Assembly (NCBI GenBank): GCA_036171075.1 | Contig: JAVHQJ010000235.1 | Span: 7,391 to 71,390 of the forward strand | Direction: 5' to 3' | DNA: 64,000 bases | Source: Sideroxydans sp. | Lineage (GTDB): Bacteria > Pseudomonadota > Gammaproteobacteria > Burkholderiales > Gallionellaceae | Part shown: positions 1 through 64,000 of the stretch, piece after piece | Position numbering within the stretch: the stretch's first letter is position 1 | Layout of the letters: each line of letters starts with the position of its first letter | The notes under the pieces: generated by a model | Databases searched by the model: none | Told to the model about the DNA's origin: nothing | What the model saw: only the letters and a program-made list of their open reading frames with translations | Position numbers and translations under genes: made by a program

Positions 1-2
1 AG

Positions 3-1643
3 TATTCGAGATCGACTAATCAACGTATGAAGCTGCATGTAGAGCAACGCAATGAGCTGGTTGGATTCGAGGCGAAACCGACACTTGACCGCGCTACTTT
101 TTTTCCACTCCAAGCGTTAAAAGCGAACGTCTTGCTGACCTTGGCTGATGAGTTTAACGAACGACAAGACGCGATTGCGCTGACCGCTTGGGGCGGGTAT
201 GCAATGAACCCACATGTACTGGTCGAGTTGCCAACGGTATTAAGCGATGGAAAGCCCCAAGATGCTTCCAGAAACATGCGATGGGTGGTCAATCCGATTG
301 AGTTTTTGCGGCGTGCGCTAAAGTTGCCAGACATGCCGGTGCCGGATGTGAGCACGGAAAGCGGTCGGCGCCTGTTGATGGTGCACATGGATGGTGACGG
401 ATTCGCCAGCAAGGGAGAATTCCTTGGCGCACCCTACGGTGCGGAAGTATTGCTTCAGCAGATACTGAAGCAATACTACCTGCCGATGACGATGTCTGTC
501 ATCCAAGGCGAGATCGCCCCCAACGGTCTTTATCCGGCGCAGTCCGCTGTACTGGAGGGCATCGCGCGAGAGATATTCAAGCTACCGCAGGTTGAGATCG
601 CCAGCCATTCTTTTTCGCATCCGTTCCAGTGGAGAAAAGCTGTCGCGAATCCTGAAGAAACGGGATATCGCCTCAAGTTGAAAAATTACGAATTCGATTT
701 GCAGCAAGAAATCAGCGGGTCGATCTCCTACATCGAAAACAGATTGGCGCCTCCCGGAAAAAAAGTAAAAGTGTTCTTGTGGACTGGCGACTGTAATGTC
801 GGCAGCGATGCGCTTGCGATTGCGGCGCAGGACGGTGTCGCGAGCATGAATGGCGGTGACACCACCATCACGCGCAGCTTCCCAACGCTGACGCTGGTTG
901 CCCCGCTGGGCGTGACAAAGGGCGGGCAATTTCAAGTCTATGCGCCCAACCAGAACGAGAATGTCTACACCAATAATTGGCAAGGCCCTTTCTACGGTTA
1001 CGAACGCGCCATCGAAACGTTCGAGATGACCGATGCCCCTTATCGACTGAAGCCAGTCGATATTTATTTCCATACCTATTCTGCCACCAAACCGGCCTCC
1101 CTCAAGGCACTGGACCGCGTGTTCAGGTGGGCGCTGACGCAGCCGCTCACGCCGGTGCATATCTCCGAGTACGTGCGCCAAGTGCGGGACTTCAATCAAA
1201 TGGTGGTGGCGCGCACGCGCGACGGCTGGCTGGTGCGCGGCGCTGACAATTTGCGCGAATTACGTGCACCGCTGTCACTTGGCCGGCCGATGATTGTATC
1301 TGGCGTGGTTGGATATATTGAACTCAAAAACCAGCAATATGTGCACCTTGGCGACAGTGAAGCCATCATCCGCTTCCAGCCCACCACGACTACCGCACCC
1401 TATTTGGTTTCCGCCAATGCGCGGATCGTGCATGCCGTCTCTGGGCAGAATGCAGACGGTCACACATTCGATCTAGCCTTGAGTGGACACGTGCCGCTGC
1501 AATTCGATTTATCCCTAGGCAACCGTTGCAGCGTATTCGCCGAAGGGCGGACGATGCGGCCTGCCTCAACACGTAACGGCATCAGTCATTTCTCCACGCC
1601 CAACCATGTCATCGACGAGCTACGGATTTACTGCCCGCGCTAA
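3..1643 (+). CDS. pelA: PelA (C-terminal carbohydrate-esterase/deacetylase part); 5' end lies upstream of the window
   Basis: Frame is open from position 3. Motifs HMDGDG, EIASHSFSHP, WTGDC, NENVYTN, YFHTYS. First gene of a pelA-G series. Confidence 0.92.
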   Translation, partial: YSRSTNQRMKLHVEQRNELVGFEAKPTLDRATFFPLQALKANVLLTLADEFNERQDAIALTAWGGYAMNPHVLVELPTVLSDGKPQDASRNMRWVVNPIEFLRRALKLPDMPVPDVSTESGRRLLMVHMDGDGFASKGEFLGAPYGAEVLLQQILKQYYLPMTMSVIQGEIAPNGLYPAQSAVLEGIAREIFKLPQVEIASHSFSHPFQWRKAVANPEETGYRLKLKNYEFDLQQEISGSISYIENRLAPPGKKVKVFLWTGDCNVGSDALAIAAQDGVASMNGGDTTITRSFPTLTLVAPLGVTKGGQFQVYAPNQNENVYTNNWQGPFYGYERAIETFEMTDAPYRLKPVDIYFHTYSATKPASLKALDRVFRWALTQPLTPVHISEYVRQVRDFNQMVVARTRDGWLVRGADNLRELRAPLSLGRPMIVSGVVGYIELKNQQYVHLGDSEAIIRFQPTTTTAPYLVSANARIVHAVSGQNADGHTFDLALSGHVPLQFDLSLGNRCSVFAEGRTMRPASTRNGISHFSTPNHVIDELRIYCPR

Positions 1644-4600
1644 TCAGACGCACCTGCGGCCGAAACTGATGTCCGTGTGGACAACGGCTGGGTTCGCTCT
1701 GATGGTGATGATCCCGCTGGTGATGATCTTTCCCAAACAGGCTCTGCTGCAGCAGGTGTCGCAGCAAAAGCTGGGCGACCCGCTCACCGTGAACTATCTG
1801 AGCAACCTGCTGAGGGCCGATCCGGCCAGTCTGGAGCTGCGCTTGCTGCTGGTCGAGCACCGGATGTTCCTGCACGAATATGACGGCATGCAAGCATTGC
1901 TCGATCCAGTGATTCAAAGCAAATCCGCCGCTTGGCAGGCAAAGGGGATGCTGGCCGAATATAAGTTTCTGACCAGCCGCTTCTTGATGAGTGCATCCGC
2001 TTCCCCGCAACGTGCGGAGCTGCGCCGCCGCCGTAGCGATGTGCTGTTGCAGTTGCATCGTTTGCAGTGGCCGTTGCCGACTCTGGTCTATCTGGCTGGA
2101 CAGGCGGAGCAATTGGGTGAGCATGGCATTACTACCCTGTTGTATCAGCGCATAGTCGATTCTTCCGCACGCATGTCTGCGGACGGTTTTTCCGCCATGG
2201 CGTACCAGATGCTGGGTGAAGGCAATTATGAATTGTCGGCCCATCTGTATTTCATCGCGCGTCACAAGGCCAGCACACTCGCCAAGCAGCGCAAATATTT
2301 TTTGGCCGGGGTGAATGCGCTGATCTCGGGCAATTTGCTGGTCAAGGCGATGCAGAGCATCGACCGTCATGTGGGTGCGCTGGAAAGCGATTCCGAAACG
2401 CTGTATGCCTTGATCAAGGCCGCGCGCGCGGCAAACGATCAGCCGCGTGCCGTTCGCTATGCAAAACATTTATTGAATATCGCATGGCTGAGCTTGCCGG
2501 TCGTGGCCTGGTTGCAGCAGGTGGATATGGGCTGGCTCGGCATTGCCAACGCGGATGCGGCTGACGAAATGCCGCAGGCCAAGTCGTCCAAAATTCGTCG
2601 CTACGTCAAGAAAGAGTATGAGCTTGCCTACCAGGTGTTCATTGAAAACCGAAATCTGGAGGAGGCTTACCGCGTCGCCGCCGCCGCCGTGCGCCAGTCG
2701 CCGGCCGAAGCGGTTTGGCATCATCGCTTGGCGCAGGTCGCCGAATGGACCGGACGCGTTGAAGAGGCTTTGCGCGAATGGCGCTGGACGTTACGCGATC
2801 ACGAAACCTTGGAAGCGCTGGCTGGCATACTGCGACTGGCACCGTCCCTAAACGAATACGATTTGCTGCTTAATGCATGGAAGCGGGTTGCGACCATGCA
2901 GGAAATGGATGCTGCACAATGGGAAAACATGGCCGTCTTGTTCGAGTTGACCGGACGTCAGCGTGAAGGGATACGTTTTTTCCGGCAGCGTTATGCTAAC
3001 GACCATGAGCAATTACAACTGGAGATAGCAGCACGCCTAGCCGAGCGAGGCGGAGACGATGTTCTGGCGATTGCGCTGTATGAAGATTTGCTGGAGCGGC
3101 ATGGAAGCCATAGTGAATGGCATATGAAACTCGCCAATCTGTATTTGCGCAAAGGACAATATCGCAAAGCGTATGACTTATTGCAGGCTAACCGCAAGAG
3201 CGTGAAGGAAGATGACATCGACTACTGGAAGTTGCTGGCCATCCTAGCTTGGCAGTTGCAGCAGGATGCTGACGCCAAAAAGAGTTTTCAGCGTCTAGCC
3301 AAAGAGGGCAACCTAGCGCGCGAGGATTTCAGTCGGTTGATCTATTTGTTGGGCGATTCACGGCCCGCAGAAAAAGCGGCGCTCGCCGAATTGTCCTATC
3401 GCCGTTACGGCGAGCGCGACATGCTGCTGCTGGCACTTGACTTGAATGCGGCGCAGGGCGATATGCCAGCGCAAAAACGGCTGTTCAAACTGGCTGCCAT
3501 GGATCGCCGTGTGGATTTGTCTAACAATGCGCGTTTCTATCAATTGCGTGCGCAATACCAGCTGGCACAAGGCGAGTTTGCGGCGGCACGCAAGGATTTC
3601 CATCAGGCAGTCAGCATCGCGCCTTATGTGTCCGCCGACGTGGAAAACCGCCTCTGGTTCCTGATCAATAGTCACGACCTTGCTGGTTTGCGCGTCATGC
3701 TGGCGCAAGTAATGGCTCATGGAGATCAAAATAATCCAGCCTACTGGGGTGTTCTGGCAGCTTCCTATCAGTCGCTGGACCAATCGGTGCGCGCGGTCGC
3801 TTATTACACCCGCCAGTTCAGGCAGGGCGGACAGGATTTTCTGTGGCTGATGGGCTACGCCGATGCGCTGGAACAGGTGCGGCAGGCGGGTATGGCGGCC
3901 CGCGTGCGGCGCCACGCATGGTTGCAGGTGCGCGAACGCGTTTCTGGCAAGGCCTCGGGGGTGTTGTATTCGCCAGAGATGCTGGCTGCTGCGCAGTTGG
4001 CCATGCAAAACGATCCCGGCGATTCCGCTTTTGCGCTGGTGCGTGAGGTGCTGCGTCAAGATAGGTTGCTCAAACAAGATGAAGTGCAGCGGCGCAAGAT
4101 CGACGGCATGTCTTTGGCGATGAGTCTCTCGCTCAACGCGTACGACGATGAGGCTGAACGCCGAGTGAGCGAGCTGGTATTGGGATGGACGGTTTCCCAA
4201 GAGCAATCCACCAATGCCAAGGCTTGGTTGTGGCGTCGCTATGCGCGATCGCTGAACCGTCCGTTGTGGGCGGAAGCCTCTATGGCTACGGCAGAGCAAG
4301 ATACGGAACAGCTCGCGGCATTGCTGGATGAGCAGGGGGAGGGGCTGGCCCTGCTGACGCGTCACGATGCGGCGAATGCGGTAGGTCGGTTCGGCGAGGC
4401 GCAATCCATCATTTACTGGGGGCTGTCTGACAATCCAGAGAGCGACGATATCCATCAGCGTTTTTCCGAAGACATGCTGGCTGCCGCAAGTGAACTCGAT
4501 GTCGGATGGCGCACTGAACAGGTCGGCGGTTTGCATCGCATGGTCCGTCAAGTGAGTGTCGAGATGCCGCTTGTGCGCGCGGTGCGCATGGGGGCCGAAT

Positions 4601-5364
4601 ACCGCAAGGCACAACAAAGAAACGAAGAGCCGTCGGCCTTCGGCACTGTGCCGCCGGCGGAGCGCGTGACGGGGCTGTGGCTCAAATACCGGTGGAACAC
4701 TGGCGAAACCGAGTTCGCGTTGCGGCGCAGGAACGAATACGCCGCCACGACGGAGGCGCATCTGATCCACGCAATGAAAATTGCGCCGCGAATGAACCTG
4801 CAACTGGGGGTCGAATTTAATACCGCCGCCACCGAATCCAACGTGTTGCAACTGTTCGGCATGCGTAACCAGTTTGCTGCCAGCGTGCACTACACCTTTA
4901 GCAAGCGCGAATATCTGCAAGTGGAATCGGCATGGGCAAACTACCGCACGCAGGACGGTGCGGGTATGGGCAGCGGCAAGCGGCTGTCCTGGGAACTTGG
5001 CTATCGGGCGCGTAGCGCCTATCCAGATTTGACTGTGCGCGTGAACGGCACCCACACCCGCTTCGCGCAAAGTGCGATCCCAGCATTGGCACTGCCCGGT
5101 GATGCGAACGTGTATGGGGTGTGCGGCGGCTTCGGCGACGGCGTGCGTGACGCCTACACGCGGGCTTGGCGGCCTTATGCGGGTACCTGCTTCACCCGCA
5201 ATGCCGTAACTGGGCAAGGCTATAATGCGACGCTTGGTTTGGCGGGTTCAGTCATCGGTCTCGATCAACTTTCTTTCACATTGCGGCAGGAGCGTGGCGG
5301 TGCAAATCTTATCAACGGTTTGAGCCACGAATTCGCGTTGAACTATCGTCGGTATTTTGATTGA
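1606..5364 (+). CDS. pelB: PelB, TPR-repeat/outer-membrane beta-barrel Pel export protein
   Basis: 1252 aa; N-terminal TM, helical TPR-like body (LAQVAEWTG), C-terminal beta-strand region ending YRRYFD; lies between pelA and pelC. Confidence 0.88.
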   Translation: MSSTSYGFTARANQTHLRPKLMSVWTTAGFALMVMIPLVMIFPKQALLQQVSQQKLGDPLTVNYLSNLLRADPASLELRLLLVEHRMFLHEYDGMQALLDPVIQSKSAAWQAKGMLAEYKFLTSRFLMSASASPQRAELRRRRSDVLLQLHRLQWPLPTLVYLAGQAEQLGEHGITTLLYQRIVDSSARMSADGFSAMAYQMLGEGNYELSAHLYFIARHKASTLAKQRKYFLAGVNALISGNLLVKAMQSIDRHVGALESDSETLYALIKAARAANDQPRAVRYAKHLLNIAWLSLPVVAWLQQVDMGWLGIANADAADEMPQAKSSKIRRYVKKEYELAYQVFIENRNLEEAYRVAAAAVRQSPAEAVWHHRLAQVAEWTGRVEEALREWRWTLRDHETLEALAGILRLAPSLNEYDLLLNAWKRVATMQEMDAAQWENMAVLFELTGRQREGIRFFRQRYANDHEQLQLEIAARLAERGGDDVLAIALYEDLLERHGSHSEWHMKLANLYLRKGQYRKAYDLLQANRKSVKEDDIDYWKLLAILAWQLQQDADAKKSFQRLAKEGNLAREDFSRLIYLLGDSRPAEKAALAELSYRRYGERDMLLLALDLNAAQGDMPAQKRLFKLAAMDRRVDLSNNARFYQLRAQYQLAQGEFAAARKDFHQAVSIAPYVSADVENRLWFLINSHDLAGLRVMLAQVMAHGDQNNPAYWGVLAASYQSLDQSVRAVAYYTRQFRQGGQDFLWLMGYADALEQVRQAGMAARVRRHAWLQVRERVSGKASGVLYSPEMLAAAQLAMQNDPGDSAFALVREVLRQDRLLKQDEVQRRKIDGMSLAMSLSLNAYDDEAERRVSELVLGWTVSQEQSTNAKAWLWRRYARSLNRPLWAEASMATAEQDTEQLAALLDEQGEGLALLTRHDAANAVGRFGEAQSIIYWGLSDNPESDDIHQRFSEDMLAAASELDVGWRTEQVGGLHRMVRQVSVEMPLVRAVRMGAEYRKAQQRNEEPSAFGTVPPAERVTGLWLKYRWNTGETEFALRRRNEYAATTEAHLIHAMKIAPRMNLQLGVEFNTAATESNVLQLFGMRNQFAASVHYTFSKREYLQVESAWANYRTQDGAGMGSGKRLSWELGYRARSAYPDLTVRVNGTHTRFAQSAIPALALPGDANVYGVCGGFGDGVRDAYTRAWRPYAGTCFTRNAVTGQGYNATLGLAGSVIGLDQLSFTLRQERGGANLINGLSHEFALNYRRYFD

Positions 5365-5402
5365 ACGATGATTTCTATTTACAACTTTGACCAGAGGAAA
5401 AA

Positions 5403-5930
5403 ATGAAAATCTGCAAATTAGGCATCCTGCTTGCACTGTCCATGCTCACTTCGTGCGCTGTGTTGGATCAATCAACTGCCACGACACCATTGGCGCGCAA
5501 TGCAAAATGGGGATTGCTACCGATCGTCAACCACACCGAAGTACCGCAGGCGGGATTGCGCGCGGAAGCGATTACCGAAGTGTTGTTGCGCACGGATGGC
5601 GTCAGCAACCTGCAACGTTATCCGGCGCTGCTTAACCAGGACAGCTTGTTTGAACCGGCGGAACGCAAAGTGGTGGAAGATGCACTGGTTTGGGCGCGCG
5701 GTCAGGGTGTACGCTATGCGGTGACGGGTGCCGTGGAAGAGTGGCATTACAAAGTCGGCATTGACGGAGAGCCCGCAGTCGGCATGACCATGCAGATCAT
5801 TGATCTCAAGGATGGCGCTCCCGTGGTGTGGAGCTCGGCGGCCAGTCAAAGTGGATGGAGTCGCGAAGCGTTGAGCGCGGTCGCGCAGAAGCTGATCAAG
5901 AGCATGTTGTCCGAAGTGCCGCTAGAGTAA
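5403..5930 (+). CDS. pelC: PelC outer-membrane lipoprotein
   Basis: Lipobox LTSC; motifs PQAGLRAE and VEEWHYKVGIDGEPAVG. Confidence 0.92.
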   Translation: MKICKLGILLALSMLTSCAVLDQSTATTPLARNAKWGLLPIVNHTEVPQAGLRAEAITEVLLRTDGVSNLQRYPALLNQDSLFEPAERKVVEDALVWARGQGVRYAVTGAVEEWHYKVGIDGEPAVGMTMQIIDLKDGAPVVWSSAASQSGWSREALSAVAQKLIKSMLSEVPLE

Positions 5931-5936
5931 TCATCC

Positions 5937-7274
5937 GTGAGACATAGCCGCGACAACTTGATCGAACGCTTCCGTCAGGTGGCGGCACCATTGCGCCAGC
6001 ATCGTTGGGTGTGGCTGGAAACCGTGGCCATTACCTTTGGTGCGGTCGGGGTCGGCATCTTCTTTCAACATAACAATCCGTTCCAGGTCGGCGGCGAGTT
6101 TCCGTGGATATGGTTGGCACCAGTATTGGTTGCATTGCGCTACGGCGTGGCACCGGGCTTTGTTTCGTCACTGCTGTTGATTGCCCTATGGCAATGGATG
6201 GATTACCTGTTGGAGACGCATGAGCTATTCCCTGAGCAGTTCTTTTTGGGCGGCCTGATCCTCGTGCTGGTGTGCGGCGAATTCAGCGCCGCTTGGAGCA
6301 CGCGTTTGCGCCGCGCGGAAGAGACGAATCAGTATCTGGACGAGCGTTTGAGCCGCATCACTTTACGCCATCTGTTGCTGCGTCTTTCGCACGACCGCAT
6401 GGAACAGGAGATTCTCACCAAGCCGATTACGCTACGCGATGCCTTGGCCGGCCTGCGTCAATTGACGGTCGAGCAAGGCGACACCCGCCTACCTGCGGCA
6501 GTGCCGTTGTTGCAGTTGTTGACGCAATACTGCCAACTGGAATCGGCGGCGATCTTTGTGCCTATGGATGATGGCGGCTATACGCGCGTCAGCGCGGTGG
6601 GTGAACCCCCTGACTTGTTGGCTGCTGATCCCCTGCTGCGCTATGCACTGGAACAGAAAACCTTGTCTCACCTGCAGATTGAGAGCGTGGCGGAAGGCGC
6701 ATTGGCGTCCCCCTATCTGGTGGTGGCGCCTATCCTGACCGGCGAAAAGACCATGCTGGGAGTGCTTGCCATCGAACGTATGCCGTTTTTGGCGCTGAAC
6801 GCGGAAAATCTGCAGATGCTGTCGGTGATGCTGGGTTACTACGCGGATTGCGTGAATGATGCCGAGAGTACACGTCAGTTCAAGACGGTACTGCCCGACG
6901 CGCCCGCCGATTTTGCGGCGGAGTTTTCCCGTCTGCTGCACATGCAACGCGCCTTCGGCATCAATAGTTACATCGTCGCGCTGCCTTTCGACAATGATGA
7001 GCACGGCCGACAGGCGGTCGCCAACTTGACCCGCACCCAGCGCGGGCTGGATGTCGTCTGGCAAGTCAATATTGGAGACCGTATTTGGACGGTGACCTTG
7101 ATGCCGCTGGCGAACCAAGCGGCGGCGGAGGGCTATTTACTGCGTATCGAGAGTGTGCTGCAGGACTTCATCCAGATCGGACTGGAGGTATGGCGGCTGA
7201 CGCCGATTCGCATCGGGCTGGAAGAAGAAGATCCGCTGGCGTCCTTGAAAAAAATTCTGATGGCAAAGGCATGA
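5937..7274 (+). CDS. pelD: PelD c-di-GMP receptor (TM-GAF-degenerate GGDEF)
   Basis: N-terminal TMs (FPWIWLAPVLVALRYG), LRLSHDRMEQ, and RxxD I-site RGLD. Confidence 0.92.
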   Translation: MRHSRDNLIERFRQVAAPLRQHRWVWLETVAITFGAVGVGIFFQHNNPFQVGGEFPWIWLAPVLVALRYGVAPGFVSSLLLIALWQWMDYLLETHELFPEQFFLGGLILVLVCGEFSAAWSTRLRRAEETNQYLDERLSRITLRHLLLRLSHDRMEQEILTKPITLRDALAGLRQLTVEQGDTRLPAAVPLLQLLTQYCQLESAAIFVPMDDGGYTRVSAVGEPPDLLAADPLLRYALEQKTLSHLQIESVAEGALASPYLVVAPILTGEKTMLGVLAIERMPFLALNAENLQMLSVMLGYYADCVNDAESTRQFKTVLPDAPADFAAEFSRLLHMQRAFGINSYIVALPFDNDEHGRQAVANLTRTQRGLDVVWQVNIGDRIWTVTLMPLANQAAAEGYLLRIESVLQDFIQIGLEVWRLTPIRIGLEEEDPLASLKKILMAKA

Positions 7275-8320
7275 TCAAAGCTCTGTTAGTGACGCTGGTG
7301 CTGATATTCGCGCTGGTACTAGAAATATCCGCCTTAACCTTGCTGTGGCTGGGCAGCACCCAAGATCAAGTGCTGCTCGACTTCCTAATGCAGCACGCGG
7401 CGGCCAGTGTGTTGTTGGTCGGCGGCGGCTGGTATTTCATGCCAAAAAAATTCCGCCATCCCCGTTGGCCGATGTTGTTGCTGCTGTTCAACGTTGTTTT
7501 CTTCATGCCGGTGCTTGGCGGGATCGGCATTTTTGTGGCAGGGTGGATCGCCGGCTATCGCCGCCGCGATAAGATATTGCACCCGTTCAGCAAGTTGGTT
7601 CTGCCTGAGTTTGTCCTGTCGTTGCGCGAGCCGGAGATGAAATTCAGTCAGGGCGAGATCAAATCCCGTTTGGCGCACGCGTCCATTCCGACCGCGCGGC
7701 GCTTGCAATCGCTGCTTGCCTTGCAGGGTATTCCGGCGCGCGTTTCCAGCCCCTTGCTGCAGGGCATGCTGGGTGATTCGGCGGACGATATCCGGCTGGT
7801 TGCCTACGGTCTGCTTGACAGTCGCGAAAAGAAGATCACCGCGCAGATACATCGTGAGCTGATCAATCTGAAGGGCGCGGCGGGCAAGGAGATGCAGTTG
7901 ATCGCTGACAAGCAGCTGGCCGAACTGTATTGGGAGCTAGTCTATGCCGGATTGGCGCAGGGCGATTTGCGCATCCACTCACTGAATCAGGCCATGACTT
8001 ACGCGGATGCCGCGCTGCAGATCGCGGAGCGCGATACGGGCATGCTGTTTCTCAAGGGGCGCATTCTGCACCAATTGAAAAAACACGAAGCGGCGCATCA
8101 GATGCTGCGCTTGGCGATGGAATATGGATTGCCTGAATTCCGCGCCTTGCCCTATATTGTCGAGATCGCATTCGACCAGGGCGATTACGCCGCCGTGCAG
8201 CGCAAACTGGCACGCCTCTCCACCTCACAGATCACGCCGATGATGAAGAATTCGATCAACTTCTGGGTGCCCAAGCCAGAAGAATCATTACCGACCCTAT
8301 CGAAAGAATACGCAATATGA
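7271..8320 (+). CDS. pelE: PelE inner-membrane TPR protein
   Basis: ATG at 7271 overlaps the pelD stop (ATGA); TMs, then DDIRLVAYGLLD and LAELYWELVY. Confidence 0.9.
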   Translation: MIKALLVTLVLIFALVLEISALTLLWLGSTQDQVLLDFLMQHAAASVLLVGGGWYFMPKKFRHPRWPMLLLLFNVVFFMPVLGGIGIFVAGWIAGYRRRDKILHPFSKLVLPEFVLSLREPEMKFSQGEIKSRLAHASIPTARRLQSLLALQGIPARVSSPLLQGMLGDSADDIRLVAYGLLDSREKKITAQIHRELINLKGAAGKEMQLIADKQLAELYWELVYAGLAQGDLRIHSLNQAMTYADAALQIAERDTGMLFLKGRILHQLKKHEAAHQMLRLAMEYGLPEFRALPYIVEIAFDQGDYAAVQRKLARLSTSQITPMMKNSINFWVPKPEESLPTLSKEYAI

Positions 8321-9837
8321 ATTTTCCCCGCGCCGAAAGCGCTGACATCGGCCTGCTGCTGGAAGGTACTTTTCCCTACGTTTCGGGCGGTGTGTCGAGC
8401 TGGGTCAACCAGATCATCCGCGGTTTTCCGCATTACAAGTTTGCGCTGGTATTCATCGGCAGCCAGCCAGAGGATTACGGCGACATCAAATATGCGCTGC
8501 CGGACAACGTCGTGCATCTGGAAGTTCATTACCTGAACAACAAACAGGAAATGCCGCCGGTGCGGCCACGCAAAGGCGATACCAAGGTTTTTGCCGATGT
8601 TCGTCATATGCATGAATGCTTCCGTTTTCCCGCCACGCACAAGGATGGTCTGGAGACTTTCCGCAAACTCATTCCCGAGATGCACGAAGGCGGCGGGGCA
8701 GGGTTGGATACTTTTTTGTACAGCGAGGAATCCTGGGCATTTGTCAAAGAAAAATACCAGCAGCATTGCAGCGACCCGTCCTTCGTCGATTACTTCTGGA
8801 CCGTGCGTTCCATGCACACGCCAGTATGGATGCTGGCCGAGATCGCGCGCAACTTTATCCCGGTGCGCGCCTTCCACACCGTATCCACGGGTTACGCCGG
8901 TCTGCTTGGCGCGTTGTTGAAAGAGCGCACCGGCTGTCCGCTGATCTTGTCCGAACATGGCATCTACACCAAGGAACGCAAGATTGATCTGTTCCAGGCG
9001 CAGTGGGTGCGCGACAACCGCAACGTGTTCCAGCGCGACCCGACCGAGATCAGCTATTTCCGCCAGTTGTGGATACGCTTCTTCCAAGCGCTGGGCACGC
9101 GCTGCTACGACAGTTCCGACCATATCGTGGCGCTGTTCGAGGCCAACCGCCTGCGGCAGGTAGAGGATGGCGCACCCGCCGAGCGTACCTGCAACATCCC
9201 CAACGGCGTCAACGTGCCGCGCTTCGCTGCCTTGCGCGCGCTGCGTCCTGCTTCGCCACCACCCGTGCTGTGCCTGATCGGGCGCGTGGTGCCGATTAAG
9301 GACATCAAGACCTACATCCGCGCCATGCGCACGATTGTTAACCGCATGCCGCAAGCCGAGGGCTGGATTGCTGGGCCGGAAGACGAGGATCCCGATTACG
9401 TCGCCGAATGTCGCGATCTGGTCGATGGTCTGGGGCTGAACGACAACGTAAAATTCCTTGGCTTTCAGCAGATGACGGAGTTGCTGCCCAAGGTTGGGCT
9501 GGGCGTATTGAGTTCGATCAGTGAGGGGCTGCCGCTGGTGATACTGGAAGGATTCGCCGCTGGCGTGCCCGCCGTTAGTACCGACGTCGGTTCCTGCCGC
9601 CAGTTGATTTACGGGCTGGACGAGGCAGATCGGGCGCTAGGTGCGGCTGGTTGCATCGTCGGTATCGCCGATCCGCAGGCGCTGGCGGAAGCTGCGCTGG
9701 AACTGCTGGGCGACGAGGCTGCCTGGCGTGCGGCGAGCGAAGCAGGTATCAAACGGGTCGAGACCTATTACACGCAGGAACGTATGTTCGACAGCTATCG
9801 CGCGATCTATGAAGAGGCTTTGTCATGGCAGGCATAG
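8317..9837 (+). CDS. pelF: PelF GT4 glycosyltransferase
   Basis: EGTFPYVSGGVSSW, STGYAG, EHGIYTKER, GRVVPIKD, SISEGLPLV. Confidence 0.96.
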   Translation: MNFPRAESADIGLLLEGTFPYVSGGVSSWVNQIIRGFPHYKFALVFIGSQPEDYGDIKYALPDNVVHLEVHYLNNKQEMPPVRPRKGDTKVFADVRHMHECFRFPATHKDGLETFRKLIPEMHEGGGAGLDTFLYSEESWAFVKEKYQQHCSDPSFVDYFWTVRSMHTPVWMLAEIARNFIPVRAFHTVSTGYAGLLGALLKERTGCPLILSEHGIYTKERKIDLFQAQWVRDNRNVFQRDPTEISYFRQLWIRFFQALGTRCYDSSDHIVALFEANRLRQVEDGAPAERTCNIPNGVNVPRFAALRALRPASPPPVLCLIGRVVPIKDIKTYIRAMRTIVNRMPQAEGWIAGPEDEDPDYVAECRDLVDGLGLNDNVKFLGFQQMTELLPKVGLGVLSSISEGLPLVILEGFAAGVPAVSTDVGSCRQLIYGLDEADRALGAAGCIVGIADPQALAEAALELLGDEAAWRAASEAGIKRVETYYTQERMFDSYRAIYEEALSWQA

Positions 9838-11198
9838 GTTTCGAGCTGCGCAAACTGCTGGAGAAGGAGAGCTATTTCGGTCTATTTCAGGCGTATGCCT
9901 ACGCGGGCATCATCAGCTCGGGGCCGTGGGTGCTGTCCATCATTGGTATTCTGTTCATCGGTTTCCTCAGTCTGGGCGTGGTTTATCCGCAGTTGGCGAT
10001 CGTGCAGTTCCAGGTGTCGGTCACCTACCTCATCATGAGTTCGCTCATCCTCACTGGCTTTATTCAGCTCGGCTTCACACGTTTCATCGCAGACAGCTTG
10101 TTCAGCATAAAGGAAAAGATCGTGTTGCCGAATTTCGCTAGTGTAATGCTGCTGGTGACCGGCATCAGCGGGCTGGTCGGGATGTCGGCGATCTATCTGT
10201 TCTTTCAAGGCACGAGCGTGACGTACCGCATGCTGATGCTGTCTGGCTTCGTCATTCTGAGCGCGATCTGGGTGGCGACGATTTTTCTGTCCGGCATGAA
10301 GCAATACAAAGAGATTGTGCTCATGTTTGCACTCGGTTACACGGTCACTGTGCTTGGCGCCTTACTGCTGCGCACGGAAGGTATGGAAGGCTTACTGCTC
10401 GGGTTCGTGATCGGGCATCTGGTGTTGCTGTTGGGGATGGTGGCGCTGATCCTGCGCGTTTTTCCGTTGCTCGACCAGACATTTGCTTTCGACTTCCTGC
10501 GCCCCGGGGCGATGTATAGCAGCCTGATCTGGTCGGGGTTTCTGTACAACTTCGCCGTGTGGGCCGACAAATTGATCTTCTGGTTCTATCCAGATACCAG
10601 TCAGGCCATCATCGGCCCGTTGCGCGCATCCTTGATTTATGATTTTCCGATTTTTCTCGCCTATCTGGCGATCATCCCGGGCATGGCGGTGTTTCTAGTG
10701 CGTATCGAGACCGACTTCGTCGAGTATTACGACAAGTTCTACGAAGCTGTGCGTGAAGGTGGTTCGCTCGACCACATCATGAACATGCGCGACAACATAC
10801 TGTTCACCGTGCGCCAGGGGCTGTTCGAGATATTCAAAATCCAGGCCATCGCGGTGCTGCTGGTGTTCGTGCTGGGCGAGAAGTTGCTCACCTGGCTCGG
10901 TATTTCCACACTGTATCTGCCGCTGCTGTACGTGGACGTGGTGGCGGCGGGTTTGCAGGTAGTGCTGCTCGGCGTGCTGAATATCTTCTTCTACCTCGAC
11001 AAGCGTCACATCGTGGTGTTCCTGTGCACGATATTACTCGTTTCGAATGTTGCGCTGACCTCTCTTAGTCTCTATCTGGGTGCGAGCTTTTACGGCTACG
11101 GCTTTGCCCTGTCCTTGCTGATCACCGTACTGGCTGGGATGCAAATGTTGTCGCGCAAGCTTGATTTGTTGGAGTACGAAACCTTTATGTTGCAATGA
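9825..11198 (+). CDS. pelG: PelG polysaccharide transporter
   Basis: MAGIGFELRK start, IISSGPW, WADK, multi-TM, ends YETFMLQ. Confidence 0.96.
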   Translation: MAGIGFELRKLLEKESYFGLFQAYAYAGIISSGPWVLSIIGILFIGFLSLGVVYPQLAIVQFQVSVTYLIMSSLILTGFIQLGFTRFIADSLFSIKEKIVLPNFASVMLLVTGISGLVGMSAIYLFFQGTSVTYRMLMLSGFVILSAIWVATIFLSGMKQYKEIVLMFALGYTVTVLGALLLRTEGMEGLLLGFVIGHLVLLLGMVALILRVFPLLDQTFAFDFLRPGAMYSSLIWSGFLYNFAVWADKLIFWFYPDTSQAIIGPLRASLIYDFPIFLAYLAIIPGMAVFLVRIETDFVEYYDKFYEAVREGGSLDHIMNMRDNILFTVRQGLFEIFKIQAIAVLLVFVLGEKLLTWLGISTLYLPLLYVDVVAAGLQVVLLGVLNIFFYLDKRHIVVFLCTILLVSNVALTSLSLYLGASFYGYGFALSLLITVLAGMQMLSRKLDLLEYETFMLQ

Positions 11199-11269
11199 CT
11201 GGGAGACGCAAGCCAGCGTCCCCAATAAATCAGAAGAAAACTCGCGTTTTCCAGTATGGAGGGGCAGGG

Positions 11270-11282
11270 TATAATGCGCGCC
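11270..11282 (+). promoter_or_regulatory. Probable sigma70 -10 element with GC-rich discriminator for fmdB-DUF502-aspS
   Basis: Perfect TATAAT at 11270-11275 followed by GCGCGCC, about 30 nt before the ATG; -35 is weak. Confidence 0.55.
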
Positions 11283-11304
11283 TTTCCGAATCTTTGACCC
11301 CCTA

Positions 11305-11514
11305 ATGCCTATTTACGAATACAAATGTAGTAGTTGTGGCTCACAGAAAGACGTGATGCAGAAGTACAGCGATGCGCCGCTCACGGTGTGTCCAGAGTGT
11401 GGCAAAGAGACCTTTGCCAAGCAACTTAGCGCACCTGGGTTTCAATTCAAAAGTGCATCGAATAGTTGCGATACGGGCGCATGTTCGACATGTCCGATGG
11501 CGGGAATGCACTGA
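11305..11514 (+). CDS. FmdB-family zinc-ribbon protein
   Basis: MPIYEYKCSSCG...CPECG; usual position before DUF502-aspS. Confidence 0.9.
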   Translation: MPIYEYKCSSCGSQKDVMQKYSDAPLTVCPECGKETFAKQLSAPGFQFKSASNSCDTGACSTCPMAGMH

Positions 11515-12131
11515 TGAAAAAATATCTCCTGACTGGACTGTTGGTACTGGTTCCGCTGGTCATTACCGTGTGGGTGTTGAGCTTCATTATTGGCATCCTC
11601 GATCAATCGCTGCTGCTGCTGCCTGATGCTTGGCATCCAGACAATCTATTAGGTATCCATATCCCCGGCTTGGGTGTCATCCTCACGGTCGTGGTGGTGC
11701 TGACCACAGGTTTGCTGGTGCGCAATGTGTTTGGTCAACGCTTGTTGTCTTGGTGGGAACAGGTGTTGCGTCGCATCCCTTTTGTGAATGCCATCTACAA
11801 CAGCGTCAAGCAGGTCAGCGACACCTTACTTTCCGAAAGCGGCAATGCGTTCGGTAAAGTCTTGCTAGTGCGTTACCCCCATGCCGAGTCTTGGTCGTTG
11901 GCATTTCAAACCAGCGTACCTGCGGAAGTGACGCGTAAGTTGGCGGGAGATGAGTACGTCGGCGTATTTGTGCCGACCACGCCTAGCCCTGTGAACGGCT
12001 TTTATTTCTACGTGAAAAAGTCAGAGACTATTGAACTCGACATCAGCGTGGATGCAGCTTTCAAAGCCATCATCTCGATGGGCGTAGTGACCACACCAGA
12101 AGCCCTCACCAAGATCAATCAACCCATTTAA
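11514..12131 (+). CDS. DUF502 membrane protein
   Basis: MKKYLLTGLLVLVPLVIT..., IYNSVKQVSD, VFVPTTPSP; ATG at 11514 overlaps the upstream stop. Confidence 0.9.
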   Translation: MKKYLLTGLLVLVPLVITVWVLSFIIGILDQSLLLLPDAWHPDNLLGIHIPGLGVILTVVVVLTTGLLVRNVFGQRLLSWWEQVLRRIPFVNAIYNSVKQVSDTLLSESGNAFGKVLLVRYPHAESWSLAFQTSVPAEVTRKLAGDEYVGVFVPTTPSPVNGFYFYVKKSETIELDISVDAAFKAIISMGVVTTPEALTKINQPI

Positions 12132-12170
12132 GTTTTTATTTTTTTGTAATCCTTACCTGTAACTCAAATT

Positions 12171-13967
12171 ATGCGAACTCATTACTGCGGACAACTTAAC
12201 GTTAATCATCTAGGCAACACCGTCACTCTGTGCGGTTGGGCACATCGTCGTCGTGACCACGGCGGGATCATTTTTATTGACCTGCGCGATCGCGAAGGGT
12301 TGGCGCAAATCGTGTGCGACCCTGATCGCCCTGATATGTTTGCGATTGCCGAATCGGTACGTAACGAATTTGTATTAAAAATTACAGGCCGTGTTCGTCG
12401 CCGTCCTGAAGGCACCGAGAACAAAAACATGCCTAGTGGCGAGATTGAACTGCTGTGCCACGAGATCGAAGTGTTGAACGTTGCGATCACCCCCCCGTTC
12501 CAATTGGATGATGAGAATCTGTCCGAGAACGTGCGCCTGACCCATCGCGTGATTGACCTGCGTCGTCCGCAAATGCAAAACAACATGATGCTGCGCTACA
12601 AGACCGCGCGTGCATTCCGCCGCTTCTTGGACGACAAAGGCTTTATCGACATCGAGACACCGATGCTCACCAAGTCCACCCCCGAAGGTGCACGTGACTA
12701 TCTCGTGCCGTCGCGCGTGCACGCAGGTGATTTCTTTGCCTTGCCGCAATCGCCACAGTTGTTCAAACAGATGTTGATGGTGGCGGGTTTCGATCGCTAC
12801 TATCAGATCACCAAGTGCTTCCGCGACGAAGACTTGCGTGCAGATCGCCAACCTGAATTCACCCAAGTCGATGTGGAAACTTCTTTCATGTCTGAAGAGC
12901 AGATCATGGAGATGATGGAAGAGATGATTCGCGTGGTGTTTAAGGAGGCGCTGAATGTCGCCTTGCCGAATCCCTTCCCCCGTATGCCTTATGCGGAAGC
13001 AATGAATCGCTTCGGCTCGGACAAGCCTGATTTGCGCGTGACGCTCGAAATCATCGACGTGACGGATGCCATGAAAGAGGTGGCATTCAAGGTGTTCGCA
13101 GGGGTGGCCAACTCGGACAATGGTCGAGTCGCGGCATTGCGCGTACCGAATGGCGGCGCGATTTCGCGCAGCGAGATTGATGAATACACCAAGTTCGTCA
13201 GCATCTACGGTGCGAAGGGTTTGGCTTACATCAAGGTCAACGACATCACGCAATTGAACGACACTGGCTTGCAATCGCCCATCGTCAAGAACCTGAGCGA
13301 GGCAGCGTTAAGAACCGTCATCGAACGTACTGGTGCGCAAAACGGCGACATCATTTTCTTTGGCGCAGACAAGACCAAGATCGTGAACGATGCGTTGGGC
13401 GCATTGCGTACCAAGATTGGTCACGCTAAAGGCCATGTGAATGGCAAGGCATGGGAACCCTTGTGGGTCGTGGATTTCCCCATGTTTGAATACGACGACG
13501 AAGGCAAACGTTGGAACGCCTGTCACCATCCGTTCACCTCACCCAAAGACGAGCACCTGCAATTCTTGGAAACCGATCCGGGCAAGTGCTTGGCTAAAGC
13601 CTACGACTTGGCGCTCAACGGTTGGGAAATTGGTGGCGGCTCAATACGTATCCACAAAGAAGCAGTGCAAAGCCAAGTATTCCGCGCGCTCAACATCGGT
13701 GCAGAAGAAGCACAACTCAAGTTCGGCTTCCTATTGGATGCGCTGCAATACGGCGCGCCACCTCATGGCGGTCTAGCCTTCGGTCTGGATCGCATCGTCA
13801 CCATGATGACGGGTGCGGAATCTATCCGTGACGTGATCGCCTTCCCCAAGACGCAACGTGCACAGTGTCTGCTGACACAAGCACCAAGCGCCGTGGATGA
13901 GAAGCAGTTGCGTGAGTTGCACATCCGTCTGCGCACCCCTGCTGTGGTTGAAGCGCCCCAGGAGTAA
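12171..13967 (+). CDS. aspS: Aspartate-tRNA ligase, probably the non-discriminating Asp/Asn type
   Basis: MRTHYCG, RRDHGG (His typical of non-discriminating AspRS), [30 protein letters not shown]. Confidence 0.98.
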
Positions 13968-13973
13968 TAGGGA

Positions 13974-14879
13974 ATGGCAATTCCTGACTTTCAGACTTTA
14001 ATGCTTCCGTTGTTGAAGCTGTTGGCTGATAAGCAGGAACATGCCATGCGTGATGTTGCAGTGACGCTGTCAGACCAATTCAACTTGACTGAAGATGAGC
14101 GTAATGTTGCGTCTGAAGTGAGCGGTCAAGCTGTGATGTACAACCGTACTGCGTGGGCGAAGACATATTTGAAAAAAGCAGGATTGCTTGAGCAAACTAG
14201 GCGAGGCTGCTTCAAAATTTCTGAGAGTGGTGCGAAGGTGTTGAAGTCACCGCCCTCGGCTATCAATATAAAATTTCTCAAGCAATTTACTGAATTCGCG
14301 GATATGCAAAATCAGCTAGACCCTGCGCAGAAAAATCAATTGTTACCCGAGATTCAGACAGAGACACCGGAAGAACTGATTGATAGCGGAGCGAAAGCGA
14401 TACATGCAGCACTTGCTGATGAGGTGCTGCTGCGTATCAAAAGCTGCTCTCCTGCATTCTTCGAAAGACTCGTGGTTGAGTTGCTTGTTAAGATGGGATA
14501 CGGCGGAAGTAGGCAAGATGCTGGCAGAGCCATCGGTCGAAGCGGTGATGAAGGCATTGATGGCGTGATTTACGAAGATCGTCTCGGTTTGGATGTCATT
14601 TATCTTCAAGCAAAACGGTGGGAAGGCGTGGTCGGTCGCCCCGAAATTCAGAAATTTGTGGGTGCATTACAAGGTCAGCGAGCTAAAAAAGGCGTGTTCA
14701 TTACCACCTCTGATTTCACTAAAGAGGCAGTCGAATATGTGCGCAATATCGACAACAAAGTGGTGCTTATCAATGGAAACTTACTGGGTAGCCTAATGAT
14801 AGGCAGCAATGTTGGTGTGTCACTCGCTGCGACTTACGAAATCAAGAAGATTGATTCTGACTATTTTCTTGAGGAGTGA
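13974..14879 (+). CDS. mrr: Mrr type IV (modification-dependent) restriction endonuclease
   Basis: Mrr_N start MAIPDFQTLMLPLL, WAKTYLKKAGLL; catalytic DEGIDG...YLQAKRW; GVFITTS. Confidence 0.93.
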   Translation: MAIPDFQTLMLPLLKLLADKQEHAMRDVAVTLSDQFNLTEDERNVASEVSGQAVMYNRTAWAKTYLKKAGLLEQTRRGCFKISESGAKVLKSPPSAINIKFLKQFTEFADMQNQLDPAQKNQLLPEIQTETPEELIDSGAKAIHAALADEVLLRIKSCSPAFFERLVVELLVKMGYGGSRQDAGRAIGRSGDEGIDGVIYEDRLGLDVIYLQAKRWEGVVGRPEIQKFVGALQGQRAKKGVFITTSDFTKEAVEYVRNIDNKVVLINGNLLGSLMIGSNVGVSLAATYEIKKIDSDYFLEE

Positions 14880-15313
14880 AAATGAGATTTAGTAAGAAGG
14901 CGGGATTCATACTGATTCTTATACTTTCAATTGTGATGGTTGTGGCGCAAGCGCGTAACCATCACTCGCATCATCCTGCGCAAGCTACTGCTAACGAGCC
15001 TTCGCAAACTGCTGCGCGGGAAGAGGTGGCGGGCGACAGCATCTTGGTGGCGCAACTGCCGCCCGAAGGACGCGACACACTGCAACTCATTCAGCGCGGT
15101 GGCCCCTTTCCTTATCCGCGCGATGGTGTGGTGTTCAGCAACTTCGAGCGTGTCCTGCCGCAGAAACAGCGCGGCTATTACCACGAGTACACCGTCAAGA
15201 CACCGGGCATCAGTCATCGTGGCGCGCGCCGCATCGTGTGTGGTGTCGTTCCCGAGTGTTACTACACTTCCGACCACTACCAATCGTTCAAACGTATCGT
15301 GGAGGCGCGCTGA
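14876..15313 (+). CDS. Secreted guanyl-specific ribonuclease (RNase Sa/N1/barnase-like family)
   Basis: Signal peptide; GGPFPYPRDGVVFSNFERVLP, GYYHEYTV, RGARRIV, YYTSDHYQSF. Confidence 0.92.
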   Translation: MKMRFSKKAGFILILILSIVMVVAQARNHHSHHPAQATANEPSQTAAREEVAGDSILVAQLPPEGRDTLQLIQRGGPFPYPRDGVVFSNFERVLPQKQRGYYHEYTVKTPGISHRGARRIVCGVVPECYYTSDHYQSFKRIVEAR

Positions 15314-15687
15314 TGGAAGACTTGTGCTATCTGCTGAAAGATGCGAAGGGAGCGGGGGTGTATCGCCTTAACTGCACGTTGGAGGCGTTACATGAGTCCG
15401 TGCAACGCGCAGGTTTTTCTATGTTCGAGGTGGACATCGCCTCCGCGCATGGCAAAGGCGAAGTGTTGGCCGAGATAGCGCGCGCCATCCGTGCACCGGA
15501 TTGGTTCGGCCACAACTGGGATGCACTGGCGGATGCGCTCGGCGATCTCTCTTGGAATCCAGCCCCCGGCTATGTCTTGCTGTTGCGCGGCGAACATCCT
15601 GCTGAAGTTGTGCTGGATGAGGTGCTGTATGCGGCCGTAGATTTTTGGCGCTTGCAGGGCAAACCGTTCTGGGTTTTCTTTGCCTAA
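15313..15687 (+). CDS. Barstar-family ribonuclease inhibitor
   Basis: PDWFGHNWDALADALGDLSW motif; coupled to the RNase gene (TGATG). Confidence 0.92.
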   Translation: MEDLCYLLKDAKGAGVYRLNCTLEALHESVQRAGFSMFEVDIASAHGKGEVLAEIARAIRAPDWFGHNWDALADALGDLSWNPAPGYVLLLRGEHPAEVVLDEVLYAAVDFWRLQGKPFWVFFA

Positions 15688-16136
15688 TGTTGCGTACCAA
15701 GCAACCCATCTCGGTATTGGTTGTCATCTACACCTCTGCACTTGATGTGTTACTGCTAGAACGTGCCGACCATCCTGGTTACTGGCAATCGGTGACGGGC
15801 AGTCACGAAAACGCAGAAGCATTGCGCGATACCGTGATACGCGAAGTGGCTGAAGAAACAGGATTGAATGCGGCACATTTCACGCTCACCGATTGGCAGC
15901 AACAAAATACATACGAAATCTATCCGCACTGGCGGCATCGCTATCCTGAAGGCATCACGCAAAACACCGAGCATGTGTTTGGCCTGCAACTTGAGCAACC
16001 GCAAAAAATTACAATCTCCCCGCGCGAACATCTGAATGCACAATGGTTGCCATGGCAAGAGGCTGCGCATAAAGTCTTTTCGCCGAGTAACCGAGAAGCG
16101 ATATTGCAACTGTCAGAAAGAATCCAGCATGTCTGA
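15687..16136 (+). CDS. nudB: Dihydroneopterin triphosphate diphosphatase (Nudix)
   Basis: [21 protein letters not shown] Nudix box, HWRHRYP, NTEHVF. Confidence 0.93.
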
Positions 16137-17226
16137 AAATATCATCCACATTGACTACGATTATCCCGACACAGCACAAACCAGTTGCAGTACTGCCCAT
16201 GCGTGGGCGAAAAAGCCGCGTGAGCCAGAGCCGCTTGAGAAGGCCGCGCTGATTGCGGACATTAAGCGCATGCTGATAGAACAAAATGCGGTGCTGGTGG
16301 CGCACTATTACGTGCATCCCGATTTGCAGGATTTGGCGGAAGCGACAGGCGGCATTGTTTCTGATTCCTTGGACATGGCGAATTTCGGTTTTCGTCATCC
16401 CGCCCAAACCGTGGTGGTGGCAGGCGTGCGTTTTATGGGCGAGACGGCAAAAATTTTAAGTCCAGAAAAGCGCGTGTTGATGCCCGATTTGGAAGCAGAA
16501 TGCTCATTGGATTTAGGCTGTCCGATTGATGAATTTTCTGCGTTCTGTGATGCGCATCCCGAGCGCACGGTGGTGGTGTATGCCAATACCAGTGCGGCAG
16601 TGAAGGCGCGCGCGGATTGGATGGTGACCAGCTCTATCGCACTGCCCATCGTTTCGCATTTGAAGGCGCAAGGTAAGAAAATTTTGTGGGCGCCAGATCG
16701 ACATTTGGGTAGCTATATTCAAGAGCAAACAGGCGCAGACATGTTGATGTGGCAAGGTTCGTGTCTGGTGCATGATGAATATAAGTCGCACGAACTAGCC
16801 GCCATGAAAGCACAGTATCCACACGCTAAAGTGCTGGTGCATCCCGAGTCGCCGCGCGCCGTGGTGCAGTTGGCGGATGTGGTGGGTTCGACGTCAAAGC
16901 TGATTCAGGCGGCGCAAAGTTTAGCGGCGACCACTTTCATCGTGGCGACGGATAGCGGCATTCTGCATAAAATGCGCACGCTGTGTCCGACCAAGATTTT
17001 TTTGGAAGCGCCTACGGCGGGTAAGGGCGCAAACTGTAAGAGTTGTAGTCACTGTCCGTGGATGGCGATGAATGGGCTGCTTAATTTGGCCGAAGTTTTA
17101 CATTCTGGAAAGAATGAAATTCATATTGATTCGACTATCATTCCGCAAGCAGTCAAGCCGATTCAACGTATGCTCGATTTTGCGCAGCAGATTAAACTGC
17201 CCACTCGCGGCATTGGTAACGCATAA
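16129..17226 (+). CDS. nadA: Quinolinate synthase
   Basis: [47 protein letters not shown]. Confidence 0.97.
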
Positions 17227-17246
17227 AACCTCACTTGAATAATTAA

Positions 17247-20114
17247 ATGGCGAACCCAAGCGACACTCTACACAGTACTAGCGACGCTTCTCTTACTTTG
17301 AAAAAAGCAGAAGCAGCAGCCGTGCCTGAAAAAATGAGCCGAGAAGATGCGGCGCAAGTCATTATGCGTGCGCAGCAAGTAGAAGCTGAACAACGTGCGG
17401 CTAATTTAGCTAGGTTACGCGATAGGGCGCAAAATGTGGCGGGTGCGTTTGCAGCGCCCGCCGTGACGCCCCCTACGCCCGCTGTTGTTCCTTCCGTTGT
17501 GGTATCTGAGTTAAATCCACCTAGACTGACGCAAGTTGTAGAGCCGCCTATTGATCCACATGTTGAACAATTAGCGCAAGCCAAACAACAACGTGTTGAA
17601 GCATCGCGCTTGGCGCGCGAAGAAGCGAAACGCCGTGTTGTAATGGAAAACGCTTTGCGTGAAAAAGAGCAGAGCTTGGCGCAACGCGAGCGTGAGCTAC
17701 AAGCGCAAATTGCTCATCGCATTGAGCAAGCCAAACAAGCTGAAGCCGCGCTTCAGGCGCAGTTGGAAGAGAGTCAAGTGTTGGTTGCGCGCGATGCGGA
17801 ACAGTTACGCATTCAATACGAGAATGAACAGGCCGCACTTAAATCGTCACTGAATCAGCAAGCGCACGCGCAATACGTGTTGCGTCAAAGTGAAAAATCT
17901 GCCATTGAAAAAGAGCAGGTGGCTGCTAAACAGGCGGCACTTGCGTTGAAGCAACGTATTGATGCGGCAGAACATGCGAAACAACAAGCTTTGCATCGTG
18001 CGCAGTTAGAACAAGAATTAAAGGATAAAGAGTTGTGTATGGCGCAGCGTGAGCAAGAGCTGCAAGCGCGCATTGCCGAACGTATTGAAGTGGCGGAAAA
18101 AGCAGAAGCCTTGGCGCAACAGCGTATTGCTGCAGAACAGGCAGTCACGCAAGCGGGCATGTTGCAATTAGATGCCGAGCAATCTGCCATTGCGCAGTCG
18201 ACGCAAATGTTGCGCGAGAAAATTGCAAAAATGAAATCCGATACCACGCAAGTGTTGCTGGCGAAACGGGCGCAAGAAGAAGCTGAATTGCAGCGCCTGC
18301 AACAAGAGGCGGCCCAGTATGAAAAGGAAAATCTCCTTACCCGTGCTATCCACCAAGATTTGCAGAAGAAAAAAGCCCAACAGGAAGCACTCTTGCAACA
18401 AGTTGAAGCAGAAGCGGCCGCAAAATTAGAGGCAGCTAATCAAGCGGTTCAAGAAGCCGAAAGAAGGTTGAAAATTGAAAATGAAGCGCGCGCAGAGGCG
18501 CAATGTAAGCTTCAGTTGGAAACTGAATTACAAGCGCAACAACAAGCGGTAGCGCTACGCGAACGTGAATTACAAGACCAAATTAAACAGCGGATTCAGG
18601 CAGAAAAAACTGCCGAATCATTAATTCAAGAACGCTTGCATGCGGAATTAGAGGCTACTCAACAGCAGCAACAATTAGTGGCACAACAACAAGCGGCGAT
18701 TGAATTGGTGCGTGAATCGTTGCGCCAAAAATTGGCGCAAGCGGATGCTGCGATTGCAGCGGCAGTTGCGCAGTTGCCAGAGCGAACACTTTTGTTGCAG
18801 GCCGAAGCGGCTGAAGCGGTAAGCCAGTCGCACCATGCTGATATTGAAGCGACCATAAAACGGCGTATCGAAAAAGCTGAGTTGGTGCGCGCTGAAGCTG
18901 AACGTCGCTTGGCATTAGAAGAGGAGCTGCACGCCCAAGAAAAAGCCGCCGAGGTTAAAGAGTTGGAATTACAAGTGCAGATTGCCGAGCATATTGAGGC
19001 ACTTCAGCATGCGCAAGCAGAAAAGAAAGCGCAGATGGAAGCCGCTGCACAAGCCGAGTTAGAGGTTTTGAGTCGTCGCCATCAAGTTGAAATGGACGCG
19101 GCGGAAAAAAGTCGCATCGAAAAGGCAGAATTGGTGAAAGCGGAAATGGAGCGCCGTTTGGCATTGGAAGCTGACTTGCTCGCGCAAGAAAAGGCCGCCG
19201 AAGAAAAAGAACTTGAATTACAAATGCAAATTGCCGAGCGCATTGAAGCAGCACAGCAGGTACAAGCCGCTGCACAAGCACGTATTGAGGCGGAGTTGGC
19301 TGCTACCCAAGCTGAACAGCATCAACAATTTGTGTTGGCTAGCGCGCAAGCAGAATTAAGCCAAAAAGTAGAAGCGTTACAGGCACAGTTACCGCAGGCA
19401 ATGCAGGAATTGCCCGAAAATGCTTTGCTTAAGCAAGCTGAAGACGCGCTGGCTGCTACCCAAGCACGTACCCTAGAAGCCGAAGAAGCGGCACGTCAAC
19501 GTGTGGCGTTGGCCAGTGCGGCGCAGGCTGAAGCTGAACAGCGGAGCGCGCTGGAAGCAGAATTGTTAGCCCAAGAGCAGGCTAATTTTGCACAAGAACG
19601 CGCACTGCAAGCGCAGATGGCAGCGCAACTAGAGGCGGCAAAACAGGCTGAATTCGCCACGCAAGCGCGTATTGAAGCCGAGCTTGCATTAACGCAAGCC
19701 GCACAACGCAAACAAGAAGAACAGCAGGCTGCGATTGCGTTGGCACAATCGCAAAAAGCAACACTGGATACGGCGCAGTTAGAAACAATGAGTGAACAAA
19801 ATGTGCTGCAAAATGGCGAGCATACGGTTGAAGTGCTTCCTGCCTCGCATTCCATCAGGGTCATTGAGCAAACTGACTATGTGCCGCTCCCTGCGCGCCG
19901 CTGGAATGTATTTGCGCTATCAGGCTGGTTTGCGGCGGCGGCATTGGCGGTCGTCTTTTATGTGCAATATGGGGCACAAAAACAAGTGAGCGTGCCCGCC
20001 GTTACCCCAGTGCAAGCAGTGGTGCCGCCGCCTAGCGAGGTGGGTGTGACGCCAGTCGAATCGAATTCAGATTTGAAATTATCGACCGAACTACAATCCC
20101 TGCCCGCGCAATGA
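17247..20114 (+). CDS. Uncharacterised 955-aa A/Q/E-rich repetitive coiled-coil protein with C-terminal TM anchor
   Basis: Long ORF, nearly Pro/Gly-free helical body with about six repeats (LExEL...ExELQxQIAxRIE); TM FALSGWFAAAALAVVFYV near the C-terminus. Confidence 0.85.
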   Translation: MANPSDTLHSTSDASLTLKKAEAAAVPEKMSREDAAQVIMRAQQVEAEQRAANLARLRDRAQNVAGAFAAPAVTPPTPAVVPSVVVSELNPPRLTQVVEPPIDPHVEQLAQAKQQRVEASRLAREEAKRRVVMENALREKEQSLAQRERELQAQIAHRIEQAKQAEAALQAQLEESQVLVARDAEQLRIQYENEQAALKSSLNQQAHAQYVLRQSEKSAIEKEQVAAKQAALALKQRIDAAEHAKQQALHRAQLEQELKDKELCMAQREQELQARIAERIEVAEKAEALAQQRIAAEQAVTQAGMLQLDAEQSAIAQSTQMLREKIAKMKSDTTQVLLAKRAQEEAELQRLQQEAAQYEKENLLTRAIHQDLQKKKAQQEALLQQVEAEAAAKLEAANQAVQEAERRLKIENEARAEAQCKLQLETELQAQQQAVALRERELQDQIKQRIQAEKTAESLIQERLHAELEATQQQQQLVAQQQAAIELVRESLRQKLAQADAAIAAAVAQLPERTLLLQAEAAEAVSQSHHADIEATIKRRIEKAELVRAEAERRLALEEELHAQEKAAEVKELELQVQIAEHIEALQHAQAEKKAQMEAAAQAELEVLSRRHQVEMDAAEKSRIEKAELVKAEMERRLALEADLLAQEKAAEEKELELQMQIAERIEAAQQVQAAAQARIEAELAATQAEQHQQFVLASAQAELSQKVEALQAQLPQAMQELPENALLKQAEDALAATQARTLEAEEAARQRVALASAAQAEAEQRSALEAELLAQEQANFAQERALQAQMAAQLEAAKQAEFATQARIEAELALTQAAQRKQEEQQAAIALAQSQKATLDTAQLETMSEQNVLQNGEHTVEVLPASHSIRVIEQTDYVPLPARRWNVFALSGWFAAAALAVVFYVQYGAQKQVSVPAVTPVQAVVPPPSEVGVTPVESNSDLKLSTELQSLPAQ

Positions 20115-20842
20115 TTCCGCTGAAAATTGCGACCTACAACATTCACAAAGGCTTTTCGGCTTTTAATCGGCGTGTGGTGTTGCCTAGCGTGCGCGAGCAG
20201 TTGCGTGAGTTAGATGCGGACATTGTTTTTTTGCAAGAAGTGCAGGGCGAACATCAGCATCACGCGCAGCGCCACAGTACTTATCCGCAAGCTCCCCAAC
20301 ACGAATTTTTAGCCGATGAGACTTGGCAACATCATGCCTACGGCATGAATGCGCAGTATGCGGCAGGGCATCATGGCAACGCCATTTTGAGCCGCTTTCC
20401 CATTAGGTACGCACACAACAACGACGTATCCGCACATCGTTTTGAACAGCGCGGTTTGTTGCATTGTAAAATTGAATGGCGGGATGAATCGGTGCATTGC
20501 ATTTGTGTGCATTTGGGCTTGTTTGCTAACGGCCGGCGTGCGCAGATTGATGCCTTGATTGCGCTGGTTAAAGCGCAAGTACCGGCCAATGCCGCACTCA
20601 TTATTGCGGGAGATTTTAATGATTGGAACAATCGTTTAAGTCACAGCTTGCACGACTCGATTGGTATGCAGGACGTATTTCAGATGGTGAACGGTAAAGT
20701 GGCACGCAGTTTTCCAGCGGCATTTCCCTTGTTGAAATTAGATCGTATTTACATTCGTGGATTTTCGGCGACCTCGTGCGAAGTGCATGCGCGCCGTCAA
20801 TTGTCTGACCATGCCGCGCTGACGGTGCAGTTAACACGCTAA
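20111..20842 (+). CDS. Endonuclease/exonuclease/phosphatase family protein (YbhP-like)
   Basis: TYNIHKG, LQEV, GNAILSR, AGDFND, LDRIY, LSDH; upstream of clsB as in ybhP-ybhO. Confidence 0.9.
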   Translation: MIPLKIATYNIHKGFSAFNRRVVLPSVREQLRELDADIVFLQEVQGEHQHHAQRHSTYPQAPQHEFLADETWQHHAYGMNAQYAAGHHGNAILSRFPIRYAHNNDVSAHRFEQRGLLHCKIEWRDESVHCICVHLGLFANGRRAQIDALIALVKAQVPANAALIIAGDFNDWNNRLSHSLHDSIGMQDVFQMVNGKVARSFPAAFPLLKLDRIYIRGFSATSCEVHARRQLSDHAALTVQLTR

Positions 20843-22005
20843 TGTCGGCACACTCCTTTAAGTTAGGCAAGAACGAACTGCTGCTGCTACGCAATGGCAC
20901 GCGTTACTTTCCGCAACTGTGTGCCGACATCGACGCAGCGCAACACACTATTTATCTCGAAACGTATATTTTTGCCGCTGATGAAACGGGACGTTTAGTC
21001 GCGCAAGCTTTACAACGCGCCGCCTTGCGTCATGTTGCGGTGCATGTGTTGCTGGATGGATTTGGTTCGGCAGAGTTGCCAGAGAGTTGGCTCGATGGAT
21101 TGCGTGAGGCGGGCGTTGAGGTGCAGTGGTTTCGTCGCGAAACAGGATTCTTCAATTTAGGGCGTTCGCGTTTGCGTCGTTTGCATCGCAAGTTAGTCGT
21201 GATTGACGGTCAAATAGCTTTCATTGGAGGCATCAACATTCTCAATGACATTCCTGATGGTGAAGATTTCGATGCGCCGCGTTTAGATTTCGCCGTGAGA
21301 ATTGCAGGAACGATGGCACAGCAGATCGAAGTCGAGATGCGCCGCCTATGGACTACCGTGCAGTGGGCGACGCTGCGCAAACGGCTGCGTCACTTCAAGT
21401 CGGTATTGCAACCCTTGGGCGAGCACATAGCGCCTGCGGCAGTCGAACTGAAAGTGCGCGACAACGTGCGCCATCGCCACGACATTGAGCTCGCCTATTT
21501 GCAAGCTATCGCACATGCACAGCACGAAATTATTATTGCCAATGCCTATTTTTTGCCTGGGCGGGTATTACGCAAAGCACTGAATGCCGCCGTTAAACGT
21601 GGGGTGCGTGTAGTGCTGCTATTGCAAGGGCGTGTGGAATATCGCTTGCAACATTACGCTACGTTGGCGCTGTATGAGCGATTGCTGAATGTGGGTATCG
21701 AAATCTATGAATACCGTGACAGTTATCTGCATGCCAAAGTGGGGGTGATTGATGGGGAATGGGCGACGGTGGGTTCTTCCAATCTCGACCCCTTCAGCTT
21801 GTTGCTGGCGCGCGAAGCGAATCTGATGGTGCGGGATGCTGACTTCGCCCAGTCCTTACGAAGCAGTTTAATGCGCACCATAAAACTATCAGGCCGACGC
21901 GTAGAGCCGCGCCACTTACGCACGCTTTCTTTGTTGATAGCGCGCATGAGCTATGGCTTTATCCGACTGGTAGTGGGGTATCTCGGCTTATCTAAACGGC
22001 ACTAG
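20842..22005 (+). CDS. clsB: Cardiolipin synthase ClsB
   Basis: Two HKD motifs (HRKLVVID, HAKVGVID), ANAYFLPG, GSSNLDPFS; no N-terminal TM. Confidence 0.92.
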   Translation: MSAHSFKLGKNELLLLRNGTRYFPQLCADIDAAQHTIYLETYIFAADETGRLVAQALQRAALRHVAVHVLLDGFGSAELPESWLDGLREAGVEVQWFRRETGFFNLGRSRLRRLHRKLVVIDGQIAFIGGINILNDIPDGEDFDAPRLDFAVRIAGTMAQQIEVEMRRLWTTVQWATLRKRLRHFKSVLQPLGEHIAPAAVELKVRDNVRHRHDIELAYLQAIAHAQHEIIIANAYFLPGRVLRKALNAAVKRGVRVVLLLQGRVEYRLQHYATLALYERLLNVGIEIYEYRDSYLHAKVGVIDGEWATVGSSNLDPFSLLLAREANLMVRDADFAQSLRSSLMRTIKLSGRRVEPRHLRTLSLLIARMSYGFIRLVVGYLGLSKRH

Positions 22006-22054
22006 TTACGCTGGCGGCTATAATGCCGCCTCGTTTTATTCGCCCGACTTCATC

Positions 22055-23848
22055 ATGCGTTCGCACTCCTCTCATTCTTCCGCCACCACTACGCGCACCG
22101 ACTGGCGCGTTATCCGTAGCCTCGTTCCTTATTTGCTCGAATTCAAAACACGGGTGGCTATTGTCATTGTGCTGTTGGTGCTGGCCAAACTGGCCAACGT
22201 GGTGGTGCCGCTTGCGCTCAAAGAAATTGTCGATGCGGTGAGTCAGCCCAAGGCGATGTTGGTGCTGCCCGTGTTTTTGATTTTGGGCTACGGTTTGTTG
22301 CGTTTGTTCAGCACCTTGTTTGGCGAATTGCGCGATGCCTTGTTCGCCAAGGTGACGCAACGTGCAATTCGTCGCGTGGCGGCGCAGGTGTTTGAGCATT
22401 TGCATAGTTTGAGTTTGCGCTTTCATCTGGAGCGACAAACCGGCGGGGTGTCGCGCGACATCGAACGCGGCACACGCGGCATCAGTTTTTTGCTCACGTT
22501 CTTACTGTTCAACATCCTGCCCACCTTGCTGGAGATTGGCCTAGTCGCGGCGATTTTGTTTGTGAAGTACAACCCTTGGTTTGCCATCATCACCTTTGTC
22601 ACCTTGCTGCTTTATATTGGCTTTACGCTGTGGATTACCGAGTGGCGCATGGTGTTCCGGCGCAGCATGAACGACAAAGATTCCAAAGCCAATACGCGCG
22701 CTATTGATAGCCTGCTTAATTACGAAACGGTGAAGTATTTCGGCAACGAACGCTACGAAGTTGAGCGCTACGATGAGCAAATGAAAGACTGGGAAGTGTC
22801 GGCAGTGAAGAATCAAACTTCACTCGCGGCGCTCAACGCAGGGCAGAGCATCATCATCGCAGTGGGGGTGACTTTGCTCATGTTGCTGGCCGCCGATGAA
22901 GTGGTGAAAGGCACGATGACCATCGGCGATTTGGTGCTGGTGAACGTGTTCATGTTGCAGCTTTACATGCCGCTGCATTTCTTAGGATTCGTCTACCGCG
23001 AAATTAAAAATGCTCTGGCGGACATGGAAAAAATGTTCCGCTTGCTCGACGAAAATCGTGAAGTACAAGATGCGCCTGATGCGCCTGCGCTTAAATTAGC
23101 GCAAGCCGCGATTCGATTTGAGAATGTGAATTTTTCGTACGACCCCGCGCGCCAAATTTTGCATGACGTGAGCTTTGACGTGCCGAGCGGACATACCGTG
23201 GCCGTGGTGGGCGCGAGTGGGGCAGGCAAATCCACCTTGTCGCGTTTGATGTTCCGTTTTTACGATGTGGATTCGGGGGGCGTGTCGATTGATGGCCAGG
23301 ATATTCGCGCTGTCACGCAAACCAGTTTGCGCGCCGCCATTGGCATCGTGCCGCAAGATACCGTGTTGTTCAACGACAGCATCTATTACAACATCGCTTA
23401 CGGTCGCCCTACGGCCATGCGCGAAGAGATATTGAGCGCTGCACAATCCGCGCACATCCATCACTTTATCGAATCGTTGCCGCAAGGCTACGACACCGTC
23501 GTGGGCGAGCGCGGACTCAAATTATCGGGTGGTGAAAAACAACGTGTTGCCATCGCGCGTGCGATTTTGAAAAATCCCGCTATCTTAATTTTTGATGAGG
23601 CCACCTCGGCGCTCGATTCCAAATCCGAGAAGGCCATTCAAGATGAATTGCGCAGCATCGCGCGCAATCGCACCACCCTCGTCATCGCACACCGACTCTC
23701 TACCGTGGTGGATGCGCACCAAATTTTAGTGATGGACAAAGGCCGCATCATCGAACGTGGCACGCATCGTGAGTTGTTATCGCAACAAGGCGTGTACTCG
23801 CAGATGTGGGCGTTGCAACAACAGGAAGAACATAGCAGCACGCGCTAG
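22055..23848 (+). CDS. Atm1/ABCB7-like ABC exporter (fused permease-ATPase)
   Basis: FHLERQTGG, DSLLNYETVKYF, Walker A GASGAGKS, LSGGEKQR, DEATSALD. Confidence 0.93.
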   Translation: MRSHSSHSSATTTRTDWRVIRSLVPYLLEFKTRVAIVIVLLVLAKLANVVVPLALKEIVDAVSQPKAMLVLPVFLILGYGLLRLFSTLFGELRDALFAKVTQRAIRRVAAQVFEHLHSLSLRFHLERQTGGVSRDIERGTRGISFLLTFLLFNILPTLLEIGLVAAILFVKYNPWFAIITFVTLLLYIGFTLWITEWRMVFRRSMNDKDSKANTRAIDSLLNYETVKYFGNERYEVERYDEQMKDWEVSAVKNQTSLAALNAGQSIIIAVGVTLLMLLAADEVVKGTMTIGDLVLVNVFMLQLYMPLHFLGFVYREIKNALADMEKMFRLLDENREVQDAPDAPALKLAQAAIRFENVNFSYDPARQILHDVSFDVPSGHTVAVVGASGAGKSTLSRLMFRFYDVDSGGVSIDGQDIRAVTQTSLRAAIGIVPQDTVLFNDSIYYNIAYGRPTAMREEILSAAQSAHIHHFIESLPQGYDTVVGERGLKLSGGEKQRVAIARAILKNPAILIFDEATSALDSKSEKAIQDELRSIARNRTTLVIAHRLSTVVDAHQILVMDKGRIIERGTHRELLSQQGVYSQMWALQQQEEHSSTR

Positions 23849-23962
23849 AAGTTCAGCCGTGCACCTTGAAAAATTCACCATCATTTTTTCAATCGAAGTA
23901 GGCTAAAAATCCGTGAATAAACTTTGGTGTGGTGAGGCGCTTTAAGAAATTCGCCTCACTCA

Positions 23963-23991
23963 TTGATTTTTATATGTTTTTTGGTTATCCT
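23963..23991 (+). promoter_or_regulatory. Putative sigma70 promoter of pbpG
   Basis: TTGATT-N17-TATCCT about 35 nt upstream of the ATG; preceded by hairpin GTGAGGCG...CGCCTCAC. Confidence 0.45.
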
Positions 23992-24026
23992 GCGAGCCGT
24001 CTCGTTGCAAACTCGGTGTTCACTCT

Positions 24027-24917
24027 ATGCGTACTCTTTTTTCTGTGTTGTTGCTGTGTGTGGCTTATGCAAGCCAAGCGCAAGATTTACGCCTTGATTC
24101 CAATCTGCAATCGGGTGCGAATTTATTCCCCATCAATCAAGCAGGTTCGCCTCGTTTGTCTTCGGCGATTGCGCTTATTTATGATGAGCAGTCGCAGCGC
24201 CCCATTTATTCAAAAAATTCACATGATGTGGTGCCGATTGCCTCGATTACCAAGCTGATGACGGCGATGATCATTTTGGATGCGCATTTGCCTTTGGATG
24301 AACTCATCACCATTACCGCGCAAGACCGTGACCGTTATAAAAACACCCGTTCGCGTATGCATGCGGGCATGACGTTGAAACGTGGCGACATGATGAAGTT
24401 GGCGTTGATGGCTTCTGAAAATACCGCAGCGGCGGCATTGGCGCGCACCTATCCAGGGGGCACACAGGTGATGCTGGCGATGATGAATGCCAAGGCACAA
24501 GCATTGGGCATGGAGTCCACCCGTTTTGATGACCCGACAGGGTTGCACAGTAGCAATGTGTCGACCGCGCAAGATTTGGTGAAGATGGTGATGGCGGCGC
24601 AGGATTATTCAGCTATTCAGCGTTACACCACGTCTACTTCGCATACTGTGCAAGTGTCAGAGCGCCGTTCTTTGAAATTTAATAACACCAACCCCTTGGT
24701 TAAAAATGCCGCTTGGGATATTGGATTAAGCAAAACGGGATACATCAGTGAAGCGGGGCGTTGCTTGGTGATGCAGGCTAAAATTTCTAATCGCCCGGTG
24801 GTGATTGTGTTGTTGGATTCGTGGGGCAAGCATACGCGCGTGGGCGATGCGAATCGCATTAAGCGTTGGATGGAAGGTTCAAACACGCATGTGTTGCGGC
24901 ATACGCGACGTGGATAA
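24027..24917 (+). CDS. pbpG: D-alanyl-D-alanine endopeptidase (PBP7, peptidase S11)
   Basis: Signal peptide; SxxK (ASITK), SxN (SEN), KTG; GRCLVMQ...GDANRI. Confidence 0.9.
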   Translation: MRTLFSVLLLCVAYASQAQDLRLDSNLQSGANLFPINQAGSPRLSSAIALIYDEQSQRPIYSKNSHDVVPIASITKLMTAMIILDAHLPLDELITITAQDRDRYKNTRSRMHAGMTLKRGDMMKLALMASENTAAAALARTYPGGTQVMLAMMNAKAQALGMESTRFDDPTGLHSSNVSTAQDLVKMVMAAQDYSAIQRYTTSTSHTVQVSERRSLKFNNTNPLVKNAAWDIGLSKTGYISEAGRCLVMQAKISNRPVVIVLLDSWGKHTRVGDANRIKRWMEGSNTHVLRHTRRG

Positions 24918-24937
24918 GCGAAAGTTTTGTGTACCCC

Positions 24938-24966
24938 AAAAAAAGAGGCGATTCGCCTCTTTTTTT
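24938..24966. terminator. Bidirectional intrinsic terminator
   Basis: AAAAAAAGAGGCG-ATT-CGCCTCTTTTTTT perfect hairpin with A and T tails, between convergent ORFs. Confidence 0.88.
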
Positions 24967-25039
24967 ATGGGCGTGGTGGACGCAGCGCGATGACGACGAT
25001 GGCAACAATCACGACCAGAATGATTAACTCGATGAACAT
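24965..25039 (-). CDS. Putative 24-aa single-TM small protein MFIELIILVVIVAIVVIALRPPRP
   Basis: ATG preceded by GAAAGAGA; TACAAT -10 upstream (25066-25071, - strand); stop runs directly into the terminator. Confidence 0.6.
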   Translation of the reverse strand: MFIELIILVVIVAIVVIALRPPRP

Positions 25040-25146
25040 AATTCTCTTTCAATGTTAGGCGGCGCATTGTAATGGTCGCAAGGGTTGTATGGGGCGGCTG
25101 GGGTACAATCGCCGCGCCTAAATTGTTTTACCTAATAACCCTGCGC

Positions 25147-26934
25147 ATGCCCTCACTTGTTTATTCCTTGCTGATTTTTTTCTTGCGTCGCGCGCAATGG
25201 ATGCCATTGCTTGCTTGCTCCGCCCTTTTTCTTCCCACTGCTGTGCAAGCCAAAGGCAGCAGCATTCCCACGGTCATGTTGATTGCACCTGAAGAGGTGC
25301 GCGCTTTGCTGAAGGAGCATTTTGCATTGCCTGAAAAATTATTGAAGGGTGAAAGTGAGCGTGCGCAATTTATGCGACGCGCGCAGCGTGAAATTCCTGA
25401 ACTGTTAGTGACCGAGGGGTACTTTTCGAGTCGGGTAGTTTTGCGTGCGGTGCAACATTCGGGCACGTTAGAGGTAAAGGTTGAGCTGGGCGTGCGTGCG
25501 CGGGTCAATCAGGTCAATATCGAATTTCGGGGTGACATTGTAGGGGGCGCGGGAGATAGGGCTTTGCGCATGCAGCAATTGCGTGAGGATTGGAAGTTCC
25601 AAGCGGATGCTTTCTTTACGGCGGCGGCGTGGGATGAAGCCAAGCAAGAATTGCTAGCGCGTTTGAATGCGCGAGATTATGCGGCGGCGCAGCTTGTCGA
25701 AAGTGTCGCGCAAGTGGATGTTGCAAAGGCCAGCGTTGCTTTGCATGTGGTGGTGGATTCGGGCGCACGGTATCAATTTGGTGAAGTACGTTTGGGTGGA
25801 TTGGTGCGTTATCCAGAAACGATGCTGACGCGCTTTGCGGATTTTGAAATAGGCCAGCCTTACGCACGTCAATCTTTGCTCAATACGCAAACGCGTTTGC
25901 AAAATTTGGCGCAATTTAATTCAGTCATCGTGAGTTTGGATAAAGAAAATGCACTGACGGGGGCGGACGGGGTGCGTATCGCACCAGTGAATGTGCAGGT
26001 CGTTGAGGCACAGTCGCGCAAAGTGGCGGTGGGCTTGGGCTACAGCACCAACAATGGAGTGCGCAGTGAGTTGAATTATCTCGACCTCAATTTGGCCGAG
26101 CGCGCGTGGACTTTGAATGGCGCGCTAGTGCTTGAAAATAATCGGCAGCAAATCAATGTGGGGATAGACACCTTGCCCAATCCGCGAGGACTGCGCGTGC
26201 AGTGGAATGCGGGAACAGAACGCACTTACATTCAAGGCTTGGAAACGTGGCGCGATAAATTGGGGGTAACACGTAGCCAACGTGTGTTTGGTGTGGATAA
26301 CAGCTTAGGTCTCAGTTGGCAACAAGAGCGGCGTTTTCCGAATGGCGGCATTCGTGAAAACAACCAAGCGTTGGTGCTGGATTGGCGAGTGCAACGGCGC
26401 ACGGTGGACAATCCGCTGTTCCCCACTTGGGGGTCGTTGTCCGAATTGCGCGTGGGTGGAACAGGCAAGCTATTTTTGTCCGATCAAGATTTTGTGCGTA
26501 GCTATTTACGTCATCAGCTGTGGACACCGCTGACTGAAAACGATGTGATTTCAACACGCGGGGAAGTGGGCTACACCGCCACTCCTTCGCGCTTGGGCGT
26601 TCCGCAAGAGTATTTATTTCGGGTGGGCGGCACGCAGACAGTGCGTGGCTTCGCTTATCAAAGTTTGGGCATGCATGAAGGTGATGCGGTGGTGGGTGGG
26701 CGCGTCATGGCGACGGCGAGTGTTGAGTACACGCACTGGTTTAACAACTGGGGGCTAGCGGTGTTTTCGGATGCGGGAGATGCGGCGGATACCGTTGAAG
26801 CCTTTCGCGCACGTGTAGGTTGGGGGGGCGGGCTACGTTGGCGCAGTCCCGTGGGGCCGTTGGCGTTGGATTTTGCACGAGGACGTTCACAACTCGACAC
26901 GCTGATTCATTTTTCCATCGCGGTGGCATTTTGA
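25147..26934 (+). CDS. tamA: TamA (Omp85-family translocation and assembly module)
   Basis: POTRA-like region, FRVGGTQTVRGFAY, GLRWRSPVGPLALD, terminal Phe; exact start uncertain. Confidence 0.9.
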   Translation: MPSLVYSLLIFFLRRAQWMPLLACSALFLPTAVQAKGSSIPTVMLIAPEEVRALLKEHFALPEKLLKGESERAQFMRRAQREIPELLVTEGYFSSRVVLRAVQHSGTLEVKVELGVRARVNQVNIEFRGDIVGGAGDRALRMQQLREDWKFQADAFFTAAAWDEAKQELLARLNARDYAAAQLVESVAQVDVAKASVALHVVVDSGARYQFGEVRLGGLVRYPETMLTRFADFEIGQPYARQSLLNTQTRLQNLAQFNSVIVSLDKENALTGADGVRIAPVNVQVVEAQSRKVAVGLGYSTNNGVRSELNYLDLNLAERAWTLNGALVLENNRQQINVGIDTLPNPRGLRVQWNAGTERTYIQGLETWRDKLGVTRSQRVFGVDNSLGLSWQQERRFPNGGIRENNQALVLDWRVQRRTVDNPLFPTWGSLSELRVGGTGKLFLSDQDFVRSYLRHQLWTPLTENDVISTRGEVGYTATPSRLGVPQEYLFRVGGTQTVRGFAYQSLGMHEGDAVVGGRVMATASVEYTHWFNNWGLAVFSDAGDAADTVEAFRARVGWGGGLRWRSPVGPLALDFARGRSQLDTLIHFSIAVAF

Positions 26935-29900
26935 GCGCGCCAAAAAAATTCCGTTTGTCGCGCGGGCAACGTTGGTTGCTGCTGGCACTTACACCGGTGA
27001 TGCTGGTGGTGGGCGGCTCTGCCTATGTGGTGACCTCGAATGCGGGCCTGGTTTGGTTGTCTGAAGTGATTGAGCGGCACACACGGGGCGCTGTGCATTT
27101 CGAAGGAGTGAGTGGGGCGTTGCTGGCCGCGCAACATTACGAGCGCATTGTCGTGCGCCTAGATGGGCAGTTAATCGAATTGTGTGATACGCAAATTGAG
27201 TGGCAGCCGAGTGCCTTGTTGCAGGGTGAGCTGCTCTTGCTGAAGGTGAATGTGCGCCAGTTAGATATGACACACGTGGCATCGACGACACCGAGTGCCG
27301 CGCCTACTTTACCCGCCTCGTTGCAACTCCCGCTGCAAGTGAATGCGCTGCAAGTGGAAGTGGAATCGCTGCGTTCATTGAGTCGCGTGGGGGCTGCGCC
27401 CGATTGGGTGGTCACGCAGATTGCTTTAAGTTTGCACAGCCATACAGCGCAACATCAGTTGCAATTGCAAAGTGCGCAATTACCGATGGGTAAATTGCAA
27501 GGCTCGCTACAACTGGCGACGCAGTCTCCTTTCGCGTTGACTGCGCAGGCAGGATTAACCGCCGCACTCAAGACGCCCAAACAAGTTGAACGTGTGCAAC
27601 TTGCCGCTAATTTGGTGGGTGATTTGCAGCACATGGTGCTGACCTTGGATGCGCAAGGCGCAGGCGTAGCGGCCAATGGCGCGGCACATATTTCGCCCTT
27701 TGACGCAGTGCCATTGCAGCGCGTGCAACTAAATTTCAATGGATTAAATGCAGCGCGTTGGCTGCCCGATGCGCCCTTGATGCAACTTGCCGGCAAGGCC
27801 GATTTGCGTGCTGACAAGCGCGGGCAACTGGTGGGCGGCGTGCATCTCGTGAATGCGCAAGCCGCTTCGTTGGATGCGCACGGTATTCCCGTGCTGCGGT
27901 TAGATGCGCAGGTGAAGGCTACCCCGCAATTGATTCAGCTGCATCAGCTTAATGTTGCGTTATTGCAGGAGGGGCGCATTCAAGGCACGTTTGATTGGAA
28001 TGTGTCTAGCGCGCTGGGCAATGCGCAATTGGGGTTACAGGGCGTGGATGTGCAGCTGTTTGACCACACCCTTGGCAGTCGTCAATTTGCGGGTGAGGTG
28101 GCACTGCAAGGGGCGGGTCATTCACAGCATGTGGCGTTGTCGGTGTCGGATGGCATGCTCGCGGTGAAGGCGGATGCGACACACGATAGCCAGAAAATTA
28201 CACTCCATAGCGTGCGTTTTACTCAAGGTGATGCGGCACTGGAAGGTCACGGTTATTTGATGCTGGATCGGCAGCGCAGTTTTCGTCTAACGAGTGAGTT
28301 GCGCAAACTCAATTTGGCTGAATTTAGCAATGCGCCGATAACGAATTTGAATGCGGCGATGGATGTGTTCGGTATGTTGCAGCCGCAAGCGCAAGGCGCA
28401 CTCACCTTTAATTTACATGACAGTGTGTTTGCGCAACACGACATTGGCGGCAAAGGCCGTGTGGTGTGGGCGGGCGGGCAACGGGGTGAAGGCGAAGTGC
28501 TGTTGCACTTGGGTAGCAATCAACTTAACGCCGCTGGCAGCTATGGCATTGGGCATGATTTTGTGCGGATGGATGTTGCAGCTGAAAACTTGTCGCAAAT
28601 AGACGCCGCGTTGGGCGGCAAAATGAACGTGCACGCCGAACTCACAGGTAGCGTGGGTGAACCCAAGCTGGATTTCGTATTGCGTGGCAGAGACCTCGTG
28701 TTGCCCGCCGCGCAACGCATTGCAACGCTGGATGCCGAGGGTGAAGTTTCCGCACAGGAAATCGCGGTGAACGTCGCACTCAAAGATTTTGTGCAAGCCG
28801 CTTTACATCTACCCGCAGCGAATCTTTCGATGACGGGCACACCACAACACAATCTTATTCAAGCGCGTGCGCAAGTAGAACAAGGCCGCGAGTTGCAAGA
28901 AGAGATGCAGTTGCAAGCCAGCGGGGCATGGTTAGAAGCGGAACAAGGTTGGCGTGCGCTGCGTTGGCAAGGCGCGCTGGATAAGCTTACGGGGAATGGC
29001 ACGTTGCCGTTGCGCTTGCTGGCAAGTGCGCCGCTAGAGATGTCTGCCAATCAGGTGTCGATTGGCGCGGCCGATTTGGCGTTGGGGCGCGGTCAGGTGC
29101 ATCTGGCGACGACGCGTTGGTCGCCTACGCAATGGGAAAGCGAGGGTAGCTTCACGGGCTTGGGGGTGCGCACTGTGAATATCAACAGCGATGCGCTTGC
29201 ATTGGCTAACGCGGAGAACTTGCGTTTTGGCGGCAACTGGCAGGTCAAAATGGATAGCCATTGGGATGCATTATTGCAAGTGCAACGTGAGAGCGGAGAT
29301 TGGGTGTTGGATAGTGCAACGGGTGAGCAACTTGGATTAACTGATTTGCGCATGACAGCACGCGTCGCGCAGGACAATTTGCAAACACAATGGTTAGCCA
29401 GCGGGCGCAGTGTGGGCGAGTTGAAATTAGAGGCGAATGCGCCGCTCACCCTGCATGAAGGTGCATGGTCTTTGCAGACAGATGCGCCCGTCACGGGGCA
29501 TCTCAAATTGGATTCGCCCGAGCTGTCGTGGTTGGGGGCGGTGTTGGATGGCAACTTGCAAACGGGCGGCAAGTTGAGTGTGGATGCGGATGTGTTGGGC
29601 ACTTTGTACACCCCGCGTTTACGCGGAACGCTGCACGCTGAAGCGTTGCAATTTTCCATGCTGGAGCAAGGGGTGAGATTGGAGCAAGGGCAAGTCAACA
29701 TGCGTTTCGAGCCAAACTGGATTCATCTTGATCAGTTTGAATTTAACGCCCCCTATTTGCCCGCGCCCAAAGATAAATTGCTCGGCAATTTTAAGTTGAG
29801 TGGCGATGCCGGCACGTTGAGTGCGAGCGGCTCACTCGATTTGAATGGCGACGCAGGTGGAATAAAAATTAGCGTGCAGCGCTTTCCGTTATTGCAGCGC

Positions 29901-30782
29901 GCGGATCGTTGGATGATTGCTTCGGGAACGGGCAATGCCCGCTTCGCTAAAAACACCCTCGCTTTGGATGCACAATTACGTGCGGATGCAGGCTTGATTG
30001 ATCAGCCAGTGAGCAACCGTCCGCAACTGGCAGAAGATGTGCAGATTCTAGGTTCGGAAGTGAAAGAGCAGCCGCTACAGCGCAACCATGTGCGCGCCAC
30101 GCTTGATTTGGGCGAGCATTTTTATATTCGTGCGGCAGGGCTGGAAGCGCGCTTGGAAGGCAAGCTGGATGTGCGCGGAGAACCTAATCAACCCTTAAGC
30201 GTGACGGGCGTCATCAATGCACAAGACGCACTGTTTGATGCGTATGGGCAGCGTTTGCAAGTAGAGCGTGGCATGGTGAACTTTCAAGGGCAGATTGATG
30301 ATCCTGGCCTAAACATTTTGGCCTATCGCAAGGGTTTAAGTGTGGAGGCAGGTGTCGAAGTAACGGGTACGGCGCGCCATCCGGTGATTCAGCTTGTCTC
30401 TACGCCTAATGTGCCGGATGCGGAAAAGCTATCGTGGATGGTGTTGGGGCGCGTGCCAGACAGTAGTGGGATTGATTCTTCTCTGCTGTTGTCGGCGGCC
30501 AGCAACATTTTGGGCGGCGGGTCGGCTAGCAAAATTGGTCGAGCGGTGGGCGTGGATGAGCTTTCATTGCAACAAAAAGCAGGCGGGGATCCTTTGATGG
30601 GGCAGGTGGTGACGGTGGGGAAGCGGCTCAATCAACGCGCCTATTTGAGCTATGAGCAAGGCTTGGCGGCCACCGCAGGCATTACTAAATTTACCTATAC
30701 TCTTAATTCTCGCGTCACCATTGTTACGCGCACGGGCGTGGAGGACGCGCTGGATTTGTTTTACTCCTTCCGTTTTCGATAA
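26931..30782 (+). CDS. tamB: TamB (DUF490) translocation and assembly module protein
   Basis: N-terminal TM, long beta-rich body, AYGQRL...DPGLNI...LSWMVLGR; follows tamA; TTG start at 26931 assumed. Confidence 0.9.
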   Translation: MSAPKKFRLSRGQRWLLLALTPVMLVVGGSAYVVTSNAGLVWLSEVIERHTRGAVHFEGVSGALLAAQHYERIVVRLDGQLIELCDTQIEWQPSALLQGELLLLKVNVRQLDMTHVASTTPSAAPTLPASLQLPLQVNALQVEVESLRSLSRVGAAPDWVVTQIALSLHSHTAQHQLQLQSAQLPMGKLQGSLQLATQSPFALTAQAGLTAALKTPKQVERVQLAANLVGDLQHMVLTLDAQGAGVAANGAAHISPFDAVPLQRVQLNFNGLNAARWLPDAPLMQLAGKADLRADKRGQLVGGVHLVNAQAASLDAHGIPVLRLDAQVKATPQLIQLHQLNVALLQEGRIQGTFDWNVSSALGNAQLGLQGVDVQLFDHTLGSRQFAGEVALQGAGHSQHVALSVSDGMLAVKADATHDSQKITLHSVRFTQGDAALEGHGYLMLDRQRSFRLTSELRKLNLAEFSNAPITNLNAAMDVFGMLQPQAQGALTFNLHDSVFAQHDIGGKGRVVWAGGQRGEGEVLLHLGSNQLNAAGSYGIGHDFVRMDVAAENLSQIDAALGGKMNVHAELTGSVGEPKLDFVLRGRDLVLPAAQRIATLDAEGEVSAQEIAVNVALKDFVQAALHLPAANLSMTGTPQHNLIQARAQVEQGRELQEEMQLQASGAWLEAEQGWRALRWQGALDKLTGNGTLPLRLLASAPLEMSANQVSIGAADLALGRGQVHLATTRWSPTQWESEGSFTGLGVRTVNINSDALALANAENLRFGGNWQVKMDSHWDALLQVQRESGDWVLDSATGEQLGLTDLRMTARVAQDNLQTQWLASGRSVGELKLEANAPLTLHEGAWSLQTDAPVTGHLKLDSPELSWLGAVLDGNLQTGGKLSVDADVLGTLYTPRLRGTLHAEALQFSMLEQGVRLEQGQVNMRFEPNWIHLDQFEFNAPYLPAPKDKLLGNFKLSGDAGTLSASGSLDLNGDAGGIKISVQRFPLLQRADRWMIASGTGNARFAKNTLALDAQLRADAGLIDQPVSNRPQLAEDVQILGSEVKEQPLQRNHVRATLDLGEHFYIRAAGLEARLEGKLDVRGEPNQPLSVTGVINAQDALFDAYGQRLQVERGMVNFQGQIDDPGLNILAYRKGLSVEAGVEVTGTARHPVIQLVSTPNVPDAEKLSWMVLGRVPDSSGIDSSLLLSAASNILGGGSASKIGRAVGVDELSLQQKAGGDPLMGQVVTVGKRLNQRAYLSYEQGLAATAGITKFTYTLNSRVTIVTRTGVEDALDLFYSFRFR

Positions 30783-30963
30783 GTTGGCTTGCCTTTAGCG
30801 TGGGAGATAATTCTTCCACGAAACACATATCGAAGAAGCGCTTCGGCCCTTGGGAGTGATGACTTAAGCAGACCTTCCGTAAGTTGTTGTTTGTATTTTT
30901 TTGCTTTTCGTGAACAAGCGATTTTTCTAGGATAATCCCCCCACCATTTTTGGAGACTGCGCC

Positions 30964-32484
30964 ATGACCTCTATTCGCCAACAAGATTTTATCGACAGCA
31001 TCGCCGACGCGTTGCAATTCATCTCCTACTACCATCCGCAAGACTTCATTCAAGCCCTAGCCGCAGCTTACAAGCGCGAAGAATCGCCCGCAGCGAAGGA
31101 TGCGATGGCGCAGATACTGACCAACTCGCGCATGTGTGCCTTGGGCAAGCGCCCCATCTGCCAAGACACTGGTATCGTGGTGGCGTTCGTGCGGGTGGGC
31201 ATGGATGTGCGCTGGGCGGATGCGACGATGAGCGTCACCGAGATGGTCAACGCTGGCGTGCGCAAAGGCTATCTGCTGCCAGACAATGTGTTGCGCGCGT
31301 CTATCGTGGCTGACCCCGCAGGACGCCGCAAGAACACGGGCGACAACTCTCCCGCCGTGGTGCATTTTGAGTTGGTGCCGGGCGACACGGTGGATGTGCG
31401 TATCGCGGCCAAGGGCGGCGGCTCGGAGAATAAATCCAAGATGGCGATGCTCAACCCGAGTGACGACATCGTGGAGTGGGTGTTGAATCAGTTGCCCCAT
31501 ATGGGGGCTGGGTGGTGTCCGCCCGGCATGTTGGGCATCGGCATCGGCGGCACAGCGGAGAAGGCGGTGCTGCTGGCGAAAGAAGCGCTGATGGAAGACA
31601 TCGATATGACTGAACTCAAAGCGCGTGGTGCGAAGAATCGTATCGAAGAGTTGCGCATCGAGATATTCGACAAGGTGAATGCGCTGGGCATCGGCGCGCA
31701 AGGCTTGGGCGGATTGACCACGGTGCTGGATGTGAAAATTTTAGATTACCCCACGCACGCGGCTTCCAAACCCGTCGCCCTCATCCCCAATTGCGCGGCC
31801 ACGCGCCATTTGCATTTCGAGTTGGATGGCAGTGGGGTGGCGACATTCACGCCGCCCAAGATCGAAGACTATCCCGATGTGCATTGGCAGCCCGCGCCCG
31901 ATGCGCGTCGTGTGAATCTCGATACCGTTACCCGTGACAATATCAAACAGTGGCAACCGGGCGAGACTTTGTTGCTCTCCGGCAAGTTGTTGACCGGGCG
32001 CGATGCTGCGCACAAACGCATCGTCGATATGCTGGCGAAAGGCGAAAAACTGCCCGTGGATTTCAGCGGGCGCTTCATCTATTACGTCGGTCCTGTCGAT
32101 CCCGTGCGTGATGAAGTCGTCGGCCCCGCCGGCCCCACCACCGCCACACGCATGGATAAATTCACCGAGACCATGCTGGCGCAGACCGGACTCATCGGTA
32201 TGGTCGGCAAAGCCGAACGCGGCAAAGCAGGCATCGAAGCCATCAAGAAACATGAAGCGGTGTACCTCATGGCCGTGGGCGGCGCGGCTTATCTGGTGTC
32301 CAAGGCCATCAAACAATCACGGGTGCTGGCGTTCGCCGATCTGGGGATGGAGGCTATCTACGAGTTCGAGGTGGAGGATATGCCGGTGACGGTGGCGGTG
32401 GATACGCAGGGCAGGTCGGTGCATGAGACGGGGCCTGCGGAGTGGCAGGGGAGGATTGCGGGGATACCAGTGAAGGTGGTGTGA
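30964..32484 (+). CDS. fumA: Class I Fe-S fumarate hydratase
   Basis: PICQDTG, KGGGSENK, GAGWCPPG, PNCAATRH, GRDAAH, GPTTATRMD. Confidence 0.95.
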   Translation: MTSIRQQDFIDSIADALQFISYYHPQDFIQALAAAYKREESPAAKDAMAQILTNSRMCALGKRPICQDTGIVVAFVRVGMDVRWADATMSVTEMVNAGVRKGYLLPDNVLRASIVADPAGRRKNTGDNSPAVVHFELVPGDTVDVRIAAKGGGSENKSKMAMLNPSDDIVEWVLNQLPHMGAGWCPPGMLGIGIGGTAEKAVLLAKEALMEDIDMTELKARGAKNRIEELRIEIFDKVNALGIGAQGLGGLTTVLDVKILDYPTHAASKPVALIPNCAATRHLHFELDGSGVATFTPPKIEDYPDVHWQPAPDARRVNLDTVTRDNIKQWQPGETLLLSGKLLTGRDAAHKRIVDMLAKGEKLPVDFSGRFIYYVGPVDPVRDEVVGPAGPTTATRMDKFTETMLAQTGLIGMVGKAERGKAGIEAIKKHEAVYLMAVGGAAYLVSKAIKQSRVLAFADLGMEAIYEFEVEDMPVTVAVDTQGRSVHETGPAEWQGRIAGIPVKVV

Positions 32485-33314
32485 TGCATCAGAGGCCAAT
32501 TCTGACCCCTACATTCAAAGCGCTGCTCCGAGAAGCACAGTTCACGAAGGAGATGCTTGGGACTGGGGCAACTCAAATTCGAGTAGCGAATTACGCAAGT
32601 AAGGGGGGTTACTTCCAAGCGTTCACCAGTCTTTCTACTGGGCTGGAACGCATCGGTAAGCTTTGTCTAATGCTGGATCATTTTATTGCTCATGGTGGCA
32701 CGTTCCCCACGCTGAGAGAAATGAAGCAGCAGATAGGCCACAAGCTGGAACTACTCTATACGCGGTCTCAGGAAGTCGTTCAGCGGCGATCCATTGAACT
32801 CCGATTTACCAAGGAACTTTCCGATCCGGTACATCAGGCAATCCTGCATGTGCTACATGACTTTGCTGAGGGGGATCGCTACTCGAACATTGATATTTTA
32901 GTCGGTGGAGGAGACTCGTCCGATTCCGTTGCGCGGTGGTTTACCGAGGTTGATACGGCTCTATATGCCACCCGTGTCTCACAGAGAAAGAAGGACGAAA
33001 TCGAACGAAACGCGAGAATAGGGGCGCAGTTAATGAGCCCATTCGCTTCAATTCTTCACACTTCGGAAATAGGCGAGGAAATATTAGATTTTGAAGAAGG
33101 CAGTAGACGCACAGGCATATGGGAGACTGTAGCGCCGCATCGGCAATTGGCTGTCCTTCAGGTGATTCGGTATTGGATCGAGCTATTAGGTCAACTTGAA
33201 CACTTGGCGCACTCTCTTCCCAGCGAACACATTCCTTACTTTGGAGAGGTATTTGCATTGTTCTATAACGATGATGCCTATTTCAAATCTAGAAAGACGT
33301 GGGAGCAAGTGTAG
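32484..33314 (+). CDS. Hypothetical protein, HEPN-superfamily-like
   Basis: 276 aa, helical; GLERIGKLCL...GHKLELL...DRY pattern resembles HEPN domains; coupled to the fumA stop (TGATG); atypical codon usage. Confidence 0.6.
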   Translation: MHQRPILTPTFKALLREAQFTKEMLGTGATQIRVANYASKGGYFQAFTSLSTGLERIGKLCLMLDHFIAHGGTFPTLREMKQQIGHKLELLYTRSQEVVQRRSIELRFTKELSDPVHQAILHVLHDFAEGDRYSNIDILVGGGDSSDSVARWFTEVDTALYATRVSQRKKDEIERNARIGAQLMSPFASILHTSEIGEEILDFEEGSRRTGIWETVAPHRQLAVLQVIRYWIELLGQLEHLAHSLPSEHIPYFGEVFALFYNDDAYFKSRKTWEQV

Positions 33315-33347
33315 GAATGGTTGAGCACAGGGTTACCCATCGAAAAC

Positions 33348-33568
33348 CGTCGGGGGTAGCCCGACAGCTAGTTACTTTTTCTTGCTTCGCCAAGAAAAAG
33401 TAACCAAAAAGAAGGCGACCCCAGTGTGCCGCTGCTTCGCAGTTCCCTGCGTTGCTCAGGCAGTCAGGCCTCCTCATAAACTCGCACGACCTGCTACGCA
33501 GTCACGTGCTCAAACATATTCGTCGGACTACCCCTGACTGCCTTCCGCTACTCGGCGGTGCACAGGGG
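33348..33568 (+). repeat. Structured ~220-nt repeat element, copy 1
   Basis: First ~75 nt are near-identical to the reverse complement of 33839-33912; hairpin TTACTTTTTCTTG-cttcgc-CAAGAAAAAGTAA; nested internal stems. Confidence 0.9.
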
Positions 33569-33694
33569 AAGGAGAGTCAAAGGCGATATGCCGGTTTTGT
33601 GTGCGCTGCGCGCACGATTGTTTTTGATTTGAGTGAGGCGGGCGTTGCCCGCCTCGTGGGTTCTGGGTTTGGGGTTCTGCTTTTGATTTTCACT

Positions 33695-33912
33695 CCCTTC
33701 TGTAGCGCTGAGGGCGGGCGATAAAATTGGGGAGAAGGCGAGCACTGTTTGAGCACGTGGCCGCGTAGCGGATCGTGCGAGTTGCGCAGCCGCCCAATTT
33801 TATTGACCGACCGAAGGAACCCGAAGGGCGCTAGAGCAGGGGCGCCTTCTTTTTGGTTACTTTTTCTTGGCGAAGCAAGAAAAAGTGACTAGCTGTCGGG
33901 CTACCCCCGACG
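33695..33912 (-). repeat. Structured ~220-nt repeat element, copy 2 (inverted)
   Basis: Same terminal block and AACTCGCACGA...CACGTGCTCAAACA core as copy 1, with different but self-complementary internal stems. Confidence 0.9.
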
Positions 33913-33950
33913 AAGTTGGTTTTAAAAGTTGATGGAGTACAGCAAGTGTT

Positions 33951-33985
33951 CCCCCACCCTAACCCTCCCCCGGTGGGAGAGGGGA
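33951..33985 (+). repeat. BoxC-like C-rich/palindromic repeat unit
   Basis: CCCCCACCCTAACCCTCCCCCGGTGGGAGAGGGGA; the same unit occurs twice at 59050-59171. Confidence 0.75.
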
Positions 33986-34079
33986 TAAAACCAGCTGGCT
34001 TCGCCCATCCTTCCATGGATTTATCCCCCCTTTTCGACTATCATGCCGCCCTGCTTGTGTAGTACAGAATTTACGAATT

Positions 34080-34176
34080 GGCGGGTCTCCCCGCATTGCA
34101 CTTTGGTGAACCTGGTCAGGTCCGGAAGGAAGCAGCCACAGCCAAGCGGTGCAAGTGCCGGGGGTAAGGCTCGCCT
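34080..34176 (+). ncRNA. ffs: Signal recognition particle RNA (4.5S)
   Basis: Conserved GGTCAGGTCCGGAAGGAAGCAGCC domain IV; closing stem GGCGGG/CTCGCC; directly upstream of dnaX. Confidence 0.95.
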
Positions 34177-34231
34177 CCTTATATTCGAGGGGGTTGCACT
34201 CGATGAGTTAAATAGTTGGGCGAGGGGTGAT

Positions 34232-35842
34232 ATGTCAGCGACTTCAGTGTTAGCACGCAAATGGCGTCCCAAGAACTTCGCTCAATTGGCGGGGCAGGAG
34301 CACGTCGTTCAGGCATTGACCAATGCGCTCATTCAGAACCGCTTGCATCATGCTTATCTCTTTACGGGTACGCGCGGCGTGGGCAAGACCACCATCGCAC
34401 GCATCTTCGCTAAATCCTTAAATTGTGAAACGGGCATCACGGCAACGCCGTGTGGCGTGTGTAGCGCTTGCACCGAGATTGATAGTGGGCGCTTTGTTGA
34501 TTTGATTGAGCTGGATGCGGCCTCGAACACGCAGGTGGATAACATGCGCGAATTGTTGGAGAGTGCGCTGTATGCACCGTCCAGCGGACGCTTCAAGGTG
34601 TACATCATCGACGAAGTGCACATGCTGTCGAAGTCAGCCTTCAACGCGATGTTGAAGACGCTGGAAGAGCCTCCCGCGCATGTGAAGTTCATCCTCGCCA
34701 CGACTGATCCGCAAAAAATTCCCGTTACGGTGTTGTCGCGTTGTTTGCAGTTCAATCTGAAGCAGATGCCACCCGCGTTGATTGTGTCGCATCTGCAATA
34801 TGTGCTGGGGCAAGAGAATATCCCCTATGAAAACGGTGCGCTGAATCTGGTGGCGCGTGCGGCGCAGGGCAGTATGCGCGATGCCTTGAGTTTGATGGAT
34901 CAGGCGATTGCTTACTCATCGGGCAAGGTGGATGAGTCATTGGTGCGCACCATGCTGGGGGCGATTGATCAAGGATATTTGTTCGATTTGTTGCAAACAT
35001 TGCGCGCGGGTGACGGTGCGGGCTTGTTGCACATCGCCGATGATATGGCGATGCGGAGTATTGCCTTTGAGGCGGCCTTACAAGATTTAGCGACCCTGTT
35101 GCATCGTGTCGCGTTGGCACAAACGATTCCGCAAGCGATTGCCGAGGATGAGCCAGAGCGTGTTCGATTGATGCAATTGGCGCAGCAATTTACGCCTGAA
35201 GAAATTCAACTGAATTACCAAATTGCGATTCACGGGCGTAAGGAGTTAGACCTTGCACCAGATGAATATGCAGGATTCACCATGACGTTGCTGCGTATGT
35301 TGGCGTTTGTGCCGGCATCGGCGGGTAACAATGTGGCGTCATCATCCCCGCGTGTTGTTGCCGCGCCCAAGGTGGAGATGCCTGCGGCAGTATCTGCCGC
35401 GCCAAAATTGCTCGTGACGGAATCTGTCGCAAACTATCAAGCGTCGAAGATGCCGTCGGCTGATCTCGATTGGAATACGCTTTTGACGCAAATCAATGTG
35501 CAAGGTATGGCGCGTGAATTGGCAAAGAATAGTGTGTTGACGAGCTTTGCAAACGGATGTTTGGTATTAAGTTTGGCGCCGCAACATAAGCAGCTTCAAA
35601 GCAATAAATTAGCGGTTGATAAGTTGCAAGCAGTATTGAGCGAGTACTTTGCGAAACCTATTAAGCTGGTTGTAGAAATGAGCGTTTCAAAAGATATTGC
35701 AACGCCCGCTGCGGTTGCACAGCATGAGAAACAAACACGACAACAGCAGGCCGAAGCGGCCATTAAGCAGGATGCATTTGTGCGTGATGCGCAAATTCAT
35801 TTAGGTGCGCAAGTAATCGAAAATTCGATCAAGCCTGTATAA
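34232..35842 (+). CDS. dnaX: DNA polymerase III subunit gamma/tau
   Basis: LARKWRP, GTRGVGKTT, DEVHMLS, SRC, GSMRDALS; ATG at 34232 after GAGGGG. Confidence 0.97.
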   Translation: MSATSVLARKWRPKNFAQLAGQEHVVQALTNALIQNRLHHAYLFTGTRGVGKTTIARIFAKSLNCETGITATPCGVCSACTEIDSGRFVDLIELDAASNTQVDNMRELLESALYAPSSGRFKVYIIDEVHMLSKSAFNAMLKTLEEPPAHVKFILATTDPQKIPVTVLSRCLQFNLKQMPPALIVSHLQYVLGQENIPYENGALNLVARAAQGSMRDALSLMDQAIAYSSGKVDESLVRTMLGAIDQGYLFDLLQTLRAGDGAGLLHIADDMAMRSIAFEAALQDLATLLHRVALAQTIPQAIAEDEPERVRLMQLAQQFTPEEIQLNYQIAIHGRKELDLAPDEYAGFTMTLLRMLAFVPASAGNNVASSSPRVVAAPKVEMPAAVSAAPKLLVTESVANYQASKMPSADLDWNTLLTQINVQGMARELAKNSVLTSFANGCLVLSLAPQHKQLQSNKLAVDKLQAVLSEYFAKPIKLVVEMSVSKDIATPAAVAQHEKQTRQQQAEAAIKQDAFVRDAQIHLGAQVIENSIKPV

Positions 35843-35857
35843 ATTTAATAGGAGGAA

Positions 35858-36181
35858 GTGGCAATGATGAGAGGTGGAATGGCTGGGCTAATGAAGCAGG
35901 CGCAACAGATGCAAGCGAATATGAAAAAGGCGCAAGCAGAGTTGGCGACAGTTGAAGTAGAAGGTCAGGCGGGTGCGGGTATGGTTAAAGTGATGATGAC
36001 CTGCGCGCATGAAGTGCGTCGTGTGCATCTGGATCAGAGCGTGTTGGATGACAAAGAAATGCTCGAAGATTTAATCGTTGCCGCGCTCACGGATGCCAAT
36101 AAAAAGGTAGCTGAAACAACCCAAAAACGCATGGGTGGATTTACGGCGCAGCTACCTCCTGGAATGAGTCTCCCCTTCTAA
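35858..36181 (+). CDS. ybaB: YbaB/EbfC nucleoid-associated protein
   Basis: [24 protein letters not shown]; dnaX-ybaB-recR order. Confidence 0.95.
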
Positions 36182-36781
36182 ATGAGCACCCCTTCCAGTT
36201 TGGAAGAATTGATTGGTGCATTGCGCTGCTTACCTGGTGTAGGACCAAAATCTGCACAACGCATGGCGTATCACTTGTTGCAACGTGATAAGCAAGGGGC
36301 ATTGCATTTGTCACGTTCACTCGATCACGCGGTGAATACTGTCAAGCATTGTTCCAAGTGCAATAATTTTTCCGAAGCTGATGTATGTGCCATGTGCAGT
36401 TCTGCGCGGCGTGAAACAAATTTATTGTGTGTAGTGGAAATGCCCGCAGATTTGCTGATGATGGAGCAGGCACAGTGTTATCGCGGCATGTACTTTGTGT
36501 TGATGGGGAGGCTGTCCCCTTTAGATGGCGTGGGGGCGAGCGAATTGCCCTTGGCGAGACTACAGCGACGTGCGCAAGAGTTAGGGTGTGAGGTGATCTT
36601 GGCTACCAACTTTACGGTGGAAGGTGAAGCCACGGCGCATTATTTGGCGACGTTGTTGCGCGCGCAGGGCATTAAAGTTTCGCGTATTGCGCGTGGCTTG
36701 CCTGTGGGTGGGGAGCTAGAGCATGTGGACAGTGGCACCTTGGCACAAGCTGTGCTGGAAAGAAGAGCGGTAACAGAATGA
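36182..36781 (+). CDS. recR: Recombination mediator RecR
   Basis: [12 protein letters not shown]4 zinc finger, [23 protein letters not shown]. Confidence 0.97.
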
Positions 36782-37644
36782 CAGAAAAAATTGAATCGAA
36801 TTTGGCGGGTGAGCGTCTGCAAAAAGTGTTGGCGCAAGCGGGGATGGGTTCGCGTCGAGAAATGGAAGTGTGGATTAGCGCAGGGCGCGTGTCGGTCAAT
36901 GGCGTTGTGGCATCGCTGGGCGCGCGCGTATCAGAAGGCGATAAGGTGTTGGTGGATGGGCGGCATATTCGGCTTAATTTGGAAGCTAAACAGGCCTTAC
37001 CTCGCATATTGATTTATCACAAGCAGGAAGGTGAAATCGTTAGTCGTGATGATCCTAATGGCCGTGCGAACGTGTTTGATAGCTTGCCAAAGTTGCGTGG
37101 ACAAAAATGGGTTGCCATTGGGCGTCTAGATTTTAATACCAGCGGATTGCTCATTTTTACAACCTCGGGAGAGTTGGCAAATCGACTGATGCATCCCCGT
37201 TTTGAAGTGGAGCGTGAATATGCGGTGCGCGTGCAGGGCGCTTTGACAGAAGCACAAATGCGCCAAATGACGAAAGAAGGCATTGAGCTGGAAGATGGGC
37301 TTGTGCGCTTTGAGCAATTAAGCGATGAAGGGGGGGAGGGCTTTAATCATTGGTATCGTTTAGTGTTGAAAGAGGGGCGTAATCGCGTGGTACGACGTAC
37401 CTTTGAGGCATTGGAACTCCCCGTCAGTCGATTGATGCGTATTCGTTTTGGCATGATTAACCTGCCGCCTCGCATTAAGCGCGGGATGATGACTGAATTG
37501 AGCGAAGCGCAAGTCAGGTCAATCCTTGAGTGGGTAGAGCTTCCTGCAGGCTACTTGGCACAATTGCCAAAAACACAAACTGCCAAGTTGGCGCGTGTTC
37601 GCCCTAGAAAAAATGAGATAGCGAGGAAGACGGATAATCGTTAG
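36778..37644 (+). CDS. rluB: 23S rRNA pseudouridine synthase (RluB-like)
   Basis: S4 domain [14 protein letters not shown]; catalytic [10 protein letters not shown]; LMHPR; EGRNR. Confidence 0.85.
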
Positions 37645-37712
37645 AATTCGCGGGGTTAAAAAGGGATGTTGTGCGGTGTATTCATCATGTTAGGGTTCAT
37701 TAGGTAAGTTGA

Positions 37713-38900
37713 ATGGAACAGCGAAATAATAAGACCATTATTTGCAGCGTATTTTTCTTGGATATTGTTGAATATTCGAAGAAATCGGTTGCTGGTCAGA
37801 TTTCATTGAAGGAGCGTTTTAACGCCTTCCTTTCGATTGCTATTCGTGATGTTCCCGTTAATGACCGCATTATTTTAGATACGGGCGATGGTGCGGCAAT
37901 TAGTTTCCTCGGCGACATTGAGGATGCTTTGCAGGCGGCATTGAGTATGCGTAGTAGTTTGCTGGGCGAAGGCGTACGCATGGAGCCAACATTGTTGGTG
38001 CGTATGGGAATTAATCTGGGGCCAGTCCGTTTGGTAAAAGATATCAACGGGCAGCCCAACATCGTTGGCGACGGAATTAATGTCGCACAACGGGTGATGG
38101 GTTTTGCTGATACGGGTCAGGTGCTCGTTTCGCGCTCTTATTACGATGCCGTGTCGCGCTTGTCTAGCGAGTATTCGGGCATGTTCCATTATCAAGGTTC
38201 GCGCACAGATAAGCATGTGCGTGAGCACGAGGTGTACGCTATTGGCTATCCTGGCGATTTCACTTCAACCCAACGTAGTGTTGCGTTGCAGGAACAAGTT
38301 GAACACAGCACAGGTTGGCATCATGTGCTTGCGCAATCACAAATTGTTTGGGCATCCGCCATTCATCAAATTGCTTTGTGGGAGCGCAGAGGGATTTCTG
38401 CTTTTAGACGCATCACGACACCGCAAAAAGTGGCGGTGTTGAGCGTGGCCGCGGTTTTTGCCTTTTCGATGATATTAGGAGTTTATAAATTAGCGCACCG
38501 TCCTGCGGTGCCAGCAGTTAAAAAGGTAGCAGGAGCAGTCTCCGAAAAACCAACATTGGCAATGAGTGCACCTGTAGCCGCTTCTGCGGTTGTGGTGGAT
38601 GCGCAGAAAGCGGCTGAAAGCGAGGCGAATAAAAAAGTGCAGGGGGTCAAGCAGAGTTCGCGTGTGCGAACTCTAGCTGAAACAACGGGCGGGCCTGCTG
38701 TGGTGGGACTTTCCATTGTGCCTTGGGGGGAAGTTTATTTGGATGGTGTGCTGCAAGGCGTGAGTCCCCCTTTGCTTGAATTACAGGTTGTGTCAGGGCG
38801 ACACAAGTTGGAAATTAGAAACTCTAGTTTCCCCGTATTAAAACAAACAATAAAAGCAAAGCCTGGCGAAAAAATAAAAATAAAACACAGTTTCAAATAA
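37713..38900 (+). CDS. Class III nucleotidyl cyclase domain + TM + C-terminal PEGA-like domain
   Basis: FLDIVEYS, TGDG, RMGINLG, GDGINVAQR, DKH; TM at about aa 240-260; PWGEVYLDG...GVSPP...GRHKLEIRN. Confidence 0.88.
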   Translation: MEQRNNKTIICSVFFLDIVEYSKKSVAGQISLKERFNAFLSIAIRDVPVNDRIILDTGDGAAISFLGDIEDALQAALSMRSSLLGEGVRMEPTLLVRMGINLGPVRLVKDINGQPNIVGDGINVAQRVMGFADTGQVLVSRSYYDAVSRLSSEYSGMFHYQGSRTDKHVREHEVYAIGYPGDFTSTQRSVALQEQVEHSTGWHHVLAQSQIVWASAIHQIALWERRGISAFRRITTPQKVAVLSVAAVFAFSMILGVYKLAHRPAVPAVKKVAGAVSEKPTLAMSAPVAASAVVVDAQKAAESEANKKVQGVKQSSRVRTLAETTGGPAVVGLSIVPWGEVYLDGVLQGVSPPLLELQVVSGRHKLEIRNSSFPVLKQTIKAKPGEKIKIKHSFK

Positions 38901-38919
38901 ATTTGGATAGGAGTAATTG

Positions 38920-39321
38920 ATGCAGGCGCGTAGTTTGTTGGTGGGATTGTTGTCACTTGTGTTGATGGGCTGCGGCACTGTGGATACGTGTAATGACGAC
39001 AGGGGGGGGATTCGCTTGTTTGGCAAAGACCCTGTTGCACAAAAGTTAGACTTTGGGGTCAAGGAGTATGAAGAAGGCAACTACATTGCGTCGGTGAATG
39101 CCTTGCAGTCAGTATTAGAAACTAGGCTTGCTGGGAGTGATGATAAGGTAGACGCTTATAAGTATTTGGCTTTTATTCAATGTATTTCTGGGCGCGAGAG
39201 GTTGTGCAAAGATTACTTCCGAAAAATATTAGCGATACAGCCGAATTTTGAATTGACACCAGCAGAAGCAGGACATCCGTTATGGGGCTCCGCATTCCGC
39301 AGTGTTAAAGGAAAAAAATAA
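38920..39321 (+). CDS. TssQ-like TPR lipoprotein
   Basis: Lipobox LMGC; YEEGNY, AYKYLAFIQC...C...F, FELTPAEAGHPLWG signature. Confidence 0.8.
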   Translation: MQARSLLVGLLSLVLMGCGTVDTCNDDRGGIRLFGKDPVAQKLDFGVKEYEEGNYIASVNALQSVLETRLAGSDDKVDAYKYLAFIQCISGRERLCKDYFRKILAIQPNFELTPAEAGHPLWGSAFRSVKGKK

Positions 39322-39346
39322 GTCATTTGAATATGTGGCACAAAAT

Positions 39347-40576
39347 ATGATTAAGCAACTTGGGCGTTATGAGGTAATCAGCGAACTTGGTCAAGGGGCG
39401 ATGGGCGTCGTCTATAAGGCCAAGGATCCGCTGATTGACCGCGAAGTTGCCATTAAAACAATCAATTTAAGCTTGGCTCAAGAAGAGCGTGAAGAGTACG
39501 AGGCGCGTTTTTATCAAGAAGCTAAAGCGGCAGGCCGATTAAGTCATCCCAACATTGTCACTATCTATGATGTCGGTCGCAGTGATGATATTGCATACAT
39601 TGCTATGGAATATCTACATGGTCGCGAGCTACGCGACATTTTGAATGACAATAAAATACTACCGATTAATCAAGTTTTAGATATCACTGCTCAAGTTGCA
39701 CTAGGCTTGTCATATGCGCATGAACATCACATTGTTCATCGTGACGTAAAGCCATCTAACATTATGGTGGTCAGCGATGGGCATGTAAAAATTACCGACT
39801 TTGGCATTGCCCGCATGGCTTCTGCTGCCGTACGCACTCAAACAGGCATGGTGCTAGGCTCACCTAAATACATGTCGCCTGAACAAGTAATGGGTAAATT
39901 GACCGATCAGCGTTCGGATATTTTTTCTTTGGGCGTGATGCTGTATGAAATGTTGACGGGGCAAGCGCCCTTTATGGGCGAGAACGTTAACGCAATTATG
40001 TATCAAACGTTAAACGCGATACCTGTATCACCTAGTAATATTAATTCGAATGTGCCTGAGATGTTGAATTACATCGTCGCTAAAGCACTCGCCAAAGATT
40101 TGGACTCTCGTTATCAAAATTCCCGTGATTTCGCGAACGATTTGAGAGCCTGTCAGGCAGAACTTCCGAAGGAAATAGCAAAGTCTTCTGCTGGAACATC
40201 CGCCACTAGAGGAAATGGGAATTCAATTGATTCCTCAGTGCCTGCATTGGATTCATCTGATGAAGAATCTAAACCAGTCGTTGCACTTGGCTTGTCTACA
40301 TCGTTTGATTCAACTGAAGCGACGATGAGATTAGCCGCTTTAACTGCCAGCAATGAAGATGTCGAAGAGTTTTCAAAAACCTTCCGCATGTCGCGTCCCA
40401 GTCTTGAAGTAATCAATCAATCTTCGCCTGTTGTTAATTCTCAATTGAATCCTAAACCTGTCATTACCTCTCCGCGCATTTCTTATCGGGAGCCTACAAC
40501 GCCTACTGGTGGCTACTGGTTACTCGCAATTATTGCCCTAGTAGTCATTGGCTTGATTTCTACCATCGTTTTTTGA
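39347..40576 (+). CDS. Hanks-type Ser/Thr protein kinase with C-terminal TM
   Basis: LGQGAMGVVY, VAIK, HRDVKPSN, DFGIA, GSPKYMSPEQ, SDIFSLG; ends in a hydrophobic helix. Confidence 0.93.
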   Translation: MIKQLGRYEVISELGQGAMGVVYKAKDPLIDREVAIKTINLSLAQEEREEYEARFYQEAKAAGRLSHPNIVTIYDVGRSDDIAYIAMEYLHGRELRDILNDNKILPINQVLDITAQVALGLSYAHEHHIVHRDVKPSNIMVVSDGHVKITDFGIARMASAAVRTQTGMVLGSPKYMSPEQVMGKLTDQRSDIFSLGVMLYEMLTGQAPFMGENVNAIMYQTLNAIPVSPSNINSNVPEMLNYIVAKALAKDLDSRYQNSRDFANDLRACQAELPKEIAKSSAGTSATRGNGNSIDSSVPALDSSDEESKPVVALGLSTSFDSTEATMRLAALTASNEDVEEFSKTFRMSRPSLEVINQSSPVVNSQLNPKPVITSPRISYREPTTPTGGYWLLAIIALVVIGLISTIVF

Positions 40577-41016
40577 CGGTTGTTACGCTCGTGACAGGCG
40601 CATCGCAACGTCACTTCAAAATACATTCCTCAAGAAGGCTTATTGCCTTTATTTTCATCAGCTATGCGCTTTTGTTGTATGCGCTCTCATCATTTGCATG
40701 GTTGCTAATTTGGAAAGTGTTAACGGCTGTCTTGGCGTTAAGTTTGTGTATTTATTTAGCGTTACGCGACGCGAACTTACGCATGCCGCATTCTTGTGTC
40801 GCATTTAGGCTGGAAGCTGAGAACAAAATCAGTCTGTTCTTGCGCAACGGTCAGCATGTGGCGGGTACTTTGAGTGCGCGATCATTGGTGACGACTTCAA
40901 TCGTGATTTTGGTGTTGCGCTACAACGAGCAGGCGACAAGAACGATATTGGTGCTGCCAGATTCTATGAGTAATGATGCTTTTCGCCGCTTGCGAGTGAC
41001 GCTCAAATGGAATTAA
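40573..41016 (+). CDS. YgfX/CptA-like membrane protein
   Basis: Two TMs; C-terminal [19 protein letters not shown]; convergent with nadB; start uncertain. Confidence 0.7.
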
Positions 41017-42596
41017 TGAATTACTGTCGGAGGCGACAATATGGTGGTTTTTGCTTCTGGCAAAGTTGCAGGGTAATCCTTGCTAAAGTGTAAGCCTCGG
41101 CTTTCGTGGCGTAGCAACGCACTTTGAACGATGAGGTCGGCGGTTTGAACAAGATTGCGCAGTTCTAACAAATCTGCGCTGACGTGGAAATTTCGATAGT
41201 ACTCATTGATTTCTTCGTGCAACAATTGAATGCGATGTTGTGCGCGTTGCAGTCGTTTTGTGGTGCGTACAATCCCAACGTAGTCCCACATAAAACGACG
41301 TAACTCATCCCAGTTATGCGAAATAACGACCTGCTCATCCGCATCGGTTACGCGACTCATATCCCAATTAGGAAGAGATTCGTGGTCGCTAGCGGATTGT
41401 TTCAATATATCTTGAGCCGCTGCATCCGCGAATACCAAACATTCCAGCAGAGAGTTGCTGGCTAAACGGTTCGCACCATGCAATCCGCTGTAAGCCGTTT
41501 CACCAATCGCATATAAATTGGCGACATCCGTGTGAGCCGCAAGGTCGGTTATTAATCCGCCGCAGGTAAAATGCATTGCGGGAACAACAGGAATAGCTTG
41601 CTTTGAAATATCTATTCCTAGGCTTAAGCAACGTTCGTAAATAGTAGGAAAATGTTCGCGTAAAAATGCTTCAGGCTGGTGAGAGATGTCGAGATAAACA
41701 CAATCGAGACCGCGTTTTTTCATTTCATAGTCTATAGCGCGTGCCACCACATCACGTGGCGCCAGTTCGGCACGTTCATCATGCCAAGGCATAAATCGAC
41801 TCCCATCAGGAAGTTTAAGGATTCCCCCTTCCCCCCTGACGGCTTCAGATATTAAAAATGATTTTGCATGGGGATGGAATAAGCAGGTAGGGTGAAATTG
41901 CATGAACTCCATATTTGCGACACGACATCCCGCCCGCCATCCCATGGCAATTCCATCTCCAGTGGCGGTATCGGGGTTGGTCGTATAGAGGTACACCTTG
42001 CCCGCCCCGCCCGTGGCTAGCACGGTGTAGTTGGCTGCAATGGTATGAACTTTGCCTTGCAATGTATTCAGTATGTAAGCACCGTGACAACGCGAATCGT
42101 CCTTGCCTAACTTTTTACCCGTAATTAAATCTACGGCGATGTGATGCTCAAAAATGGTTACATTGGGATGCGCACGCACTTTTGCCGCTAACGTTTGCTG
42201 TACTGCTTTTCCCGTTGCATCTGCAGCATGAATGATGCGGCGGCGACTATGTCCCCCTTCGCGGGTTAAATGAAAGTGCTTTCCAGAGTCATCCAATGAA
42301 AATGGTACGTTTTGGGAAATTAGCCAATCAATGGCGCGAGCACCATTTTCGATGACGAAACGGGTGGCAATAGGATCACACAAGCCAACGCCTGCCGTTT
42401 GAGTATCGCGAACGTGCTCTTCAATACTGTCTTCAGGGCTTTGAACTGCGGCAATTCCGCCTTGCGCCCAAACACTTGCGCCATCCAGCAATTGTTTTTT
42501 AGTAACGATAGCGATTTTTTGATGGTCAGCCAGTTTGAGTGCCAGCGATAAGCCAGCTAATCCGCTACCAATAATGAGAGTGTCGAAACGCAGCAC
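41013..42596 (-). CDS. nadB: L-aspartate oxidase
   Basis: [51 protein letters not shown]. Confidence 0.97.
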
Positions 42597-42661
42597 GATG
42601 GAAAGTTGTGAGATGAACGAATGCGTGAACTATAGCAAACCCTAGCGCAAAACGACGAAGT

Positions 42662-42688
42662 GAACTAAATTTTATATGCATTGTCCAT
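42662..42688 (+). promoter_or_regulatory. Putative sigmaE autoregulatory promoter
   Basis: GAACTA-N16-TCCAT upstream of rpoE, close to the GAACTT-N16/17-TCTRA consensus. Confidence 0.45.
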
Positions 42689-42797
42689 CCGTGCGTTACA
42701 AGCATGGCTGACTTCAGAACACTCATACGGTTATACTGGCGAACCCCACATCAAGTGGGTAATCAGTAGTCAGAATACTTAAAAACCGGGAAACGGC

Positions 42798-43397
42798 ATG
42801 GGTGATAGGGAGGTCGATCAGCAATTGGTAGAGCGCGCGCAGCGCGGGGATAAGCACGCGTTTGAATTGTTGGTGGTTAAGTATCAGCGTCGATTGGGAC
42901 GCCTGATTTCAAGGTTTGTGCGTAATAACGGCGAAGCCGAAGATTTGACACAAGATGCTTTTATTAAGGCTTATCGGGCGTTGCCTGCGTTTCGTGGTGA
43001 CAGTGCTTTTTATACATGGCTGTACCGAATAGGTATTAATACAGCTAAAAACTATTTAACAACAAAGGGGCGTAAAGCGCCCACCTCAACAGCATTTGAT
43101 GCCGAAGAGGCAGAAGCGTTTGAAGAGGCTTCTTTGTTGCACGAAGTGGCGACACCTGAAAATGAATTAATGAGCAAGCAAGTGGTCGAAGTGGTGAATG
43201 CATCTTTACAGCAGCTCCCTGAAGACTTACGTACTGCATTGACATTGCGTGAGATAGAAGGCTTGAGTTATGAAGAAATCGCGGCGGTGATGGGCTGCCC
43301 AATTGGAACGGTTAGATCGCGTATTTTCCGTGCGCGTGAAGTGGTGGCAACAAATTTGCGCCCATTACTGGGCACAAACGACGATAAAAGGTGGTGA
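42798..43397 (+). CDS. rpoE: ECF sigma factor sigmaE
   Basis: DQQLVERAQRGD, FRGDSAFYTWLYRI, CPIGTVRSRIFRAR; divergent from nadB. Confidence 0.97.
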   Translation: MGDREVDQQLVERAQRGDKHAFELLVVKYQRRLGRLISRFVRNNGEAEDLTQDAFIKAYRALPAFRGDSAFYTWLYRIGINTAKNYLTTKGRKAPTSTAFDAEEAEAFEEASLLHEVATPENELMSKQVVEVVNASLQQLPEDLRTALTLREIEGLSYEEIAAVMGCPIGTVRSRIFRAREVVATNLRPLLGTNDDKRW

Positions 43398-43399
43398 GC

Positions 43400-43891
43400 A
43401 TGAAAGAAAAAATCTCGGTATTGATGGATGGGGAAATGTTTGAGGATGACGCAGAATTATTCTTTGATAAGTTAAAACGCCATCCGCAGGCGAATCAAGA
43501 TTGGGCGATGTATCACTTAATTGGAGATGTCTTGCGTCAGCCAGAACATATTCATCGTGATGTGAGTGCGGCTTTTCATGAGCGGTTGCAGGCCGAGCCT
43601 ACCGTTCTGGCTCCGCAAAGTCGAGCGCCGCAACGAATGAAACATTACGCATTAACTGCGGTAGCCTCGGTAATGGCGCTGGCATTGGTGGCATGGATGT
43701 CACTTCAGATTGATCAGGAACCTGCGCCGCAATTGGCTTCTGTGCAACAAAGTGACAATGTGGTGCGTCCTGCTTCCTATCAGTCGAGTGATTACCAATC
43801 AAATGATTATTTGATGGCGCATCAAGAATTTTCACCCAGCGCAGATGTGCAAGGCGCGGCTTCTTATATCCATAGCGTGGAAGTCAAATAG
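43400..43891 (+). CDS. rseA: Anti-sigmaE factor RseA/MucA
   Basis: EKISVLMDGE, YHLIGDVLR, TM AVASV, YLMAHQE. Confidence 0.92.
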   Translation: MKEKISVLMDGEMFEDDAELFFDKLKRHPQANQDWAMYHLIGDVLRQPEHIHRDVSAAFHERLQAEPTVLAPQSRAPQRMKHYALTAVASVMALALVAWMSLQIDQEPAPQLASVQQSDNVVRPASYQSSDYQSNDYLMAHQEFSPSADVQGAASYIHSVEVK

Positions 43892-44871
43892 TGATCGCTC
43901 CCACTTCTAAATGGCGCACGTATTTGGCGCTGACTTGCTTGTCTGCTTTTAATGTACAGGCCGATCCTTTGATGTCAGACGCAGAGTGGTTGCGTACCAT
44001 GGTGTTCGCCGCACATCAAACAAACTTTAGCGGTGTGGTCGTGTATCAATCAGGCGGGCGCGTGGAGATGTCTCGCATTACCCATGTCTCCGATGGCGAT
44101 GGTGAGCATGAGCGGATGGAGGGATTGGAGGGTGAGCGTCGTGAAGTGATTCGCAACAACGATAAGGTGCGCGTCTATTTGGGCGATCAAAAAGTAAGGG
44201 TGGAAAATCGACGCGGGCATCGTGTATTTCCCTCTTTGTTGCCAGAGCAAATGCAAGCCTTGAAAGAGAATTACTTAATTACTCAAAGTGAAGAAGATAG
44301 GATTGCCGAATATCATGCGCACACAGTGGTGTTTCAGCCTAAAGATAATTTGAGGTATACCCGCAAGATGTGGGCGCATAGCGAGTCTGGCCTATTATTA
44401 AAGGCGGTCGTATTGGATGAGCATGGTCGCATCATTGAGCAGCAAGCCTTTTCTCAAATAAAAATTGGCGGCAAGGATATTGATCGTAAGTGGATTAAGC
44501 CAAGCGAGGATGATGCGCTGCACTTGGCGCGCCATCTTGAGCAGGCGTCGCATTCGGGAGTTGAAAGTATCGTAAGTGGCTGGCAGGCCGATGCGATTCC
44601 CGTAGGTTTCAAGAAACTGTTCGAGTTGCGCAGGAGCATTTCTGATAAAAAAATTCCTGTCGTACAAATGGTTTATTCGGATGGCCTTTCAGGTATTTCG
44701 ATATTTATTGAAAAAGTCAGTCAAGCACCTACAAAAGCGGGGCTTTCGGGGCAGGGCGCAGTGCATGTGTACAACCGCTTGGTGGGCGATTATTTGGTGA
44801 CGGTGGTCGGTGAAGTGCCGCCACGCGTGGTGATTCAAGTCGCCGATTCAGTACGCTACGCAGGGGGCTGA
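43891..44871 (+). CDS. rseB: RseB/MucB
   Basis: NFSGVVVY, REVIR, FPSLLP, YSDGLSGISIFIE, VGEVP. Confidence 0.92.
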   Translation: MIAPTSKWRTYLALTCLSAFNVQADPLMSDAEWLRTMVFAAHQTNFSGVVVYQSGGRVEMSRITHVSDGDGEHERMEGLEGERREVIRNNDKVRVYLGDQKVRVENRRGHRVFPSLLPEQMQALKENYLITQSEEDRIAEYHAHTVVFQPKDNLRYTRKMWAHSESGLLLKAVVLDEHGRIIEQQAFSQIKIGGKDIDRKWIKPSEDDALHLARHLEQASHSGVESIVSGWQADAIPVGFKKLFELRRSISDKKIPVVQMVYSDGLSGISIFIEKVSQAPTKAGLSGQGAVHVYNRLVGDYLVTVVGEVPPRVVIQVADSVRYAGG

Positions 44872-44872
44872 T

Positions 44873-45307
44873 ATGCTTGAAATGCGTGCGCGAGTCATCA
44901 AGGTAACAGGAAACTATGCGGATATTAGCCCGCTTAATGTTGGTTGCGGCCAATGCAATAGCGCGAATGGTTGTGGGAGCGGCAAGCTGACCAAGGTATT
45001 TTGTAGTAATGAATTACGCACTTTTTTAGTGCTCAACGAGGCGGGCGCGCAAGTCGGAGACGAGGTGAATGTAGCATTGCCCGATGGCATGTTGCTTCGC
45101 AGTTCGTGGCGTATCTATATATTGCCTTTGTTGCTTATGTTTGCTTTGGGAGTGCTAGGTTCAAGCTTGGCTACGGATACGCCCAGCCGTGATGGTTATG
45201 CTGTGGTGGGTTCAATGTTGGGATTATTGATTGGTTTTCTATTCGCTAAACAATTTTCAATCACAAGCGACGCTCAAGCTGTCCTACATTCCATCATTAA
45301 ATCCTAA
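44873..45307 (+). CDS. rseC: RseC/MucC
   Basis: CGQC...GCG, GDEV, YILPLL followed by TMs. Confidence 0.9.
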   Translation: MLEMRARVIKVTGNYADISPLNVGCGQCNSANGCGSGKLTKVFCSNELRTFLVLNEAGAQVGDEVNVALPDGMLLRSSWRIYILPLLLMFALGVLGSSLATDTPSRDGYAVVGSMLGLLIGFLFAKQFSITSDAQAVLHSIIKS

Positions 45308-45343
45308 TCAAACTCTAAATTTCTCAAGACTTTTCTTCAAGGA

Positions 45344-46747
45344 GTGAACATGCTGAAGCGATTGAGTTTAGTCGTTGTTGCAACGTTAATGTCGAGTGTG
45401 CTGTGGGCTAAAGAGTTGCCAGACTTTACGGAACTTGTGGAAAAACAAGGTGCGGCTGTGGTGAATGTCAGCACCACACAAGCGGTGCAGACTCAAGCGG
45501 GACTACAAGGCTTGCCCAATTTGCCAGAGAACGAAGCATTTAATGAATTTTTCAAACACTTCGCACCGCAAATGCCGCGTGAACAAGAGTCACAATCATT
45601 AGGTTCTGGATTCATTATTAGTGCCGATGGTTATATTTTGACGAATGCACATGTAGTGGATCGTGCTGACAAAATTACTGTTCGTTTGTCAGATAAGCGC
45701 GAGTTTAAAGCCAAAATTATTGGCACGGATAAACGCACCGATGTGGCACTGCTAAAAATTGAGGCAACAGCCTTGCCTAAAGTGAATTTAGGGAATCCCG
45801 ATTTGCTTAAAGTGGGTGAATGGGTATTGGCCATTGGCTCGCCTTTTGGCTTTGACAGCAGTGTGACCGCAGGCATCGTGAGTGCCAAAGGACGTTCCTT
45901 GCCGCAAGAAAACTTTGTTCCCTTCATTCAAACTGACGTAGCGATCAATCCCGGTAATTCGGGTGGCCCCCTGTTCAATATGCGTGGCGAAGTGGTTGGC
46001 ATTAACTCGCAAATTTATAGTCGTTCAGGCGGCTATATGGGTTTGTCTTTCTCGATTCCTATTGATGTGGCGATGGAAGTAGTGAATCAATTGCGCGCTT
46101 CTGGCAAAGTAACGCGAGGCCGTATTGGCATCAGCATTCAAGAAGTAACCCGTGAATTGGCCGATTCATTTGGGCTCTCCAAGCCAAATGGCGCATTGAT
46201 TTCGGGCGTAGAGAAAGGTGGCCCCGCAGATAAAGCAGGCGTGTTGCCAAGTGATGTCATTCTTAAATTTGATGGCAAGCTGGTCACTAATTCAGTTGAT
46301 TTGCCACGCATGGTGGCGGCTACCAAACCAGGCAGTAAAGCAACGGTGCAAGTCTGGCGCAAAGGGGCGGCATTAGACATTTCACTGGTGGTGGGTGAGA
46401 TTAAAGAGGGTGCAGCAAAATCCATGCAAAGTGAGGCCAAGACTGAACAAGCGATGACGCCAAGTATGCTCCGATTGGGTTTGAGTGTGATCGACTTGAG
46501 TGCCGCGCAAAAGGCCGAATTGCAAGTATCGGGTGGCGTGTTGATTGATGACTTGAAAGGTGGGGCGGCGCGCAGCGAGTTGCAACGCGGCGATGTTATT
46601 TTGGGTATTGGCAACATTGAAATTCGCAACGTCGATCAATTCAATGAAATTCTGAAAAAAGTCCCGCAAGGCAAGAGTATTGCATTATTGATTCGTCGCA
46701 ATGATGGCGCGCTGTATGTCCCCATCCGCCTTGACGATAAACCTTAA
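45344..46747 (+). CDS. degP: DegP/MucD-family serine protease with two PDZ domains
   Basis: LPDFTELV, GSGFII, TNAHVV, DVALLK, GNSGGP. Confidence 0.9.
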   Translation: MNMLKRLSLVVVATLMSSVLWAKELPDFTELVEKQGAAVVNVSTTQAVQTQAGLQGLPNLPENEAFNEFFKHFAPQMPREQESQSLGSGFIISADGYILTNAHVVDRADKITVRLSDKREFKAKIIGTDKRTDVALLKIEATALPKVNLGNPDLLKVGEWVLAIGSPFGFDSSVTAGIVSAKGRSLPQENFVPFIQTDVAINPGNSGGPLFNMRGEVVGINSQIYSRSGGYMGLSFSIPIDVAMEVVNQLRASGKVTRGRIGISIQEVTRELADSFGLSKPNGALISGVEKGGPADKAGVLPSDVILKFDGKLVTNSVDLPRMVAATKPGSKATVQVWRKGAALDISLVVGEIKEGAAKSMQSEAKTEQAMTPSMLRLGLSVIDLSAAQKAELQVSGGVLIDDLKGGAARSELQRGDVILGIGNIEIRNVDQFNEILKKVPQGKSIALLIRRNDGALYVPIRLDDKP

Positions 46748-46810
46748 CCTCAAGGTCTGTCCGCGTAAGCCCGTAAAATCGGCTAAAATCCGCGCCTCTC
46801 GCAACCCCTG

Positions 46811-46890
46811 CATTGTCCCGCCTATGCAAGCTAATAACGGATTGAGGCCTGCGCTCTCTAGTTGAGAGCGCAGGCTAGGGTGGGACAGTG
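46811..46890 (+). promoter_or_regulatory. Structured leader upstream of lepA
   Basis: Outer stem CATTGTCCCGCC/GGTGGGACAGTG enclosing hairpin GCCTGCGCTCTC-tagtt-GAGAGCGCAGGC; TAAAAT at 46784. Confidence 0.45.
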
Positions 46891-46910
46891 GAATTTTATA
46901 AAAGAGCCTC

Positions 46911-48704
46911 ATGCAACATATCCGTAATTTCTCCATCATCGCCCATATAGATCACGGTAAATCTACGCTGGCGGATCGCATCATTCATCTTTGCGGCGGC
47001 TTGTCTGACCGTGAAATGGAGGAGCAAGTGCTGGATTCGATGGACATCGAACGTGAGCGCGGCATCACCATCAAAGCCCAAACTGCTGCCTTGAATTACA
47101 AAGCGCGTGACGGTCAGATTTACAACCTCAACTTAATTGATACACCTGGACATGTGGACTTCTCTTATGAAGTTTCGCGTTCGCTTTCGGCCTGTGAAGG
47201 CGCGTTACTTGTAGTGGATGCTTCACAAGGTGTTGAGGCGCAAACCGTGGCGAACTGCTACACCGCGCTGGATCTTGGCGTGGAAGTTGTCCCCGTCTTA
47301 AATAAAATTGATTTGCCATCGGCCAATCCAGACAATGCCATCGCTGAAATTGAAGATGTCATCGGTATTGATGCGCACGATGCCGTGCACTGTTCGGCCA
47401 AAACAGGCTTGGGTGTGCAAGAGGTGATTGAGGCGATGATTGCCAAAGTGCCTGCCCCGAAAGGGGATGTCACCGCGCCTTTACAGGGGCTCATTATTGA
47501 CTCGTGGTTTGATAATTATGTGGGCGTGGTGATGTTGGTGCGCATTGTGAATGGCACCCTCAAGCCCAAAGAAAAAATCTTGTTCATGGCAAATGGCGCG
47601 CAACATCTCACTGAAAACTTAGGCGTGTTCACCCCCAAATCGCAGTCCCGCGAATCTTTATCAGCGGGGCAAGTGGGCTTTGTGATTGCAGGCATTAAAG
47701 AGTTAAAAGATGCCAAGGTGGGCGACACCATTACCTCGTTGTCGCGTCCCGCAAGCAGTGCGCTTCCGGGCTTCAAAGAAGTGCAGCCGCAAGTGTTTGC
47801 AGGCTTGTTTCCCGTCGAATCCAATCAGTATGAGGCGCTACGTGACTCCTTGGAAAAGCTCAAACTTAACGATGCATCGCTGTTATATGAACCTGAAGTG
47901 TCACAAGCACTAGGCTTTGGATTTCGTTGTGGCTTTCTTGGTTTATTGCACATGGAAATTGTGCAAGAGCGTCTAGAGCGCGAGTTCGACATGGACTTGA
48001 TTACCACTGCGCCTACCGTCATTTACGAAGTGGTGATGCGAGATGGCAGCATTTTGATGGTGGACAATCCTTCTAAATTGCCTGACATGTCAAAAGTGGA
48101 AGAGATACGCGAGCCGATTGTGGATGTGAATTTGTATATGCCCCAAGAATATGTGGGCGCGGTGATTACGCTGTGCACGCAAAAGCGCGGTCTGCAAAAA
48201 GATATGAGTTACCACGGTAAGCAGGTGTTGCTGAAATATGAAATGCCGATGGGCGAAATCGTCATGGATTTTTTTGACAAGCTGAAGTCGGTGTCGCGCG
48301 GCTATGCTTCGATGGATTACGAGTTCAAAGAATATCGCGCAGCGGATGTGGTAAAGGTGGATATTCTAATCAACAGCGAAAAAGTGGATGCACTGTCCAT
48401 CATTGTGCATCGGGCAAATAGCCAGCATCGCGGCCGTGAAGTGGCGTCAAAGATGCGCGAATTGATTCCGCGACAAATGTTTGATGTGGCGATTCAAGCA
48501 GCGATTGGCGCCAACATTATTTCCCGTGAAAACGTAAAGGCGATGCGTAAAAACGTGCTGGCTAAATGTTATGGCGGTGACATTTCGCGCAAACGCAAAC
48601 TGTTGGAAAAGCAGAAGGCCGGTAAGAAGCGCATGAAGCAAGTGGGTAACGTAGAAATCCCGCAAGAGGCTTTCTTGGCCATCTTGCGTGTTGATGATAA
48701 ATAA
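46911..48704 (+). CDS. lepA: Elongation factor 4
   Basis: [39 protein letters not shown]. Confidence 0.98.
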
Positions 48705-48718
48705 GTGGAGCTGTAAAA

Positions 48719-49522
48719 ATGACGTTTGCACTGATTCTGTTTTCACTATTGCTGCTCACGGGGCTAGTTGGGTTGCTAGATCGCTTTGTGTTGCGTGCGC
48801 AACGCATGGCGGGTAGCAAAGAGCCTTGGTGGGTAGAGTATTCCAAGAGTTTCTTCCCCGTTATCCTCGCGGTATTTGTGTTGCGTTCCTTTGTGGTTGA
48901 ACCCTTCAAAATCCCCTCCAGCTCAATGGTGCCCACCTTGCACGTGGGGGACTTTATCTTGGTCAATCGCTATACCTACGGTCTGCGTTTGCCTATCGTG
49001 AATAAAAAAATCGTTGAAATAAATCAACCGCAACGCGGCGATGTGATGGTGTTTCATTACCCGAATGAGCCCACCATTGATTACATCAAGCGGGTGGTTG
49101 GCGTGCCAGGGGATGAGTTGATTTATCGCGACAAACAGTTGTGGGTGAATGGTGTGGAGCAGTTGAAGCAGCGCGGTGAGGATTACAACTTCCTTGAAAG
49201 TGGGTTGAATTTTGTGCACACCGAACAGTACACCGAAAACCTGACAGGCAAGCAGCATGCAGTGTTACTTAACCCCGATATGCCCTCGATTCATTTGGCT
49301 AACGTGGATGAATTTCCGTTGCACGAACAGTGCAGTTATAGTGCGCAAGAAATGCGTTGTACCGTACCCGCAGGTCATTATTTTATGATGGGTGACAATC
49401 GCGACAACAGCCGAGACAGTCGTTATTGGGGGTTTGTGCCGGATGAACTGATTGTGGGTAAAGCATTTTTTATCTGGATGAATTTCGGTGAATTGAAGCG
49501 TGTCGGTTTGAGCATTAATTAA
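48719..49522 (+). CDS. lepB: Signal peptidase I
   Basis: IPSSSM, DYIKRVVG, MGDNRDNSRDSR. Confidence 0.97.
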   Translation: MTFALILFSLLLLTGLVGLLDRFVLRAQRMAGSKEPWWVEYSKSFFPVILAVFVLRSFVVEPFKIPSSSMVPTLHVGDFILVNRYTYGLRLPIVNKKIVEINQPQRGDVMVFHYPNEPTIDYIKRVVGVPGDELIYRDKQLWVNGVEQLKQRGEDYNFLESGLNFVHTEQYTENLTGKQHAVLLNPDMPSIHLANVDEFPLHEQCSYSAQEMRCTVPAGHYFMMGDNRDNSRDSRYWGFVPDELIVGKAFFIWMNFGELKRVGLSIN

Positions 49523-49540
49523 GTCATGAGAGGAATTGCA

Positions 49541-49906
49541 ATGAAAGATTTTGGCAAACAACAACGCGGCGTGAGTTTTATGGGCTTCATTCTGTTGGTG
49601 GCGCTGGGATTATTCCTCGTCATATTGGGCATAAAAACAGTGCCGGCGTATATTCAAAACGCACAAATCGCATCTATTATGCAGACGATTGCGAGTGATT
49701 CGGTGCTGCAATCTAGCTCGATTAAAGACATTAAAGCGGCGTACGACAAACGCGCGAGCCTGAACGACATTGATGATGTGACTGCTGAAGACATTGAAAT
49801 TGATCAAGAGGGAGGCTCGTTAAAGTTAAGCGCTTCCTATAAAAAAACGATTCCTGTGGCAGGCAATGTCAGCCTCTTGCTTGAGTTCAATCCAAGCAGC
49901 AAGTAA
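49541..49906 (+). CDS. DUF4845 pilin-like protein
   Basis: QRGVSF pseudo-pilin start plus TM; usual position between lepB and rnc; alternative start 49526. Confidence 0.85.
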   Translation: MKDFGKQQRGVSFMGFILLVALGLFLVILGIKTVPAYIQNAQIASIMQTIASDSVLQSSSIKDIKAAYDKRASLNDIDDVTAEDIEIDQEGGSLKLSASYKKTIPVAGNVSLLLEFNPSSK

Positions 49907-49914
49907 TTACCTGA

Positions 49915-50583
49915 ATGAAACGCGCGGCACTGTGTCGGCAAATTAACTATCAATTTGCACAGCCCGTTCTGTTGCAGCGTGCGCTCACGCATCGCAGTTA
50001 CAGCTCGGGGCATAACGAGCGGTTGGAGTTTTTGGGCGATAGCGTTCTCAATTGCGTGATTGCCAAGTATTTGTTTCTCACTTTTCCTGAATTGAACGAA
50101 GGCGATTTGTCGCGCCTGCGTTCCAACTTGGTGAACCAGCACACACTCGCTTTAATCGCTCACCAATTGAATCTAGGTACATGTTTAGCGTTGGGTGAAG
50201 GCGAGCTGAAGAGCGCGGGAGCGAGTCGCCCGTCTATTTTGGCAGATGCATTAGAAGCAATTTTTGGTGCGGTATTATTGGATGCCGATTTCGCTGCGGC
50301 GGAAAAAGTGGTATTGGGTTTGTATGTTCCCTTCATTGCAAAAACAGATTTGGCGACGCTTGGGAAGGACGCTAAAACATTGTTACAAGAGTATTTGCAA
50401 GGCCGAAAAATAGCACTGCCGCAATACACCATCCTGCACATTAAGGGGGAAGCGCACGCACAGACTTTTGTGGTGTCGTGTGTCATCAGCAAACTGAATA
50501 TCACCAGCCAAGGCGAGGGCGCAACCCGTCGCCTTGCCGAACAAGTTGCCGCAGAAGCGGCCTATAAGAGAATAAAACCATGA
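49915..50583 (+). CDS. rnc: Ribonuclease III
   Basis: [24 protein letters not shown] dsRBD. Confidence 0.97.
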
Positions 50584-51473
50584 CCGAAACTCAAAACACC
50601 CACAGCGGTTTTATCGCCATTGTGGGGCGCCCCAACGTAGGTAAATCGACTTTACTCAATCATCTCATTGGGCAAAAAATTAGTATCACCTCGCGTAAGG
50701 CGCAAACGACACGCCATCGCATCACTGGCATTCTGACGGAAGATAAAACGCAATTCGTTTTCGTGGATACACCAGGCTTTCAAACACAGCACACCAATGC
50801 ACTTAATCGTGGCATGAATCGCGTGGTGACGAACAGTTTGCGTGAGGTGAATGTGGTGTTGTTCGTGTTGGAAGCGCGCCAGTTTGATGAGCGAGACAAG
50901 CAAGTGTTGGAATTGTTACCGAAGGATCGTCCCGTTATTTTGGTCATCAACAAGGCCGACTTGATGCAAGATAAAAATGAGCTGCTGCCCTTTATTCAAG
51001 AGATTGCAGCCTTGCGACATTTTGCGGCCATCGTGCCAGTGAGCGCGCGCCAAGATAAACATCTGGATACCCTGCTAGATGCGATTCGTCCCTTCCTGCC
51101 AGAAGGCGAACACCTGTATGCTGAAGATGACATCACCGATCGTAACGAACGCTTTTTGGCGGCGGAAATGTTACGCGAAAAAGTATTCCGTTTTACGGGC
51201 GATGAGTTGCCTTACTCCGTGAGCGTCATCATCGAGCAATTCCAAATGGAAGGAAAAATGCGCCGTATTCATGCCGCCATCTTGGTAGATAAAGACGCGC
51301 ACAAAGCCATGCTCATCGGCAGCAAAGGTGAAAAGCTCAAGGAAATTGCCACCCAAGCACGTCTTGATATGGAAAAACTTTTTGATGGGAAAGTGTTCCT
51401 CGAAGTATTCGTCAAAGTACGCAGCGGCTGGGCAGACAGCGCGCAGATGTTGAAGTCATTGGGGTATGAGTAA
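50580..51473 (+). CDS. era: GTPase Era
   Basis: [24 protein letters not shown] domain. Confidence 0.97.
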
Positions 51474-52191
51474 CTCCAAACAACGCATGCAGGATGAACT
51501 CTCCTTCGTCCTGCACAATTACCCGTTTCGCGAAACCAGTTTGGTTATTGAGGTGTTCAGCCGACAGCACGGGCGCGTGCCATTGGTGGCGCGCGGTGCG
51601 CGCCGACCCCGTTCAGTACTGCGTGGATTGCTGATGAGTTTTCAGCCGCTTAATTTGAGTTGGTTTGGCAAGCACGAGTTGCGCACACTGCACAGTGCCG
51701 AATGGCAGGGCGGTCAACCGCAATTGCAAGGTACGGCACTGTTGTGCGGGTTTTATCTGAATGAGCTTATTTTGAATTTGATGGCGCGCGACGACCCTCA
51801 CCCCAGCTTGTTTGACTATTATCGGCAGACCTTGCAACGACTTGCCCAAGAGACGGATCACGCATTCACTTTGCGTTGTTTTGAAAAACACATGTTGCAA
51901 GCGTTAGGCTATGCGTTGTCTTTAGAGCGCGAGGCAGGCAGCGACAAACCCATTGTGCCGACACTTACCTACCGCTATATACTCGAACGTGGCGCGATAC
52001 TCGAAACCCCCGATGTCACGCAAGGCATGTCGATAGCAGGTAAAACCCTGTTGGATATGGCGGCGGACGATTACCGTGACGTGAATAGCGCGCGACAAAG
52101 CAAGCAATTGATACGCATGTTGCTTGACTATTATTTAGCAGGAAAGCCATTGCATACGCGTGAACTAATGAGGGATTTACAAAAAATATGA
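51466..52191 (+). CDS. recO: DNA repair protein RecO
   Basis: [30 protein letters not shown]. Confidence 0.95.
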
Positions 52192-52904
52192 TCAAGCTTG
52201 GACTGAATATCGACCACATCGCCACCTTGCGCCAAGCGCGTGGCGCACGCTATCCCAACCTAATACGTGCCGCACTCATTTGCGAAGAAGCGGGCGCAGA
52301 TGCCATCACCATTCATTTACGCGAAGACCGTCGCCACATCCAAGATGCTGATGTGAATGTGCTGCGCGGCATGTTGCAAACGCGTATGAACCTTGAATGT
52401 GCGGTGACTGACGAGATGATAGATAACGCAGTGCGCGTGAAACCCCATGACATCTGCCTCGTTCCCGAGAAGCGTGAAGAGTTGACCACCGAGGGCGGTT
52501 TAGATGTCATCAAATACTTTGCTGCGGTACAACGCGCTACACAACGCTGCACCGAAGCAGGCATTCGCGTATCACTTTTCATCGACGCAGATGAAAAGCA
52601 ATTAGATGCTGCCAAAAAAGCAGGCGCACCCGTCGTGGAAATTCATACGGGAAAATATGCCGACGCCGATAGCATCCCGACACGTGATGTAGAACTGGCG
52701 CGTATTCAACGCGCTGTTGCTTACGGTCACAGCATCGGTCTGCAAGTGAATGCGGGGCACGGCCTGCACTATCACAACGTACAAGCTATCGCCGCCATCC
52801 CGCATATCGCCGAGTTGAACATCGGCCACGCTATCGTCGCCGAGGCCCTATTCATTGGGCTGGAGCAGGCCGTGAAAAAGATGAAGGCGCTTCTTGTTCG
52901 ATGA
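52188..52904 (+). CDS. pdxJ: Pyridoxine 5'-phosphate synthase
   Basis: [40 protein letters not shown]. Confidence 0.97.
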
Positions 52905-53284
52905 TTGCAGGCATCGGTACTGACATCGTTGCAGTAGCGCGCATTGAAGCGGCGATGGCGCGTCATGGCGCACTCTTTGCGCACAAGATATTAAGTGCCA
53001 GCGAGTTGCTTGAATTTTCCACGACGACGCAACCTGCCCGTTTTTTAGCCAAGCGTTTCGCAGCTAAAGAAGCGTTTTCCAAAGCCACCGGGCAAGGATT
53101 ACGTCACCCCGTGAGCATGCGCAATCTCACCGTCAGTCATGACGATTTAGGTAAGCCACTTTTCCTGTTTGATGCCGAACTCAAACAGCGTCTCGATGAA
53201 TTAAACATCTCACAGCACCATTTAAGTATCAGCGATGAGCGCGATACAGCCGTGGCCTTTGTGATTCTTGAAAGGAAAAATTGA
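52901..53284 (+). CDS. acpS: Holo-ACP synthase
   Basis: [23 protein letters not shown]. Confidence 0.96.
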
Positions 53285-54333
53285 TGGGTAACGGGCCAGT
53301 GATGTTGGATGTGTTGGGCAAGACGCTTACGCCTGAAGATGAGGTGCGCTTGCGTCATCCTCTGGTCGGCGGCGTTATTTTGTTCTCGCGCAATTACGAA
53401 TCGCCCACTCAACTCGCTGCCCTCACTGCCCGTATCCGCGAGTTACGCACACCGCCCTTATTAATTTCGGTTGATCACGAAGGCGGCCGAGTGCAGCGCT
53501 TTCGCGAAGGTTTTACACGCATTCCACCTATGCGTGAATTAGGCAAAGCCTATGACGAAAATCCGAAGCACGCGAAGCATTTGGCGCAGCAAGTGGGTTA
53601 TGTGATGGCTGCCGAATTGCGCGCCTGCGGTGTTGATTTTAGTTTTACCCCCGTGTTGGATGTGGATTACGGCGCGAGCAGTGTGATTGGTGATCGCGCT
53701 TTCCATACTGAACCCAACGTCATTTCCGAGTTGGCGCACAGCCTGTTGATGGGCCTAAGAGAGGGCGGTATGCCAACGGTGGGTAAGCATTTTCCAGGGC
53801 ATGGTTTTGTGTGTGCCGATTCGCATTTGGAAATTCCTGTGGATGAGCGCAGCTATACCGACATCGAACTTTGCGACCTGATTCCCTTCCGTCAGATGGT
53901 GAAGTTTGGGCTGACTGCGGTGATGCCTGCGCATGTGATTTATCCCAAAGTCGATGCACGTCCAGCGGGTTTCTCTAAAGTGTGGCTGAAAGATATTTTG
54001 CGTGGTGAATTGGGTTTTGAGGGCTGCATTTTCAGTGATGACTTGAGTATGGAAGGCGCCACCGTGGCGGGCAGTATTGTGCAGCGCGCGGAAGCTGCGC
54101 TACAGGCCGGTGCGGATATGGTGTTGGTGTGCAACAAACCTGACTTGGCGGATGAATTGCTAGCAGGATTGCAGTGGGACATGCCCGTTACCAGCAAGGC
54201 GCGCCTCGCGCAGATGCATGGCAAGCCTCACCCCAAAATGTTGGCGCAGTTGCACGAAGATGCCGCGTTCATCAAAGACCTGCAAGACATCAGTAAAATC
54301 GGCGTGAGCACAGGCGTTTTACCCTTGGTTTGA
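53284..54333 (+). CDS. nagZ: Beta-N-acetylhexosaminidase
   Basis: [16 protein letters not shown]...DSH, SDDLSM. Confidence 0.96.
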
Positions 54334-54415
54334 AGGCCTCTGTGCACTTACCGTAGAGGGAAACTAAATGCGATAATCCGCACCATTAAATTTCCAAAAA
54401 ATTGTGCTGGGCGCT

Positions 54416-55462
54416 ATGAGTGAATTCCAATTAAGTTTATTAAGTATTGGCGTAGTCGTGATTGTCGCGGTCTATAGCTACGGACGCTGGCAACAGTGGC
54501 GTTATCAACGCAGTGTGAATAAGCCTGACCTATCCGACGTGCGCGATTCCTTACGTAGTCCCGTGATGGACGAAGCGCAAGTCAATCCCTCATCCGCTTC
54601 TGAAGCCACACATTTCATTCCCACATCCAATGCTGACACGGATGCCAAACTAGATGAGCGAACTGACTACATTGTTCATTTCATTCTCAAATTCCCTTTA
54701 ACTGCACAAGCCTTAGATGGCTTTTGGGCGCGTCGTTTTGATTACAGCAAGACCGTGCAAACTATTGGTTGCAACGCCGCAACAGGGGCATGGGAGCGTG
54801 TCATTCCCGAAGGGCGCATTTCCTATTCCGAATTCAAAGTGGGCTTGCAACTGGTGGATAGAAATGGCGCGATAAGCGACACGCGCCTCGCTGACTTCCG
54901 CGAGTTATTGGGTGAGATTGGACGCAAGCTGGAAGCGGACTTGACCCTGCCTATGGTGGAAAGCGCCATGGAGCGCGCGCGCGAGTTAGATAAATTTTGC
55001 GCAGAAGTGGATCAAATTGTAGGTATCAACATCGTACCCAATAGTGAACGTGTTTTATTTGGTGGCGAGTTGGCGAATACATTGCAGACAGTGGGCATGA
55101 GCTTGCAGGCGGATGGCACTTTCCATCAATTTGATAGCGAGGGCGCCACCCTCTTTACCTTAAGTAGTGCGGAAGGTATTCCGTTCCAGCACCACACGCT
55201 CGATCAAATGCAGGTGGGTAATTTAACTTTGTTATTGGACATACCTCGCGTACAAGACCCCGTCATTCATTTTGATGAGATGACCATGTTGGCGATGGAA
55301 GTGGCTAGCATTTTGCGTGCAAGTTTGGTGGATGATCAGCGCGTTATTTTGAGCAAAGGCGCGATTGAAAAAATGCGTGCGCAGATTGAAACTGTGCTGC
55401 AACGTATGCAGGCTGGCGGTGTGATAGCGGGTAGTGAAACCGCGTTGCGGCTGTTTCCCTAA
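54416..55462 (+). CDS. zipA: ZipA-like cell division protein (C-terminal FtsZ-binding domain)
   Basis: N-terminal TM, LQLVDRNG, LLLDIPRV, LVDDQR, ALRLF; directly upstream of ligA. Confidence 0.8.
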   Translation: MSEFQLSLLSIGVVVIVAVYSYGRWQQWRYQRSVNKPDLSDVRDSLRSPVMDEAQVNPSSASEATHFIPTSNADTDAKLDERTDYIVHFILKFPLTAQALDGFWARRFDYSKTVQTIGCNAATGAWERVIPEGRISYSEFKVGLQLVDRNGAISDTRLADFRELLGEIGRKLEADLTLPMVESAMERARELDKFCAEVDQIVGINIVPNSERVLFGGELANTLQTVGMSLQADGTFHQFDSEGATLFTLSSAEGIPFQHHTLDQMQVGNLTLLLDIPRVQDPVIHFDEMTMLAMEVASILRASLVDDQRVILSKGAIEKMRAQIETVLQRMQAGGVIAGSETALRLFP

Positions 55463-58373
<2,911 letters not shown>

Positions 58374-58375
58374 CC

Positions 58376-58918
58376 ATGAACAAGCTTGAAGCGCGACGTG
58401 TGCTTGCCGATGCGGAAATGCTCTTTAGCGCCGAGTCAGTGCAGAGTGCATTACAACGCGTGGCGCAACAAATTAACGCGCAACTAGCCGATCAACATCC
58501 GCTGGTGTTGTCGGTGATGGGCGGTGCGGTGGTATTCAGCGGGCAATTGTTACCTCTGTTGAACTTCCCACTCGACTTCGATTACCTGCACGTGTCGCGT
58601 TACGGTGATGAAAAGCAGGGTGGTGAATTGCAATGGAAAGTAGCCCCACGCGAAAATGTGCGCGGCAAAGTGGTGTTGGTGTTGGACGACATTTTGGACG
58701 AAGGCTACACCATGTATGCGATTCAACAACGCGTCATGGAATTGGGCGCAACGCAATTTTATTGCGCCGTATTTGCCGACAAAATTCACGGCAAAGCCAA
58801 ACCTATTCAAGCAGATTTTGTGGGCTTGGAATTACCGAATCGCTTTGTATTTGGTTACGGTATGGATATTCACGGCGCATGGCGTAATTTGCCGGCGATT
58901 TATGCGGTGAGGGAATAG
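58376..58918 (+). CDS. hpt: Hypoxanthine-guanine phosphoribosyltransferase
   Basis: PRPP motif VLVLDDILDEG; FVFGYGMD; RNLP. Confidence 0.93.
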   Translation: MNKLEARRVLADAEMLFSAESVQSALQRVAQQINAQLADQHPLVLSVMGGAVVFSGQLLPLLNFPLDFDYLHVSRYGDEKQGGELQWKVAPRENVRGKVVLVLDDILDEGYTMYAIQQRVMELGATQFYCAVFADKIHGKAKPIQADFVGLELPNRFVFGYGMDIHGAWRNLPAIYAVRE

Positions 58919-58940
58919 GATTCAGGATTCAGGATTCAGG
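58917..58940 (+). repeat. Heptamer tandem repeat (AGGATTC)x3.4
   Basis: Directly visible at the hpt stop. Confidence 0.8.
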
Positions 58941-58989
58941 AAAACTGCAGTGCCGCATTTAACGCAATCCTAAATTTTAGTAAATGAGC

Positions 58990-59231
58990 TTCATCAGGCT
59001 GTTGCATGGGGTAGGGATCGATTCGTCAGCGGTTCGAAAAACAAGGTTTTTCACCGAGTCCTCCCCCACCCCAGCCCTCCCCCGTTGGGAGAGGGAGTTG
59101 GCTCTACGTAGCGCTGGGTTTAGTCCCTCTCCCAACGGGGGAGGGATTAGGGTGGGGGAGGACTCGGTGAAGATTCCTAGCCTCGTTTTGAGGAATGATT
59201 TGTATTTAAGCCCATGCAAAAGTCTGATGAA
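58990..59231. mobile_element. MITE-like ~240-bp palindromic element carrying two inverted boxC-like units
   Basis: 21-bp terminal inverted repeats, 19/21 match (58990-59010 / 59211-59231); inner arms 59050-59096 / 59124-59171. Confidence 0.6.
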
Positions 59232-59248
59232 CCACAAAGGAGTTTCAA

Positions 59249-59995
59249 ATGCTAGCAATCATCGGCGGTACCGGTCTTAACCAACTGGGTAATCTTAAAA
59301 TTACGCATCGGCAAGTGATGCGTACTCCCTTTGGCGAACCGTCTGGGCCGCTCACGTTCGGCACGATTAACGAACACGAGGTGATGTTCATCGCGCGTCA
59401 CGGCTATGGTCACACCATCCCGCCGCACATGGTCAACTACCGCGCCAACTTATGGGCGCTACGCGACCAAGGCGCGAAGCGTGTCATCGCCGTGGCGTCG
59501 GTGGGCGGTATTCGTGCCGACTTAATCCCGGGTACGTTAGTCGTGCCCAGTCAAATTATTGATTACACGCATGGGCGCGCCTTCACCTACTTTGATGGAC
59601 GTGAACAGTCTGTGACGCATATTGATTTCACCCTGCCCTACACCGAAGCGTTACGCCAAAAAATCTTGCTGGCCGCGCATCACGCAGGCGAAACCTGCGT
59701 TGACGGTGGCGTATATGCGGCCACCCAAGGGCCACGTTTAGAAACCGCCGCAGAGATAAATCGATACGAGGGGGACGGTGCAGACATGGTGGGGATGACA
59801 GGTATGCCAGAAGCCGCCTTGGCGCGCGAACTCGGAGTGGAGTACGCCAACATCGCTGTGGTGGTGAATTACGCAGCGGGACGTGGCACTAGCAAGCAAG
59901 CGATTGCTTTAGATGAAATTGGCACGTTCGCACAACCTGCCATGGCGCGTGTGCGCAAAATTTTAGAGGGTGTGGTGGAGCGCTACGACAATTAA
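59249..59995 (+). CDS. S-methyl-5'-thioinosine/methylthioadenosine phosphorylase
   Basis: IIGGTG, RHGYGH-IPPH-VNYRAN, GPRLETAAE, VGMT-MPEA; VNYAAG suggests 6-oxopurine (MTI) type; strong AAGGAG RBS. Confidence 0.9.
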   Translation: MLAIIGGTGLNQLGNLKITHRQVMRTPFGEPSGPLTFGTINEHEVMFIARHGYGHTIPPHMVNYRANLWALRDQGAKRVIAVASVGGIRADLIPGTLVVPSQIIDYTHGRAFTYFDGREQSVTHIDFTLPYTEALRQKILLAAHHAGETCVDGGVYAATQGPRLETAAEINRYEGDGADMVGMTGMPEAALARELGVEYANIAVVVNYAAGRGTSKQAIALDEIGTFAQPAMARVRKILEGVVERYDN

Positions 59996-60015
59996 GCTGA
60001 AATCAAAGCGCCCTC

Positions 60016-60098
60016 CGCAGATTGAATAGCCTGCAAAACTTGCATTGGGCGTTGGGTTTTTAATCTGCGTGAATCTGCGTGAATCTGCGAAATCTGCG
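60016..60098. repeat. AATCTGCG x4 tandem array with one inverted copy
   Basis: AATCTGCG at 60062, 60072, 60082, 60091; CGCAGATT at 60016. Confidence 0.75.
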
Positions 60099-60143
60099 CT
60101 TAAGTTTTTGTGGTGCATCAAAGTGAAGGAAAGGCCATCAGTC

Positions 60144-60677
60144 ATGTCCGTTAGAGAAGTCCTGCGTATGGGCGATGTGCGCTTGTTGCAGCGCGCCGAA
60201 CCCATCACCAATTTTGGCAGTCGTGAGTTGCAAAATTTGCTGGCCGACATGCGCGACACCATGCTCGCCTTGGACGGTGTGGGACTGGCCGCTCCACAAA
60301 TTGGTATTCAATTGCGCGTGGTCATCTTTGAGGTGAGCAAAAATCCGCGTTATCCCGATGCCGAAGCCGTGCCACAAACCGTGCTCATCAATCCTATCCT
60401 CACGCCCTTATCGGATGCGATGGAAGAGGATTGGGAAGGCTGTTTGAGTGTGCCCGGTTTGCGTGGACGTGTGCCGCGCTACACCCACTTACGTTACCAA
60501 GGTTTGGATGAAAAGGGCGGCGTGATAGACCGTACCGTGAGTGGATTCCATGCGCGCGTGGTGCAACATGAATGCGATCACTTGGATGGAATTTTGTACC
60601 CCATGCGCATCACTGATATGCGTCAGTTTGGATTCGGCGATGTGCTCTTCCCCAATCAAAACGGGCAGGATGAATGA
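60144..60677 (+). CDS. def: Peptide deformylase
   Basis: GVGLAAPQIG, EGCLSVP, QHECDHLDG. Confidence 0.95.
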   Translation: MSVREVLRMGDVRLLQRAEPITNFGSRELQNLLADMRDTMLALDGVGLAAPQIGIQLRVVIFEVSKNPRYPDAEAVPQTVLINPILTPLSDAMEEDWEGCLSVPGLRGRVPRYTHLRYQGLDEKGGVIDRTVSGFHARVVQHECDHLDGILYPMRITDMRQFGFGDVLFPNQNGQDE

Positions 60678-61687
60678 AATACGCCGCTCGCCAAGAATCT
60701 AAAGTCATTCGCAATCTGCGCTTGTCGCTCCTGTTATTGGTGGTGGTGTTCGCGGTGGGTACGGTGGGCTACCGCATACTGGGCGATTTCCTGTACACCT
60801 GGCAAGACTGTTTCTATATGACCTTCATCACTATCGCCTCGATTGGCTATGGCGAAATTGTGGATGTCACACATTACGAATATGGGCGCATGTTCACCGT
60901 GTTGATTGGCATTTCTGGAATCGGTGTGTTGGGTTTTGTGTTGTCTACGGTGACCACTTTTATGTTGGAAAGCGACCTTAACGTCTCTTGGCGGAGAAAT
61001 AAAATGTACAAAAAAATTGATCAGCTGCAAGGCCATTACATCGTGTGCGGCGTTGGTTTGGTGGGCAGCAACGTAAGCAATGATTTGAATCTCACGGGGC
61101 GCACCTGCGTGATTGTTGAAAACGATGTGGATAGCATCAATCGTTATTTAGAATCCAATCCAGAACAGCTTTATGTCAGTGGCGACGCCACCGACAACGA
61201 CGTGCTACTGGCCGCAGGGGTGATGCGCGCGAAAGGTTTATTTGCGGTGGCACATGATGACAGCGCCAATCTGGTGATTAGCTTGAGCGCTAAACAATTG
61301 AACCCAGATCTGCGCGTAGTGGCACGTTGCCATAACGTGAAAAATGCAGAAAAAACGCGGCGCGCGGGTGCAGATGAAATTGTCTCGCCAGACTTTAGCG
61401 GCGGTTTACGTTTGGTCTCCGCAATGGTCAGGCCGAATGTGATGAACTTTCTCGACGAGATGGTGAAGTCGGATAGTAATTTGCGCATGGAAGAGGTGGT
61501 GATGTCCGACCGTATGCAGGGCAAACCCTTGGTGGCGTTATCGCACCCCAACCAAGATGCCTTGGTGTTAGCAGTGCGTAGGCGCGGCGAGTGGGAATTT
61601 AATCCGCCCAGTCACTATGTTTTGCAAAGCAACGATGTGTTGATGGTGATGGCCACCCCCGCAGGGCGTGCGCGTCTAGCGCAATAG
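60674..61687 (+). CDS. 2-TM potassium channel with RCK (TrkA-N/TrkA-C) domains
   Basis: Pore TIASIGYGE; Rossmann VCGVGLVG; GDAT; RAGAD. Confidence 0.9.
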   Translation: MKYAARQESKVIRNLRLSLLLLVVVFAVGTVGYRILGDFLYTWQDCFYMTFITIASIGYGEIVDVTHYEYGRMFTVLIGISGIGVLGFVLSTVTTFMLESDLNVSWRRNKMYKKIDQLQGHYIVCGVGLVGSNVSNDLNLTGRTCVIVENDVDSINRYLESNPEQLYVSGDATDNDVLLAAGVMRAKGLFAVAHDDSANLVISLSAKQLNPDLRVVARCHNVKNAEKTRRAGADEIVSPDFSGGLRLVSAMVRPNVMNFLDEMVKSDSNLRMEEVVMSDRMQGKPLVALSHPNQDALVLAVRRRGEWEFNPPSHYVLQSNDVLMVMATPAGRARLAQ

Positions 61688-61723
61688 GGACGGGGAGTCA
61701 TTTAATTCACACAGGGTGGCGAT

Positions 61724-62821
61724 ATGCAAATCGACGCATTGCGGCTGTATCAACAACAAATTGCGCAGGCACAATTTACAACACCGCAACAAGTGGTGGC
61801 GTGGCTGGGCGGTATGCAAGGGCAAGACCTGCCTGGGGTGAAATGGTCAATTGGATTGCGTCTGTCCAATGCCGTCGAAGCAGACATCAATACCGCCTTC
61901 GACACAGGCCAGATTATCCGCACGTGGCCCATGCGCGGCACTTTACATGTGGTTGCCGCAGCCGATGTGCGATGGATGCTCTCACTCACCTCTCCGAAAA
62001 ATCTCACAGGCAGTCAGAAACGGCGCGACGCCTTGGAGTTGGACGACAAGACACTCGCCCGTTGCCATCAAGTCTTCATCAAGGCCTTGCAAGGCGGCAA
62101 ACAAAAGAACCGCGACGAGATGTATGCCGCACTGCAAGGGGCAGGTATCTCTGTTGAAGGTCAGCGCGGTTATCACATCCTGTGGAACGCAGCACTGCAC
62201 GGCCTCCTCTGCCTCGCGTCCACAGACGCAAAAGAGCAGAACTACGCTTTGCTGGAAGAATGGGTAAAGCCAGCAAAAAACAAGACGCGCGACGAAGCGT
62301 TGGCGGAATTGGCTTGGCGATATTTCAGTAGTCGCGGCCCGGCGACAATCAAAGATTTCATCTGGTGGTCAGGCTTGAGTGCAACTGAAGCGCGAGCAGG
62401 ATTTGCCGACATCCAATCGAAATTGGTATCCGAGACGCTGCATAAAACGGAGTATTGGGTGTCGCCTGAAATCGGCTTGCCTAAAGCGAAATTGAGCGCA
62501 TTTGCGTTGCCCGGTTTCGACGAATACATTTTGGGCTATCAAGACCGCAGCGCAGTATTAGACGCGCAACACGCCGACGCAATATGCCCGGGTGGAAATG
62601 GTATGTTTGCCTCAACCATGGTTGTGAACGGACAGGTGGCCGGCACGTGGAAACGCAACTTCAAAAAATCGGGCATTGAAATGGTGGCGAGTCCATTCGC
62701 TGTGATGAGTAAACAAGATAAATTAAATTTTGAGGAAGCTGCCGCACGCTATGGTCACTTTATGTGCTTGCCCGTGCGGCTCGGTTCAATAAAAAATAGT
62801 GGAGATGAAAATGAAAAATAA
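61724..62821 (+). CDS. AlkZ-like (HTH_42) DNA glycosylase / winged-helix protein
   Basis: QxQ motif (MQGQD), RTWPMRGTLH, GPATIKDFIWWSGL, LPGFDEYILGY. Confidence 0.85.
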   Translation: MQIDALRLYQQQIAQAQFTTPQQVVAWLGGMQGQDLPGVKWSIGLRLSNAVEADINTAFDTGQIIRTWPMRGTLHVVAAADVRWMLSLTSPKNLTGSQKRRDALELDDKTLARCHQVFIKALQGGKQKNRDEMYAALQGAGISVEGQRGYHILWNAALHGLLCLASTDAKEQNYALLEEWVKPAKNKTRDEALAELAWRYFSSRGPATIKDFIWWSGLSATEARAGFADIQSKLVSETLHKTEYWVSPEIGLPKAKLSAFALPGFDEYILGYQDRSAVLDAQHADAICPGGNGMFASTMVVNGQVAGTWKRNFKKSGIEMVASPFAVMSKQDKLNFEEAAARYGHFMCLPVRLGSIKNSGDENEK

Positions 62822-63296
62822 ATGGCTAGCGCTCATTCTGTTTGGATTGCTGTGCAACAAACCCGCCCAAGCGGAAGTAGAACTCTCGCTGGGGCAAACG
62901 TTGTATCTGCCTATTTACTCGCATATCTGGCATGGCGACAAAATCGTCGACAACAAGTATCCCAACAAGGCGCAAGTATCGGCCTTGGTGAGCATCCGTA
63001 ATACCAGCCTAAAAACGCCGATTCGCATTTTGTCCGCACGTTACTACAGCACCGATGGAAAGTTGCTCAAGGAATACCAGCCGCAAGCAGCGCAGGTGGG
63101 GGCAATGGGCACGCTAGAGCTTTTTGTGGAGCGTAAAGAATCCGCAGGGGGCTCGGGGGCTAATTTTATTATTCAATGGGAGGCCGCAACGCCCACCAAC
63201 CCACCCGTGGTGGAAGCGATTCACGCTGACGTGCGCGGCGGTGCGCCGGCCTTGTCATTTGTCACCACCGCCCGAGTTATCAACCCTGAAAAATAA
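62811..63296 (+). CDS. DUF3124 secreted protein
   Basis: Signal peptide; GQTLYLPIYSHI, SIRNT, GGSGANFII; alternative start 62805. Confidence 0.85.
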   Translation: MKNKWLALILFGLLCNKPAQAEVELSLGQTLYLPIYSHIWHGDKIVDNKYPNKAQVSALVSIRNTSLKTPIRILSARYYSTDGKLLKEYQPQAAQVGAMGTLELFVERKESAGGSGANFIIQWEAATPTNPPVVEAIHADVRGGAPALSFVTTARVINPEK

Positions 63297-63367
63297 AATA
63301 CTGAGGACAATGCCTTGTCAGCAGTGGAACGGCTACTCACTGAATGTAATTTTGTGGAGGCGCAAGC

Positions 63368-63787
63368 ATGAACCCGGTTAACCAATTCATAGAAATTGCC
63401 CCCGACTCGCCCACATGGACATCCATCGTCCCGCAAGACAAGGCGGACAAACGCACCATCGCCAGCATCGAATATGAATTACTCGCAGCGCATCCCTACT
63501 GCTACACCCTAGATGAATTGCAGTTCGCAGTGAATGCGATGCGCAATCAAATATCCGAAGACGAACTGCAGGCGCAACGTCGCGCACTGTGGGATGCATT
63601 TTTCTCCAAGCCCCACGCCTGCATGCGTGCTTCACCCCTCACCAAAAAATATGGCTGGGGCGTGCATTACGACGAACAGGGAAAGATTGCTTTGTATGCC
63701 GTCGAGAGCAATGAGTATCAGCGCTTCGTCAACGACAAGAAAATGCAGAAATATTTTGCGATGCGCAGCAAACGGGCAGACAAATGA
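63368..63787 (+). CDS. DUF6157-like protein
   Basis: FIEIAPD, PYCYT, FFSK...CMRASPLTKKYGWGVH. Confidence 0.75.
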   Translation: MNPVNQFIEIAPDSPTWTSIVPQDKADKRTIASIEYELLAAHPYCYTLDELQFAVNAMRNQISEDELQAQRRALWDAFFSKPHACMRASPLTKKYGWGVHYDEQGKIALYAVESNEYQRFVNDKKMQKYFAMRSKRADK

Positions 63788-64000
63788 ACATCGCCGACCT
63801 GCCTAATTTTGGCGCCAAGTCGCAGCAGATGCTGGAGCAGGCGGGTATCAAGACGGTGGAGCGATTGCGTGAACTCGGTGCGGTGCGCGCCTATGTGCAA
63901 GTGAAGTCGATCGGCAAGGTGAGTCTCAATCTGCTGTGGGCGATGGAAGGCGCGCTGACGGATACGCATTGGCAAGTTGTGGCAAAGCAGGAGCGCCTGC
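63784..64000 (+). CDS. TfoX C-terminal domain protein (3'-truncated by the window)
   Basis: Translated by eye: MNIADLPNFGAKSQQMLEQAGIKTVERLRELGAVRAY...SLNLLWAMEGAL; ATG overlaps the upstream stop. Confidence 0.85.
   Translation, partial: MNIADLPNFGAKSQQMLEQAGIKTVERLRELGAVRAYVQVKSIGKVSLNLLWAMEGALTDTHWQVVAKQERL

What the first reader, a model, noticed from the sequence alone, without database searches (positions are those of the whole stretch)
33348..33912. Two inverted ~220-nt elements whose stems change sequence but keep pairing: candidate structured RNA/ssDNA family
Seen: copy 1 (33348-33568) and the reverse complement of copy 2 (33695-33912) share a near-identical ~75-nt end (CGTCGGGGGTAGCCCGACAGCTAGTyACTTTTTCTTGCTTCGCCAAGAAAAAGTAACCAAAAAGAAGGCG) and a core AACTCGCACGA...GCTACGC...CACGTGCTCAAACA. 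The segments between diverge but stay self-complementary in the same positions. One stem is AGGCAGTCAGG/CCTGACTGCCT (33458/33533) in copy 1 and ATAAAATTGGG/CCCAATTTTAT in copy 2, both perfect 11 bp. The outer stem is GTGTGCCGC/GCGGTGCAC versus CTCTAGCGC/GCGCTACAG. The UUCG-loop hairpin is CTGCTTCGCAG versus CCCTTCGGG. Inference: wholesale compensatory change points to selection on a multi-branched fold, not simple duplication. It could be a large ncRNA or ribozyme, or a non-autonomous mobile element moving through a folded single strand. I cannot assign it to a named family.
Basis: partly seen in the sequence, partly recalled or inferred. Interest (0 to 1): 0.82.

Follow-up and report, generated by a model that had tools for sequence, protein, structure and literature searches.

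The report
Triple-helix repeat doublet marking gene-swap slots
Two outward-facing copies of a widespread 220-base non-coding repeat sit here; their base changes preserve a fold predicted to end in a three-stranded knot, and they likely act as folded single-stranded DNA that an unidentified enzyme re-copies into a few chromosomal slots where single foreign genes come and go.

Summary
The two arms (33348-33568 minus, 33695-33912 plus) belong to a dispersed repeat, about 10 copies per genome, found in 35 of 36 genus relatives and mostly as outward-facing pairs. In 64 arms, 28 of 61 proposed pairs change on both sides. The A/T-rich end is a pseudoknot with a pyrimidine third strand: across seven phylum-level groups, unconstrained third-strand positions obey the triple-helix rule in 495 of 498 cases (shuffle maximum 351). 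Hairpin loops are c-GNA-g triloops (114; no UNCG or GNRA among the 25 commonest loop types), a DNA signature, although the short pseudoknot linkers suit RNA. At shared chromosomal sites the arms enclose or adjoin unrelated low-GC genes (31 ORFs, one homologous pair), and REPs lie beside them. No mobilising gene was pinned down: RAYT adjoins an arm in 2 of 35 loci, both at one site. It is an AYGGAY-less variant of the extended TwoAYGGAY repeat (Li et al. 2026 preprint), whose main text mentions no triple helix. This scan noted the family before on other DNA.

The parts
33348..33568 (-). Arm 1, folding strand is minus (5' end at 33568, points outward toward the orphan gene)
   Evidence: (260.7 bits with model R1, which includes it)
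33695..33912 (+). Arm 2, folding strand is plus (points outward toward SRP RNA)
   Evidence: (188.6 bits)
33371..33418 (-). Arm 1 pseudoknot 1 with predicted pyrimidine triple helix: stem S1 5 bp, third strand 33413-33406, 13-bp stem S2 (33404-33392 with 33383-33371)
   Evidence: three-way covariation; pairs
33349..33370 (-). Arm 1 pseudoknot 2 (4-bp and 5-bp stems, linkers of 1 and 3 nt), stacked on S2
   Evidence: (helices 9, 10)
33432..33442 (-).
   Evidence: (helix 6)
33458..33543 (-). Arm 1 variable 11-bp stem enclosing the apical module TGTTTGAGC-hairpin-GCGAGT (33516-33480), which stands where other hosts have two AYGGAY hairpins
   Evidence: (helix 4)
33842..33889 (+). Arm 2 pseudoknot 1 with predicted triple helix; third strand 33847-33854
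33890..33911 (+). Arm 2 pseudoknot 2
33569..33694 (.). Conserved 126-nt spacer with two REP-like hairpins lacking the GTAG foot (33601-33615 and 33635-33655); the same spacer type occurs in 12 other short pairs
   Evidence: first hairpin matches a REP beside this genome's RAYT gene at 14 of 15 nt
33311..33341 (+). GTAG-type REP overlapping the orphan gene's stop codon; 26 of 31 nt identical to REPs flanking RAYT genes of the genus
32484..33314 (+). Orphan 276-aa gene (GC 0.49), the variable occupant of this slot; no Pfam, PADLOC or NCBIfam family
33951..33985 (-). BoxC-like purine-motif intrastrand triplex repeat, a separate element often found beside arm 3' ends
   Evidence: sequence; 13 of 93 arms versus 0.0014 expected per 150 nt; passages of PMC4666352
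34080..34178 (+). SRP RNA gene; with fumarate hydratase (30964-32484) it is the fixed boundary of the slot

Best explanation
The two arms are copies of a gene-less dispersed repeat that is predicted to fold into a long branched stem ending in a triple-helix pseudoknot and a second pseudoknot, and that likely works as folded single-stranded DNA which a trans-acting nicking enzyme, probably of the HUH/RAYT kind but not identified, would recognise and re-copy. Shown: multi-copy family, outward-facing pairs, covariation of pairs and triples, REP neighbours, reuse of a few chromosomal slots, arm types that change at the same slot, unrelated low-GC genes in those slots. Inferred: that the fold forms in DNA exposed as a single strand (lagging strand or incoming DNA); that the two-fold symmetric GA/GCA internal loop in the basal stem is a protein site; that the triplex knot marks or protects the element's end; that arms and cargo are exchanged by recombination at these slots.
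For: Copies: 35 of 36 genus genomes; 10 in the single-contig genome G005, 8 of them in four outward pairs; 8 of 11 paired in G012. Fold: 96.4% of 3871 cells paired, 28 of 61 pairs change on both sides, slid controls at most 10. Triples: 495 of 498, of which C.G-C 158 of 160, against shuffle maxima 351 and 86; 350 of 350 at positions 2-7 in the 59 of 64 arms parsed. DNA signature: 114 unambiguous c-GNA-g triloops and no UNCG/GNRA hairpin among the 25 commonest loop types in 64 arms, versus 0 of 20 polar terminators of this genome; 25 versus 1 UNCG and 0 GNRA in 23 same-subtype arms from other taxa; GCGNAGC is the ultrastable DNA mini-hairpin and an RNA counterpart is much weaker (PMC13037366 passages). 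REP link: 43 of 93 arms have a RAYT-type REP within 100 nt versus 1 of 1000 random 100-mers; a RAYT gene abuts an arm at the mutY-ubiX slot in G028 and lies near a truncated arm there in G019. Dynamics: the fumA-SRP interval is filled in 8, collapsed or remnant in 5 and empty in 7 of 30 loci; arms at the same site and side are no more alike than random arms, 0.789 versus 0.795; 31 cargo ORFs contain one homologous pair. Two transposable-prophage-like ends join the element at the same base at two host sites.
Against: No mobilising gene found: no protein family recurs beside 80 loci; only 2 of 35 RAYT loci of the genus carry an arm, both at one orthologous site; RAYT (NF047646) is in 8 of 15 triplex-positive genomes versus 55 of 141 overall and in 20 of 46 genus genomes, not found in G005, G022 or G034. 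The arm has no GTAG foot. The filled/empty split at fumA-SRP follows the SRP promoter type and may be one old insertion. Pseudoknot 2 has a 1-nt first linker and 3-nt last linker in most cases, the geometry I recall for A-form RNA. AYGGAY-type relatives occur in CsrA-bearing hosts (18 of 20 versus 5 of 20), which points to an RNA-level role there. The terminator control is small (20), and the REP control used random, mostly coding, DNA.
Confidence: 0.5

Rival explanations
1. The arms function as RNA: a scaffold whose 3' triple-helix pseudoknot blocks 3' exonucleases or stalls machinery, with an exchangeable apical module that binds a host protein (CsrA/RsmA in AYGGAY types, an unknown protein here). 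Spread of copies would be secondary.
For: An H-type pseudoknot with a pyrimidine loop lying in the major groove is the architecture of telomerase RNA and the SAM-II riboswitch (recalled). Linkers of 1 and 3 nt in pseudoknot 2. AYGGAY subtype in 18 of 20 CsrA-positive hosts, including a spirochaete and a Selenomonadales genome, versus 5 of 20 for this subtype; CsrA not found in 5 of 5 genus genomes. Arm sequence appears in RNA-library contigs. Li et al. propose Csr/Rsm sponges.
Against: Triloop census. The nearest gene beyond the arm's 3' end points at it in 48 of 69 cases (rough gene picker), so host read-through mostly copies the non-folding strand. In RNA contigs the arm is covered at depths like its neighbours, against 188,909 for SRP RNA in one run (contigs cannot show strand, ends or level). 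The CsrA split is confounded with host class.
Confidence: 0.3
2. The arms are host-maintained recombination sites of an integron-like gene-capture system: a pair of folded single-strand sites brackets one accessory gene and lets it be swapped.
For: At five sites with both flanks orthologous (mutY-ubiX, glyQ, polA and two others) the arms enclose different contents in different genomes, and nine unrelated ORFs sit beside the fumA-SRP slot. Cargo is low in GC (0.37-0.56, against about 0.55-0.66 for most flanking core genes) and includes HEPN, RelA/SpoT (PADLOC PDC-S33), HNH, Lcl, LprI and DUF5677 genes.
Against: Sites are inverted, not in direct arrays; many pairs are empty with a conserved spacer; cargo also lies outside the pair, next to a REP; integron integrase not found in G000 or G005; no recombinase recurs nearby. 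Homologous exchange between long conserved arms would give the same picture without a dedicated enzyme.
Confidence: 0.13
3. An old selfish repeat now inert, shuffled by gene conversion; the fold is a relic.
For: Few slots reused across the genus; decay products are common; no mobiliser in several genomes.
Against: Three-way covariation is almost without exception across phyla and arm 2 here has rewritten a whole 11-bp stem while keeping it perfect; inert DNA would lose this.
Confidence: 0.07

Closest known systems
Extended TwoAYGGAY elements of Pseudomonadota (Rfam RF01731; Li et al., bioRxiv 10.64898/2026.09.22.753630; section 8 read whole, other passages seen)
   Same: Elongated basal stem with a side hairpin, 3' pseudoknot, terminal 3' hairpin, divergent doublets (68.4% there), variable copy number, REPs at the 3' side. 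Model R1, built from these arms, gives full-length same-strand hits that contain RF01731 hits in G142.
   Different: No AYGGAY loops and no RF01731 hit; another apical module; a second pseudoknot; host without CsrA. The preprint's main text has no 'triplex', 'triple', 'RAYT', 'transposase' or 'single-stranded' and treats the element as RNA; its supplement could not be seen and may bear on this.
REP / BIME / REPIN with RAYT (TnpA-REP) (PMC3116915, PMC6006769; passages seen)
   Same: Extragenic, multi-copy, inverted doublets, hairpins capped by GNA triloops, physical mixing with GTAG REPs of the local RAYT genes.
   Different: Arms are about 220 nt and multi-branched, lack the GT(A/G)G foot, end in a triplex pseudoknot, and do not flank a cognate RAYT as REPs do (2 of 35 loci).
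Intrastrand triplex repeats (BoxC/TM; Holder et al. 2015, PMC4666352; passages seen)
   Same: The knot has their class IV order (Hoogsteen strand, pyrimidine strand, purine strand); a BoxC-like repeat lies 38 nt beyond arm 2.
   Different: BoxC is a G-rich purine-motif class II triplex. This one is a pyrimidine motif inside a pseudoknot; its second loop (8 nt) exceeds the 6-nt limit of their search, and no such family is named in the passages seen.
Telomerase RNA pseudoknot triple helix
   Same: H-type pseudoknot whose U-rich first loop pairs with the A-rich strand of stem 2.
   Different: Eight to ten triples with C.G-C covariation, a 1-nt link, bacterial multi-copy repeat, no reverse transcriptase nearby.
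Integron gene cassettes / attC (recalled)
   Same: Single low-GC accessory genes beside folded single-strand-type sites.
   Different: Inverted pairs rather than direct arrays, no attC core order, no integrase at the loci.

Membership tests
TwoAYGGAY (RF01731) | two hairpins with AYGGAY loops on a common stem | tested here: not met
   no hit at E<=10 in 32500-34800; 0 hits in G000, G005, G012; loops absent from 64 arms
Extended TwoAYGGAY (Li et al. 2026) | elongated basal stem with a side hairpin | tested here: met
   helices 1-4 and 6
Extended TwoAYGGAY (Li et al. 2026) | 3' pseudoknot followed by a terminal hairpin | tested here: met
   helices 7-10; S1 of 4 bp or more in 63 of 126, shuffle maximum 26. 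Their figure was not visible, so identity of the knot rests on text plus overlap of hits
Extended TwoAYGGAY (Li et al. 2026) | divergent doublets | tested here: met
   8 of 10 copies in G005 and 8 of 11 in G012, all pairs outward-facing
Extended TwoAYGGAY (Li et al. 2026) | short GMTBT repeats upstream of the 5' end | tested here: inconclusive
   GCTTT and GATTT seen by eye in the spacers; no control run
Extended TwoAYGGAY (Li et al. 2026) | REPs beside the element | tested here: met
   43 of 93 arms versus 1 of 1000 random 100-mers
REP / REPIN | GTAG or GTGG tetranucleotide at the 5' foot of the hairpin | tested here: not met
   arm 5' ends read CCC and are preceded by T-rich linkers; the neighbouring 33311-33341 REP does meet it
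REP / REPIN | cognate RAYT gene flanked by copies of the element | tested here: not met
   2 of 35 RAYT loci carry one arm, both at one site, and those RAYTs are flanked by ordinary GTAG REPs
REP / REPIN | inverted doublet, extragenic, multi-copy | tested here: met
REP / REPIN | excision of the doublet seen in reads; cleavage by RAYT | not testable with these tools
   only assembled contigs were served
MITE | terminal inverted repeats with target-site duplication | tested here: inconclusive
   the doublet has inverted ends; no duplication was seen by eye in flanks, which are themselves other repeats
Integron attC cassette array | direct-repeat attC sites with an IntI integrase | tested here: not met
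   arms are inverted; TIGR02249 not found in G000 and G005, and found on contigs other than those with arms in 3 of 5 genomes
Class IV intrastrand triplex (Holder 2015) | 5' Hoogsteen strand, pyrimidine strand, 3' purine strand, stem 6-15 nt | tested here: met
   8 triples in 88 of 126, 7-10 in 120 of 126
   second loop is 8 nt
Self-cleaving ribozymes | match to a ribozyme model; self-cleavage | tested here: inconclusive
   no Rfam ribozyme hit; activity not testable

The most novel reading that the evidence does not exclude
A natural single-stranded DNA triple-helix pseudoknot, conserved across at least seven bacterial phylum-level groups, is the recognition end of an undescribed gene-capture and exchange system: paired arms mark chromosomal slots where an unknown enzyme swaps single accessory (often defence-like) genes, with an apical module tuned to each host.
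Probability: 0.2. Interest if true: 0.9.

Novelty: new variant of a known kind. Interest (0 to 1): 0.62.

Why it matters
Three-way covariation of base triples in natural sequences is rare evidence; here it defines a 48-nt module that can be ordered as an oligo and tested at once as DNA and as RNA. If DNA, it would be a functional natural pyrimidine-motif intrastrand triplex under strong selection. If RNA, it is a telomerase-like knot in bacteria. Either way it recasts the orphan TwoAYGGAY motif as one apical option on a shared chassis, and ties that chassis to REPs and to slots of rapid accessory-gene turnover.

Tried and rejected
Rfam: no family for the arms; on 20 and 20 of the 124 GTDB loci plus two G142 loci only TwoAYGGAY reached its cut-off. 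Plasmids: 2 short matches; annotated phages: none; IMG/VR: 6 loci, so phages and plasmids are not the usual carriers. A first phylum-wide pattern search was mis-specified (loop two bases too long; it missed the window itself) and found 1 of 301 genomes; it is not used for distribution. A pattern on the hairpin loop was too narrow. All-against-all search of 1618 ORFs from 80 loci found no partner gene. PF01797 is in 15 of 15 triplex-positive genomes versus 94 of 141, but that family is broad and positives are the larger genomes; the narrower RAYT model gives 8 of 15 versus 55 of 141, so co-occurrence was rejected as support (both totals include unpublished genome G392, a triplex-negative row on which no other claim rests). 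RNA runs held 4-9% of the words and were contigs of other organisms; they cannot show strand, ends or level. The orphan protein has no family in three libraries and was not looked up in the Atlas or by homologue search, so its fold is open. A reverse-transcriptase route was considered and dropped: no RT nearby, and DNA-type and Csr-type loops lie on the same strand. A kink-turn reading of the apical loop does not fit all variants (by eye). Literature searches for the motif letters (16 unrelated papers) and for triple helix + pseudoknot + intergenic repeat + covariation (0 papers) found no description; TwoAYGGAY search listed 8 of 13 papers.

Full report
Observation. They differ at one position in the first 70 nt and are 79% identical over 169 nt. 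Both 11-bp stems are perfect, and each copy folds better than 200 of 200 shuffles on either strand. Groundwater DNA contigs reproduce the region in overlapping pieces without differences. Rfam has no family for it; the only real hit nearby is SRP RNA at 34080-34178. The setting is fumarate hydratase, an orphan 276-aa gene, arm 1, a 126-nt spacer, arm 2, a BoxC-like repeat, SRP RNA and dnaX.

It is a dispersed repeat. This fragmented genome holds the two arms and one internally shortened copy. 35 of 36 genus relatives hold it; the single-contig genome G005 has 10 copies, 8 in four outward-facing pairs, and G012 has 11, 8 paired. The best-scoring named GTDB records include Gallionella and Gallionellaceae, so the host is probably of that family (inference).

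Which strand folds, and how. I aligned 64 of the 71 full-length arms found in the first 60 loci; seven longer or end-damaged arms were left out. The structure I propose has 61 pairs; 96.4% of 3871 cells pair and 28 pairs change on both sides, against a shuffle mean of 13.8 and at most 10 for slid controls (related sequences inflate such counts, and the structure was read from these sequences). From 5' to 3': a basal stem with a side hairpin; a quasi-symmetric internal loop in which GAG(T/C)A(G/A)CGCAG pairs with its own repeat through GA/GCA mismatches (read by eye); the variable 11-bp stem; an apical module with invariant TGAGC and CGAGTT; then the A/T-rich end.

The A/T-rich end is a triple-helix pseudoknot. 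It reads TCGCC, TTCTTTTT, G, GTTAC-TTTTTCTT, GGCGA, AGC, AAGAAAAA-GTRAC. In 126 distinct matches the free positions obey the rule in 495 of 498 Watson-Crick-paired cases, 158 of 160 for C.G-C; 1000 shuffles reached at most 351 and 86. The upstream 5-mer pairs with the hairpin loop over 4 bp or more in 63 of 126 (shuffle maximum 26), in more than 20 sequence combinations. In the genus, positions 2-7 obey the rule 350 of 350 times in the 59 of 64 arms parsed, while position 1 is G in 15. A stem of 4 bp or more starts within 1 nt of the knot in 73 of 127 flanks, and 26 of 127 can form a second pseudoknot; here its covariation is seen in helices 9 and 10. A looser pattern finds the module in 15 of 141 class-level genomes, the reversed control in 1. 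The triplex is predicted from sequence; it was not observed.

DNA or RNA. In 64 arms there are 114 unambiguous c-GNA-g triloops (GTA 48, GAA 38, GCA 28) and no UNCG or GNRA hairpin among the 25 commonest loop types; 20 polar terminators of this genome have none of these triloops and four GNRA/UNCG loops. Same-subtype arms from other taxa agree (25 versus 1 UNCG). GCGNAGC is the ultrastable DNA mini-hairpin; an RNA counterpart melts far lower (PMC13037366, passages). Against this, pseudoknot 2 mostly has linkers of 1 and 3 nt, which fits the narrow A-form major groove as I recall it, and relatives with AYGGAY loops live in CsrA-bearing hosts, 18 of 20 against 5 of 20 for this subtype, with CsrA not found in five genus genomes (confounded with host class). 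RNA-library contigs of other organisms cover the arms about as deeply as their neighbours and give no strand or ends. I weigh this as DNA 0.5, RNA 0.3; the conflict is real and unresolved.

Slots and cargo. Of 30 fumA-SRP loci, 8 have the pair, 1 has two knots head to head, 4 keep only end remnants, 7 are empty (44-56 bp), 4 hold a different repeat, 2 have no arm and 4 are cut by contig ends (remnants judged by eye). The filled and empty groups differ in SRP promoter, so this may be one old insertion. Yet the arm type on each side changes between genomes, and arms at the same site and side are no more alike than any two arms (0.789 versus 0.795), which suggests repeated overwriting. Pairs either enclose a conserved 108-126-nt spacer or usually one low-GC gene. 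Of 31 such ORFs only two are homologous; sites with both flanks orthologous carry different genes, and nine unrelated ORFs adjoin the fumA-SRP slot. Annotated cargo includes HEPN, RelA/SpoT (PADLOC PDC-S33), HNH, Lcl, LprI and DUF5677.

REPs and the search for a mobiliser. 43 of 93 arms have within 100 nt a match to REPs that flank RAYT genes of the genus, against 1 of 1000 random 100-mers. In the window, 33311-33341 is such a REP, and the first spacer hairpin matches a REP beside this genome's own RAYT. At the mutY-ubiX slot, G028 has a REP-flanked RAYT 13 nt from a full arm and G019 has it near a truncated arm. But those are the only 2 of 35 RAYT loci with an arm, RAYT is not enriched in triplex-positive genomes (8 of 15 versus 55 of 141), and it was not found in G005, G022 or G034. 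No other family recurs near 80 loci. RAYT may be the mover or merely another tenant.

What is known. The 5' domain of gammaproteobacterial relatives matches Rfam TwoAYGGAY (81.6 bits in L157). Model R1 built from these arms gives full-length, same-strand hits that contain RF01731 hits in G142. Li et al. (bioRxiv 10.64898/2026.09.22.753630; abstract, section 8 and passages read) describe the extended element: basal stem, extra hairpins, 3' pseudoknot, 68.4% divergent doublets, REP arrays, mobile-like copy number. Their main text has no triple helix, RAYT or single-stranded DNA, and its described variants keep AYGGAY loops; the supplement and figures were not visible. Weinberg et al. 2010 list the motif in a table (PMC2864571, passage). 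Holder et al. define the class IV order but allow loops of at most 6 nt (passages). REP/REPIN definitions are from passages of PMC3116915 and PMC6006769. Four earlier notes of this scan on other genomes reach a similar reading; I saw them after my own tests and do not count them as support.

Verdict. A real, strongly selected structured repeat; not a member of RF01731 or of the REPs by their defining features, but an AYGGAY-less variant of the extended TwoAYGGAY chassis. New here relative to the papers seen: the covarying triple helix, the exchangeable apical module, the DNA-type loops, and the link to gene-swap slots. Mechanism: folded single-stranded DNA element moved in trans, 0.5; the enzyme is unknown.

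Noticed in passing
L294:2490-2540 and L296:2490-2540 (IMG/VR contigs): Two different prophage ends with repeated TTTATCTCA motifs and head-morphogenesis-like genes (Mu-like by my recall; not scanned against a library) join the element at the same base, between the basal stem and the triplex knot, at two host sites (hemB-like and aroC-like), each followed by a REP and a foreign-looking gene.
   Followed up: partly
L192, L201, L204, L215, between fumA and SRP RNA: A different ~120-nt structured repeat with GAGTGTAC..GTACAC/GTACAT occupies the same slot; two of the four also carry the GAGCAACGCAG motif of the arms.
   Followed up: no
window 33951-33985; 13 of 93 arms: BoxC-like purine-motif triplex repeats cluster just beyond arm 3' ends, so two kinds of intrastrand triplex sit side by side.
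   Followed up: partly
L064, L069, L080, L093, L098, L130, L136: In Clostridia, Bacteroidota, Lentisphaerae and Nitrospirota the triplex module occurs without a recognisable upstream branched domain, so it may be a stand-alone unit.
   Followed up: no
L194 and L211 upstream of SRP RNA; L198/L279; L287:1760-1836; G000:C194:73-209: Regular decay products: fused terminal hairpins, two knots head to head, and arms with the branched domain deleted between the two strands of the basal stem.
   Followed up: partly
L020:2869-3130 and L045:2857-3180: Arms interrupted by short insertions with related ends, possibly footprints of another small element.
   Followed up: no
window 32484-33314: Orphan 276-aa gene without a family in Pfam, PADLOC or NCBIfam; a diverged copy of part of it is in a wetland metagenome run.
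   Followed up: partly
L048:1992-2531 (G019) and split SRP-dnaX matches in G002, G008: An extra stretch lies between SRP RNA and dnaX in these genomes.
   Followed up: no
window 37713-40576: Adenylate/guanylate cyclase-like gene followed by a lipoprotein and a Ser/Thr kinase-like gene (kinase by eye).
   Followed up: no
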